A DNA stretch of 59,992 nucleotides from Waddliaceae bacterium. Its GTDB lineage: Bacteria > Chlamydiota > Chlamydiia > Chlamydiales > SLFE01. The notes below the pieces were generated by a model. The model was not told where the DNA came from, ran no database searches, and saw nothing but the letters and a program-made list of their open reading frames with translations. Below, piece by piece: positions 1 through 59,992 of this stretch; position 1 is the first letter of the stretch, and the number at the start of each line of letters is the position of its first letter. The stretch covers positions 1-59,992 of the forward strand of contig CAWAPJ010000016.1 of the NCBI GenBank assembly GCA_963783885.1, written 5' to 3'. A program made the translations under genes and the position numbers.

Positions 1-469
1 TTCGGAGTTGAATGAGCAGAACGTTGCAGCTCTTGAGGGAAAGACAGTGAAAATCAGAGGGTTTCTTTATACCGACAGCCGGGGCCGTTTGATTCTGGAC
101 GCCTCCCCTAACCTAAAAAGCTGCTGCAGGGGCACTTCGAGTAAAATCAAACAGCAAGTGGTGATAGACGGTTTTGTCAATCCTCCGGATAACCGCGCTC
201 CTGTTTTGCTTCAGGGGTCATTTTCAATTCAGCCAACATTTAGTCCCGAGAATGAGTTGATTCAATACGCCATACTCTCTGAACCCGAGATGATTAACGA
301 ATTTTTATTCAGGGAAGTTGCTATACTTATAGCCATTTGTGTCGCAGCCGCAGTTCTCTATCAATTATATATGAGTTCGGGAACAAGTTCGACATGGTCG
401 ATCGGCCGTTTCAGAAAAAGTTCTCCGGCTCGTTTGAAACTGTCGGGATCATCCGACACGAAAAAATGA
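1..469 (+). CDS. Hypothetical membrane-anchored protein, 5' truncated (possibly DUF3299-like)
   Basis: Frame is open to the window edge; 'LEGKTVKIRGFL...SCC' resembles DUF3299-type proteins; C-terminal hydrophobic helix; 3' end overlaps murI convergently. Confidence 0.45.
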   Translation, partial: SELNEQNVAALEGKTVKIRGFLYTDSRGRLILDASPNLKSCCRGTSSKIKQQVVIDGFVNPPDNRAPVLLQGSFSIQPTFSPENELIQYAILSEPEMINEFLFREVAILIAICVAAAVLYQLYMSSGTSSTWSIGRFRKSSPARLKLSGSSDTKK

Positions 470-1149
470 GTATAAGTTTCTCCCGAGATAGTGTGGGGTA
501 GACTGAGTCTGGCTTCCTCAGCACAAGAACTTGCGGAATCGATAAGACGGATGCCGGGTCCCATTTCATTTTCAATTTGCTTGCGGATCAGGGGATAATG
601 GGTGCATCCTAGAAGGATGGTGTCGATGCCGTGGGCTTTTAGGGGTGATAAATAATCTCTGACAATCAATTCTGCTGCCGGTTTTTTCAGATAATTTTCC
701 TCTATGAGAGGGACAAAAAGAGGGCAGCAAACAGGATAAACTTCCGACTCGGGGACCAGGGAGCGGATCGACATTTGATAGGCATTCGACCGGATGGTTG
801 CCTTTGTGCCAAGAACCCCAATTTTTTTTGTCTTGGAAAGAGAAACGGCTGTTTTGGCTCCCGGGACAATCACTCCGATGACTGGAATATCCAGTTCTTT
901 TTTTAAGGCATCCAAAGCATAGGCCGAGGCGGAATTGCAGGCGACAATGAGAAGTTTTATATTTTGTTCGACGAGAAAGCTTGCGATTTGAAGACTATAG
1001 CGAATGATGGTCTTGGCGCTTTTATTACCGTAAGGAACATGGGCAGTGTCGCCAAAATAGATAATATTTTCGCCAGGAAGAACTTTTTGCAGTTCTTTCA
1101 GGACTGTCAGCCCGCCTAGTCCCGAATCAAACATTCCAATGGGTCTCAT
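361..1149 (-). CDS. murI: Glutamate racemase
   Basis: FDSGLGGLTV, YFGDTAHVPYG, ACNSAS and LGCTHYP motifs with both catalytic Cys. Confidence 0.97.
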   Translation of the reverse strand: MRPIGMFDSGLGGLTVLKELQKVLPGENIIYFGDTAHVPYGNKSAKTIIRYSLQIASFLVEQNIKLLIVACNSASAYALDALKKELDIPVIGVIVPGAKTAVSLSKTKKIGVLGTKATIRSNAYQMSIRSLVPESEVYPVCCPLFVPLIEENYLKKPAAELIVRDYLSPLKAHGIDTILLGCTHYPLIRKQIENEMGPGIRLIDSASSCAEEARLSLPHTISGETYTHFFVSDDPDSFKRAGELFLKRPIDHVELVPELIYN

Positions 1150-1736
1150 GGCATTTTCAGTTTTTGACCGACTATGATTTTGTCGCTTTTCAAGCGATTT
1201 GTTGTTTTAATTTTGGAGACAGTTGTGCGGTTTTTCATCGCGATGCTTCCAAGAGAGTCGCCGGGTTTGACAGTGTAAACCTTTATATTTTCATTTTTAA
1301 TGCCCAAAGCATCCATAATCGTTGTTAAAGCCGATTCGATGGTTTCGAGATTTTCCTGGAGTCTTTCAGTTTTGGTTTGATCGGCAGCAACGGCATCGGC
1401 GATTTTATTCGCATTGTGTTTGATTTCATCAATTTCCGACTGAATAGACTCAAATTTCGAATTCCAATTCAACCCTTTGAGCTTTTTTGTGGAATTTTCC
1501 ACATTGTCGACGAGCGCATCGACCATTTGATCATGACTTTGGGCTTTTTCTTTAAGCTTGCTCAGTTCAACTTCCTGATTACGCAGACTGTTCCGGATGA
1601 GCGAGATTTGCTGTTTTAAATCTTCCATTGAGACTTCAGGTTCTCTTGAAGATTTCCAGTAGCGAGGGGAATCTCCGTTGGCCGATCCGTGCGAAAATAG
1701 GATCAGAAAAACCGCTGTGACCAGGTATCGTCCCAT
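1146..1736 (-). CDS. Exported coiled-coil protein with C-terminal LysM domain (CT601-like)
   Basis: Start re-called to ATG at 1736, just after the pal stop; signal peptide, long coiled coil, LysM 'YTVKPGDSLGSIA...N.L..D.I..GQKLKMP'. Confidence 0.85.
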   Translation of the reverse strand: MGRYLVTAVFLILFSHGSANGDSPRYWKSSREPEVSMEDLKQQISLIRNSLRNQEVELSKLKEKAQSHDQMVDALVDNVENSTKKLKGLNWNSKFESIQSEIDEIKHNANKIADAVAADQTKTERLQENLETIESALTTIMDALGIKNENIKVYTVKPGDSLGSIAMKNRTTVSKIKTTNRLKSDKIIVGQKLKMP

Positions 1737-1737
1737 C

Positions 1738-2442
1738 TTACCTCTCGTAGATTTTGAATTGAGCCCTGCGGTTTTGGCTCCAGGCGCTCTCATCATGTCC
1801 TCTAGCAAAGGGGCGTTCTTTGCCGTATGAAACAGTATATAAGCGGCTGGGGTCGACACCCTCGGCAATTAAGGTTGTCCTGACGGCATTCGCCCGTCTC
1901 GTTCCGAGCGCCAGATTATACGCCTGCGGTCCCCTTTCATCACAATGGCCTTCGATAAAAACATAGGTGTTTGGGTGATTTCTCAAATGTTTTGCGATTG
2001 CGTCAATCTTGCGGAGGTTGTCCTGACCTTGCAGCTTTTCGCTGTCATAAGGGAAGTGGACATTTTGAAAAACGGCAGACAAAGAGGGGTCGTTTTGGGG
2101 ATCTCTGAACGATTCAATTCCGGGTATCGAGCTGCCGGCGTCTCCCGGAGAAACCCTAGGCTGCTGAATCGCTTCCATACAAATCATATCCTGCCCGTAT
2201 TCATCTTGAAGAGGGACAAAATCTTCTTCTTCATAGCCATACAATTGAGGGCGGCAAAAATCTTCGCGGCATCGGATTTCCCGTGAATCTCCGTGCTTTC
2301 CGCCCAGACTGCGAAAGCCTTGTCCCACGTAGCGTCCACATGTATTTGTGTCGTCCCAAAGATCTTGGGCTGAGCGGCCCCGGCATCCGGCCAGAAGGAG
2401 AGCCATTAACGAGAAAGAGAGCATGATTTTTATCGACTTCAT
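1738..2442 (-). CDS. pal: Peptidoglycan-associated lipoprotein Pal (OmpA domain)
   Basis: Lipobox LAGC; IEGHCDERG..YNLALG.RRA and SYGKERP...NRRA motifs; follows tolB. Confidence 0.95.
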   Translation of the reverse strand: MKSIKIMLSFSLMALLLAGCRGRSAQDLWDDTNTCGRYVGQGFRSLGGKHGDSREIRCREDFCRPQLYGYEEEDFVPLQDEYGQDMICMEAIQQPRVSPGDAGSSIPGIESFRDPQNDPSLSAVFQNVHFPYDSEKLQGQDNLRKIDAIAKHLRNHPNTYVFIEGHCDERGPQAYNLALGTRRANAVRTTLIAEGVDPSRLYTVSYGKERPFARGHDESAWSQNRRAQFKIYER

Positions 2443-2520
2443 AAAATCCTCTGAACTTTTTTTTGATGAATCTGATAAGACATTAACATAGTTTAGTAAA
2501 ACGATAAAGTAAAAATGCTG

Positions 2521-3798
2521 TTACCGTTTCTCCCAGCTGGGATATTTTTTTTCCGATTGACCGGTGGTGATTTTTATCGGTTTGAGTTGATTGATGTTGA
2601 TGATATAAATATTGCACCCTTCGCCTTCTGATTGATTATAGGCAAGATGAAGGCTGTTGGGCGCCCATGTTGGATTTTCTTTATCTTCTGAACCCTGAGT
2701 AATTTGTTTGCTCTGCTTCGACATAAAATCGTAAACAAAGATTTGCCTCGCTCCATCCTTTTTGGAAGTATAGGCAATTTTCATCCCGTCGGGAGACCAT
2801 GAAGGGGCGGTGCAGGCCCAATTGCGCTTGACAAGAAGCTCAGGTTTAATGAGGTTCAGTGTTGTTCCAGGTGATGGTATGTCAATGAGATAAATTTTAG
2901 CCCTGCCGTCTTTGTTTGAGACAAAGGCGATTCTGTTTCCATCGGGGCTGAAAGTGGGGCTTGCCTGCGTGGCAAAGGCAGCCGCATAGATTTGCCGCGG
3001 TTTGCCGCAGGTTCCTTTTTGGGGATCGAAGTCATAGAGAAAGACATCGGGATTGCCGGCAGCGTCGCTGATGAAAACAAGTTTGTCTCTGGCCCTGCTG
3101 AGTTCCGGCATCAATTGGTTGCCTCTCAAACTCGTCACCCTTTGGCCGTTTCCGCCATCTAAAGAGGCATGAAAGATTTTTGGCTGGCCTGTTTTATAGC
3201 AAACGTAAAAGTAGTCTTTGCTTCGATAGCCGGACTGCGGAGGAATGAAAGAAGGAGTGACGCAAAGGGAATTCTGGAAGGTCAAAGTCTTTTGATTGGC
3301 TCCGTCATAGTCAGTTACCCAAATTTCACCTGCGATTTGTTCGTTTTTTTCCGCAAAGAGGATGCGTGTCGAGGAGATTCCATCGAATCCGAAAAGCGCT
3401 TTGTGAATCGCGTCGGCAAGCTCATGGATGAGGCGCCTGTCGCCGGCAAGAGTCCCTTCGAGCTCGACGTTTCCGAACGAAAGCTTCCGTCCTCCCACGG
3501 TGTCAAAAACAGTAACGTTCAGATTTTTCCCTTGCGCTATACCGGAAATGATAAAACTTTCCCGCCCGTTTTTTTCCGGAAGAACCAGTGTTGTGCCGTT
3601 ATTTGCGAAATCGAAACGAAAGACTTTGTCGATGTCTTTCATATATGAAGGATGAAGCTGCTTTCCGTCGCTTGTCAAAGTATCGATATAAACCGGCACC
3701 AGCCTCACTTCAGTCGCCAGCCGGACTTCGATTTCATCATTAGCCGCAAGAGGGATTAAGAAGAGGACAGTTAGAAGTAAGAAAAAAGAAAATTTCAT
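2521..3798 (-). CDS. tolB: Tol-Pal beta-propeller protein TolB
   Basis: Signal peptide from ATG at 3798; PD40 repeats (SPTFSPDG, APSWSPDG, NPTWAPNS); operon context. Confidence 0.95.
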   Translation of the reverse strand: MKFSFFLLLTVLFLIPLAANDEIEVRLATEVRLVPVYIDTLTSDGKQLHPSYMKDIDKVFRFDFANNGTTLVLPEKNGRESFIISGIAQGKNLNVTVFDTVGGRKLSFGNVELEGTLAGDRRLIHELADAIHKALFGFDGISSTRILFAEKNEQIAGEIWVTDYDGANQKTLTFQNSLCVTPSFIPPQSGYRSKDYFYVCYKTGQPKIFHASLDGGNGQRVTSLRGNQLMPELSRARDKLVFISDAAGNPDVFLYDFDPQKGTCGKPRQIYAAAFATQASPTFSPDGNRIAFVSNKDGRAKIYLIDIPSPGTTLNLIKPELLVKRNWACTAPSWSPDGMKIAYTSKKDGARQIFVYDFMSKQSKQITQGSEDKENPTWAPNSLHLAYNQSEGEGCNIYIININQLKPIKITTGQSEKKYPSWEKR

Positions 3799-3832
3799 AA
3801 TACACCTTTGCGATAGGATAACAATTGCGCTG

Positions 3833-4495
3833 TTAAATGTCATTGCTTAATACGATCACGAAAGTGTGGTGCTCTTCTCCGGTGAAGTGCATGCCGAAAG
3901 AGGAAAATTTGGCGTTTTTCAAAGTTTTTTCGATATTTTTTTCATTGACCTTACTTTCGGAGTTGACGATTTCCAGTTTTTTTACCTTTCCGCTTCTTTC
4001 CAGTGTGAGCTTAATTTTTACAGTTCCGTATTCGGGGAGGACAAGAAGAGATTTTAGCGCTTTCGACAATTCACCCGCATATCGGTCATCTGAAGTGTCT
4101 ATCGCCAGGCGTTCGATAACGCAGTCGGCTTGTTTTTTTGTCGGTTTGACTTTATCTATACTCGTCAATGCGTTTTTGGCATTCTGTAATTTAGCGATTT
4201 GTTCTGAGCTAAGCATGTTGTTTGTTTTTGGCTTAGATTTAGGCTTAGATTTAGGCTTAGGTTTTGGCTTAGGTTTTGGCTTAGGTTTTGGCTTAGGTTT
4301 TGGCTTAGGTTTAGGGGCATAAGCGACGACCTTCGGTGCCTTTTGACGAGGTTTTAGACGAACAGTGTTCACCAGAACTTTTTGGGGGTTTAATGCGACT
4401 TGTAAAGGAGTTTTTCTCGTTCCTAAATATCCCAAAAGAGCGAGGTGGAAGGCAGCGGTCAGAAAAAGAAGTGTTTTGAAAGAGAGATTCATCAT
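3833..4495 (-). CDS. tolA: TolA/TonB-like energy transducer
   Basis: N-terminal TM helix with His (AAFHLALL), Pro-Lys repeat linker, TonB-C-like end; lies between tolR and tolB. Confidence 0.75.
   Translation of the reverse strand: MMNLSFKTLLFLTAAFHLALLGYLGTRKTPLQVALNPQKVLVNTVRLKPRQKAPKVVAYAPKPKPKPKPKPKPKPKPKPKPKSKPKSKPKTNNMLSSEQIAKLQNAKNALTSIDKVKPTKKQADCVIERLAIDTSDDRYAGELSKALKSLLVLPEYGTVKIKLTLERSGKVKKLEIVNSESKVNEKNIEKTLKNAKFSSFGMHFTGEEHHTFVIVLSNDI
4226..4316 (-). repeat. Coding tandem repeat encoding (PK)n
   Basis: 12-nt unit GGTTTTGGCTTA and variants repeated; encodes PKPKPK...PKSKPKSKPK. Confidence 0.9.
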
Positions 4496-4914
4496 GACTC
4501 CGGCGCAAGCACGATGTCCATTTCTTCGAAGCCGGCAGTCTCTATGGAGTTTTTGATGGCTTGATAGGTTCCAAAATGCGCTCTTCTGTCATGCAGGACC
4601 TGCGGATGGGCCCCGGGATAATTTTTTTTCGCTTTGGTAAGAAGCGGGGTCAATTGTGGCAGCAAAACTTTGTGGTCATTAAATTGGATGGAATTGTCCG
4701 GATAAACGCGAATTGTGATGGGGTTTTCTTCTTGAAGCGTTGTTTCCTTGTTTTTGCCGGCTCTCCCGCCGGCAAGTTCGATATTGTCGATATCCAGCAG
4801 TGGCGCAATGACAATAAACATGATAAGAATTACGAAAACCACATCGATCAAAGCGGTGATATTGATGGGGGGTTCCTCAATCGGATGACTTCGAAACAGG
4901 TTTTTTCTTCTCAT
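4492..4914 (-). CDS. tolR: TolR/ExbD
   Basis: INITALIDVVFVILIMFIV motif. Confidence 0.92.
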   Translation of the reverse strand: MRRKNLFRSHPIEEPPINITALIDVVFVILIMFIVIAPLLDIDNIELAGGRAGKNKETTLQEENPITIRVYPDNSIQFNDHKVLLPQLTPLLTKAKKNYPGAHPQVLHDRRAHFGTYQAIKNSIETAGFEEMDIVLAPES

Positions 4915-5627
4915 TGGATTTCCACATGGCGATACTGAAGTTCGACAGAGGCCATCACTTCGCTTGAAAAAGACTCCATCTCCATATGAAGATTTTTGAT
5001 GGAATTTTTCAGATAATTATACCCGATCAAAGCCGGTATGGCGACTATGAGGCCAAGGACAGTTGTTGTGAGAGCCAGCGAAAGGCCCCCAAGCATCATT
5101 TGACTTGAGCCACCCCCCTGATGGATATTCAATTGGGAAAAGAAGACAAGGATTCCCCAGACAGTCCCCAGAAGGCCCAGAAAAGGGGCGAGGGTGACTA
5201 TCGTTGACAGAATATAAATATTTTTTTCCAGTTTTTGAACCTGTAAAGCGATGCTTGCGGCCACATGAGTATCGATAAAATCGATGTCGGTCGGCGACAG
5301 GGACGCCGGCTTGCCGGACTCTTTGACAAATTGATGGTTTTTATTGAGAAGCTCGTAAGTCTGTTTTTTGAGGACAAGGTATATATCGTGAAAAGGATTA
5401 GGCCCTTTTGAGGGGAGTGGGAAATTCAGAGGGCTCTGCTTGTGTTTTTTAAAGGAGCGGTGAAAAGAGGTTGCTTGTTTATGCAAGTTTCTGGTAATCA
5501 GGTACTTGTGGATGATGAGCGCCCAGCTGACCACAGAAAGGGCGGTAAGGCCGAGATAAATGCTCTTTCCCAGCCAATCGGCCTGAAAAAATGAGGCGAA
5601 AAACGGATGCGCGGCAATGATAAGCAT
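4911..5627 (-). CDS. tolQ: TolQ/ExbB (MotA family)
   Basis: APFLGLLGTVWGI and ALTTTVLGLIVAIPA motifs; start re-called to ATG at 5627 with RBS GGAGGGG. Confidence 0.93.
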   Translation of the reverse strand: MLIIAAHPFFASFFQADWLGKSIYLGLTALSVVSWALIIHKYLITRNLHKQATSFHRSFKKHKQSPLNFPLPSKGPNPFHDIYLVLKKQTYELLNKNHQFVKESGKPASLSPTDIDFIDTHVAASIALQVQKLEKNIYILSTIVTLAPFLGLLGTVWGILVFFSQLNIHQGGGSSQMMLGGLSLALTTTVLGLIVAIPALIGYNYLKNSIKNLHMEMESFSSEVMASVELQYRHVEIQ

Positions 5628-5685
5628 GGAAAATCCCCTCCACTTAAGATGATTAAAATAACCCGCTTTTAAGCAATTGTCAATG

Positions 5686-5860
5686 TATACTGCGATCGGC
5701 ACCAAACTTTGATTTTTGACTTGAGCGGGACGAAGCCAAATCGAATCTATTGCGTTCCGACCAACGAAGCTCTTCCCAGAAAGGAAGAGCGAGGAGGAGG
5801 ATCGATTTGGCAAAGTCGCAGCAGGCCAAAAAATCAAAGTTTGATGCCGATCATAGTATA
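5686..5860. mobile_element. 175-bp palindromic element (MITE-like) between the divergent tolQ and dsbD promoters
   Basis: Terminal arms TATACTGCGATCGGCACCAAACTTTGATTTTT match as an inverted repeat at 29/32; pairing continues inward (GCCAAATCGA/TCGATTTGGC); TATA at both ends. Confidence 0.7.
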
Positions 5861-5916
5861 AACAAATATTTTAATTAATCTCATTGTGCCGTTATTTTGA
5901 GCTTGCAAAGGATACC

Positions 5917-5945
5917 TTGAAATCAAAAGTAATTTTTGATATAAT
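5917..5945 (+). promoter_or_regulatory. sigma66/sigma70-type promoter of dsbD
   Basis: TTGAAA-N17-TATAAT. Confidence 0.7.
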
Positions 5946-5974
5946 TTTTATTTAATAAATTGGATGGTAATCAA

Positions 5975-8125
5975 ATGAACAAAATATGCCGCTTTCTTTT
6001 TATAGCCCTGCCTTTACTGTTTTTAGCGCCTATAAGCGCTGAAGAAACGGGCCAGCCGGTCAGAGCAGAGATTTACGCCGAGGAGACCTCTGTCCAGCCG
6101 GGCCGCCCCTTTTGGATAGCCGTCAGGCTGGATATGGACCAGGGATGGCATGCCTACTGGAAGAATCCGGGATCCGCCGGTTTTGCCTCTTCCGTAGAAT
6201 GGCAGCTTCCTGAAGGGTTTAAAACCGAGGACAGCCGTTGGCCTACCCCCGAAAGATTGGAAAAGGGCGAAGGTGTTACTTACGGGTATCACGAAGTTCT
6301 TACCCTCCTGACAAAAGTGACTCCTCCGGAGACTCTCAAAATAGGCGAAGAATTTGAAATTAACGCCGACCTCGTATGGCTAGTCTGTTCCGATTCGACC
6401 TGCCTTCCCGGAAAGCACCCCTTAAAACTCACGCTAAAAACCTCCGCCGACACGCCAAAAATCAATTCCGCAGCCGCTTCCATTTTTACCCATGCCCGAG
6501 AAAAGCTTCCCACTCAAAATCATCAAGTGCTGGCCAGGGAAAAAGACCGGGCAATCGAACTGGAGCTTGCAGACCACAGCCGCACTTTCGAGCACGCCTA
6601 TTTTTATCCTGAGATCAGCGGCTCTTTTCAGGACACTCAAAAACTCGCTGTCAATTCCTTCTCTTCTAGGCATGTTTTTCAATTGCCGGTTCATGAAGAG
6701 GCGGAGTCGCCTGCCTCCCACGTAAAAGGGCTTCTTGTATTGAAAGACGCTGCGGGAAAAGAGGTGGATGCGATCGAAGTTGCCGCTCCAGTTTCCAAGG
6801 CAGGCGAAGAAGTGGCTATGGCCGATCCCGTCTCTGCCTCATCCGCCCCTGTGCAGTTTGAAGGAGGGTTTTTGTGGGCCCTGGTTCTGGCGTTTGCCGG
6901 AGGCGTGATTTTGAATTTAATGCCATGCGTTTTGCCGGTGATCTCGCTTAAAATTTTTAGTTTTGTGAAAATGGCCGGTGAAAATCGTTGGAAAATCGTT
7001 CAGCACGGCCTGCTGTTCACTCTGGGCGTTTTGGTTTCGTTCTGGACTTTGGCCGGCATACTCATCTCCTTGCAGGCATATGGACAGATGGTGGGATGGG
7101 GCTTTCAGCTGCAGGAGCCTATCTTTGTCGCGTTGCTCGCCGCGCTTCTATTTGTCTTCGGCCTGAGTTTATTCGGCATGTTTGAAGTGGGCACGATGTT
7201 CAGTTCCTGGGCAGGGCAAAAAGAAAGCGACGCCAAGCAAAAGAGCGGCGGCGCTGCCTCGGCCTTCTTGAGCGGAGTTTTGGCAACTGCTGTCGCAACG
7301 CCTTGCACAGGCCCGTTTTTGGGTTCCGCTCTCGGTTTTGCCATGACGCTTTCCGCCCCCCTCTCATTGATGATCTTTACGGCGATTGCTTTGGGTATGT
7401 CGTTTCCGTATCTCCTGATCTCCGCCTATCCGCCGCTGATTAAATTTTTGCCAAAGCCCGGAAACTGGATGGTGACGTTTAAAGAGTTTTTGGGATTTTG
7501 CATGATCGCGACAACGCTTTGGCTGGTGTGGGTATTTGGCGCTCAAACAAGTTATGACGCCCTTTTCACCCTTTTAACCGGCTTCCTGGTTCTGGCTGTT
7601 GCTTGCTGGATTTATGGTAAATGGGGCACTCCTAACCGCAGGAAGTATGTGCGTATCGGAGCTCTGGCGCTTGCTCTGTTGATTGGAGTGTTTGGTTTTT
7701 ATGAAGTGATCCATTCATCTTCTGAAGTATCTCATTCCGAAGAGCTAGTAGCTATGGCAGACCCTTCTCCTAAAGAACGCAACATACGGAATTGGGAGCC
7801 TTTTTCGAAAGAAAGGCTCGAAGAACTGAGAAAGCAGGGGACTCCTGTCTTTATCGACTATACCGCCAAGTGGTGTCTGATTTGCCAGACGAATCATAAA
7901 GTTCTTGAGAATCGCGAGGTTTCTGAAAAGATGGCCCAGCTCGGCGTGGTTAAAATGCTTGCTGACTGGACAAAAAAGAATCCCGAAATTTCTCGGGAAT
8001 TGCAGACATACGGAAGAAACGGCGTGCCTCTTTATGTTCTTTATGGAAAAGATGGAAAATCCGTTATTCTGCCTCAGGTCTTGACACCGGATACCGTTGT
8101 TCATTATCTTGATCAGATAGAGTAA
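5975..8125 (+). CDS. dsbD: Thiol:disulfide interchange protein DsbD
   Basis: N-domain WHAYWKNPG and CSDSTC; TM domain LNLMPCVLPV and ATPCTGP; C-terminal thioredoxin WCLIC. Confidence 0.93.
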   Translation: MNKICRFLFIALPLLFLAPISAEETGQPVRAEIYAEETSVQPGRPFWIAVRLDMDQGWHAYWKNPGSAGFASSVEWQLPEGFKTEDSRWPTPERLEKGEGVTYGYHEVLTLLTKVTPPETLKIGEEFEINADLVWLVCSDSTCLPGKHPLKLTLKTSADTPKINSAAASIFTHAREKLPTQNHQVLAREKDRAIELELADHSRTFEHAYFYPEISGSFQDTQKLAVNSFSSRHVFQLPVHEEAESPASHVKGLLVLKDAAGKEVDAIEVAAPVSKAGEEVAMADPVSASSAPVQFEGGFLWALVLAFAGGVILNLMPCVLPVISLKIFSFVKMAGENRWKIVQHGLLFTLGVLVSFWTLAGILISLQAYGQMVGWGFQLQEPIFVALLAALLFVFGLSLFGMFEVGTMFSSWAGQKESDAKQKSGGAASAFLSGVLATAVATPCTGPFLGSALGFAMTLSAPLSLMIFTAIALGMSFPYLLISAYPPLIKFLPKPGNWMVTFKEFLGFCMIATTLWLVWVFGAQTSYDALFTLLTGFLVLAVACWIYGKWGTPNRRKYVRIGALALALLIGVFGFYEVIHSSSEVSHSEELVAMADPSPKERNIRNWEPFSKERLEELRKQGTPVFIDYTAKWCLICQTNHKVLENREVSEKMAQLGVVKMLADWTKKNPEISRELQTYGRNGVPLYVLYGKDGKSVILPQVLTPDTVVHYLDQIE

Positions 8126-8901
8126 TGGGTATTATCGATTCACACGCACATCTGACCTCGGACGAGGTCTTTCCGGATATCGAAAACGTTCTGGAGAGGG
8201 CCCGGAGCGCCGGCATTCAAAAAATCATCAACATCTGCACGGATGACAAAACCCTCGAAAGAGGCCTAGCGCTTCACAAGAAATTTTCTTGGGTTTATAA
8301 CACCGCCTCTACGACTCCGCATGATGTATTAGCCGACGGGGAACGTCTTTTTCCTCTGATGGAAAAGTCTGCCAGGGAAGGAAATCTTGTCGCCGTTGGT
8401 GAAACAGGACTTGATTACTATTATCATGAAGGAACAAAAGAGCTGCAGCAGCATTTTCTGCAAAAATATTTGCAGCTTGCCCTTGAGACAAGCCTCCCTG
8501 TCGTGATTCATTGCCGCGACGCATTTGAGGACTTTTTCAACATTCTCGACCAGCACTATATTGTCGATAACAAACATGCTCCGGGCGTTCTTCATTGTTT
8601 TACAGGCAGGGTTGCCGATGCCCGCGATGTGGTAGAGCGGGGATGGTACCTTTCGCTAAGCGGCATTGTGACTTTCAAAAAAAGCCAGGAGCTCAGGGAG
8701 GTGGTTAAAGCGACTCCGCTGAATCAGCTGCTCATCGAAACCGATGCGCCCTACCTTGCACCCCAATCCCGCCGCGGCAGACAAAATGAGCCCGCATATA
8801 TCACCGAAACTGCCGAGCTGCTTGCCGAGCTCAAACAAATCTCCGTAGAAGAATTGATTGAAGCTACTGCTTATAATGCGAAAAATTTATTTAGGATTTA
8901 A
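8125..8901 (+). CDS. tatD: TatD-family DNase
   Basis: IDSHAHL, VGETGLDY, IHCRDA, GVLHCF, LLIETDAPYL. Confidence 0.95.
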   Translation: MGIIDSHAHLTSDEVFPDIENVLERARSAGIQKIINICTDDKTLERGLALHKKFSWVYNTASTTPHDVLADGERLFPLMEKSAREGNLVAVGETGLDYYYHEGTKELQQHFLQKYLQLALETSLPVVIHCRDAFEDFFNILDQHYIVDNKHAPGVLHCFTGRVADARDVVERGWYLSLSGIVTFKKSQELREVVKATPLNQLLIETDAPYLAPQSRRGRQNEPAYITETAELLAELKQISVEELIEATAYNAKNLFRI

Positions 8902-8916
8902 AGAAGGAAATCAAGG

Positions 8917-9756
8917 TTGAATATCACAGAACAAACTAGTTACAAGCCAGGATTTACAAATCTGTACTATGCGATAGTACAAAAGGATGCTGATCGAGTG
9001 GAACAACTGTGTCAAGAAAATGCCGATGTCAATCAGCCGAGTTTACCGAACCACCAAACTCCTTTGGTGCAAGCTGCATCGCTAGGAGATACAAAAATAA
9101 TGGAAATATTGATCCGGTTCAAAGCGAATCCAAATGTCTGGTGCCCTTATAGCGACCCCCCACTGACTAAAGCTTCGAAAAAGGGACATGCAGCTGCTGT
9201 TAAACTTCTTTTAGCATCCGGCGCTATCGCAGGAAGAAAACCTGTTCAAGATCAAGGTATTTCAGCCCTTGGATATGCGGTTCACAAAGAGCATCATAAA
9301 GTGGTCAAAGAGTTGCTTGATGCAGACATTGATCCAAACGACAATCATTTTTGCGGAGAATCAGCATTAGAGGTTGCGCTCAACCCCCCGAATAAGAAAG
9401 TCATTGATGCATTGATCAGCCATGGCGCTAGCTTTGATAAAATTGACCATGTATCAGGAAAGACTGTGGATGACCTAGTACAGAAAAACATTCTGACTGC
9501 CATAAAGGCTTTGGTTGAATCATTAAAAAAAAGAGAGGATTCCCTAACTGTTGAATGGGAAGTTAGCCAAGAAGACGGTTGGCCATATGGAAAACACAAT
9601 GTGCTGCATACGGCTTATCGATATGATCGTCCTGAAATTATTAACTTTTTACATAATAACCTACCAACGATGCTTTTTCTTAAACTCAGTTTACAAAGAG
9701 ATATGTGGCGAAAATATCCTTGCGATGTGGAAAGTATTTCAAAAAATCCCACCTAA
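8917..9756 (+). CDS. Ankyrin-repeat protein
   Basis: About five ANK repeats (TPLVQAA.LG, PPLTKAS.KGH, SALGYAV..EH, SALEVA). Confidence 0.85.
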   Translation: MNITEQTSYKPGFTNLYYAIVQKDADRVEQLCQENADVNQPSLPNHQTPLVQAASLGDTKIMEILIRFKANPNVWCPYSDPPLTKASKKGHAAAVKLLLASGAIAGRKPVQDQGISALGYAVHKEHHKVVKELLDADIDPNDNHFCGESALEVALNPPNKKVIDALISHGASFDKIDHVSGKTVDDLVQKNILTAIKALVESLKKREDSLTVEWEVSQEDGWPYGKHNVLHTAYRYDRPEIINFLHNNLPTMLFLKLSLQRDMWRKYPCDVESISKNPT

Positions 9757-9774
9757 TCTCTAGAGAGAGAAAAT

Positions 9775-9847
9775 TGGAGCGTAACGGAGTCGAACCGTTG
9801 ACCTCAACAATGCCATTGTTGCGCTCTACCAACTGAGCTAACGCCCC
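9775..9847 (-). tRNA. tRNA-Ala (GGC)
   Basis: GGGGCGTTAGCTCAGTTGGTAGAGCG; anticodon arm CAACA-ATGGCAT-TGTTG; GGTTCGACTCC. Confidence 0.96.
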
Positions 9848-9904
9848 ATTTGAACAGCAAATTATATACGCTTTCAAATTTTCTTGTGAAGAAAAATAAT
9901 CGTG

Positions 9905-9934
9905 TTGCAAAAAAAGACCAGCTGGGGATATAGT
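9905..9934 (+). promoter_or_regulatory. Putative sigma66 promoter for tRNA-Gly/rpsB
   Basis: TTGCAA-N18-TATAGT. Confidence 0.5.
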
Positions 9935-9957
9935 TGATTTTCAAATTGCTTTTTTAA

Positions 9958-10028
9958 GCGCCTGTAGTTCAATGGTAGAACAGTAGCCTTCCAAGCTACG
10001 AGTGTCAGTTCGATTCTGATCAGGCGCT
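9958..10028 (+). tRNA. tRNA-Gly (TCC)
   Basis: GCGCCTG acceptor stem; anticodon arm GTAGC-CTTCCAA-GCTAC; GTTCGATTC T-loop. Confidence 0.95.
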
Positions 10029-10164
10029 TTTTTTCTTTAAAATCAATTCCGACTCATGTAAAATTTTCACATAAGACCCGGAAACCGGGTTTAAAAATAA
10101 GATTAACCAAAGCCCAATCTTGCCGAGTTGCAAGATGCCGGCGTCAAACAAGAGGTGACAAGGC

Positions 10165-10989
10165 TTGGCAGCTAAACAAGAACTTACAATTAAAGAATTA
10201 TTAGAAGCGGGCGCTCATTTGGGACACCAGACAGTCTCGCTGGAATCCGAAAATGAAGCGCTTCATCTACGAGTCGCGCAACGGAATCAACATCATTGAC
10301 CTTGCCAAAACATTGCAGCAGATTCGCAATGCCGTCGAAGTGGTCAAGGATACCGTATCTCAAAGCAAAATCGGTTTTGTTTGTCGGAACTAAGAAGCAG
10401 GCGAAACAAGTCATTCGCGAATGCGCCGAAACTTGCGGCGAATTTTATGTGTGCGAAAGATGGCTTGGAGGAATGCTCACAAACCTTTCGACAATTCGTC
10501 AGTCGATAAAAAAGCTCGAGCGTATTCGAAAAAAGAATCGCTGCCGGCGGAGAAGGGTTGACGAAGAAAGAAATCACTCTTATGGCAAAACAACTGGAGA
10601 AGCTCGATAAAAACCTTTCCGGCGTTCGCGCTATGCGGAAGCTGCCCGGACTGGTGATTGTCGTCGATCCCAACAAGGAACACATTGCCGTTGCCGAAGC
10701 TAAAAAACTGGGCATTCCTGTTATGGCCCTTGTCGATACCAACTGCGATCCGGATCCGATCGACTATATCATTGCCTGCAATGACGATGCGCTCAAGAGC
10801 GTCAAGTTGATTGTTCAGACATTGGCCAATGCTGTGGTTGAGAAAAAGAACGAACTTCGCGTTGCCTCCGGAAAAAAAGATGACTCCGAGGAGAAGCCGG
10901 AAGACGGGTTTGCAGGTGAAAAAGACGAGGATAGCCACGAAGGCTTGGAAGCCGAAGAAAAAGCGTCAATAAGCGAGGAGGCAGAATGA
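10165..10989 (+). CDS. rpsB: 30S ribosomal protein S2, frameshifted three times in this sequence
   Basis: TTG start after [21 protein letters not shown] / SRWNPKM..FIY / [10 protein letters not shown] / [10 protein letters not shown] / VDTNCDPD recovered only after removing extra bases near 10234, 10365 and 10527. Confidence 0.93.
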
Positions 10990-11822
10990 TGAGCGTTGAT
11001 ATTACACCGGAAATGATCAAAGAGCTTCGAGGCCGTACCGGTGTCGGTGTTGCGAAATGCAAGGAAGCGCTTTCCGAAGCTTCCGGAGACATTGAAGATG
11101 CGATCAACTATCTGAGGAAAACCGGATTGGCCTCGGCAGTTAAAAAGGCCGGCCGGGAAGCCAAGGAAGGAAAGATCATGACTGCCGAAACAGATGATTG
11201 CATCGCCCTGGTCGAGGTTTGTGCCGAGACTGATTTCGTCGCCAATAACGATCAGTTTATTGAATTTGCCCAAAATATTGCCGAAGAAGCGGCGAAAACC
11301 AAGCCCTCTTCCGTTCAGGATTTTTCGTCTCAAAAATACTCGAATGATCCTTCGATTACGATCGATGAATATCGAGGGACTCTTGTTCAGGCAATCGGTG
11401 AGAATATTCAAATAAAACGATTTCTGATATTTGATAAAGCTTCCAAAAAATCGATCGGCGTTTACTCGCATATGGGCGGTAAGATCGTGACGGTGGTTGA
11501 AATGACAGGTGGATCGGAAGAGCTTGCCAAGGAAGTGGCTATGCATGCCGCTGCCGCCGCTCCCGACTATTTGTCGCCGGAAACTGTTCCCGAAGCTGTC
11601 AAGGAACAGGAAAAAGAGATCGCTCGCGGACAGCTTACCGGCAAACCCGAGCACATTATGGATAAAATCCTCGATGGAAAAATCAATGCGTTTTATGATG
11701 ATGTTTGCTTATTGAGGCAAAAATACATTAGAGATGACAGCGTGAGTGTCGCGGATTATGTAAAATCAAAAAGTTCGGATGCAGTTGTCACAAATTTCAT
11801 TCGCTGGTCTGTCGGCGAGTAA
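10986..11822 (+). CDS. tsf: Elongation factor Ts
   Basis: [16 protein letters not shown] and ETDFVA motifs; follows rpsB. Confidence 0.97.
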
Positions 11823-11850
11823 AAACGCAAGGTTCGGGGCTTGAAAGCCA

Positions 11851-12567
11851 ATGAGTGAGACACCAAAACGCATACTGTTGAAATTATCAGGTGAAGTTTT
11901 AAAAGGTTCTCAGCATATGGGGATATGCCACCGAACCTGTCAAAAACTGGCCGCTGCCGTAAAATCCCTCGCCGACAACAAAATACAGCTAGGCATTGTT
12001 ATCGGCGGGGGAAATTTTTTCCGCGGTTCCGAAGAAGCGGCTGCAGGTTTGCCGCGCACCCCTGCCGATCACATCGGAATGATCGCCACTTTGATGAATG
12101 GCATTGTTCTCAAACACGCTTTTAAAGAAGCGGGCTGCAAATCCCGGGTGCTCAGCGGCCTTGAATGCCCTACAGCAGTTGAGACGTATAACTGGCAAAA
12201 GGCCATGGAATACCTCACAGCCGGGGAGATTGTGATTTTTGTGGGCGGCACAGGCAGTCCCTATTTCACAACCGATACTGCCGCTGCTCTTAGAGCCAGT
12301 GAAATTCAGGCTGATTTTCTGTTAAAAGCGACAAAAGTGGATGGTGTTTATTCCAAAGATCCAATGAAGCATTCGGATGCAAAAAGATACGATCGGATTC
12401 CCTATAGCAGGGTTTTGGAAGAAAATCTCAAAGTCATGGACGCATCAGCCTTTGCCCTTTGCCAAAGCAGTCAAATTCCTATTTTAGTGTTCAATATGGA
12501 TCTTTTGATGACGGAAAAACCTGTTGATTTTGGCAAGATTCAAAATTCTGGAAGTTTGGTTTATTGA
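11851..12567 (+). CDS. pyrH: UMP kinase
   Basis: RILLKLSGE, GGGNFFRG, GTGSPYFTTDTAAALRA. Confidence 0.97.
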   Translation: MSETPKRILLKLSGEVLKGSQHMGICHRTCQKLAAAVKSLADNKIQLGIVIGGGNFFRGSEEAAAGLPRTPADHIGMIATLMNGIVLKHAFKEAGCKSRVLSGLECPTAVETYNWQKAMEYLTAGEIVIFVGGTGSPYFTTDTAAALRASEIQADFLLKATKVDGVYSKDPMKHSDAKRYDRIPYSRVLEENLKVMDASAFALCQSSQIPILVFNMDLLMTEKPVDFGKIQNSGSLVY

Positions 12568-12576
12568 GGAGAAAAT

Positions 12577-13119
12577 ATGCTGACAAAAGAAGAAACGGAA
12601 AAGCGGATGAAGACCGCACTAGATTATTTAGATAATGAGCTGAAAAATATCCGCACAGGAAGGGCCAATCCTGCCATGGTGGAAAACGTTAAGGTAGAAG
12701 TTTATGGAACCCAAATGCGCCTTATGGATATCGCGACCATCAGCTCTCCTGAACCTATGCAGATTCTCATCGCTCCGTTTGATGTTCAAAATACAGCGGC
12801 GATTGGCAAGGGGATCGAAAAGGCTAACATCGGGTTTAATTCCATAGTGGAAGGCAATGTCGTCCGCATCAATATCCCTCCCATGGATGGGCAGATGAGG
12901 GAGAAAATGAAAAAACTCGTTCATGAACTTTGCGAGCAAACGAAAATTAAGGTGCGCCAGGCGCGCAAAGAAGCCAATGATGCTATAAAAGCGAACAAAG
13001 ACTTCTCCGAAGATGAGCGCAAAAGCCAAGAAAAAGTGATACAGGAATTGACCGACAAATACTGCGATATAGCGGATAAACATGCGGAAAAGAAGGAAGG
13101 AGAGATCTCCAACATTTAA
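12577..13119 (+). CDS. frr: Ribosome recycling factor
   Basis: IRTGRANP motif; canonical rpsB-tsf-pyrH-frr order. Confidence 0.97.
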   Translation: MLTKEETEKRMKTALDYLDNELKNIRTGRANPAMVENVKVEVYGTQMRLMDIATISSPEPMQILIAPFDVQNTAAIGKGIEKANIGFNSIVEGNVVRINIPPMDGQMREKMKKLVHELCEQTKIKVRQARKEANDAIKANKDFSEDERKSQEKVIQELTDKYCDIADKHAEKKEGEISNI

Positions 13120-13133
13120 TCGGATAATTTGGA

Positions 13134-13230
13134 CAGCCTGTCGCCCCATCTTCGTCCTCAAATGCTCTCGCCAAAGTCGATCAGACAACGCTCCCTAAGC
13201 ATTTGTGAACGAATCTGGAGCAACCTGCTG
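13134..13230 (-). repeat. 97-nt imperfect palindrome (small RNA or palindromic repeat element)
   Basis: 33-nt arms with 25 Watson-Crick matches; three further positions are G.U pairs on the minus strand. Confidence 0.6.
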
Positions 13231-13288
13231 CTAAAGCTTGCTCTGTGAGAAATGCGGAGTAAAATGAGAATAAATTCGGGTTAACCCC

Positions 13289-13317
13289 TTGTGTAAAAAA
13301 CCCCCACTGTGTATGAT
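13289..13317 (+). promoter_or_regulatory. Putative sigma66 promoter of tRNA-Glu/Lys
   Basis: TTGTGT-N17-TATGAT. Confidence 0.55.
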
Positions 13318-13336
13318 AAACATCTTTCGTTATGAC

Positions 13337-13411
13337 GGCCCCATCGTCTAGTCAGGCCTAGGACATCGGATTTTCATTCCGGTAACAGGGGTTCGAATCC
13401 CCTTGGGGTCA
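13337..13411 (+). tRNA. tRNA-Glu (TTC)
   Basis: GGCCCCATCGTCTAG; anticodon loop TTTTCAT; GGTTCGAATCC. Confidence 0.95.
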
Positions 13412-13416
13412 TAATT

Positions 13417-13489
13417 GGGTCTTTAGCTCAGTTGGTAGAGCACCTCACTTTTAATGAGGGGGTCGAAGGTTCGAGTCCTTCAAGACCCA
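13417..13489 (+). tRNA. tRNA-Lys (TTT)
   Basis: GGGTCTTTAGCTCAG; CCTCA-CTTTTAA-TGAGG; GGTTCGAGTCC. Confidence 0.96.
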
Positions 13490-13640
13490 ATTCTTTTGAC
13501 TTTAAAGTTATCGTTTTCCTATATTGCGGCTAAAGAGCCACTTGCAAAAACTCAAGTGGTTTATTTTGTTGATATTTGTTTTTCCTCTTCCCTTATGAAT
13601 CCTGCCTTTGGGGATGGAGAAGCCTTAGGAGACGGTGGTT

Positions 13641-14174
13641 ATGGCGGAAAATTCAAAAAAATCCCGGTCGGAAGATCGACCACTGGAATGCAGTGAGTGT
13701 AAAAAGCCGATTTCCGTGCGTTATACGGAAGTCGTTGGGCATACGATCGTTCATACTGTGATGTGTGCCGACTGCCCTCATTTGGAACATCGGCTTCATG
13801 GCATACCAGCTCACGAAAAACCCGAAAATCAGGCAGCTGCAGGACTCGCCTGCGGCAATTGCGGGACAACTCTTCAGTCGGTAAAAATGGGAAGTTATCT
13901 CGGGTGTGCAGACTGTTATGAAGTTTTCGGAGATGTGCTCTTGGGAGAATTCGTTGCCATGTGTAAAATTCCCGCCCGTCTTGCCTCTACAAAAAAATCG
14001 ACTCCCATCCACATCGGCCGCGCTAGCGGAGAGGTGAAGGAAATGACCCCTTCAGTTCGTTTGCTTGCGCTCAATGAAGCCCTTTCGGAAACACTGCAGC
14101 GGGAAGATTATGAACAAGCTGCATGGCTAAGAGATCAGATAAATGAAATTACGGAGTCCGATAATGACAAGTAA
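13641..14174 (+). CDS. mcsA: McsA-like protein (CXXC motifs plus UvrB/UvrC motif)
   Basis: Four CXXC motifs; C-terminal EDYEQAAWLRDQI; coupled to mcsB. Confidence 0.88.
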   Translation: MAENSKKSRSEDRPLECSECKKPISVRYTEVVGHTIVHTVMCADCPHLEHRLHGIPAHEKPENQAAAGLACGNCGTTLQSVKMGSYLGCADCYEVFGDVLLGEFVAMCKIPARLASTKKSTPIHIGRASGEVKEMTPSVRLLALNEALSETLQREDYEQAAWLRDQINEITESDNDK

Positions 14175-15231
14175 TGAGCTGCAGGTATTAAAAAATATCA
14201 GCCCCTGGGATCACAATGACAATCCTATCTGGCTGGCTTCGCAGCTAAAACTCCAGAGAAATATTGAAAAATTTAATTTTCCTCAAAAATTGACCACTCA
14301 AAAAGGAAACCAGCTTGTCTCTCTTTTGACCAATGAACTTCACTCGCTAAAGGAAGTGGGAAACCTCAATGTTTTAATGGCCGACAGCACTACCCCTCTT
14401 GACAAAGAGTATATTTACGAACACTTCCTCGCCAGTAATGGATTTGTTCATGCTCATACCGGAGAAGCTTTTGTCATTGATGAGTCGGGCCGTTTTTTTT
14501 CAACCATCAATCTGGGCGACCACCTCCATTTTTACTACATCGATACTCAAGGGGATCTGGAAAACTCCTGCAACAAACTAGAAGGAATAGAAGTCAAACT
14601 TGGCAAGAGGCTTAAATACAGCTATTCCCACCGTTTTGGTTTTTTGACTGCCGATCCTGCCGACTGCGGAACGGCCTTTACGCTGTCGGTCTTTTTGCAG
14701 CTTCCTGCTTTGATTCATACTCATGAATTGGATGAATTTTTGCTTCAGCATCAGGATGATTCCCTAATAACAACCGGATTGCAGGGGACTCTGGATGAGA
14801 TTACAGGAGACTTGCTTGTTATCCGCAACAACTACACTCTCGGAGTCTCCGAGGAGTCGATCCTTTCATCAGTAAGAAGCTATACGACAAAATTGATTGT
14901 TCACGAGCAGGGCAAACGGAAGAAACTTCAGGAAGAAGACTGCCCTGTAATGAAGGATAAAGTCAGCCGGGCGTATGGTGTTCTTGTTCATTCTTATCAG
15001 ATAGATGCTAAAGAAGCTTTAAATGCGATTAGTCTTTTAAAACTTGGAGTTTCATTAGGCTGGATGACAGGCGTTTCCATAAAAGAACTCAATTCTCTCT
15101 TTTTTAGATGCCGCAGGGCGCACCTCATCGTAGAGCACGGGGCTGAACTCACTAAAGAAGAGATCCCGCATAAGAGGGCTGAATACATCCATTCGATATT
15201 GAATAAAGCAAAGCTTCATATTGAAGAATGA
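14164..15231 (+). CDS. mcsB: Protein arginine kinase McsB (ATP:guanido phosphotransferase; chlamydial KarG)
   Basis: FGFLTADP.DCGT, LQLPAL, NNYTLGVSEE, DKVSRAYG motifs. Confidence 0.88.
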   Translation: MTSNELQVLKNISPWDHNDNPIWLASQLKLQRNIEKFNFPQKLTTQKGNQLVSLLTNELHSLKEVGNLNVLMADSTTPLDKEYIYEHFLASNGFVHAHTGEAFVIDESGRFFSTINLGDHLHFYYIDTQGDLENSCNKLEGIEVKLGKRLKYSYSHRFGFLTADPADCGTAFTLSVFLQLPALIHTHELDEFLLQHQDDSLITTGLQGTLDEITGDLLVIRNNYTLGVSEESILSSVRSYTTKLIVHEQGKRKKLQEEDCPVMKDKVSRAYGVLVHSYQIDAKEALNAISLLKLGVSLGWMTGVSIKELNSLFFRCRRAHLIVEHGAELTKEEIPHKRAEYIHSILNKAKLHIEE

Positions 15232-15887
15232 ATACCTCAGACTATCAAGCCTATTCGAATCTTTGGACAATTATCTCCAAGGACATCACTTCGAATATAT
15301 GGCTTGAAACCTTTACCTATCGTTTTACCCAAGCCGATATTGTTGAAAACACTGAGGACGATGATGGCCGATTGTCTCCTAAAGTTATAGACTCCATTAT
15401 CTGCCATCTCAGAAAACTCGGCTATCAAACCCGATATCGTTTATTGGAGGAAAAAAAACATGAACTGTCAGTCATCTTTCCCAAAGAGAATGTGCCCAAC
15501 ATGCATAATGACTCTCAATTAGATTGTTTAGCTGTCAGCACTCTTTTTGAAAAAAGAAAAAAGGCTATTAGAGAAAATCAGAAAATAGCTGCCAATATAT
15601 CCATAGGTTATACAAAGCTTGCAAAGCCAAGGAATGATGTCGTCTTTGCTCTGGAAAATTTTTCTGATGAATCGATTGCGTATATTGTTGAAAAGCTCAG
15701 GAAAGCATTTAGAAAAAAAAGTATTATCCATACAACAAGCAAAAAGTGTTTCGAAATCAACGACAAGGTGAGGAAATACGATTATATTTTGATGAAAAAG
15801 AATTCGGAAAACGACAAATGCACTTTATTAGCAAAGCGTATCACTTATCGCATCACTGCTTCCCAACATAAACTCCCAGCCAAATGA
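15228..15887 (+). CDS. Hypothetical protein
   Basis: 219-aa ORF with ATGA overlap to mcsB; AT-rich; no recognisable motif. Confidence 0.55.
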   Translation: MNTSDYQAYSNLWTIISKDITSNIWLETFTYRFTQADIVENTEDDDGRLSPKVIDSIICHLRKLGYQTRYRLLEEKKHELSVIFPKENVPNMHNDSQLDCLAVSTLFEKRKKAIRENQKIAANISIGYTKLAKPRNDVVFALENFSDESIAYIVEKLRKAFRKKSIIHTTSKKCFEINDKVRKYDYILMKKNSENDKCTLLAKRITYRITASQHKLPAK

Positions 15888-16302
15888 AATAGATCATAAT
15901 GCTGGCCATGATGCAGGCGTAAAAGATGCTTTTAAAAGGAAAATCGCTTTCAAGCGCTGACCAATGCGGCGATTTTGGCGCATACCAAACGACCCATTCT
16001 CTTTCAGCTTGTATTTTGGGAAGATCCTCTTCAAGGAATTTTTTCCGGAAATAATTGATGGATCGAAGATCTTCACGACCTTCATATTCGTTTCCATTAA
16101 CGTTATAAGAATATCGGACTGAAGGAAAGTAAGAATTTTTCGAATGCTTTTTTACAGACAAAGCGATCGTATGAGGTTCTGTTATTCCAGATAAGCTATA
16201 GAAACTATAAACTTCCCATGAAGCTTTGCCGGCAAACCAGACAGTTGCTAAGACGACAATTCCCAATAGTCCCAACCAGAGAGAATTTTTATGCATGCCC
16301 AA
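15853..16302 (-). CDS. Two-TM membrane protein (DUF3592-like)
   Basis: TM - 'YFPSVRYSYNVNGNEY...VVWYAPKSP..S.L' - TM. Confidence 0.7.
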   Translation of the reverse strand: MGMHKNSLWLGLLGIVVLATVWFAGKASWEVYSFYSLSGITEPHTIALSVKKHSKNSYFPSVRYSYNVNGNEYEGREDLRSINYFRKKFLEEDLPKIQAEREWVVWYAPKSPHWSALESDFPFKSIFYACIMASIMIYFIWLGVYVGKQ

Positions 16303-17116
16303 ACTCCTTTGGAAGAGGAGAGGTGAAGCTCATGGTTTTTCCCGAAATCGGATGAGTGAACTCAAGATATTGCGCGTGAAGAAGGAGCCTGCGTGCGGGC
16401 ATATGAGAAGGTCCGTATTTTTTATCTCCGACAACCGGATGTCCGGAGTCATTGCAGTGTACCCGAATTTGATTCTTTTTCCCCGTTTCCAGATTCAGTT
16501 GCAAATAAGAAGTCTTGTTTGTTGATTTGACGACGGAGTAGTGGGTGATGGCCATCTTGCCTTTTTTGGGATCTTTTGTGGTGTAAACTTTGTAATTTTT
16601 ATCTTCCGAGAGCCGGCTTTTCCATGTCCCTTTCTTTTCAGTCATGCGGCCTTCTACAATTGCGAAATATTGCCTGACAATCGAATGTTTTTCAAATTGT
16701 TTTTTTAAGTGGTCCCTGGCTTCTTCTGTGAGAGCGAACACCATGGCTCCCGAAGTTTCTCTGTCCAGCCGATGGACAGGAAAAACTTTTTGAGGACGAT
16801 GAACCTCTTTAAGAAAGGCATGCGCGGTTTTCCCTTTTTCATAGGGCGTCGCGACGCTTAGAATTCCCGTCGGTTTATCGATAACGACTATGTGGCGGTC
16901 GCTATAGAGGATTTTAATGCCCTCTGATTTACTTTTTCCCTTCAGCGACACTACCTGCCCTTTATCGACGGGCTGAGACCCGATTTTGCGCACTTTTCCG
17001 TTGACCAGGACCCTTCCCTTCTTTAGCCAGGAGCGTAAAGACGATTTGGAGCTGTCCGGCGCCATTTTGGAAAGAACGTCAAAGAGAGGCTGGCTGTCTT
17101 CAGCTGTGTATTTCAT
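16289..17116 (-). CDS. RluA/RluD-family pseudouridine synthase with S4 domain
   Basis: VHRLDRETSG, LETGKKNQIRVH, GHPVVGDKKYG, LHA. Confidence 0.95.
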   Translation of the reverse strand: MKYTAEDSQPLFDVLSKMAPDSSKSSLRSWLKKGRVLVNGKVRKIGSQPVDKGQVVSLKGKSKSEGIKILYSDRHIVVIDKPTGILSVATPYEKGKTAHAFLKEVHRPQKVFPVHRLDRETSGAMVFALTEEARDHLKKQFEKHSIVRQYFAIVEGRMTEKKGTWKSRLSEDKNYKVYTTKDPKKGKMAITHYSVVKSTNKTSYLQLNLETGKKNQIRVHCNDSGHPVVGDKKYGPSHMPARRLLLHAQYLEFTHPISGKTMSFTSPLPKEFGHA

Positions 17117-17166
17117 AGTAAAATCTTAACATAAACCTGAATAAAATCAGAGAAGTGGGAAACATT

Positions 17167-17195
17167 TTGACGAATTTTGTCCAATTCTTTATAAT
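17167..17195 (+). promoter_or_regulatory. sigma66 promoter of rpsT
   Basis: TTGACG-N17-TATAAT. Confidence 0.75.
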
Positions 17196-17235
17196 TTAAA
17201 TTCCATTAAAAAAAGTTAAAAAATTATGAGGAAAA

Positions 17236-17523
17236 ATGGCTGACGATAAAGCAAAGAAGAAAAACAAAAGACCTACTGCCGAAAAACGGATGATTCAAAA
17301 TGAAAAGCGGCGGAAGCAAAATAAAATTTTGAAATCAAAGATCAGGACATCGATCCGTCGATTCGAAGAATCGTTAAAGTCTGGTGAGCAGGATAAGGTT
17401 CAGGAGCGCTTAAGCCTTGTTTACGGCATTGTGGACAAAGCGGTTAAGCAGGGGATTTTTAAGCTTAACAAAGCCAGCCGCATCAAGTCTCGGCTGACTG
17501 CCAAAGCTGCCCAGCAAGCATAA
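17236..17523 (+). CDS. rpsT: 30S ribosomal protein S20
   Basis: AEKRMIQNEKRR..N..KS..RT; DKAVKQG.FK.NKASR.KSRL. Confidence 0.96.
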   Translation: MADDKAKKKNKRPTAEKRMIQNEKRRKQNKILKSKIRTSIRRFEESLKSGEQDKVQERLSLVYGIVDKAVKQGIFKLNKASRIKSRLTAKAAQQA

Positions 17524-17534
17524 AAGGAATATAA

Positions 17535-19154
17535 ATGCAGTCCGTTAAAAAAATAATTTACGCCGGTTCTTTTCTGGCGCTGTTATTTGTTTCTTTTTAT
17601 CTTTGTTCTGCTGAAAGGGAGCCCGATCTGACGATCGCCATCCCTATGAGGGACGGTGTGAAACTGCCTACCGATATTTACCTGTCAAAAGAAAACCCTA
17701 AAAACTGTCCTTTGATTCTCATAAGAACTCCTTCAGGTCGGCAGGAGTTTTCCGAATCCTTTATCCACCTGGCGGATTCGGGTTATGTCGTGGCAATTCA
17801 GGATGCCAGAAATTCTTTGGATAAGACCGGAAAGGCCCTGCCGTGGATAACGGATGGCTGGGGGGAGCTTAGGGACGGGTATGATACTGTCGAATGGCTC
17901 TCCAAAAGTCCTTATTCTAACGGAAAAATAGGCACCATGGGTTTTTCCGCGATGGGTATGACTCAATTATTGATGGCTCCGACTGCTCCTGAAGGCCTCC
18001 ATGCTCAATACATAGGTTTTGCCGCTTCCCATATGTATCATCACGCTATGTATATGGGCGGCGCCATGAAGAAAAATCAGGTTGAAGGATGGCTTGGCTG
18101 CTACGCAAGCGATCCTTCAGTTCTCAAATTTGTCACTTGTCTTGGAGAAGACAGCCTGTTCTGGCAATGCGGCGACTGCCTGTCCCAAGCCCACCTTGTG
18201 AATACTCCCGCTCTTCATTACGGCGGCTGGTACGACACATTCTCCCAAGGAACCATCGACGCTTTTATGGCTGTGCAGGAAAAGGGAAAAGGCAAGGCGA
18301 AGGGAAAACAAATACTTGTCATGGGCCCCTGGACACATCACTGGCCCAGAAGCCTGAAGTTCGGGGATTTCGAAATTCCGAAAAACGGTGTGAAGCCCCC
18401 TTTCGATACCTCGGCGAAAAATTGGTTTGATTTTCAGCTTAAGGGAGAGGAAAATGAAATCTCCCAGCTTCCGGCGGTCATCTATTACACTCTAGGACCT
18501 CTTGATGGGTCGGAAGGAGTAGGAAATGAATGGAAATCGGCCGATTCCTGGCCGATACCAAACAAGCCAAGGGATTTCTATCTAAGTTCGGATGATAGGC
18601 TGACTCCGGGGAAGCGGAAAGAATCGCATAGCGTGTCCTTTCGTTATGATCCCCGAAATCCTGTTCCCACAATAGGAGGGAGGAACCTATTCATCGACTC
18701 GGGACCGAGAGATCAACAAGCAATCGAAAAAAGAGACGATGTCATAATTTTTACGACCGAACCTTTAAAGCAGAATCTGGAAGTTACAGGAAGAATACAT
18801 GCTTCTATCTATTTTGAAACCGATAAAAAAGATACCGATGTTGTCGTTCGCCTAATGGATGTCTATCCCGACGGAAAAAGCGTCTTGATAGTTGACGGTA
18901 TTCGGAGACTGTCGTCTATTAAGGGCTTTAAGCCGGAAAAGCCAGTTAGAGCTGATATCGATATGTGGTCAACGAGTCAGATTTTTGCTAAAGGTCATCG
19001 CATTAGAGTCTCTATCAGCAGCTCCAACTATCCGCAATTCGATATTAATTTTAACAATGGTGTCGGACCTCAGTCTGAACCTGAAATCGCCATGAATACG
19101 ATTCATTTTGGTGAGAAGACCCCATCGAAAGTCACCTTGCCTGTCGTCAATTGA
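17535..19154 (+). CDS. Exported CocE/NonD-family hydrolase (S15 peptidase-like)
   Basis: IPMRDGVKL..DIY, DGYDTVEWL, nucleophile elbow GFSAMG, GGWYD, GPWTH, PepX-C-like C-terminus. Confidence 0.9.
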   Translation: MQSVKKIIYAGSFLALLFVSFYLCSAEREPDLTIAIPMRDGVKLPTDIYLSKENPKNCPLILIRTPSGRQEFSESFIHLADSGYVVAIQDARNSLDKTGKALPWITDGWGELRDGYDTVEWLSKSPYSNGKIGTMGFSAMGMTQLLMAPTAPEGLHAQYIGFAASHMYHHAMYMGGAMKKNQVEGWLGCYASDPSVLKFVTCLGEDSLFWQCGDCLSQAHLVNTPALHYGGWYDTFSQGTIDAFMAVQEKGKGKAKGKQILVMGPWTHHWPRSLKFGDFEIPKNGVKPPFDTSAKNWFDFQLKGEENEISQLPAVIYYTLGPLDGSEGVGNEWKSADSWPIPNKPRDFYLSSDDRLTPGKRKESHSVSFRYDPRNPVPTIGGRNLFIDSGPRDQQAIEKRDDVIIFTTEPLKQNLEVTGRIHASIYFETDKKDTDVVVRLMDVYPDGKSVLIVDGIRRLSSIKGFKPEKPVRADIDMWSTSQIFAKGHRIRVSISSSNYPQFDINFNNGVGPQSEPEIAMNTIHFGEKTPSKVTLPVVN

Positions 19155-19931
19155 ATGCATATGGTTGAAGACATTAACATAGCATCGAAAGATACCTCAG
19201 CAAGTTTCACTTGTAATCTGGGATTGAATTTAATTTCTTTAAAGCTCGGGGATATCGAGGTTATTCATTCTGCTCCCGAGGGATTCATCGGCCCTCACTT
19301 CGGCTTACGGCATCCTTCTTTGCTAGGCGGCGGCGAAGATCCCTATCCCTTCGGAGCTGCACGATATCTTCCCTGGGAGGCGGAAAAGAAGTCTGAAAAT
19401 GAATTCCACGCTAAGATATCCGGGGATCAAGAGAGTCTTGAAGGACAAAAGTTTCAAATTGCCGTTGATGGAAAAATTATCGATGACACTTTAAGATTGC
19501 ATCAGTCGGTTGTCAGTGCGGCCGACTCCTTAATTGGCTGCCAAGCCCGCCTACGTCTTCCAAAAGAAGGGGAGAATACATTAAGGATTGATTCCAGGGA
19601 TAAGTATTATGTGAACGGGAAGTTGACACAGATGCCCGAATTCTGGGAACGATCCCCTGACGGCTTTGTCACAGTATCCTTAAACACCCCTTTTGAGGCC
19701 GGATTCCGTCCTATTATCAACCCGCTTAGAGGGCGGATTCAATTGAAAACTGACAGCTATTTGGTTGAATTAGAGTATACTAGCATCTCTGAAGAGAGCA
19801 GCTGGTATATCATCTACCCTGAAGAAAGCCCATATATTTCCATCGCCGCTGTCAGTTCTCAAAATCCCTGGCACCCGAATTTGACCGTAAGTTCGGTTGA
19901 TATGTCTTTGAAAATCTTTAGGAATTGCTAG
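19155..19931 (+). CDS. Galactose mutarotase/aldose-1-epimerase-like fold protein (divergent)
   Basis: 'GLNLISLKLG..EVI' and 'FGAARYLPW' resemble mutarotase-fold motifs, but the usual His (HG.AR) is absent. Confidence 0.5.
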   Translation: MHMVEDINIASKDTSASFTCNLGLNLISLKLGDIEVIHSAPEGFIGPHFGLRHPSLLGGGEDPYPFGAARYLPWEAEKKSENEFHAKISGDQESLEGQKFQIAVDGKIIDDTLRLHQSVVSAADSLIGCQARLRLPKEGENTLRIDSRDKYYVNGKLTQMPEFWERSPDGFVTVSLNTPFEAGFRPIINPLRGRIQLKTDSYLVELEYTSISEESSWYIIYPEESPYISIAAVSSQNPWHPNLTVSSVDMSLKIFRNC

Positions 19932-19978
19932 CAAATTTCCTAATTTGCTATCTTATCGTTTTAAGGCCATGGCTCATC

Positions 19979-21136
19979 ATGAAAGAAACGCAGGAGAAAT
20001 TGAGGCAATCGCTTATTGTCATTATATTGGCATGCTATCTCGCTCCTGTCATACTGTTTACATTATTGACAGCTGGCTCGATGGAGTTAAACAGTCGATG
20101 GTTGCTTTTCTCAAGTAGTTTGCTATTAGGTATTTGTGGAACCATTTTTTTAACTCTTGCCTTGATAAAATGGGAGGGATTTTTTTTGAAGATACCGCAA
20201 ACGGCATCATTGGCGGTAATAGCTGAAAAACTTCCTGCTTCCGTATCAGTAGAAAATCCCCAACAAAATTCATTTTCACTCGAAGAGTTCCAGCTAAGAG
20301 AAAAAGATCTTGTTCGTGAAATTCATGAAATCAAACAGAAGTGGTACAGCAAAAAACAGGACTATGACGAGCTTGAAAAGCAATTGGACAAAGTTAAAAA
20401 TGAAAATACCGCTCTTTTGCAGCATTCTCAGGAGCAGCTAAAGAAAAAAGACCGACTGCTTGCGGAATATGCCCAGACAGTCAATGACTTAAGATCCACA
20501 ATGGAAAATAAACAGGAGCAAATTGAAAAACTTCAGGATTCCATCAACGATTTGAGCTATGATCTGGATACATTGCTCAAGTTATCCGATTTTGATTCTG
20601 TCGAAGAAGCCCAGCAGGAAAACGTTTCGGAAAATGAGACCTGTCCTGTTATTCAGAAAAGTCCGTCCAAGCCTGTTGATGCCCACAGTGCGTCCAATCA
20701 ATTGAAAAAATGCATCAATATGGCTCAAAAATTTACTTCGAGCCAATTCACCACTGCTTCTAGATTTCGAGATGTCATGATCGATAATACTGCTTTGGAT
20801 CAAAGACGTCTTTTCGATTCATTTCGAAGCGAGACGGCCTGTATCGTTGTGATGTATTCCTTAAAAGAGCGGACGATGCTTTTTGCCAATGATATGACAA
20901 AGTCCTGCCTTGGCATCGATCCGGAAAGTTTTGTGCACGATTATATAAACCTAATAGTCCAAGGGGCCGAAGAGTGGAAAAATGCCCTGGCATCCCTTTC
21001 CCAGCATTCTGAGGCACAGCTTCATTTGGTGATGCGTTCAGAGTCGGGTACTGATGTCCTTCTTGAGTGCCGTTTGGGTGTGATACCCACCGGAGTATTC
21101 AAAAATCATGCCGTCGGCATCCTTTATGAAATCTAA
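19979..21136 (+). CDS. Membrane protein with two TM helices, long coiled coil and C-terminal globular domain (CT616-like)
   Basis: Two N-terminal hydrophobic helices and heptad region; location downstream of rpsT recalls the chlamydial arrangement. Confidence 0.65.
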   Translation: MKETQEKLRQSLIVIILACYLAPVILFTLLTAGSMELNSRWLLFSSSLLLGICGTIFLTLALIKWEGFFLKIPQTASLAVIAEKLPASVSVENPQQNSFSLEEFQLREKDLVREIHEIKQKWYSKKQDYDELEKQLDKVKNENTALLQHSQEQLKKKDRLLAEYAQTVNDLRSTMENKQEQIEKLQDSINDLSYDLDTLLKLSDFDSVEEAQQENVSENETCPVIQKSPSKPVDAHSASNQLKKCINMAQKFTSSQFTTASRFRDVMIDNTALDQRRLFDSFRSETACIVVMYSLKERTMLFANDMTKSCLGIDPESFVHDYINLIVQGAEEWKNALASLSQHSEAQLHLVMRSESGTDVLLECRLGVIPTGVFKNHAVGILYEI

Positions 21137-21155
21137 TAATTATCTAGTGTCTAGT

Positions 21156-21266
21156 CTATAAAATTCTTATAGAAAATTGGGTGAGATTTTTTATCCTGAC
21201 GTTGCGTGGAGATCGAACGTCTAGTCAGGGTAGAATAGATCACTTAATTTTTCTAAGAATTTTATG
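21156..21266. repeat. About 110-nt imperfect palindrome just outside the IS982 left end
   Basis: ATAAAATTCTTATAGAAAATTGGGTGA...ATCCTGAC pairs with GTCAGGGT...TCACTTAATTTTTCTAAGAATTTAT. Confidence 0.6.
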
Positions 21267-21344
21267 GTCCTGAAAAAATAAGGCTTCTTAGTGAAAAATT
21301 TGCAATTTTCTAGGATATCCATTGACCCTGATTGCTACCTAAAC

Positions 21345-21461
21345 TTGTTGTTAAAGTCTTTCGTTGGATTCAGATGCGTAGACTCGATTTGAAGGCAAGG
21401 GTAATCCCTTGCCGATAATCGAGGCTTAGCAGATGAATTCAATGAAAGATTTTAACGACAA
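21345..21461 (+). repeat. 117-nt hairpin directly inside the left TIR
   Basis: 45-nt arms, 36 Watson-Crick plus 4 G.U on the plus strand; apex GGCAAGGG-TAAT-CCCTTGCC. Confidence 0.85.
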
Positions 21462-21502
21462 TAGTCTCTATGATACTTCCTTAGCCAAAAAAAGGGGGCA
21501 TC

Positions 21503-22342
21503 ATGGAAACTTACGCAACAACAGTTTATGTCATCAGCGAAGAAATCCTTCGAATTTTGGGGATTAAAGACGATCCTCAATCTCAAATGTCCAACGCAGA
21601 AGTGATAACTTTTGCTATTTTATCAGCAAAATATGTTTCTTGTAACTATAAAATGTCCAGATATTTATGTAAAAGATTACGATTATTCAGAGCTATTTTA
21701 AGCAATAGCCGGCTAAATCGCCGAATTCATAAAATTCCTTGGATTTGTTGGAACGCCATTTTCCGTTTTTTAGCTCTATTTTTTAAGCAAATAAATAAAG
21801 ATCAGGGTTTTGCTATAGACAGCTTTCCAGTTTCATGTTGTCAGAAAAATAGAATCGATAAACGGAAGGTTTTTCTAGAACGAAGGTATTTAGGTTTCGC
21901 AGCTTCTAAAAAGCGTTACTTTTGCGGCATAAAAGTTCATAGGATTGTGACGAGCGAAGGCAAGCCGGTTGAAGTTCTTTTCAAGCCAGGAGCAGTAAGC
22001 GATGTAAAGGTGCTCTGGGAAATGAAACTGGACATTCCACCAGATTCTAAACTTTATGCAGATGGTGCGTATAATTGCTTTGATTTAGAAGACATCTTGA
22101 AAGAAGAACAAATTACATTGCTTGCAAAACGGGGATGTAAAGCAAACAATAGAGTCCGAACACCAATTGAAGAGAGGGAAATTAGCAGCAAGCGACAGAT
22201 TGTCGAGACGACATTTAGCTGCATAACAAACCTTTTCCAAAGAACTTTTAAGTTCTGCACTGAACAAGGCTTTTTGATAAAAGTATTCTGTGCAATTCTT
22301 GCCTATAGTGTTTCATTTTTATGCAAAGGGGAGCTCAGCTAG
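21503..22342 (+). CDS. IS982-family DDE transposase
   Basis: MSNAEVIT, SRLNRR, IDSFPV, YFCGIKVH, YADGAY, RQIVETTFS (D-D-E intact). Confidence 0.92.
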   Translation: METYATTVYVISEEILRILGIKDDPQSQMSNAEVITFAILSAKYVSCNYKMSRYLCKRLRLFRAILSNSRLNRRIHKIPWICWNAIFRFLALFFKQINKDQGFAIDSFPVSCCQKNRIDKRKVFLERRYLGFAASKKRYFCGIKVHRIVTSEGKPVEVLFKPGAVSDVKVLWEMKLDIPPDSKLYADGAYNCFDLEDILKEEQITLLAKRGCKANNRVRTPIEEREISSKRQIVETTFSCITNLFQRTFKFCTEQGFLIKVFCAILAYSVSFLCKGELS

Positions 22343-22445
22343 AGCTTACACGAGTGCGCCAGATACAACTGTAGCGCCTCGGCAAGGGATTACCCTTGCC
22401 GTAGACGCTACAGTTGTATCTGGCGCACTCGTGTAAGCTCTAGCT
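22337..22445. repeat. 109-nt near-perfect hairpin directly inside the right TIR
   Basis: Perfect 40-bp arms (22337-22376 / 22406-22445); apex GGCAAGGG-ATTA-CCCTTGCC. Confidence 0.95.
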
Positions 22446-22542
22446 AAGGTTTAGGTAGCAATCAGGATCATTGGTAAAAATCGCATGGTTTCAAATAACG
22501 TTACACTGTTTCTTTACGTCAAAGGGACTTTTTCCGGGCAGA

Positions 22543-23061
22543 CTATCTAACCGGATCGTGCTTAAGTTTGTTATACTTGCCATTAATGGTAGGATAGATC
22601 CAGGGGTCGTTGTTTTCACGCATAAGGCGGTCGCACCCTAATAGGTAGCCGTAAAAAAAACCGTATTTTTGAATGGCATCGAGTGTGTATTGAGAGCTGC
22701 TTGGGGTATAGTGGCTTCTGGGTCCGTCTGTTTTGGAAATATTATTTTGATGGAACTTAATCATAACTTCGGCAAGCTTGACCAAAGGGGTTTGTTTTTT
22801 AATCGTAATTTCGGATTTTGGTTTAGCAAGATCCGCATCTTTTCCCCAGGGATTCGCAGCAAGAGAAGTTGTCAGAATGATGAATATAAAGAGAATTTTT
22901 TGCAAAATTCCGGAAAAACCGATTTTTAAGCAATTTTGCCGATCTTTACCATTCGGCACAAATTCACATGCTCCTTGAGAGTAGAGTATTTGTGCCGAAT
23001 GGTAAAGATCGGTGAAAAAGCCAAATAGCTGTCTGCTGGAATTTTGCAATTCTTTCTTCAT
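22543..23061 (-). CDS. YidD-like protein (membrane protein insertion efficiency factor family) with an in-frame palindromic insertion
   Basis: 'IKFHQ..IS..DGPRSHYTPSSSQY...AIQKYG...G.L...DRLMR' is a YidD-like core; ATG directly follows the upstream TAG. Confidence 0.7.
   Translation of the reverse strand: MKKELQNSSRQLFGFFTDLYHSAQILYSQGACEFVPNGKDRQNCLKIGFSGILQKILFIFIILTTSLAANPWGKDADLAKPKSEITIKKQTPLVKLAEVMIKFHQNNISKTDGPRSHYTPSSSQYTLDAIQKYGFFYGYLLGCDRLMRENNDPWIYPTINGKYNKLKHDPVR
22900..23049. mobile_element. Palindromic element inserted in frame in the yidD-like gene
   Basis: Perfect 25-bp inner inverted repeat (22939-22963 / 22988-23012); outer inverted repeat TTGCAAAATTCC; TTGCAA at both ends, 144 bp apart. 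Confidence 0.75.
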
Positions 23062-24012
23062 CTAAAAAGATTTGTTTATCATTAATACCGGAAACAGATA
23101 ATGATCGAGCATAAAATCTTTTGCATAGCAGTTATAAAGCTGCTCGTTATAATATTTGGCGCTCAAGCCGGCTCCGTTGATACCTCCAAAATACCAGCCG
23201 AATTCAAGGCTTGCAGTAATAGCTCCCACCGCCGGGTAGCCATTGTGAAACAGTTCGTAAGTTGCGGTGATGAAGGCCGCGTTTAGAATAAAAGCAGTAA
23301 GTGCTGTCCGTGTCTGGCCGGTGTAATAGTATCCCGCTCCCGGAAGGAGGGCATTTAGAAGTTGTGCTTTGCGAACAGAGAGTTTTTTTTGATAATAACC
23401 TTGCATTCTTTGTTTGAGAGCTTCTCCACGGGGATGTTGGGAAGAAAAATTTTCAAACTGGCAAAAATCGGCGGAAACCAGTGCTGCCGAGAGTTCAAGG
23501 TCTGAGCCAAGGTTCCTATCATACTCTTGTATGAGTTTCAGTATGGTTTGCTGTCGCCACGGGTTGCAGGTTTTCCCGTAAGCATCATAAAGAATGATGA
23601 GCAGATCCCTGAAAGCGGGAAAATCCCTGGAAACCGAGGCTAGCGTTCCTTTTTCAAAAGTTTCGATAACTTCGCGATATTTACTGCCGAAATAATAACA
23701 TAAGAGGATGTCAAATTCAATTTGATGCCTCCTCTCGAGGCGGTCTTCAGGTATTAATATAAGTGCTCTTTTGTATCCGGTAATGGCCCTGTAGAGATCC
23801 AAGTCGGGAGCGAAATGGTCCGCTATCAGCAGCTCGCGACCCCAATCGGTCATTTTATCCTCTAAAGAAAGAGGCTCGAAAGCTGAAGGAAGACTTTTGA
23901 TATAGTGATCGGGAGGGAAGTACTCGACGTTTGGCTCGATTTTGTATGTCCCGGGATTGCATCCGACAAAGATTAGAGAAATTAAAACTAAGTCGAAGTA
24001 TCGTCTGATCAT
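23062..24012 (-). CDS. TPR-containing lipoprotein with C-terminal membrane hairpin
   Basis: Start re-called to ATG at 24012; lipobox FVGC; 'LYRAITGYKRAL' TPR-like; 'LLPGAGYYYTG' motif. Confidence 0.7.
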   Translation of the reverse strand: MIRRYFDLVLISLIFVGCNPGTYKIEPNVEYFPPDHYIKSLPSAFEPLSLEDKMTDWGRELLIADHFAPDLDLYRAITGYKRALILIPEDRLERRHQIEFDILLCYYFGSKYREVIETFEKGTLASVSRDFPAFRDLLIILYDAYGKTCNPWRQQTILKLIQEYDRNLGSDLELSAALVSADFCQFENFSSQHPRGEALKQRMQGYYQKKLSVRKAQLLNALLPGAGYYYTGQTRTALTAFILNAAFITATYELFHNGYPAVGAITASLEFGWYFGGINGAGLSAKYYNEQLYNCYAKDFMLDHYLFPVLMINKSF

Positions 24013-24013
24013 C

Positions 24014-27000
24014 TTATTCTCTAAGAGGTCTCTCTTCAAAACCGCAGTACGGATCTCTGACATTAAAGTACTGAAGAGCCTCATCAACTTCGTATTCCCA
24101 GCGTTTATGATTACGTTTCCTTTCGATCCAGATATCTTGTTGCCGTTTAGTAATCGGATTAATCTTTTCGACATCGATAATCTGCGGACGTATGAAGATC
24201 ATCAGGTTGTTTTTGATAATGTTGTTTTGTTTTGAACGGAAGAGTCCGCCGAGCCACGGAATTCCGCCGAGGCATGGGACCTGGGTGTTGATTTCTTCTT
24301 TTTCATCGCGTATTTGTCCGCTGAGGATGATGAAGTAGCCGTCCGGCATATGTACCCGGGTTTTGGTCGTACTTTTCCTTGTTGTCGGTCCTATGTTGGT
24401 TGTCGCCGCGGTTGAGCTGATGGAATTTTGGACCCCTCCGCCCGAAGTTGTAGCGGTTCCGGTCGTGGGATTGATTTGTCCTGTTCCGACGTTTTGGGTT
24501 GTTCCTCCTCCGATAACATTGTTTGCCGCTGCGCTGCTGATCTCTTGCTCGATTTCCAAAGTTACGATGCCGTTGTTTCCAATAATCGGGGTGATTTTGA
24601 TTGTTGAACCAACGTCTCGGAATTCGAAATTTCCGGTAATGACAGTCCCTAAATCATTGGCGATCGACTGTGTTTGGAAAGGAGTGTTGATACCGACAAA
24701 GAATTCGGCGACTGCGTTGTCTTCGACAACAATTTTAGGATTGAGCAGGACATCAATGCGTCTGTCGGTATGAAGAGCCCTGACCAAAGCGCCCATTGTA
24801 TTAAAGTCGCATCCCCCTCGGGATATAGTTCGTCCGATCACCCCAAGATTAAAACCGGCCTCTCTGGCAAGGCCTGAAGGGTCAAGGTTGACTCCGGGAA
24901 CGCCTGAATCCAGGGCGGCGTTTAGCGGAGAGTTTTCCTGTAGGAATGCTTGGGCTCCGGCAGAAGTCGGTTCGCCGAAGCGTGTTCCCCAGTCGACGCC
25001 GAAAGTCAGCGAATCGTCGACAGTCGCTTCAATGACCAGAATTTCAATCAAGACTTGAGGGAGGGCTGTATCCAATTCGTCGATAAGCTGCTGCACTTTT
25101 TCAAGGGTGGCAGGGGTTCCGGTAAAGACCAAGGAGTTTGTCGATTCAATCCACTGAACACTGTTGATTGTAGCGATGAAGTCATAATTTTCGATTTGAA
25201 CCTGAATGTCCTCAAGGCTCTGGGCAATGGCTTGAAGCGCCTGCTGGATTTGCCCCCCCTTTCGGTATTGAAGTTTATGGACGTAGAATTTTGTCGCCTC
25301 GACAGAGCCAAACGGCTGTTCCTGGAGAGCGCGGGCTCTCGCTTCGAGATCATTCGGATTAATAATGGGCCGTCCCTGCTGATCGATATCAAATTGGGTG
25401 CGGGGAAGATCGTAGCCCTGGTCGATTTGCTGGAAAATTTTCAATGCCTCGACCAGCAAATTGGGGGTTGTTACTATGTAAACCAGATTCTTATTCGAAA
25501 GGGGTACCATGACCAGAGTTTTATCGCGGGCGAGCGGAGCCAGCATTTCTTTGGCAATACTTATCGCTTGAGAAACCGGAAGATGCTGCGCTTGATATTG
25601 TCCGATTTCAAGACCGGCTTCGGGCGAGTCAATACTTTCAATCAGCTCGGTGATTCTGTTGATATTGGATTTGATTCCGGTGACGATTAAATGCCCGCTG
25701 CTAGTTATCGATTCTATGACAGCCGATGCCGAAAGCATAGGACGGATGATGGCAGCCATAGTTGATGGATCAGTATTTAATAGCCGGTAAACTCTTGTCA
25801 CGATTTCAAGATTTTTCGGAATCTCTCCATTTTCTTTGATGACGTGGGCGGGACTGTTGATTTTGGCATTTTTATGAATGATGATGTTGTTGCCGACTTC
25901 TACCATGTCGAGTCCGCGGAAGCGAAGTTCTTGAAGCAGCGCCGACATGACGTTTTCAAGTGATGTCGGTTCATTGGATACGATGGTGACCCTAAAGTCG
26001 AGGTCAGCGGGATCAAATATAAAGTTCTTACCGGAGATTTTACTGATGAAGCCGAGGTATTCCGACATTTTGGCATTGTTGAATTTAACCAGATATCCGG
26101 TTGTTTCTTTTTCAATTTTTTCCGGAGCAGGAGTTTTTGCTTTTGCACCCTTCTCCACAGGTTGAGTTTTCTTTGCTGGAGCCTGCCATTCGGCGGCGTT
26201 TTCTGTCGGTTGAGTTTTCTTTGCTGGAGCCTGCCATTCGGCGGCGCTTTCTGTCGGTTGAGTTTCCTTTGCTGGAGCCTGCCATTCGGCGGCGTTTTCT
26301 GTCGGTTGAGTTTTCTTTGCTGGAGCCTGCCATTCGGCGGCGCTTTCTGTCGGTTGAGTTTCCTTTGCTGGAGCCTGCCATTCGGCGGCGCTTTCTGTCG
26401 GTTGAGTTTTTTGTGAAGATGATTGCGGCTGCTCGTTCATGGAAGAAGGTGCCGCATCTGCCTCTGCAACGAGATTTTCGCTCGCTTGACTGTGTTGATA
26501 ACTAAAAACAGCCTCATTGACACTCTGAGCTTCTTCGTCAAATGGGTCGACCCCGTCGTCCAGGGCGTAAAATGAATGTTCAGGCCGGGAGGTTGATTTC
26601 CAGGCTAAAAAAATATTTTTTCTCGAATCGGGTTTTAAATCTTTGGCGGCAAATGGAATATCGGGATCGGTTTCAAGGTCGTCAGAAGCAATGCCGAATT
26701 CAATAATATCCTGCATTTTGACTTTAGCTTCAGTAGAGGCGACAGAACCTTCTGCTGATTCAATCGTCTGCTTAGTTTTTGTTATTTTCATTCCCGTGGG
26801 CTTACGGGAGGAAGGTTGAGATTTCTTGGCAAGGCTGCCCATAACAACTTTTGCAGTCGGTGCTTGGGGCTCGCTTGCCTCGGCGGCATCATTCCGCGTC
26901 CAAATCGCGTTATCCCGAATGCGGCGGTAAATAGCTTCATTAAGAGGCAGGAGCTTTTTGTTTAGCGATTCGGACCTAACCCAAACAGTAATTTCATTTT

Positions 27001-27688
27001 CGCTATCTTCTTCCTCGTCGTTAAGGACGATCTCATCGTCGCTTGATTCTTCTTCATCATCACCTGCAAATGCTTTTTCCCAGATCTCGCCGGAAAATTC
27101 CTCTTCTTCGCCTTTGTCGGTGAATACTTTTTCCCAAAACTCGTCGGAGAGTTCGTTTTCATCTGAAAATGCTTTTTCCCAGATCTCGTCGGAAAATTCG
27201 TCTTCTTCGCCTTTATCGGCGAATACTTCTTTCCAAAACTCGCCGGAAAATTCGTCTTCTTCGTCTTTGTCGGTGAATACGTATTCCCAAATCTCGTCGT
27301 TGTCGGCAAAGTCTTCGTTTCCGGTTTCAGATATAGCTTCTTCTAAAAGCTCTAACAGAAAGGGGTCGCTTTCCAAATCATAGTCGGCCAATCCATCGGG
27401 GACTTCTTCATTTTCAAGGCTTTGGTCTTCAATCTCAGATTCGTGGATTTCGGTGTCTTCTTGTTGTTGTTGTCCTTCCTGCTGAGTCTGATCATAAAGT
27501 TCATATTCATCCAGTTCGTCAGGGGAGGGTTTTTTTCTGGAAGAACCAGTTGGTTCTGAATGATTTCGAGGCTTATGAGGGGCAGATTTAAGATCTATGA
27601 CGGGTGTTGCTGCGATCGATGAAATTCCGGTGAAGGTTATTAATGCTAGCAGTTTTATCCTGCTAAGAGAGGCCTTATGCTTTGTCAT
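24014..27688 (-). CDS. sctC: Type III secretion outer-membrane secretin (CdsC) with long repetitive N-terminal extension
   Basis: Secretin signatures QVLIE..VIE, NPKIVVEDN..AEFFVG, DVGSTIKITP, VPCLGGIPWLGGLFRS, LMIFIRPQII. Confidence 0.95.
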   Translation of the reverse strand: MTKHKASLSRIKLLALITFTGISSIAATPVIDLKSAPHKPRNHSEPTGSSRKKPSPDELDEYELYDQTQQEGQQQQEDTEIHESEIEDQSLENEEVPDGLADYDLESDPFLLELLEEAISETGNEDFADNDEIWEYVFTDKDEEDEFSGEFWKEVFADKGEEDEFSDEIWEKAFSDENELSDEFWEKVFTDKGEEEEFSGEIWEKAFAGDDEEESSDDEIVLNDEEEDSENEITVWVRSESLNKKLLPLNEAIYRRIRDNAIWTRNDAAEASEPQAPTAKVVMGSLAKKSQPSSRKPTGMKITKTKQTIESAEGSVASTEAKVKMQDIIEFGIASDDLETDPDIPFAAKDLKPDSRKNIFLAWKSTSRPEHSFYALDDGVDPFDEEAQSVNEAVFSYQHSQASENLVAEADAAPSSMNEQPQSSSQKTQPTESAAEWQAPAKETQPTESAAEWQAPAKKTQPTENAAEWQAPAKETQPTESAAEWQAPAKKTQPTENAAEWQAPAKKTQPVEKGAKAKTPAPEKIEKETTGYLVKFNNAKMSEYLGFISKISGKNFIFDPADLDFRVTIVSNEPTSLENVMSALLQELRFRGLDMVEVGNNIIIHKNAKINSPAHVIKENGEIPKNLEIVTRVYRLLNTDPSTMAAIIRPMLSASAVIESITSSGHLIVTGIKSNINRITELIESIDSPEAGLEIGQYQAQHLPVSQAISIAKEMLAPLARDKTLVMVPLSNKNLVYIVTTPNLLVEALKIFQQIDQGYDLPRTQFDIDQQGRPIINPNDLEARARALQEQPFGSVEATKFYVHKLQYRKGGQIQQALQAIAQSLEDIQVQIENYDFIATINSVQWIESTNSLVFTGTPATLEKVQQLIDELDTALPQVLIEILVIEATVDDSLTFGVDWGTRFGEPTSAGAQAFLQENSPLNAALDSGVPGVNLDPSGLAREAGFNLGVIGRTISRGGCDFNTMGALVRALHTDRRIDVLLNPKIVVEDNAVAEFFVGINTPFQTQSIANDLGTVITGNFEFRDVGSTIKITPIIGNNGIVTLEIEQEISSAAANNVIGGGTTQNVGTGQINPTTGTATTSGGGVQNSISSTAATTNIGPTTRKSTTKTRVHMPDGYFIILSGQIRDEKEEINTQVPCLGGIPWLGGLFRSKQNNIIKNNLMIFIRPQIIDVEKINPITKRQQDIWIERKRNHKRWEYEVDEALQYFNVRDPYCGFEERPLRE
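26160..26410 (-). repeat. 48-bp coding tandem repeat, about 5.2 copies
   Basis: Encodes K(K/E)TQPTE(S/N)AAEWQAPA; copies nearly identical. Confidence 0.95.
27065..27302 (-). repeat. Degenerate acidic coding repeat (about 18 aa, five copies)
   Basis: (D/G)E(I/F)WE..F.DK.EE.EFS units. Confidence 0.85.
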
Positions 27689-27890
27689 GAGTCTCGCTTA
27701 ATAGTTAAAATATTATGACCATTATCGCATATTGTCCTTTTACGTGTCATCACATTTGCTGAATGACATTAGTGACAAAGTTATTTTATCGCATAATAGG
27801 GAGTTTATTTTCTATAAAAAAATCTGGGATAAAGCAATTCCCTTGATCAAAGACTTTGCTTTTTCAGGGCCAAAGAGCGAAAGATATGGA

Positions 27891-29459
27891 TTATTTATTT
27901 GACTGCATGTCTAATACTATGACAATTAAAGATTTATCATCTCTTTTCAGACAATTTTTTAATTTTCGGCAGAGTGTTTCGGATTGTTGTTGAGGGGGTT
28001 GTCCGATTGTTGCTTTAACCGAATTTTTCCATTCAAAGTCCGCCAGGTTTTCTACTTCGATAGGGGTTAGATTAGTCATTATCAAGCGGTCGCCTGGGTG
28101 CCATTTTTGCGTGCATAGGTTCATCGGTTCCGTTTGAGCTTCCCCTAGCATTGGATTCGAGCTGTCGATTGAGACGACTTTTTTTCCTCCGATAACTGCT
28201 TTCCAAAGGCTTCCGTAATTAAAATCGATGTATGTAAACATTTTTTCACTAGGGTCTGTGGATAGATAGAACAACCCTACCAAGGGCTTTGAGGGGTCGT
28301 TAACAAGAAAATCATTTAAGAGCGGCAGTATTTTTTCGATTTGCATCAGTTTGGTATAGAGGGCCCGGATCTGTCCTTTGATGGAAGCATTGGTTGTCAA
28401 ACCTTTAATACCTCTTTGCACCGATTCGGCGGCAATGAGGGCAATTTTTGAATTTTCCAGAGGGAAAAAATCGACATATAGACCACCTGAATTCATCCCG
28501 TGATGAATGGAGAGGCCGATTTGGCAATCTTTTATCTTGGGGATGTTTGCTTCAGCCAGCAAATCGCGGGACTGTTGCAGCTCATCGGAAATTTGACTGA
28601 GAAGGTCGGTTTCTTTTTTATCTTCTTCAAGTTGTTCGGAATTGAGGTACTCCGAGAGATCGGTGATCAGAGCGACGATGTCCTGATAGCGGTATGAGGG
28701 GTTCGGCTGCAGGCATTTTGCCAAAATGGGCTGCAATCCTTTCGGCATAAGGGCAAGGTGAATCTTGCCGTGGCTAAGCTTCCCTAGAATGAGCTCATAT
28801 GCGATGATGCCAAGGGAATAGATATCAGAGGGATATGATACCGATTCAGGATTGTCTTTTTGCTCTGGACTCATATAGACAGGGGTTCCGATAATCCTTT
28901 TCTGCAAAGGACGGCCTCTTTTTTGGTCCTGGATAAGTTGCGCGATGCCAAAATCAATGACTTTGATGGCGCCTCCTTTTGTCATAAGAATATTTTCCAA
29001 CTTCAGATCGCGGTGGATAACGCCGTGCGAATGAAGATGGCAAAGCGCATAAGAAATTTGAAGAATGATCTCTAATGCTTTTTTTAAAGAGAGAGGGGTC
29101 TGCTGCAAATATTGTCTTAGGGAAATCCCCTCGATAAATTCCATAGCGATATAGAGCCCCCCTTCCCATTCTCCCTGGCTGTAGAGCTTGACAATGTTGG
29201 GATGGTCGGCCATGCCGATAATTTTCGCTTCTTTCAAAAATCGTTGTATGATTTCGGGATTGGAAAGAAATTTTGGAGACAAGACTTTTATGGTTATAGG
29301 TTCTTTTGTTTTAGGGTGTACGCCTAAATAAACATGGCTCATCCCTCCTTTTTCCAGAAGACTTTCGATTTTATAGCCGCTAATGCTTTCAGGAAGAGGC
29401 TGCTTGTCATTTTCTGCGGAAGGCTGCGTTTTACGTTTATTGAAATTATTTTCATTCAT
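27891..29459 (-). CDS. pkn5: T3SS-linked Ser/Thr protein kinase Pkn5 with degenerate PP2C/SpoIIE-like C-terminal domain
   Basis: KGGMSHVY, IKVL, HPNIV, HRDLKLEN, IDFG, GTPVYMSPEQ, SDIYSLG; lies between sctQ and sctC; TAATG-coupled start at 29459. Confidence 0.88.
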   Translation of the reverse strand: MNENNFNKRKTQPSAENDKQPLPESISGYKIESLLEKGGMSHVYLGVHPKTKEPITIKVLSPKFLSNPEIIQRFLKEAKIIGMADHPNIVKLYSQGEWEGGLYIAMEFIEGISLRQYLQQTPLSLKKALEIILQISYALCHLHSHGVIHRDLKLENILMTKGGAIKVIDFGIAQLIQDQKRGRPLQKRIIGTPVYMSPEQKDNPESVSYPSDIYSLGIIAYELILGKLSHGKIHLALMPKGLQPILAKCLQPNPSYRYQDIVALITDLSEYLNSEQLEEDKKETDLLSQISDELQQSRDLLAEANIPKIKDCQIGLSIHHGMNSGGLYVDFFPLENSKIALIAAESVQRGIKGLTTNASIKGQIRALYTKLMQIEKILPLLNDFLVNDPSKPLVGLFYLSTDPSEKMFTYIDFNYGSLWKAVIGGKKVVSIDSSNPMLGEAQTEPMNLCTQKWHPGDRLIMTNLTPIEVENLADFEWKNSVKATIGQPPQQQSETLCRKLKNCLKRDDKSLIVIVLDMQSNK

Positions 29460-29944
29460 TATGCAAGGTCTAATATTCGGATAGCAATGCTGTCGCCAAC
29501 CTTGAGTAGCTCGCCTTTGCCGATGCACTGGCCATTGACAGTAAGATCAACGCCGCTTTCGGGCTGAATGGACAGATCAAGAACATTTCCCTCCTTTAAC
29601 TGGAGGAGCTTTTCCAAAGACAGATTCACCCTTCCAATTTCAATAGTCAGAGGCACCGAGACTTTATCTCGAGAAATTTCTTCAGGGGGAGGAGCTTGAG
29701 ACAAAGCGGGCTTAGCAGCAGGAGGGGCCGGCTCTTCTTCCTCTTTCTTTTCAGGCTCTTTTTCTTCCGAAGGCTTAGGCTCTTCTTCCTCTTCTTCCTC
29801 TTCTTCCTCTTCTTCCTCTTCTTCCTCTTCTTCTATTTCGCTAAGCTCATCTTCTATATCAGGCAAATCAAGGCCTTCATCTTCGGTCTCTTCGTAATCT
29901 TCGAAAGAGAATTCTTCATCTTGATTATCGGGATCTTTGCTCAT
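29459..29944 (-). CDS. sctQ: SctQ/CdsQ C-terminal part (acidic linker plus SPOA/FliN-like domain)
   Basis: VPLTIEIGRV.LSL..LL.L.EG.VL.L...VDLTVNG..IGKGEL; own RBS AAGGAG. Confidence 0.85.
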   Translation of the reverse strand: MSKDPDNQDEEFSFEDYEETEDEGLDLPDIEDELSEIEEEEEEEEEEEEEEEEEEPKPSEEKEPEKKEEEEPAPPAAKPALSQAPPPEEISRDKVSVPLTIEIGRVNLSLEKLLQLKEGNVLDLSIQPESGVDLTVNGQCIGKGELLKVGDSIAIRILDLA

Positions 29945-30825
29945 TATCTTTTTTCTCCTTTGACTAAAGGATTGATGTCCTCGTGAAAGAGAGGAGATTC
30001 CAGGATTTTTATGTGATTTTTTTCCAGAGAAGCCCGTATTTTCGGACTGCCGCTCAGTGTGAGGACGACCTGTCCTTGAGAGTTTTCGGGATCAATATAA
30101 CATTGATCGAGCAGCACAAGGTCTCCCTCTTCGATTGTTTTCAATTCCTCTTGCGTCAGTCGGACTTTACCGATTTCGATGTGGAAAGGAATTTCAATTT
30201 TTTTTAGTAATTCCGGGCTGACAGGCGTGGCAAGGGTTCTTTCCGAGTAGTGCTGGCTCCATGAGTGGAGAAATTCTTGGGGGATAAGAAGACGGGCTGT
30301 GATTATCCGATCAAACAGGGATATCCTGATATCGATCCCAAGACATTCCTCTTCGTGTAAAGTTTTTTCTTGAAGCAGATGGAGGTTTAAGCTCTGATCG
30401 AAATTGATTTCGGAAAAGCAGTGAACAGCTTCAAGGGACAGGTAGCGGTAGAAACCCTGCTCGAGCTCTTCGTCAAAAATTTGAAAATCGGACGGAGGCT
30501 GCCGGGTAAGAAGAGAATACATCAAATAACGCAAATCATCTAAATCGACGACAAAATAAACGTTTCCTTCAAATGCGGAAATTGAAATTTGCTGTGTGAA
30601 TAGATTGTCCCCCAAATCTTGAGAGAGTTTGCCGCTACTTAACCACCGAATATTGCCTTTTTCGAATTTAAAGTCTTCAATTTGAAAAGATTGAGAAATT
30701 TTTTGCGAGAATTCTTCCCAGGGGAATTCCGGGGAAAATCCGCCCAGAGGGATATGATCCTGTTCAACTATTTTAGGATCAACTGCTTTTAGCCATTCAT
30801 AGAGAACTGTCTCTTTTTCAGCCAC
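29944..30825 (-). CDS. sctQ: SctQ/CdsQ N-terminal part (sorting platform)
   Basis: First SPOA domain 'IPFHIEIGKVRLT..EL..IEEGDLVLLD'; position after sctP. Confidence 0.85.
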   Translation of the reverse strand: MAEKETVLYEWLKAVDPKIVEQDHIPLGGFSPEFPWEEFSQKISQSFQIEDFKFEKGNIRWLSSGKLSQDLGDNLFTQQISISAFEGNVYFVVDLDDLRYLMYSLLTRQPPSDFQIFDEELEQGFYRYLSLEAVHCFSEINFDQSLNLHLLQEKTLHEEECLGIDIRISLFDRIITARLLIPQEFLHSWSQHYSERTLATPVSPELLKKIEIPFHIEIGKVRLTQEELKTIEEGDLVLLDQCYIDPENSQGQVVLTLSGSPKIRASLEKNHIKILESPLFHEDINPLVKGEKR

Positions 30826-30958
30826 TCGATTTCCTTTGTTCTACTTCAATTGTGCTGGAATTGGGCGTTTTAAAGCAACAAAGACCTATTGAGATAAGGG
30901 TGGGAATTGCTTTAGCTCCGGCAGGCAGCTTTTTGGCTCTTTCACAGGGCCTCAAGAT

Positions 30959-31774
30959 TTAACGCTTTTCTCTTTGCTCACGTTTTTTTTCGCCTTCCTT
31001 CTGTCCGCTCTGTTGCTGCTCGCGCGGATTGGTTTCGGAGGCGGTCAAAAGGGTCTCTTCTTTTTCGGTTGTGGCCACCATGATGTGCATCATATACCCT
31101 TTTTCTTCCAGTGTCTTCATGAGCAATTCTCTGTTCATCTGCATATCGAGCAGTTGTTTGGCTTTGGCATTCAATTCGCTAAAGGTAATATTGTATTCTC
31201 CTTTTGCGGTGTCGAAAGTGGTTAGAGTCAGTTTGGCGTTAGCAAACAAGGGAGGGTGTTTGATGATAACGGTCGTTTCATTTTTGCCGTCGAGCTTCAT
31301 TTGGGTAATGGAGTCGATAACCTTCTTGAGAAGCTCTTCAAGCTGAATCCTTGCTGTTTTGGAGCTTTTGACGGCTGCTTCGGCTTTGATGTCGTCCTGG
31401 ACAGCTTCAAATTTGGATGCCAGAGGTTTTACCTCTTTTACCTGGCTGTCGTCTTTTACCGGTTTTTTTTTGAGATCTTTGTCTTCTTCCGGTACATGCT
31501 CTTCATCGGAGTCGTCAAATTCCTTTTCTGTGGAGTCCTTGAGAGTTCCTTTGGCCGCGAGGCTGAAAGCGGAGGGAAGTTCGGATTTTGATTCTTCCTT
31601 CTTATCAGGCTCTTTGCTCTTGGATTTTTTCTCTTCAAGTTTGAATTTTTTCCGGCTCCTGCGCCCTTCATCCGCACTGTCGGTCCTTCTGACAGCTCGG
31701 TCGGAAACAGTATTCGACTGCTTTCTTTCCGGCAGATTTTGACTTTCAAATAGTTTAGGATCAAAATTTTGCAT
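30959..31774 (-). CDS. sctP: CdsP/SctP-like needle-length regulator (CT671-like)
   Basis: Low-complexity N-half, FliK-like C-domain; sits between sctO and sctQ. Confidence 0.7.
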   Translation of the reverse strand: MQNFDPKLFESQNLPERKQSNTVSDRAVRRTDSADEGRRSRKKFKLEEKKSKSKEPDKKEESKSELPSAFSLAAKGTLKDSTEKEFDDSDEEHVPEEDKDLKKKPVKDDSQVKEVKPLASKFEAVQDDIKAEAAVKSSKTARIQLEELLKKVIDSITQMKLDGKNETTVIIKHPPLFANAKLTLTTFDTAKGEYNITFSELNAKAKQLLDMQMNRELLMKTLEEKGYMMHIMVATTEKEETLLTASETNPREQQQSGQKEGEKKREQREKR

Positions 31775-31785
31775 ATTTAATCTCC

Positions 31786-32307
31786 TTAATGCCCTGTCTC
31801 GCCTTGGCGTTGATGCATTTGGTACATAATGTTTCCGATCTCATCCAATTCCTTCTCTTCTTCGCGACGAAGTTCGTCCCGCATCATGGCAAGCCAGTCT
31901 TTTTTGTGGATGTTGAGCTTGTCGACTTCGAGCCTTCTGAGCTTCAGTTCTTCTCTTGCCTGCTCAACCTGCCGCTCTGCGGCTTCCACTTGTTTTTTTT
32001 GCTCTTCTACCTTTTTTTCTTCTTCTTCCAGTTTTTTATCGACTACTTTTAAGTAGTCTTTCATCTGCTGAATTTTGGCAGATGTCGTGGTTTCATCGAC
32101 AAGGTCCATTTCTTTTCGCAATTGGGCCAGCTTAACGTTCCGGTGTTTGAGAACCTTGTCTCTGGCTTTTTCCTTTTGCCTTAAAATCTCTTTTTCATTT
32201 TCAAGAGCTTCCAGGGCTTCTTTGACTTTTTTCTCGGCGTCCTCAACCCTTCTTTTCTTAATGTCGAGAACTTGTTCCAGTGGGTATTCGATTTTAGCGT
32301 CCTGCAT
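31786..32307 (-). CDS. sctO: T3SS stalk protein CdsO (CT670-like)
   Basis: YPLEQVL.IKK.RVE.AEK, all coiled coil, EE.E.DEIG; follows sctN. Confidence 0.88.
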   Translation of the reverse strand: MQDAKIEYPLEQVLDIKKRRVEDAEKKVKEALEALENEKEILRQKEKARDKVLKHRNVKLAQLRKEMDLVDETTTSAKIQQMKDYLKVVDKKLEEEEKKVEEQKKQVEAAERQVEQAREELKLRRLEVDKLNIHKKDWLAMMRDELRREEEKELDEIGNIMYQMHQRQGETGH

Positions 32308-32316
32308 AAGTGTTTA

Positions 32317-33636
32317 TTACTTAAAAATCCCTTTTAGCAGCTGCATGGTTTCTTCCCATGAACACTTTTCATCAATGCCCTGCTTTAAAAAATTGTTCAC
32401 TTTATCAATATGGTCGATGGCAAAGTCGCCCATTTTGTCTGAGCCTCTTTTATACTCCCCGATTTTAATCAGGAGCTCGTTTTTTCGGTAATTGGCCAAC
32501 ACTTCCCGCAGCTGTCCGGCAAGTTTCATGTGTTCCTCTGTTGTAATCGAGGGCATAACCCGGCTTACGGAAGAGAGAACGTCGATAGCAGGGTAATGGT
32601 ATTGCCTGGCCAGTTCCCGGGAGAGAATAATGTGTCCGTCGAGAATCGACCTCGTCTCGTCTGCCACCGGTTCATTCATATCGTCGCCGGCGACAAGTAT
32701 TGTATAAAAAGCGGTAATCGATCCTTTGTCAGAATTTCCTGCGCGCTCTAAAAGTTTAGGCAGAGTAGAGAAAACCGACGGGGTATAGCCCGCTCTTGCG
32801 GGCGGCTCTCCGGCCGCAAGCCCTACCTCTCTTAGAGCTCTGGCAAAACGTGTGACCGAATCCATCATTAGGATGACGGATTTTCCCTGGTCGCGGAAGT
32901 ATTCGGCAATGGCGTGGGCGGTATAAGCTGCGTTTAGCCTAAGCTGGGAAGCTTGGTCCGAGGTCGACACGATGACAACCGAGCGGGCCAGCCCTTCAGG
33001 CCCTAAATCTTTTTCAATAAAATCTCTAACTTCCCTTCCACGCTCTCCAACTAGACTGATGACGTTGATATCGGCAACGGCATTTCTGGCGATCATGCCT
33101 AGAAGGGTGGATTTTCCGCCTCCTGCCGCGGCAAATATTCCGACACGCTGGCCAAGTCCTGTGGAGAGGGTCGCGTCAATCGATCTGATTCCGACCGAGA
33201 CGGGCTCTTTAATTCTCCTTCTTTTTAACGGATCGGGAGGAGAGGCCCAAACGGGGTAAATTTCTTCGGTTTCAAGAGGTCCTTTCGTATCTTCATCGAG
33301 GGGCTGTCCAAGTCCGTTCAACACTCGTCCGAGAAGTTTGGGGCCTACTGGTATATGAAGCGGAAGCCTTGTAGGAATGACTTCTGAGTTGGGGCCGATG
33401 CCGCTCATTTCTCCAAGAGGGGAGAGGAAAACTTCGTCCTGGGTAAACCCGACAACTTCGGTGCGAAGAGGTTCTACTCCTTCACGCCTGACAAGGCACA
33501 CTTCCCCGATCTTAACCTGGGGGACGATCGCCTTGATCAGCATTCCCACAGTTTCGGTGATTCTTCCGTTTACGGTAGTAAGCTGAAGCTCATCGAGTCC
33601 GCCCATTAGCTTTTCAAGCTGCTCTTTCATAGGCAT
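32317..33636 (-). CDS. sctN: T3SS ATPase CdsN
   Basis: Walker [46 protein letters not shown]. Confidence 0.97.
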
Positions 33637-33723
33637 TCCTTACGAGTCATGCAAAAACGACGGCCGCAAAGTTTAGGGCATACTTTCCCTCTCTTTGCGT
33701 TTGCCGTCTTAAGCTGGAGGTCA

Positions 33724-34410
33724 TTAGACCTGAACGTTCATGAGCGCTTTAGTTGATTCTAGCGATTTGTTCAGCAAGTTAGTGAAAAACTCAAGTTCCT
33801 GTTGAACATGGTTTACCTTGACCTGAATGGCCAGCATATTCGCCGGCGACAATTCCTTGCCGGTATTGACCATGGCTTCAAGGTAAGATCCCAAATGGTC
33901 CAGCTGATATTGCGCATGCGACAGGTGGTCTAAAAATTTCAGCGCTGCGTTCGGAACTTCCGCTAGTTTGCTTTCAGCCGGTACTTCGGCTTTTTCAGTT
34001 CCCGCTTTTGCTAAAGCAATGCGCAAGCTGTCGTCAATATGCGTCAACTTATTGCGCATCAATTTGTTAACCGGTTTCTTAATGGTTAATTCGGGGGTTT
34101 CCAGTTCGGATTTGATCGCATCTATACGTTGCGAGGCTTCTTTTGTTTGCCGGGCAAGCTCTTTTGTCGTTTTCCCCGGGTCAATTGGATTGCCCTGGGC
34201 GTCTTTTGCGACATCTTCGACGCTTGGCTTGCTGGCTTCCGGAACTATAGTCTTCGCCACTTCCTGTTCAGGGACTTTCTTATCCATAATGGCTTCAAAT
34301 TTCCCTTCGACAGGCTGCGTTTTTTTGACCTCTTTTTCCAGCTTATCGACTCTTGACTCCTTGGAGTCAAGCGACGTTATTTTTTCTATTTTATCATTGG
34401 CATTTGCCAT
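33724..34410 (-). CDS. Conserved chlamydial T3SS protein (CT668-like; C-terminus inner-rod-like)
   Basis: Synteny between cdsG and sctN; C-terminal 'SPANMLAIQVKV...ELEFFTNLL.K......LMN.Q' resembles SctI C-termini. Confidence 0.6.
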   Translation of the reverse strand: MANANDKIEKITSLDSKESRVDKLEKEVKKTQPVEGKFEAIMDKKVPEQEVAKTIVPEASKPSVEDVAKDAQGNPIDPGKTTKELARQTKEASQRIDAIKSELETPELTIKKPVNKLMRNKLTHIDDSLRIALAKAGTEKAEVPAESKLAEVPNAALKFLDHLSHAQYQLDHLGSYLEAMVNTGKELSPANMLAIQVKVNHVQQELEFFTNLLNKSLESTKALMNVQV

Positions 34411-34432
34411 ATTTTCACCTTATTAATTTTTT

Positions 34433-34858
34433 TTATTTGATAAAAGGCGATTTAAGTTTTTTCAAATCTTTTTCTGCCCATTCAAGGGCGATTTTTCCTA
34501 AATTTACAATTGTATCATCGGAGGTTTCTTCAATTGCCTGCCGGATGATTTGTTCTCCTTTTTTCCGCTTCGCTTTTGTCAGAAGGTAAGATATACCTAA
34601 AAAGGTTTTGGCCAGTTTGTTTTCAGGTTCTTTTTTAACGACTTTTTCGAAAATCTCCGCCGCTTCTTTGACCTCCAGCTTGTTTAAGGCAATATAACCA
34701 AGGCCGATATCCGGAGCCGTGCTTTCCGGGTTCAGCAGCATAGCCGCATGAAACAAATGTCTGGCACTCGCTTCGTCGAGCTGCTTCACTGCTACAAAGC
34801 CGGCTTCTATCAATAACGGGAAGTCTTCTTGAAAGTCTTCCAAATTGTCTTTTGCCAT
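34433..34858 (-). CDS. cdsG: Needle chaperone CdsG (TPR)
   Basis: LLIEAGFVAVKQ.DE.SA..LF; TPR helices; follows cdsF. Confidence 0.85.
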   Translation of the reverse strand: MAKDNLEDFQEDFPLLIEAGFVAVKQLDEASARHLFHAAMLLNPESTAPDIGLGYIALNKLEVKEAAEIFEKVVKKEPENKLAKTFLGISYLLTKAKRKKGEQIIRQAIEETSDDTIVNLGKIALEWAEKDLKKLKSPFIK

Positions 34859-34990
34859 AGTCTATCCTCGTTTCACTATCATAATCGGTCTCGTTATCAA
34901 TTTCAAGCTTGCAAATACGTAAGTTGGGTATACACCAAATGAATACCCTGACCGGATTGCCGGAGCAGCCCGGCCAGTATCCATTCGCTA

Positions 34991-35233
34991 TTATCCTTTA
35001 ACGTTACGTGCCATTGACAATATAGCCGTGTTGGCAGCGCTGACTACCGCTGTCGACATCTCAGAAAGCTGAGACAAGTGGTTCATCAGCATCTGCATGT
35101 CGAACATGTCGCCGATACTGATGGCACTCTGACGGGCTTTAATGTCATTTAATTTGTTTTTGGCGCTGACCGTCGCATCAGTGATGATCTTGACCAGCGT
35201 CTGCATATCGAATCCTTCACGATTAAAGGCCAT
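34991..35233 (-). CDS. sctF: T3SS needle subunit CdsF
   Basis: Small helical protein 'ISIGDMFDMQMLMN.LSQLSE..TAV..A.N.....MAR.VKG' between cdsE and cdsG. Confidence 0.88.
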   Translation of the reverse strand: MAFNREGFDMQTLVKIITDATVSAKNKLNDIKARQSAISIGDMFDMQMLMNHLSQLSEMSTAVVSAANTAILSMARNVKG

Positions 35234-35307
35234 GATTGCCTCCAAGTATTAAATTATTATTGAAGCCTATATCTTTTAAAAAAGAATAAAGATTTAAACT
35301 TCGTTTG

Positions 35308-35550
35308 TTAGCGTTTTTTTTTTACACGCGCTATCACTTTTTGAAGGGAAGTGTAGCCGTGTAAGAGAATACCGAATTTATCAAAATCTTCTTTATTCTT
35401 CCCGTTTCTCAAAACTGACTTCACTTCTTTGATTCGACCAGCGGCGGTTTCTTTGATTTCCCGACCTAATTTGCTATCCCTAAGATCCATTTCCAGATCA
35501 AAGACGAATTCCTCGTTCTTTTTCTTTTTATCTCCTCCAAGTCCAAACAT
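35308..35550 (-). CDS. cdsE: Needle chaperone CdsE (CT665-like)
   Basis: MFGL...FDLE.DL...LL.GY.SLQKV; synteny. Confidence 0.82.
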   Translation of the reverse strand: MFGLGGDKKKKNEEFVFDLEMDLRDSKLGREIKETAAGRIKEVKSVLRNGKNKEDFDKFGILLHGYTSLQKVIARVKKKR

Positions 35551-35584
35551 TGCTAATGCAGCCTCTTTTTTCCCTTATATTATT

Positions 35585-35613
35585 ATTATACACTATTTAA
35601 CGATTATATTCAA
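35585..35613 (-). promoter_or_regulatory. sigma66 promoter of cdsE-sctF operon
   Basis: TTGAAT-N17-TATAAT on the minus strand. Confidence 0.75.
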
Positions 35614-37558
35614 TTTTGTACTTGATACCGCCTCCTTCAAGCATAATCGTATGATCGCCGATCTTGGTGATTTTTTTGCCGTCGAGGGTGTCTCCTACAG
35701 TGAGAAACTTGCCGTTTATAATGACTGTAATTTGGCCGTTAGGCTGTGTGGCAGAGCCTGATACGGTGTATTTGCCTGTTAGATCAACCATGGTTTCTGC
35801 CGGAGGGAGCTCTGTAATGTAGGCTCTGATGTCTCTAACCCCGTTAATTTTCTTCATTTTGCTCTCGAGCTTCTCGAAGTTTGCTTTCTCTCCTGAAGGT
35901 ATATTGCCGCTCAGGACCGCTTCCCCATTGGACGATATTTTGACTTGGACAGCGTTATATCCTTGATCCTTAAGCATGATTTTAATCGTGTTCAGGATAT
36001 TCTCCTCAACGACAATTTTTTGCTGCAGAAGATCGAGATAGGGAAAATTCTTGGCTAGATAGTCATTAAGGGCATCTGCTTCATCGCTGGTTTTGATATA
36101 GCCTGAAATGACGAATTTTCCGGGAGAGGGCGCATAGATTGTCACTCCTTTCCAGTTGGGGTTTTTATCGATAATCTGGTTTTGCTCCTTCCAGATCAGC
36201 TCGTCCACAATAATATTGTCATCGATGTCTTTGACGAAGGGGAGGGATTTAACACTATAAATTACCTGGTTGCGGTCTACAGGCGTTAAAACGTGCCCTA
36301 CAAGGAGAAGACGTCCTGAGGTGGGGTTAAAATTCCAACGGATGCTCGGATAAGCTCCGAGAGTGGTTTCCAGGGCTTTTTTGGGATTAATGTGCTGTTT
36401 CTCTTGGATATTTTGCGGTTGAAAGAGAAATAGCGTTGCAATGCCCACAACGATAAATAACCCTGTAATAATCGACACAAAAATAAACGAGCCGAGATTT
36501 TGAGGGGTTTTAGAGGCCGGCAGGGACTGCTCTCGGGGTTTTTCTTCTCCTTGGACCGGTTTTTTACCCTGCTCCTCGGGGGCTTCCTCCTCCTGCTGCT
36601 GGAGAATTTTGACGATTTGGGGCAAAAGTGGAGAGACAATTGTGGTTCTTTCTCCCTCGCGGTCGTAAACGATAAACGATGTTGTCCCGACGGAAACGAG
36701 TGTATTCGGGGAAAATGTCTGTTTACCCTCGATTTTTTTGCTCTCGATCAGCGTACCGTTGCTGCTTCCAAGATCTTCTACCGTCATGGAATTGTCCGGG
36801 TTAACGGTGATTCTTGCGTGTTGGCGGGATACGCTGACATCATGAAACACGATATCGCAAACAGCGGGGTCGCTGCCGATAACATAACTGGTGTCGGTAT
36901 ACATTGAGAACTGAGCCCCGTTGTTGGGCCCTGAGACGACTTTTAGAAGGCAGGGGGCATTCTCACTCAGGTCAAGGTCTATTTCGGCTAGAAGGCCTTC
37001 TTTGTCGACAGTTTCGGGCTCTTCTTCAACTTCAAATAAAGTATCTCTGGACTTGTCGCTTTCTGCTTCCTCCTGCTGTATTTCAGGGGTTTTCTCTTTT
37101 TCGGGCTCTTCCTGCTGTATTTCAGGGGTTTCCTCTTTTTCGGGCTCTTCCTGCTGTATTTCAGGGGCTTCTTCTTTTTCGGGCTCTTCCTGCTGTATTT
37201 CAGGGGCTTCTTCCTCTTTTTCCTCCTCTTCCTCGGATTCTATCGGCAGATCAGAGGTCTCTTCTTCATAAAAACGGTAATAGCCATCCCCGATTTTGAC
37301 TGAGTCGCCATTCGTTAAAAGAGACTCATCCTCAATCACTTCATCATTGACTAAAAGAGGGGAGGATTCGCTTAAATTTTCGACAAGTATTCCCTTGGGT
37401 GAAGATTTTAATCTCAGGTGTTTTCTGGAAACAGAAGGATCTTTCAGAACAATTTGCGATTCTTCGGGGTCTCTGCCGACGATCCATTCATCAGCGCCCT
37501 CAAGAGCAATAACCATCCCCTGTAGCGTTCCTTCTTCTGCGACAAGCTTAGCTGGCAT
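35597..37558 (-). CDS. sctD: T3SS inner-membrane ring protein CdsD (two FHA domains, BON-like periplasmic domains)
   Basis: FHA motifs VGRDP..VSRKH and IGSDP..VSRQHA..S.NGT; single TM; start re-called to ATG at 37558. Confidence 0.92.
   Translation of the reverse strand: MPAKLVAEEGTLQGMVIALEGADEWIVGRDPEESQIVLKDPSVSRKHLRLKSSPKGILVENLSESSPLLVNDEVIEDESLLTNGDSVKIGDGYYRFYEEETSDLPIESEEEEEKEEEAPEIQQEEPEKEEAPEIQQEEPEKEETPEIQQEEPEKEKTPEIQQEEAESDKSRDTLFEVEEEPETVDKEGLLAEIDLDLSENAPCLLKVVSGPNNGAQFSMYTDTSYVIGSDPAVCDIVFHDVSVSRQHARITVNPDNSMTVEDLGSSNGTLIESKKIEGKQTFSPNTLVSVGTTSFIVYDREGERTTIVSPLLPQIVKILQQQEEEAPEEQGKKPVQGEEKPREQSLPASKTPQNLGSFIFVSIITGLFIVVGIATLFLFQPQNIQEKQHINPKKALETTLGAYPSIRWNFNPTSGRLLLVGHVLTPVDRNQVIYSVKSLPFVKDIDDNIIVDELIWKEQNQIIDKNPNWKGVTIYAPSPGKFVISGYIKTSDEADALNDYLAKNFPYLDLLQQKIVVEENILNTIKIMLKDQGYNAVQVKISSNGEAVLSGNIPSGEKANFEKLESKMKKINGVRDIRAYITELPPAETMVDLTGKYTVSGSATQPNGQITVIINGKFLTVGDTLDGKKITKIGDHTIMLEGGGIKYKIEYNR
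37069..37224 (-). repeat. 39-bp coding tandem repeat, about four copies
   Basis: Encodes E(E/K)(A/T)PEIQQEEPEK between the two FHA domains. Confidence 0.9.
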
Positions 37559-37637
37559 AATTTTTAATTCCTTATGAAACTTTAAACACGAATCATATCG
37601 CATTTAAAGGACTATAATCAATAATATTTGAGATTAA

Positions 37638-37654
37638 AGCAAAACTCGTGCCAA
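37638..37654 (-). promoter_or_regulatory. sigma54 (-24/-12) promoter upstream of sctD
   Basis: TTGGCACGAGTTTTGCT, full consensus TGGCACG-N4-TTGCW. Confidence 0.8.
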
Positions 37655-37701
37655 CCTCAGATATCCATTATAAGACATTTGTAATTAAATATTTATAGGT
37701 T

Positions 37702-38088
37702 TTATTCTTGAGATTTGATCTCATCTTGGTAAATTTTGGCGATATTTATAAAATCCTCAAGAATATCGTGAAATTGCTGGTAGGAGACGTCATAGTCTAT
37801 TAAGTGGTTGATAATTATATGCTTACAATCTTCGGTTAAGCCAAATATCGAGCCCATCGCTCCGATTCCCAATAAACTGGCTTCCGACAGGGAAATAAAC
37901 AGACTTTCCTTGTTTTTTTCAGGGACTTCGCAAAGCTGGCTTTGCAGAAAAATCCCCTCCTCCAGATCCCGAAACTCCACTTCCAGTTCCGGGTCGATTC
38001 GAAGGGTAAAAATCCCACCCTCATTCGGCTTCTGGCCAATTGTAACTTCCAGTTCCCTTTCAAGCTCTTTCAGATGATCTTGGAGCAT
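37702..38088 (-). CDS. CesT-family class I T3SS chaperone (Scc4/CT663-like)
   Basis: 128 aa, acidic; 'LSEASLLG.G..G..FGL' and 'F.D.LEDFIN.A'; upstream of sctD. Confidence 0.8.
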   Translation of the reverse strand: MLQDHLKELERELEVTIGQKPNEGGIFTLRIDPELEVEFRDLEEGIFLQSQLCEVPEKNKESLFISLSEASLLGIGAMGSIFGLTEDCKHIIINHLIDYDVSYQQFHDILEDFINIAKIYQDEIKSQE

Positions 38089-39325
38089 AATTCACCTCTC
38101 CATATTGGTGAAATCCTAATACATTGGTGAAAAAATGTCGAATCTGCTCTTCCTCCAGCTGCATATTGCCCGAAAATTCGACTTCTTCCGGTTTAAGCGT
38201 GGGTAAGATGCGGGCGGTTTTCATGAGTGTTCTCTTAAGTTTTTCAGATGGGATAAGGACCGGAATCCAGCCTGTTTTTTCTAATACGGCAAATGAGAGT
38301 TCGAATAGGGGAAGAACTTTTAAAAATCTTTCCTCTGTTTGGACCGCTTCTAAAATTCCCGATCCGATCCATGCGGCTATTTTTTCCGCTTCGCCATTTT
38401 TTGCCTGGTCAAGATCGTGGATCATGCCTAGGAAAAGAGCCAATAAAAGGGGGGTTTTCAGGGACGTCTTCAGTCCTAAAATGACGACTGACATCTGTCC
38501 GAATCGCTTGCAGCTTTCTTTCAGCTCAAATTCGGAATTCTTATACTCTCTTGGAGGATTTGCTTTGATTTGCCCGCAGAATTTTGCAAAGGCCTCTTCC
38601 GCGTCCAAGGCAAGAGATAGATTATAAGCGGTGCGTAAAGCTTGCTTAGATGTGTTCTCTTCCTTCAAAAGCTTAAAAACCTCTTTGATAAAGGTTTTTT
38701 TGACCGCCGATTTTTGAGGGAGCAGTTCTTCTTGAGGATCAAAAATGCGCAAGACATCTGCCCATGTTCTCTCTTCTGCCAAATCTTGCGGCAGGTTTAA
38801 GTCGAGAGCCATTTTCATCAAGGTGTCTAAAAAGATCTTGACTCGAGGGTAACTAGCCTTGAGCATCCGTATCCGCAGTTTTTGGTAGGGACGTTTAAAT
38901 GCCGGGTCATTGTAAATTCGCATAAGTGTTTGCATTTTTTTACAGACTGCAAAAAAAACAGCTGAGTTGATGTCAATGAACTGCCTGGAGGTGGTTTTCG
39001 CCTCTTTGACAATGGCGGCGGCAGCGAATTCTTCGGGAAATCTTTCGAGAAAAATATCAAAGTCTTCGATAGACGATAAACAGGTTTGCACATTATTTTT
39101 CGATATTTTAAGAAAAATTCGCCTTAAAGCCTTAGGTTTTGGTGGAGAGAGGACCGGACTGTGAGGAAAAGACTTGAAAGATTCTTTGTGCGCCTGTTCG
39201 AGTGAATCGCGAAGCCTGGCAAGCTCTGCGATCTCGGTTTCCGAAAGGCGGGTAGCCGCAGATTCGTTGATTTCCCATGTCTCATCTTGGCTGTAGCGGT
39301 ACTCTTCGCTAGTATCCCCGTTCAT
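38060..39325 (-). CDS. Hypothetical alpha-helical protein in the T3SS locus
   Basis: 421-aa ORF coupled to the upstream translocator gene by an ATGA overlap. Confidence 0.65.
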   Translation of the reverse strand: MNGDTSEEYRYSQDETWEINESAATRLSETEIAELARLRDSLEQAHKESFKSFPHSPVLSPPKPKALRRIFLKISKNNVQTCLSSIEDFDIFLERFPEEFAAAAIVKEAKTTSRQFIDINSAVFFAVCKKMQTLMRIYNDPAFKRPYQKLRIRMLKASYPRVKIFLDTLMKMALDLNLPQDLAEERTWADVLRIFDPQEELLPQKSAVKKTFIKEVFKLLKEENTSKQALRTAYNLSLALDAEEAFAKFCGQIKANPPREYKNSEFELKESCKRFGQMSVVILGLKTSLKTPLLLALFLGMIHDLDQAKNGEAEKIAAWIGSGILEAVQTEERFLKVLPLFELSFAVLEKTGWIPVLIPSEKLKRTLMKTARILPTLKPEEVEFSGNMQLEEEQIRHFFTNVLGFHQYGEVNYAPRSSERA

Positions 39326-41658
39326 CCCATGAGCTCCTGGGTGCGGACCTGCTCCTTGTCATCTTCTGCGAAAATTTCTTGATTGCGGGCCTTTTTCAGC
39401 ATCTCTTTAATCGCATCTTCGGAAGGAAGGACATTGGGGACGTTCGGCAGAGTCGTTTCGGTGGTAAGCGAGGCTAAAGATTTTATGTCCACTACCTGCC
39501 CCGAAGAAGTTGTAAACTGCTTCATATTTTTATCAATAAGATCTTGTATGGATTGAATTGCCGAGCTGACGGCCTGCGGCCCGCCACCGGAGAGCAGAGT
39601 GGCCAAAAGTTTTTTCAGCTGATCAATGATTTTACGCAGCAGCGCAATCATTTCCATAAGCTCTTTTTGTTTCTTTTCGGTCTCTTCCGGGCTTGTTGCT
39701 TTTTTTGTTGCGAGTTCATTCAGCGTTGTTACATGACCTAGATTTCGGTAGCCGCCCAGTCTGGCCGCTTTCCGCTTGTCTGCATCCATGTCTCCTTTTT
39801 TCTCGGCTTCTTCGTCGACAAGTTTTTGGTCGCCTTCCGAAAGTTTGCCGAAAGAGCTCGAGACGTTCATGCCGACGGAAAGCGACAGCATGCCGACTGC
39901 TCCGCGGAGGGCTGCATTGAGGGTGTTGATTTCATCTTCGCTCATGCCCAGCTTGCTGCCGATCTTGGCGGCGATCGTGCCCAAAATTCCCGATCTTACA
40001 ATCATTTCGGGTAAAAACCCAAAAATTAAAGGAACAGCGACGACACCGACGACCATTGTAATCAAAAGCAGGGCGGCAGCGCCGAGGACAAGAAGGGCTC
40101 CGACAAAGGGGAGCATCATGATAAGAAGCGGGGCCAATACAATGAGAAGAGGGAGTAAAACAGCGGTGAGCAGAAGCGGAATAGCGAGAAGGCCGACAAG
40201 AACTCCTCCCATGATCAGAGCGGCAACCTGTTTGCTGACATGAATCCCTAAAACATCGTGCATGGCCATGTAGGCGACGTTGAAAATGGAGTCCATCAAT
40301 TTGTCGAGCTGCCCCGTTTGGCTTAGTCCAAGTGAAGTGACTGCAAAGACAAGCATGGCTCCTAAGGCGATCATTCCGACGATCGCGACAGGCGCCAATA
40401 CAGGCATCATCAACAGCATTGCGACCATGAGAACTAAAATCACGGCAATCATGACAGCGGACAAGACTTTGTTCAAAATCTTCATGATTTTTCCCAGTAT
40501 GCCGAATTTGTGGGCTTTCTTTTTTGCTTTTCTGATTTTTTCCATCGCTTTTTTGATCTCATCGAGCTGGGTTTTAAGCTGGGACATAATTTGCTCGACT
40601 TTTGAGGAGAACTGGGCTTTAGACCACTGAAGGTCGGCCATGCTGATTTCGGATACGAGCTTTTTAAGAAGCGCGAGGGCTGCCAGGATATTTTTCATGA
40701 ATGCCAATATGGAGTTTTTCTGATTTTCGGGGAGGGGGAGTTTATTTATCAGCGTGGTCGCTTCATCGACAATCTGCTGCGCGCTTTTTATCATGTTTTG
40801 GTTTGCCTGAATGGATTTGTCGTCGACTTTTTGTCCCGAGTTGACTTTTGACAAAGTGTCGAAAATACTCGAAAGCTGCCCCTGCATGTTGACAAGGCCG
40901 CTTAAACTGGCAATGAATTTTTTGGCCGCATCGACACTGCCGAGTTGGGCTGCCAGAAGGGTTGCGATCGTGTTGTCGATTTTCGGATTGTCCGATGTGA
41001 TATCTCCGCCAAATTTGGATTCGATCATCCCGGCGGCCTGCTGTTTGGCCATCTGCTCTGCCTCGTCTGGAGATTTCCCTTGAGCGATAAGATCGTTTTT
41101 CAGCGATGCGGTTAAAATTTTGGCTAAAGGATGATTTTCGAAGAGAAGGTCGGTTTTAACATCGCTAAGCGCTTTTTCCAGTGCAGGACTTTTGTTCATC
41201 GCAAGAGCTTCTGAGATTTTGTCTTCCAAGGCTTTCCCGGCCAGGGCATTAAGAGATAGAGTGTTTGGGGTTTTGCGTTCGATCTCTTCTACGGCGTACT
41301 TGACGATATCATTGATGGAAAGAGATTTTTGCGAATCCAATAATGTTTGCAACTGCGGAAATGCCTGCAGCGCTTTTGCAATTTCTTCATTGCTATAGAC
41401 GTTTTTTAACTCTCCGCCGGCGTCGCTGTTTTGCGCTAAAATTTCCGGGTTTGGTGATTTTAGCTGAGGATTCGACGGTTCAAGGTTTTGGAGGATTTTT
41501 TGCTCTTCTGCTTTGCCGATGGAGCTTTGCATGATTTTTTCATTTTCTATTTTCTGTTTCAATTTGGCCAGTTCTTCAGTTTCCTGCACCTGCTCGTTCG
41601 GCTGCACGGTTTGCTGTTTGTAAGGTCCTCCTGTAGAATCAATAGGCATAACTTTCAC
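39322..41658 (-). CDS. SctE/CopB-like hydrophobic translocator, paralog A
   Basis: Coiled coil, 'KKAHKFGILGKI' then long hydrophobic blocks; C-terminal coiled coil; near LcrH chaperones. Confidence 0.72.
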   Translation of the reverse strand: MKVMPIDSTGGPYKQQTVQPNEQVQETEELAKLKQKIENEKIMQSSIGKAEEQKILQNLEPSNPQLKSPNPEILAQNSDAGGELKNVYSNEEIAKALQAFPQLQTLLDSQKSLSINDIVKYAVEEIERKTPNTLSLNALAGKALEDKISEALAMNKSPALEKALSDVKTDLLFENHPLAKILTASLKNDLIAQGKSPDEAEQMAKQQAAGMIESKFGGDITSDNPKIDNTIATLLAAQLGSVDAAKKFIASLSGLVNMQGQLSSIFDTLSKVNSGQKVDDKSIQANQNMIKSAQQIVDEATTLINKLPLPENQKNSILAFMKNILAALALLKKLVSEISMADLQWSKAQFSSKVEQIMSQLKTQLDEIKKAMEKIRKAKKKAHKFGILGKIMKILNKVLSAVMIAVILVLMVAMLLMMPVLAPVAIVGMIALGAMLVFAVTSLGLSQTGQLDKLMDSIFNVAYMAMHDVLGIHVSKQVAALIMGGVLVGLLAIPLLLTAVLLPLLIVLAPLLIMMLPFVGALLVLGAAALLLITMVVGVVAVPLIFGFLPEMIVRSGILGTIAAKIGSKLGMSEDEINTLNAALRGAVGMLSLSVGMNVSSSFGKLSEGDQKLVDEEAEKKGDMDADKRKAARLGGYRNLGHVTTLNELATKKATSPEETEKKQKELMEMIALLRKIIDQLKKLLATLLSGGGPQAVSSAIQSIQDLIDKNMKQFTTSSGQVVDIKSLASLTTETTLPNVPNVLPSEDAIKEMLKKARNQEIFAEDDKEQVRTQELMG

Positions 41659-41661
41659 TCC

Positions 41662-43983
41662 TTACGTTAATAGTTCTTGTGTTTTTAAAATGTCCCCCTC
41701 TTCTTGTTCGTAAAAGTTAGGGCTTTGCTGCTGTTTCCTCAGTAGCTCCTGAATGGCTTCAGGAGAGGGGAGGACATTGGGAATGCTTTTCAGCGAGCTC
41801 TCTATGAGAGGCTTCACATCAATCTTTTGTCCGCTTGGCGAGGTAAAGGCCGGCATTTCGTTATCGATAATCGACTGTATGGCGGCAATGGCCTCGTCCA
41901 TGGTTTCCGGGCCGCCTCCCGACATCAAAGCAGCCAGCAGTTTTTCCAATTGCGCGATAATTTTGCGCAGCAGTGCGATCATTTTCATCAAATCTTCCTT
42001 ATTCTTTTCGACCTCTTCGGGACTCGCCGCTTTTCCCGCAGCAAGCTGATTGAGAGTTTGGACATGTCCGAGATTCCGGTAGCCCGCCAGCCTGCCCATC
42101 TTACTTTTTGCTTCATAGAAATCCCCTTCTGTTTTCAGTTTGTTGTCGACAAGCTCGCGATCTTTTTCCGAAAGTTTTCCGAAAGAGCTCGAGACGCTCA
42201 TCCCGGTTGCAAGCGACATTCCGCCAACGACTCCCCTAAGAGCTGCGTTAAGTGAATTGATTTCATTCTCGTTCATGCCCAGCTTGCCGCCGATCTTGGC
42301 CGCGATTGTTCCTAAAATTCCCGACCTGACAAGCATTTCGGGTAAAAAACCTAAAATCAAGGGGACGGCGAGAGCCGCAACAGCCAAAAGTATCAGAAGC
42401 AGTATAGCGGCTCCCACGACGAGAAGCCCGCCGATAACCGGAAGCAGCATCACAAGCAGAGGGGCTAAGACAACCAGTAGAGGGAGGAGGAGGGCGGCAA
42501 GTAAAAGCGGCGCGACTAAGAGGCCGACGAGAACTCCGCCCATTATCAGGGCTGCAGTCTGTCTGCTTACATGGATGCCCAAAATATCGTGCATGGCCAT
42601 GAAGGCGACATTAAAAATGGAATCCATCATTTTGTCGAGCTGTCCCGACTGGCTGAGTCCAAACGATGTGACCGCAAAGACAAACATAGCTCCTAAGCCG
42701 ACCATGCCGACGATCGCGACAGGCGCCAAGACAGGAAGCAGCAGCAACATCGCAGCCATCAGAGCAAGCATCACGACGATCATGACCGCGAACATCACTT
42801 TGTTTAAGATTTTCATGATTTTTCCCAGTATGCCGAATTTATGGGCTTTCTTTTCCGCTTTTCTGATTTCTCTCATCGCTTTTCGTATCTGTTCCAGCTG
42901 GCTATTGAGCTGGGAAATAATCTGATCGACTTTTGACGAGAATTGGGCTTTGGATCTTTGAAGGTCGGCCATGCTCAGTTCGGTAACGAGCCGCTTGAGC
43001 AGCGCCAGGGCTGCCGATATTTTTTTCATGAATGCTAGCAGCGAATTTTTTTGACTGGCTGGGAGGGGAAGTTTGCCGATTTGGGCCATGGCCTCTTCGA
43101 CAATCTTTTCGGCGCTGTCTAAGACGTTTTTGTTGGCGGCGAGGCTTTTTTCACTTCCGGAAACTCCCGTTGTTTGGGTCTGCTGAATGGTTGCGAATAG
43201 ATTGATGATGTCTTGTTTCATATCCGCTAGGTTTTCGACCGAACTCACAAATTTTTCGGCTGCGGTCGCATCTTCGAAATGCTTGGCAAGGAGCGCTGCG
43301 ATTGCGGCTTTCATTTTAGGGTTGGTGCCGTAAAATGGCGTCACGACGCCATTTTCTGACAGCTCAGTGTCGAGATCGCTTAAGGTTTTGGCAATGGCCT
43401 CATTTTTGGCCTCTTCGGCTGAGAGTCCCTGACTCTGCAAATCCTTTTCATTTGCCTCGATAAGAACCTGGGCCAGGGGGTTGTTGATTTTCAGGATTTC
43501 CACTCGAATGTCATCCCACATTTTTTTGACAGTCGAATCTCCGGTCGCTTGATAGACACCCCACATATCTTCGGCAAGGGCAGTGGCGGCGAGTGCTTTG
43601 AGAGAATAAAGGGATCCGGGGTTTTCAAGGATTTTTTGCCTGATGCTTTCATAAATGGCGTTTTTAGAGATGAGATTCTGCGCGCTTAAAAAATCCGCGT
43701 ATTCGGGAAAATCGCTTAGAGTGCTTTGTATGGCCTCATCGGTCAGATTTTCAGGCGACGCTATCCCCTCTGCAACTTTTGAAAGAATGACATCGTAATT
43801 CGGCACTGTCAGGACAGGAACTGCGATATTCGAGAAATCGTTAGTCTTTTCCTGTTGGGATGCCTCGATTGTGCTTTGCTGGAGCTCTTCGCTTCCCAAT
43901 AGGTTTAACTGGGCTTCATTAATGTCTGCTGTCCAGGCGAGCTGGCGAATGATGTCCGGACTGATATTCGGATCGATATTCAT
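41662..43983 (-). CDS. SctE/CopB-like hydrophobic translocator, paralog B
   Basis: Colinear with and highly similar to paralog A over the C-terminal two-thirds. Confidence 0.72.
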   Translation of the reverse strand: MNIDPNISPDIIRQLAWTADINEAQLNLLGSEELQQSTIEASQQEKTNDFSNIAVPVLTVPNYDVILSKVAEGIASPENLTDEAIQSTLSDFPEYADFLSAQNLISKNAIYESIRQKILENPGSLYSLKALAATALAEDMWGVYQATGDSTVKKMWDDIRVEILKINNPLAQVLIEANEKDLQSQGLSAEEAKNEAIAKTLSDLDTELSENGVVTPFYGTNPKMKAAIAALLAKHFEDATAAEKFVSSVENLADMKQDIINLFATIQQTQTTGVSGSEKSLAANKNVLDSAEKIVEEAMAQIGKLPLPASQKNSLLAFMKKISAALALLKRLVTELSMADLQRSKAQFSSKVDQIISQLNSQLEQIRKAMREIRKAEKKAHKFGILGKIMKILNKVMFAVMIVVMLALMAAMLLLLPVLAPVAIVGMVGLGAMFVFAVTSFGLSQSGQLDKMMDSIFNVAFMAMHDILGIHVSRQTAALIMGGVLVGLLVAPLLLAALLLPLLVVLAPLLVMLLPVIGGLLVVGAAILLLILLAVAALAVPLILGFLPEMLVRSGILGTIAAKIGGKLGMNENEINSLNAALRGVVGGMSLATGMSVSSSFGKLSEKDRELVDNKLKTEGDFYEAKSKMGRLAGYRNLGHVQTLNQLAAGKAASPEEVEKNKEDLMKMIALLRKIIAQLEKLLAALMSGGGPETMDEAIAAIQSIIDNEMPAFTSPSGQKIDVKPLIESSLKSIPNVLPSPEAIQELLRKQQQSPNFYEQEEGDILKTQELLT

Positions 43984-43999
43984 ATATGGTCTCCTAAGA

Positions 44000-45313
44000 T
44001 TACCTCCTGTTTATTCTGAAGGCCTGCTCTTGTTGAATCATCTGGTTGACTGCCTGCAGTATATCGGCGATCTGTTCTTGAGCTTGTTTGGCTTCTCTTT
44101 CGGTAAATTGGATGCTTCTGCCGTGTATTTCGGCCAGATGCTGATAGGCTTGCTGCAGGAAGTTTGCTTTGGCCTCATCCATAGTCGGATCGATTTGCAG
44201 CAAAGCGGCAACCCCTTCATTGAAGCTTTTCAAAGCTTCGACGGTCATTTGAAATTGCTGCTGCTGCATCAGCTGCATGCCGTGGTGGCCGGCAGCCTCG
44301 TCAGCGGCTTCTTGGACGTTGCTTTTGGGTTTAGTTGAGGGTGCAGGGCTTGCGCCTTCTCCCGAGAGTGCGGGTGCGGGGCCCTCTTCACCTTCTTCGA
44401 TGACTCTTTGTTCTTCTGCTGCTCGTCTTTCTGCCTCTAATTGTTGTGCTTTTTGCTCTTGAACATCCTTGGCATGCTGACGGTTTATACTTGCCATTGA
44501 ACTGGGGGAAGATCCTGTTCTTGAGCCAGCTCCAAATTCAACGCCATCAGTCAAGGTTTTATATCCATTGGGGTTTTGTTCCAGTTTTGATTTTGCCCAA
44601 CCTTGGGCTTTTCCATATTTAGCGGAAAGAGAGCTTTTCATTTTTTGCAAGCCGCCTTCTTTGAGAAATTTTCCGATCTTCGGCGCTGCTTTGTAACCCA
44701 TAAGGCCGCCGATCATTCCAATTTGAATTCCCGCGTTGACAAAATGTTTCATCGCTTCGATCATCAGTTTTTTTGCTTCGGCTTTTTTGGCATTGTATGC
44801 CTGCTTGGCGGCATTGAGCGAAGCTTCAAGCTGCTGCACGATTGAATGGGCTTCCGTTTTCGCCGCCTGCAGTCTGATTTGCATGAGAATCGGCATAATC
44901 GAAAACCACACCATCATGAGTTCCGCGGTAAGCGAACCTGAAAGCCAGGGATTGCCTGTTCCCGTTTCATCTGTAGGCACGCCTCTTAAATCGTTCAATA
45001 TTTTGGGAACCGGAAGCTTGGGGCCGCCAGGAGGGCCCGGATTTTTAATGTAGGCATCTTTTGCTTCCTGGGTTCTTACGGTTTGCGATTCGAGAAGGCC
45101 GAATTCTTTCGCCTGGCTAAGAACTGTTGACTGCGATTCTTTTTCCACTTTCTTTTTTTCTCTGGTTTTGGTTTCCGTGACGTCGTCATCGATCATTGTC
45201 ATAATTTCTTCCAAAACCTTTCCGATTTCTCCGTTTCCGGTGACGACATCCTGGCTTTCCGGATGAAACTCCGGAGCATTACCTGATTGACTGACTTGTG
45301 TTGGGTCTGGCAT
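44000..45313 (-). CDS. SctB/CopD-like minor translocator
   Basis: Follows a CopB-like gene; GNPWL motif, short hydrophobic stretch, amphipathic C-terminal helix; start re-called to ATG at 45313 with RBS GGAGG. Confidence 0.62.
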   Translation of the reverse strand: MPDPTQVSQSGNAPEFHPESQDVVTGNGEIGKVLEEIMTMIDDDVTETKTREKKKVEKESQSTVLSQAKEFGLLESQTVRTQEAKDAYIKNPGPPGGPKLPVPKILNDLRGVPTDETGTGNPWLSGSLTAELMMVWFSIMPILMQIRLQAAKTEAHSIVQQLEASLNAAKQAYNAKKAEAKKLMIEAMKHFVNAGIQIGMIGGLMGYKAAPKIGKFLKEGGLQKMKSSLSAKYGKAQGWAKSKLEQNPNGYKTLTDGVEFGAGSRTGSSPSSMASINRQHAKDVQEQKAQQLEAERRAAEEQRVIEEGEEGPAPALSGEGASPAPSTKPKSNVQEAADEAAGHHGMQLMQQQQFQMTVEALKSFNEGVAALLQIDPTMDEAKANFLQQAYQHLAEIHGRSIQFTEREAKQAQEQIADILQAVNQMIQQEQAFRINRR

Positions 45314-45338
45314 AAGTTTTCCTCCTTCGGTATTTGAA

Positions 45339-47642
45339 TTAGACCGTCGCGCTGGCGGCCAATTCATCAGTGATGCCAGACATGCTGGCAATAATTTGTT
45401 TAAACAGGTCTGACAGGCTGTTCACCTGTTTCATAAATTCTCCCACGCCCTGATCTTCGTGTTTTCCCTGAAGCTGAGCCATGAGCGCCTGCAGGGATTT
45501 GATCAGTTCGGAGAGCAGTTTGATAATATAGTCGAGATCACCCTCTTTTTTGGTGAGATCAGACATTCGTTTTGTGATTGTTCCCAGTCCGATTTCCGAA
45601 GCGATTCCGGCAGACATCGTCATCACTTGTCCAGACATTTGTATCCCGCCGGTTACATATTCGAGGGTTTTTTCGATGTTCTTGCTATTGTCATCCATCC
45701 ATTTCCTCACTTCGCTGATCTTATCCTTGACATCATCGATGTAATCGTCGATTTTTTTTGCTCCTTGAAAAGCTTTTCCACGCAGGTCGTAAGTCGCTTC
45801 TTCAATGAAGTTTCCGATATCTTCGAGCCACTTGCTAAACTGCCTAAAGGCATCTTGTGTTTTTTCAAGCGCCTCTTTTAGAAACGCCATCACTTTGTCA
45901 AGCGTTTGCTTCAGTTGGTTGAGGGCGGTGCCGGTCATTTTACCGGCGTTTTCTAGATTTCTTATAATTGTTTTCAAAACCGCTGTGATAACTTCCAGTA
46001 TTTTTTTGATGACCTGAATGATCACCTTGATAGCATCAATGATCGCGCGCAGGATGGGTTTGATCACGGCATTGGTGACCTTGGCCAAAGCTTCTGCAAT
46101 AATCGCGATGATATAAAGTCCGCCGGTGAAGACAATGCCCAAGACCTTTTTAATCACTTCCTCCACAATATGGCCAAGGAGCGTGAAGAGCTCGACGGCG
46201 AGCGTGATCACAAGCGTGAAGACCATGGTCACAACTGCGGTCAGTATCATTTTCAGCTTGTCGCTCATGTGGGTGACGTGCTGCAGCCCTTCCATGATTT
46301 TATCGATAAACGTCGACTGGGTTAAAATCGTCGTGATAATCGGTACTGAGATCATCGGGATGAGCGGACCGAGCATCGGCAGGAGCGTTAGCAGCAAGGT
46401 TGCGACGACAAGTCCTATAAGCAGCGCGCCCCAGAATATGACTTTGAATATGTCGCCGCCGGATTTGGTTTTAAACAATTTTTCCCCGATGCTGCTTAGC
46501 ACATTATTCACACCCTTGAATATACCTTTCATGGCTCCTGTTTCCGTTAGGGCGGTCATCGCGGCCAGCTGCGTGATCGCGATTCCGATCATGACGACAG
46601 TTACAACGGGACAGATCGGTAAGAATATCAGCGACGTGAGAATCATGAGCCCGCTCATGATCGGGGTGATGATTTTCATCGCGTTTTGTATCCATTTGGA
46701 ATATTTTTGAAGCTTAAACTTCTCTGCCATATCGTGGAATTTTTTGGCGATGGCTTCTCTTTTCTTATCTTGGCTCTCCTCGAGCGCCCTACCGATCGCT
46801 CCCGAACTCTTGCTGTCTTCTATGTGAAGCTTAATCAGAACTTGCTGCAGTTCGGAAATGAGTTTGGCAATGTGCCCCAAAAAATCGAGCAGCCCATTGC
46901 GCTGGTCTTCGGGGACGTTGGGGTTGTTTTCCAATTGGTCGAGGATGCCATTTACCAATTCCTGAACAGAGCCTGTTATCTTCTGTACCTTTTCTAGGCC
47001 CGGCCCTGTGTTGTAGGATTTACCCGTAGGGTCGATTGTCGGCAGATAGCTGGCATAAGTTGTCACTGTTTTCAAGGCATCGAGACCCTCTCCGTAAATC
47101 TGGGCTTTCGCTTCGGGAACGTTGACTCCCTTTTCCTTCATAATTTTGGCTAAGGCTTTTTTGATTGCGGGGCTCATCTTCGGGTTGGAGAGGCTGACGG
47201 GAGGCTGCACTCCCTCTTCTTGCAGAGCTTCGTTTAGCAGCTGGGCTGTTTTGGATTCATTTCCGGTTAGTTTTTGCAAAAATTTGATTCCGGGATGTTC
47301 TTGCGACAAAGTTTCGATCTGGCCGGCGGCTTCTTCGGTTTTTTTCAAGGTTATCGTCGTTTGCAGATCGACTGATTTTTCAGAAAAAGTCTGCCTGGTT
47401 CCTTTTTTGGCCATCACGCCAACTATGGGTGGAAAAAGAACGGGTTTTCCGGAATCGGGACCTGCCGTTTTTTCTTTTCCTGCGCTTTTGGCCGCTGTGT
47501 CTTTTTCGTGGGGAAGCTTGGCTTGCTTTTTGACTTCTTTAGTCTCCATTGTCTTGCCGGCGCCTAGCGTTTGCATCAATTCGGCAATTTGCTGCTGATT
47601 AATTCCGCCAAGATTACTTCCGCCTGTGTCTTGACTACTCAT
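45339..47642 (-). CDS. SctE/CopB-like major translocator
   Basis: Directly coupled to an LcrH chaperone gene; several hydrophobic segments; C-terminal coiled coil. Confidence 0.75.
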   Translation of the reverse strand: MSSQDTGGSNLGGINQQQIAELMQTLGAGKTMETKEVKKQAKLPHEKDTAAKSAGKEKTAGPDSGKPVLFPPIVGVMAKKGTRQTFSEKSVDLQTTITLKKTEEAAGQIETLSQEHPGIKFLQKLTGNESKTAQLLNEALQEEGVQPPVSLSNPKMSPAIKKALAKIMKEKGVNVPEAKAQIYGEGLDALKTVTTYASYLPTIDPTGKSYNTGPGLEKVQKITGSVQELVNGILDQLENNPNVPEDQRNGLLDFLGHIAKLISELQQVLIKLHIEDSKSSGAIGRALEESQDKKREAIAKKFHDMAEKFKLQKYSKWIQNAMKIITPIMSGLMILTSLIFLPICPVVTVVMIGIAITQLAAMTALTETGAMKGIFKGVNNVLSSIGEKLFKTKSGGDIFKVIFWGALLIGLVVATLLLTLLPMLGPLIPMISVPIITTILTQSTFIDKIMEGLQHVTHMSDKLKMILTAVVTMVFTLVITLAVELFTLLGHIVEEVIKKVLGIVFTGGLYIIAIIAEALAKVTNAVIKPILRAIIDAIKVIIQVIKKILEVITAVLKTIIRNLENAGKMTGTALNQLKQTLDKVMAFLKEALEKTQDAFRQFSKWLEDIGNFIEEATYDLRGKAFQGAKKIDDYIDDVKDKISEVRKWMDDNSKNIEKTLEYVTGGIQMSGQVMTMSAGIASEIGLGTITKRMSDLTKKEGDLDYIIKLLSELIKSLQALMAQLQGKHEDQGVGEFMKQVNSLSDLFKQIIASMSGITDELAASATV

Positions 47643-48244
47643 TCTGTTTCTCCTTGTTTTTCAGTTTCGGGAGACTCAATATCTTCAGGAGCTCCAAGGT
47701 CTGCGGCTTCCAGTCCGCCTTCCTCCATTTGCTGCTCAAGCTTTTTGACTGTTAATTCCGACCGCTCCTTGATCATGCTGAATTCGTCTTTGCCCTCTGC
47801 CCGCTTGATGACGAGGTTAAGAGCGACTGTCGCTGAAAATGGGTCTTTCATTTTGATATAACAGTCCGCCGCATGGTAGTAGGGAATCGGGTCGTCTGGA
47901 CTTATCATGGCTTGGTGGGTGTACATATCGGCTGCTGCCTCGTAGTTTTCCAGCATATGCGAGCAGGCGGCATGGCCGAATAAAAAGCGCGGTTCGATCG
48001 GGTCGACGACGATAAGCGAAGCGAAAACATTGCGGGCGTCTTTGTATTTTCCCATGTTATAGAGTTGGTACCCTTGAGCGTAGAGCGCTTCTGTGTCGGC
48101 ATCCTGTATGCCCAAAGCATCTTTGGGCATCATCCCTTTTTCGAAAACGTTTTCGTAAAGGGCGTCTATCCCCTTTTGAACTTTCGGGGCGTCATCTTCT
48201 GCAATTTTCATAACGGCTTCAAGCATTTCTTCTTCTTTATCCAT
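47639..48244 (-). CDS. LcrH/SycD-family class II translocator chaperone
   Basis: EALYAQGYQLYNMGKY..A..F..L...DP...F..G; DPIPYYHAADC. Confidence 0.92.
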   Translation of the reverse strand: MDKEEEMLEAVMKIAEDDAPKVQKGIDALYENVFEKGMMPKDALGIQDADTEALYAQGYQLYNMGKYKDARNVFASLIVVDPIEPRFLFGHAACSHMLENYEAAADMYTHQAMISPDDPIPYYHAADCYIKMKDPFSATVALNLVIKRAEGKDEFSMIKERSELTVKKLEQQMEEGGLEAADLGAPEDIESPETEKQGETE

Positions 48245-48254
48245 ACTTTCTCCT

Positions 48255-59992: not shown

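Follow-up and report, generated by a model that had tools for sequence, protein, structure and literature searches.

Paired subterminal hairpins at the ends of a subgroup of IS982-family insertion sequences in chlamydiae

An IS982-family element with a hairpin inside each tip

The stretch of DNA analysed here (59,992 nucleotides, called the window below) contains a complete insertion sequence of the IS982 family, in which one intact transposase gene lies between two long hairpins placed directly inside the terminal inverted repeats. An earlier note on this DNA had described an IS982 element with two giant hairpins that share an apex; each of these features was found in place, with hairpins of 115-117 nt. 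In order along the window, the features are:

21320..21324, no strand: left target-site duplication CATTG, the same pentamer as at 22469-22473
21325..22468, + strand: complete IS982-family insertion sequence, 1144 bp, with ends ACCCTG...CAGGAT, supported by genome BLAST
21325..21344, + strand: left terminal inverted repeat ACCCTGATTGCTACCTAAAC, with a near-invariant core among 40 aligned ends
21345..21461, + strand (the favoured one): left subterminal hairpin (outer arm L1, apex, inner arm L2), supported by fold, covariation and G·T polarity
21371..21376, + strand: outer-arm CAGATG block, its AGAT nearly invariant in 40 ends, facing the inner block
21394..21413, + strand: left apex, 8-bp stem GGCAAGGG/CCCTTGCC with loop TAAT, 69-70 nt from the tip in relatives
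21430..21435, + strand: inner-arm CAGATG block, with G105 and A107-G111 nearly invariant in 40 aligned ends
21469..21474, + strand: -10-like box TATGAT directly beyond the left hairpin, a putative transposase promoter element
21503..22342, + strand: intact transposase gene, 279 aa, with Pfam PF13612 and NCBIfam NF033520 matches
22334..22448, - strand (the favoured one in normal copies): right subterminal hairpin (R1 22334-22379, apex, R2 22403-22448)
22355..22368, + strand: patch of R1 particular to this copy, rewritten so that it complements R2 exactly, with the tandem G·A mismatch and wobbles destroyed
22381..22400, + strand: right apex, exact reverse complement of the left apex, supported by sequence and pattern count
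22449..22468, - strand: right terminal inverted repeat, with one private change (CAGGAT, against CAGGGT in siblings)
22469..22473, no strand: right target-site duplication CATTG, pairing with the left one

Family membership was judged by 5'-AC repeats with 11-32 identical bp, direct repeats of 2-10 bp and a length of 845-1282 bp. The element has 5'-AC inverted repeats, 5-bp duplications, a length of 1144 bp and a transposase recognized by a curated model, the NCBIfam IS982 equivalog NF033520 (151.9 bits, cut-off 130); the protein also matches Pfam PF13612 (E 7e-15), and a 66%-identical homologue is annotated as an IS982 family transposase. The terminal repeats, ACCCTGATTGCTACCTAAAC at both ends, agree in 19/20 positions in the window copy and in 20/20 in its siblings, and are returned by an inverted-repeat scan as 26 nt at 92%, the target duplication included. 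The IS982 consensus, AC(N)6T(N)5TT (PMC7335449), fits the window repeat save one of the last two T. BLAST of the own genome with the element gave 88 matches, among them about 20 near-full copies at 95-100% identity; the 5-bp target duplications are perfect in 16 of the 17 long genomic copies, and every one is CNNNG. The left junction (21236-21351) is bridged by one contig of run X1, and the sole match in the element's own genus is a decayed fragment in G001.

In the inverted-repeat scan the arms of the left hairpin were 45 nt long and 80% complementary, and those of the right one 46 nt and 96%. Folded as DNA, the left hairpin reaches -37.7 kcal/mol (z -10.2; 0/200 shuffles equal it) and the right one -66.6 kcal/mol (z -19.1), with a stem of 40 uninterrupted bp that includes the transposase stop TAG (22340-22342). 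The two apices are exact reverse complements, over 22 nt if the two flanking bases are counted, and the window has two occurrences of the apex pattern where 0.02 would be expected. No Rfam 15 family matched the hairpins; the hits, to microRNA-precursor models, all stayed below threshold and are of the sort that any long hairpin yields. A terminator scan found no intrinsic terminator at either hairpin or apex, the apex tails being GATAATC and GTAGACG, with no U-tract. Judged from its sequence and position, TATGAT at 21469..21474 is a probable promoter element of the transposase gene, and a TAnn[AT]T box occurs at the equivalent place in 16 of 20 hairpin-bearing relatives; a strict promoter scan did not detect this box, and the promoter and terminator scans in or beside both hairpins gave nothing convincing. 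An apex-spanning TTGAAG-19 nt-GATAAT arrangement was dropped as a general feature, being confined to the left ends of close relatives.

Conservation and covariation of the hairpin ends

Hairpin ends of this kind are common to a clade of IS982-like elements with transposases 43-77% identical. Folding gave a full-span hairpin in 44 of 46 ends from 23 related elements, the exceptions being the right end of L048, where it is absent, and the left end of L047, where an intron splits it; relatives at 43% transposase identity keep both hairpins, with a diverged apex. From the tip inward, the 20-nt inverted repeat is followed by a stem of about 27 bp that covaries, then by a conserved tandem G·A mismatch with wobble-rich pairs beside it, a second variable stem with small loops, and finally the 8-bp apex stem GGCAAGGG/CCCTTGCC with a variable loop. 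In 40 aligned ends three blocks are conserved at both ends, namely the apex stem and two facing AGAT motifs, which form the tandem G·A/A·G mismatch in the DNA fold. In relatives with transposases 52-77% identical the apex keeps a distance of 69-70 nt from the tip, while the arms differ in sequence yet pair, which bears out the earlier proposal that variable stems carry a conserved recognition hairpin. The accompanying statement that the arms are unrelated in sequence holds for their variability between elements, but each arm contains a conserved AGAT block. A strict apex pattern with a 4-nt loop matched 25 of 40 related loci, and several of the others fold into the same apex stem with 5-8-nt loops, the loop length across elements being 4 to 8 nt. 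The proposed genome-wide search for the apex, with a comparison of siblings, gave 53 of 54 matches inside these elements, with no host copies, and hairpins present in relatives.

Covariance analysis found compensatory changes in 44 of 46 pairs. The arms were expected to vary while staying palindromic, and they do: pairing is kept in 92.7% of cells, against 62.8% in shuffles (0/500 reach it) and 39-48% with slid partners; since related elements are not independent, the p-values given below make the case look stronger than it is. Left and right arms within one element are 0.24-0.31 identical, whereas arms compared across elements are 0.45-0.54 (left) and 0.44-0.53 (right) identical; arms are thus more alike across elements than between the two ends of one element, so both hairpins are ancient. 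The covariance model R1 detected such ends in 34 of 150 sampled genomes of the phylum and in 27 of 90 genera, the own genome counted. The two hairpins are a standard, ancient end module of an IS982 subgroup, hosted by environmental chlamydiae and at least one Verrucomicrobiae genome.

Strand polarity

The left hairpin of the window has five G·T and no A·C transition mismatches on the + strand. In 19 left and 19 right ends of kin elements the ratio of G·T to A·C is 76:19 (p 3e-9) and 67:22 (p 2e-6), respectively, or 143:41 overall for the strand with its 5' end at the tip, and this strand is the more stable one in 18/19 left and 19/19 right ends. One left hairpin carries 13 wobbles, and wobbles in such abundance suit RNA at least as well as DNA. 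The favoured strand is the top one at the left end and the bottom one at the right end, where it is antisense to the transposase gene; G·U pairs, earlier ascribed to the coding strand, are there at the left end but on the other strand at the right end. The fold is therefore maintained on one strand only, that with its 5' end at the tip. As the wobbles lie on this strand at both ends, the fold appears to matter in single-stranded form and to be read from outside inward. A cruciform reading was rejected because a cruciform needs both strands and leaves a one-strand polarity without reason. The suggestion of a 5'-3' mRNA pairing switch was also rejected, as the left hairpin is located upstream of the -10-like box and the favoured right strand is antisense to the gene.

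Deletions, solo elements and the perfect right stem

The hairpins have been rearranged repeatedly. Of the right hairpin, hardly anything remains in four of the 17 long copies in this genome, and the tip is missing in one or more of the others; right hairpins were deleted at no fewer than three different junctions, those of C1:98866 and C11:25815 possibly being a common one. The OFTM232 element, without a left hairpin, is found at no fewer than five loci whose flanks differ, and in the related element L047 the apex stem is followed immediately on its 3' side by a group II intron. Eleven solo elements of 156-159 bp (four left-type, five right-type, two hybrid) are short, non-coding and multicopy, carry the parent's repeats and have target duplications, as expected of MITEs; the duplications are perfect 5-bp ones in 6/11, and the other five keep 3-4 of 5 bases. 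They consist of repeat, hairpin and repeat, the second repeat directly adjoining the base of the stem, an arrangement that fold-back priming would produce. The hybrids have only a repeat, outer arm and apex, without any long hairpin, and show target duplications too.

Changes of another kind make the arms more complementary. In C2:83699 eight substitutions in the inner left arm L2 run towards the complement of the outer left arm L1, and a near-apex template-switch variant is present in 5/14 copies. In the window copy alone, R1 was rewritten as the exact complement of R2 by seven substitutions and a 1-nt deletion within 16 nt, as the earlier note supposed when it spoke of recent arm-copying. 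This patch differs from 13 sibling copies and five MITEs; the arms of the window's right hairpin retain three mismatches or gaps, against 11-14 in the other 18 right hairpins of the genome. Compared with X1/X3 contigs, the window differs at 22355, 22356, 22358, 22362, 22363, 22367 and 22368 and by one extra T behind 22366. The patch looks, from its sequence, like a template-switch correction that erased conserved mismatches, and because these are gone, the window's right stem is probably a crippled dead end. It is improbable that the perfect stem is instead an artefact of assembly or polishing. In favour of an artefact, independent short-read contigs from four runs have the imperfect patch of the majority and no other version, and with over 100 nt between the patch and unique flank, short reads are unable to tie it to the locus. 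In these contigs, however, about 20 copies are collapsed together and rare variants disappear, which makes them uninformative on this point. The window copy also bears other private or subfamily changes, hence it was resolved separately in the assembly, similar events affected other copies, the other hairpin and the opposite arm direction, and the patch is a clean 16 nt with no fold-back chimera. Template-switch corrections, hairpin deletions and MITEs are visible in this genome as side effects of quasi-palindromic ends; on sequence grounds, the template switches, the right-hairpin deletions and the L047 intron site indicate that the hairpins form in vivo as DNA.

Possible function of the hairpins

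We infer that the module works as a folded single-stranded nucleic acid met by something entering from outside. Our preferred reading, held tentatively and as possible rather than probable, is that the hairpins are a strand-specific accessory transposition signal in folded ssDNA. In this proposal the non-transferred strand beside the inverted repeat would be unwound or displaced and would fold into the hairpin, on the occasion of a fork entering the element or of a copy-out step, a scenario borrowed from other families. The folded hairpin might then be read by the transposase or by host priming machinery, in the latter case perhaps as single-strand origins of rolling-circle plasmids are. A role in transposition is preferred to one in gene expression because the hairpins are placed two-fold symmetrically, the right module is conserved at least as well as the left, the left hairpin is upstream of the probable promoter, and the apex motif has no host copies (53/54 in elements). 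The signal would be helpful and not indispensable. At least some transposition can do without the module: OFTM232 multiplied without its left hairpin, the hybrid MITEs carry target duplications though they have no long hairpin, and C1:98866 and C11:25815 lack the right one.

The same polarity is compatible with an effect on RNA. Inward transcripts could fold into the hairpin and be cleaved (e.g., by RNase III) or stopped, so that outside transcription would neither drive the transposase at the left end nor make antisense RNA at the right; several insertion sequences are known to be protected against external transcription. This insulator, the main rival of the preferred reading, is unlikely on balance, with an appreciable chance of being right. 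The favoured strand at each end is the RNA of an inward transcript, up to 13 pairs per hairpin are G·U-compatible, RNA-parameter stabilities are similar across elements, and dispensability for transposition is what an insulator would allow. The left hairpin has the inverted repeat on one side and the conserved -10-like box on the other, and would therefore be present in read-through RNA alone. However, no U-tract follows apex or hairpin and the scan finds no terminator there, and a generic dsRNA target leaves unexplained the near-invariant AGAT and apex blocks, which are absent from the host genome. The right module is as conserved as the left, though a block of antisense read-through should matter less, and a hairpin inside the inverted repeat cannot shield the repeat itself.

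Two further explanations give the fold no function. If the AGAT and apex blocks were bound only as dsDNA by the transposase or a host protein, then arm complementarity would be a by-product of fold-back origin and recurrent homogenisation by template switching; we give this little credence. Conserved blocks at fixed tip distances at both ends, template switches that are frequent relative to point changes in the genome, and the mobilisation of hybrid MITEs with only repeat, outer arm and apex all speak for it. Against it stand the wobble polarity, alike relative to the tip at both ends (143:41) and unexpected for duplex recognition, the apex loop of 4 to 8 nt, which would shift half-site spacing for a dimer on duplex DNA, and the 92.7% pairing over about 46 pairs despite deep divergence. 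That the hairpins are selfish or neutral, self-renewing quasi-palindromes that hitch-hike with no role for the element, is least credible of all. Self-correction events were observed, and elements missing one or other hairpin still multiplied; yet both modules survive in relatives with as little as 43% transposase identity although the hairpins are prone to deletion, and self-correction would erase the conserved mismatches, which persist. Frequent template switching without selection could keep the arms complementary but not explain conserved mismatches or polarity.

A more far-reaching form of the preferred transposition reading is that the ends of a DDE subgroup are read as folded ssDNA, with the hairpin recruiting the transposase or priming complementary-strand synthesis; in this specific form it is rather doubtful. 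To our knowledge, HUH elements, integron attC sites and plasmid single-strand origins are so far the only cases of such a structure-dependent mode. If true, folded-ssDNA ends would tie IS982-type transposition to replication or a copy-out step. More generally, covarying strand-specific hairpins predict a single-stranded stage, as DNA or RNA, in the life of a DDE element, in a family relevant to endosymbiont genome decay and the activation of resistance genes. Natural mutants for comparison already exist (left-hairpin-less, right-hairpin-less, perfected stems and hybrid MITEs), and a single sequence here displays mutation by template switching, the deletion of palindromes and the birth of MITEs together. 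The covariance model locates such ends and MITEs in chlamydial genomes, where they break assemblies.

Comparison with known systems

The element shares with the IS982 family a DDE transposase of the equivalog model, ends that start with 5'-AC, inverted repeats of some 20 bp, short duplications of the target and a length that falls inside the range of the family. The 2020 review of the family lists 70 members in its Table 1, with a mean length of 996 bp, its Parachlamydia members being 952-1023 bp long with 3' tails of about 20 bp; none of the 70 has long non-coding stretches at both ends, and the main text mentions no palindrome, MITE or stem, and a hairpin for frameshifting only (PMC7335449). 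The earlier note knew of no such architecture for IS982, and the review's text and table agree. A literature search found no prior description of such ends, and an ISfinder entry with them is possible; as far as that search reached, a long conserved hairpin inside each tip is a design not described for the family.

Correia/NEMIS and ERIC elements are palindromic MITEs processed as RNA hairpins. The solo elements resemble MITECca01 of Cardinium, an IS982-derived MITE of about 240 bp for which the available part of the source describes no hairpin (PMC9769881), in being short, repeat-bounded and non-coding, with target duplications and an IS982-family parent; as far as that part goes, they differ in that the body is exactly one parental subterminal hairpin. 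Quasipalindrome-associated template switching produces a cluster of changes that perfects an imperfect inverted repeat in one step (PMC7202029, PMC8794818). The window's right stem would be the same in kind, here on a mobile-element end and with conserved mismatches removed.

Subterminal hairpins of the IS200/IS605 family (IS608) are read single-stranded, with non-canonical pairs that matter (PMC3201880, PMC5027513). The element shares with IS608 hairpins just inside the ends, non-canonical pairs and the single-stranded reading proposed here. IS200/IS605 hairpins are short and on the same strand at both ends, and are served by an HUH/Y1 enzyme with no inverted repeats or target duplication, whereas the present ones are about 117 nt long, on opposite strands and inside inverted repeats, with a DDE enzyme. 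The DDE enzyme, inverted repeats and target duplications place the element outside IS200/IS605, and the one Y1 gene in the genome (C10:76977-77339) is unlinked to the 50-odd hairpins.

Integron attC sites and REP/RAYT sequences, too, are imperfect hairpins that combine conserved features with a variable sequence; they are read single-stranded. REP/RAYT systems were defined by palindromes of 20-40 nt with a GTAG/CGTC tag, hundreds of copies and a RAYT gene; the present hairpins measure 115-117 nt, lack the tag and occur only inside IS982 repeats. An attC site would be marked by an integron integrase in a cassette context and by R''-L''/L'-R' boxes with extrahelical bases. Such a site is disfavoured by the context, since the hairpins lie inside an insertion sequence beside its repeats, with no cassette or integron around them and with other sizes and motifs. 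The earlier suggestion of REP or attC membership is therefore disfavoured, the hairpins being always within IS982 repeats, with 5-bp duplications and a DDE transposase. Single-strand origins of the ssoA type and single-strand initiation signals are long, imperfect, strand- and orientation-specific hairpins with conserved blocks and variable arms, and are dispensable though helpful; a single-strand origin is defined by converting ssDNA into dsDNA in an orientation-dependent manner. They are found on plasmids or phages and have other conserved motifs than the IS982 hairpins. The likeness in strand-specific long hairpin, conserved blocks and dispensability would be one of possible working, not of membership.

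The element and its hairpins

The element under study is an intact insertion sequence (IS) of the IS982 family, and its ORF matches both the curated IS982 transposase model NF033520 (151.9 bits, cut-off 130) and Pfam PF13612. The following features were located in the window:

21325-22468, + strand: intact insertion sequence with CATTG on either side as a 5-bp duplication
both ends of the element: terminal inverted repeats, 20 nt each
21503-22342: transposase ORF, the sole ORF of the element, 279 aa
21345-21461: left hairpin, 117 nt, directly inside the left repeat
22334-22448: right hairpin, 115 nt, directly inside the right repeat

Folded as ssDNA, the left and right hairpins reach -37.7 and -66.6 kcal/mol, respectively, and none of 200 shuffles was as good. 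The left tip (21394-21413) is the exact reverse complement of the right one (22381-22400), the apex pattern occurring twice in the window versus 0.02 times expected, and the right stem consists of 40 pairs without interruption, stop codon included. The earlier note had described two such subterminal hairpins, and its coordinates, folds, inverted tips and 40-pair right stem were borne out in all particulars. The insertion site is intergenic, between a 403-aa ORF ending at 21136 and a 172-aa ORF (22543-23061, - strand), the C-terminal part of which resembles, by eye, the membrane-insertion factor YidD.

Copies within the genome and the origin of the perfect stem

A BLAST search with the element against its own genome (2.16 Mb, 46 contigs) gave 88 matches, including some 20 near-full-length ones of 95-100% identity. 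Pairing of 83 termini yielded 17 long elements, 16 with perfect 5-bp duplications, all CNNNG. The apex motif (up to two mismatches) occurs 54 times, in 53 cases flanked by the element's arms. The earlier note had tied its reading to hairpins in other genomic copies and further occurrences of the apex, and both were found: sibling copies also carry both hairpins, which are therefore no accident of the window's locus. Two nested insertions were seen, a right-type miniature element (MITE) within the leader of an IS copy, at CTTAG (G000:C35:2683-2998), and another element end that breaks the inner left arm of a copy on contig C19 (G000:C19:57991-58128).

The perfect right stem is an accident private to the window's locus. 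Thirteen sibling IS copies and 5 solo elements have, in the inner right arm (R1), a 16-nt stretch that is not Watson-Crick complementary to the outer arm (R2); arm mismatches or gaps number 11-14 in 18 of 19 right hairpins, compared with 3 in the window. Relative to its siblings, the window's R1 carries seven substitutions and a 1-nt deletion, all of which bring it into exact complementarity with R2. Such a pattern is the hallmark of quasipalindrome template switching, described as an established mutational route (PMC7202029; PMC8794818). The "recent arm-copying" proposed in the earlier note thus corresponds to an R1 patch rewritten in the window's copy alone. Elsewhere in the genome, the copy at C2:83699 has eight substitutions in its inner left arm, all towards the outer-arm complement (6 left-hairpin mismatches vs 11-14 in the other 25), and a near-apex R2 variant, the exact complement of R1, is present in 5 of 14 copies. 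In normal right hairpins, wobbles and a G·A pair in fact give the 16-nt "mismatched" patch good pairing on the bottom strand, and it is exactly these that the window's "correction" took away. Explaining the perfect stem as an assembly artefact is considered improbable; public short-read contigs contain the majority (imperfect) form only and, as copies are collapsed in them, are neutral on the window's variant.

The genome also contains 11 short elements, which are MITEs; nine consist of a repeat, one hairpin and a second repeat:

left-hairpin MITEs: n = 4
right-hairpin MITEs: n = 5
hybrid MITEs: n = 2, outer left arm, apex and outer right arm

Their duplications are perfect in six and match at 3-4 of 5 bases in the other five. 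In the single-hairpin MITEs, the stem base meets the second repeat exactly and the palindrome continues into the repeats. They might have been formed by fold-back of a nascent strand primed on its own hairpin, a route favoured because the exact stem-base junction arose twice, which is unexpected for random internal deletion. The right hairpin is deletion-prone, being nearly wholly lost in four long copies at no fewer than three different junctions; a further copy (G000:C11:23258-24351) is missing the 51-nt tip of this hairpin. Apparently the same 51-nt skip was noticed in a contig of run X2, an independent salt-marsh metagenome (window 22354-22406).

Relatives and spread

Transposase homologues of 55-77% identity are common on IS-sized metagenome contigs, and one, from a Chlamydiales MAG, is named IS982 family transposase. 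Forty-six metagenome and 44 genome loci were fetched, the latter from Chlamydiae, Chlamydiales or Parachlamydiales MAGs, some unclassified MAGs and one Verrucomicrobiae MAG. A hairpin of about 116 nt starts right behind the repeat at 44 of 46 ends (23 elements). Two ends deviate: L048, an element of 1034 bp, has no hairpin on the right, and in L047 an insertion splits the left one. In every element where an apex was found, it is 69-70 nt away from the tip, the outer end. In L069 and L070, only 43% identical, both hairpins are kept and the diverged apex retains an AGGG...CCCT core; neither hairpin is present in L099 (Parachlamydiaceae bacterium HS-T3). A covariance model of the ends matched at least 34 of 150 sampled genomes of the phylum and at least 27 of 90 genera, own genome included, and none of the 26 genomes of 1.0-1.2 Mb in family f35. 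Facing pairs of end modules, 320-410 bp apart in other chlamydial genomes (G091:C27:42000-42348, G091:C21:22887-23295, G158:C1:187775-188097 and G139:C103:6779-7106), are probably two-hairpin MITEs without transposase. The transposase gene of L057 contains another, different short element (919-1261) that has a variant repeat (ACCCGACTTGCTACC...) and an apex-like stem, likewise 69 nt from its tip.

Anatomy, covariation and strand polarity of the end module

Twenty left and 20 right ends were aligned, all read from the tip inward. Common to them are the repeat, an outer AGAT block (CAGATG or CAGATAC), the apex with its flanks (CGAAG-GCAAGGG ... CCCTTGCC-GA) and an inner AGAT block; the arms and the loop are variable. 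In the fold, the AGAT blocks stand opposite each other and form four Watson-Crick pairs around a tandem G·A/A·G mismatch, beside which there is a run of pairs, often G·U(T). RNAalifold predicted 46 pairs, 44 with compensatory double changes. Paired cells amount to 92.7% of 1837, versus 62.8% in shuffles (0 of 500 reach the observed value) and 39-48% with slid partners, and double-change cells number 581 versus 185 (controlled count). Left and right arms within one element are no more similar than by chance (identity 0.24-0.31), whereas between elements left arms resemble left (0.45-0.54) and right resemble right (0.44-0.53); both hairpins are therefore older than the radiation of the clade. 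The apex loops differ widely between elements, despite being identical at both ends in 7-8 of 18 elements (identity 0.61 within vs 0.43 between elements; end alignment A2, columns 84-91), and in L107 even a stem mismatch is repeated at both ends. Such matching suggests that the two ends exchange sequence or pair with each other.

The insertion in L047 (272-1037) is an ORF-less group II intron of about 766 nt, on the favoured strand (Rfam RF02001, 92.5 bits; RF00029, 47.8 bits); its insertion point falls precisely where the left apex stem (CCCTTGCC) ends and the inner arm (GAAAATC...) starts. Class C group II introns insert right behind DNA stem-loops, and this site would be independent evidence for folding of the apex in vivo.

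In stem transitions, G·T on one strand equals A·C on the other. Polarity was scored in 19 left and 19 right ends. The window was left out because it duplicates L044, as were two near-duplicates of L091 (L058 and L072); L048 contributed only its left end and L047 only its right. G·T is found on the strand with its 5' end at the tip at ratios of 76:19 on the left (p 3e-9) and 67:22 on the right (p 2e-6), p-values that overstate independence because the elements are related. The same strand is the more stable one in 18 of 19 left and all 19 right ends; the direction is consistent. One-strand polarity rules out selection on a cruciform and, for the right hairpin, selection on the transposase mRNA. 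It is compatible with any agent that comes into the element from its flanks. For RNA polymerase, the favoured polarity is that of the inward transcript and of the non-template strand; for a replication fork, the favoured strand serves as lagging-strand template at whichever end the fork reaches first. Strand displacement starting at a flank nick is also compatible. DDE enzymes are established to leave a 3'-OH on the element's tips, a chemistry by which the favoured strand is, at either end, the non-transferred one. It is highly probable that the perfect stem is a private template-switch event and that the element represents an IS982 subgroup with a conserved, strand-specific, folded end module.

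Function of the hairpins

The hairpin module is not strictly needed. Hybrid MITEs are without any long hairpin, L048 has none on the right, and an element of MAG OFTM232, present at five or more loci with differing flanks, has an identical repeat and the first 9 nt of the outer left arm followed by the leader, with the left hairpin absent and the right one kept. Its ends are:

left ends: L102, L104, L105, L113, L125
right ends: L103, L109, L110, L131

That the hairpins have no function is nevertheless very unlikely: they are kept over deep divergence though easily lost, and their conserved mismatches survive self-correction, which argues for selection on still-active lineages. It is proposed, tentatively, that they may serve as an accessory folded-ssDNA signal on the non-transferred or displaced strand, which would be read by the transposase or by host priming machinery, as in plasmid single-strand origins. 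Such a signal best accounts for why the arrangement is two-fold symmetric, both ends are equally conserved, the sequence blocks have no counterpart in the host and the module is dispensable. An RNA insulator with read-through transcripts as its target, a somewhat more doubtful reading, is the best account of the abundant wobbles and of the position upstream of the promoter. As to the latter, 16 of 20 hairpin-bearing relatives have a TAnn[AT]T box 7-9 nt inward of the left-hairpin base, about 29-36 nt upstream of the start codon. Downstream of this box, the Shine-Dalgarno sequence is paired in a small hairpin with a complement upstream of it, an arrangement suggesting that the native transposase mRNA starts downstream of the big left hairpin. 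A strict promoter scan did not call this box. It is improbable that the modules are duplex binding sites, with palindromy as a by-product. The own genome also has a single Y1 (IS200/RAYT-type) transposase gene (G000:C10:76977-77339), about 4 kb from a left-type MITE; no link between this gene and the hairpins was seen.

Comparison with known systems

The IS982 family comprised 70 members of 845-1282 bp in a 2020 review, in the available text of which the words palindrome, MITE and stem are absent and hairpin appears only for frameshifting (PMC7335449). An IS982-derived MITE of about 240 bp is known from Cardinium, and no hairpin is mentioned in the accessible part of its description (PMC9769881). 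The earlier note knew of no such subterminal architecture for IS982, and this agrees with the literature, where such ends were not found described, ISfinder entries and the review supplement lying outside this statement. The end module may act in a manner comparable to that of HUH-element subterminal palindromes, attC sites or single-strand origins; however, it is not assigned to any of these classes, and its architecture is a new variant within the IS982 family.
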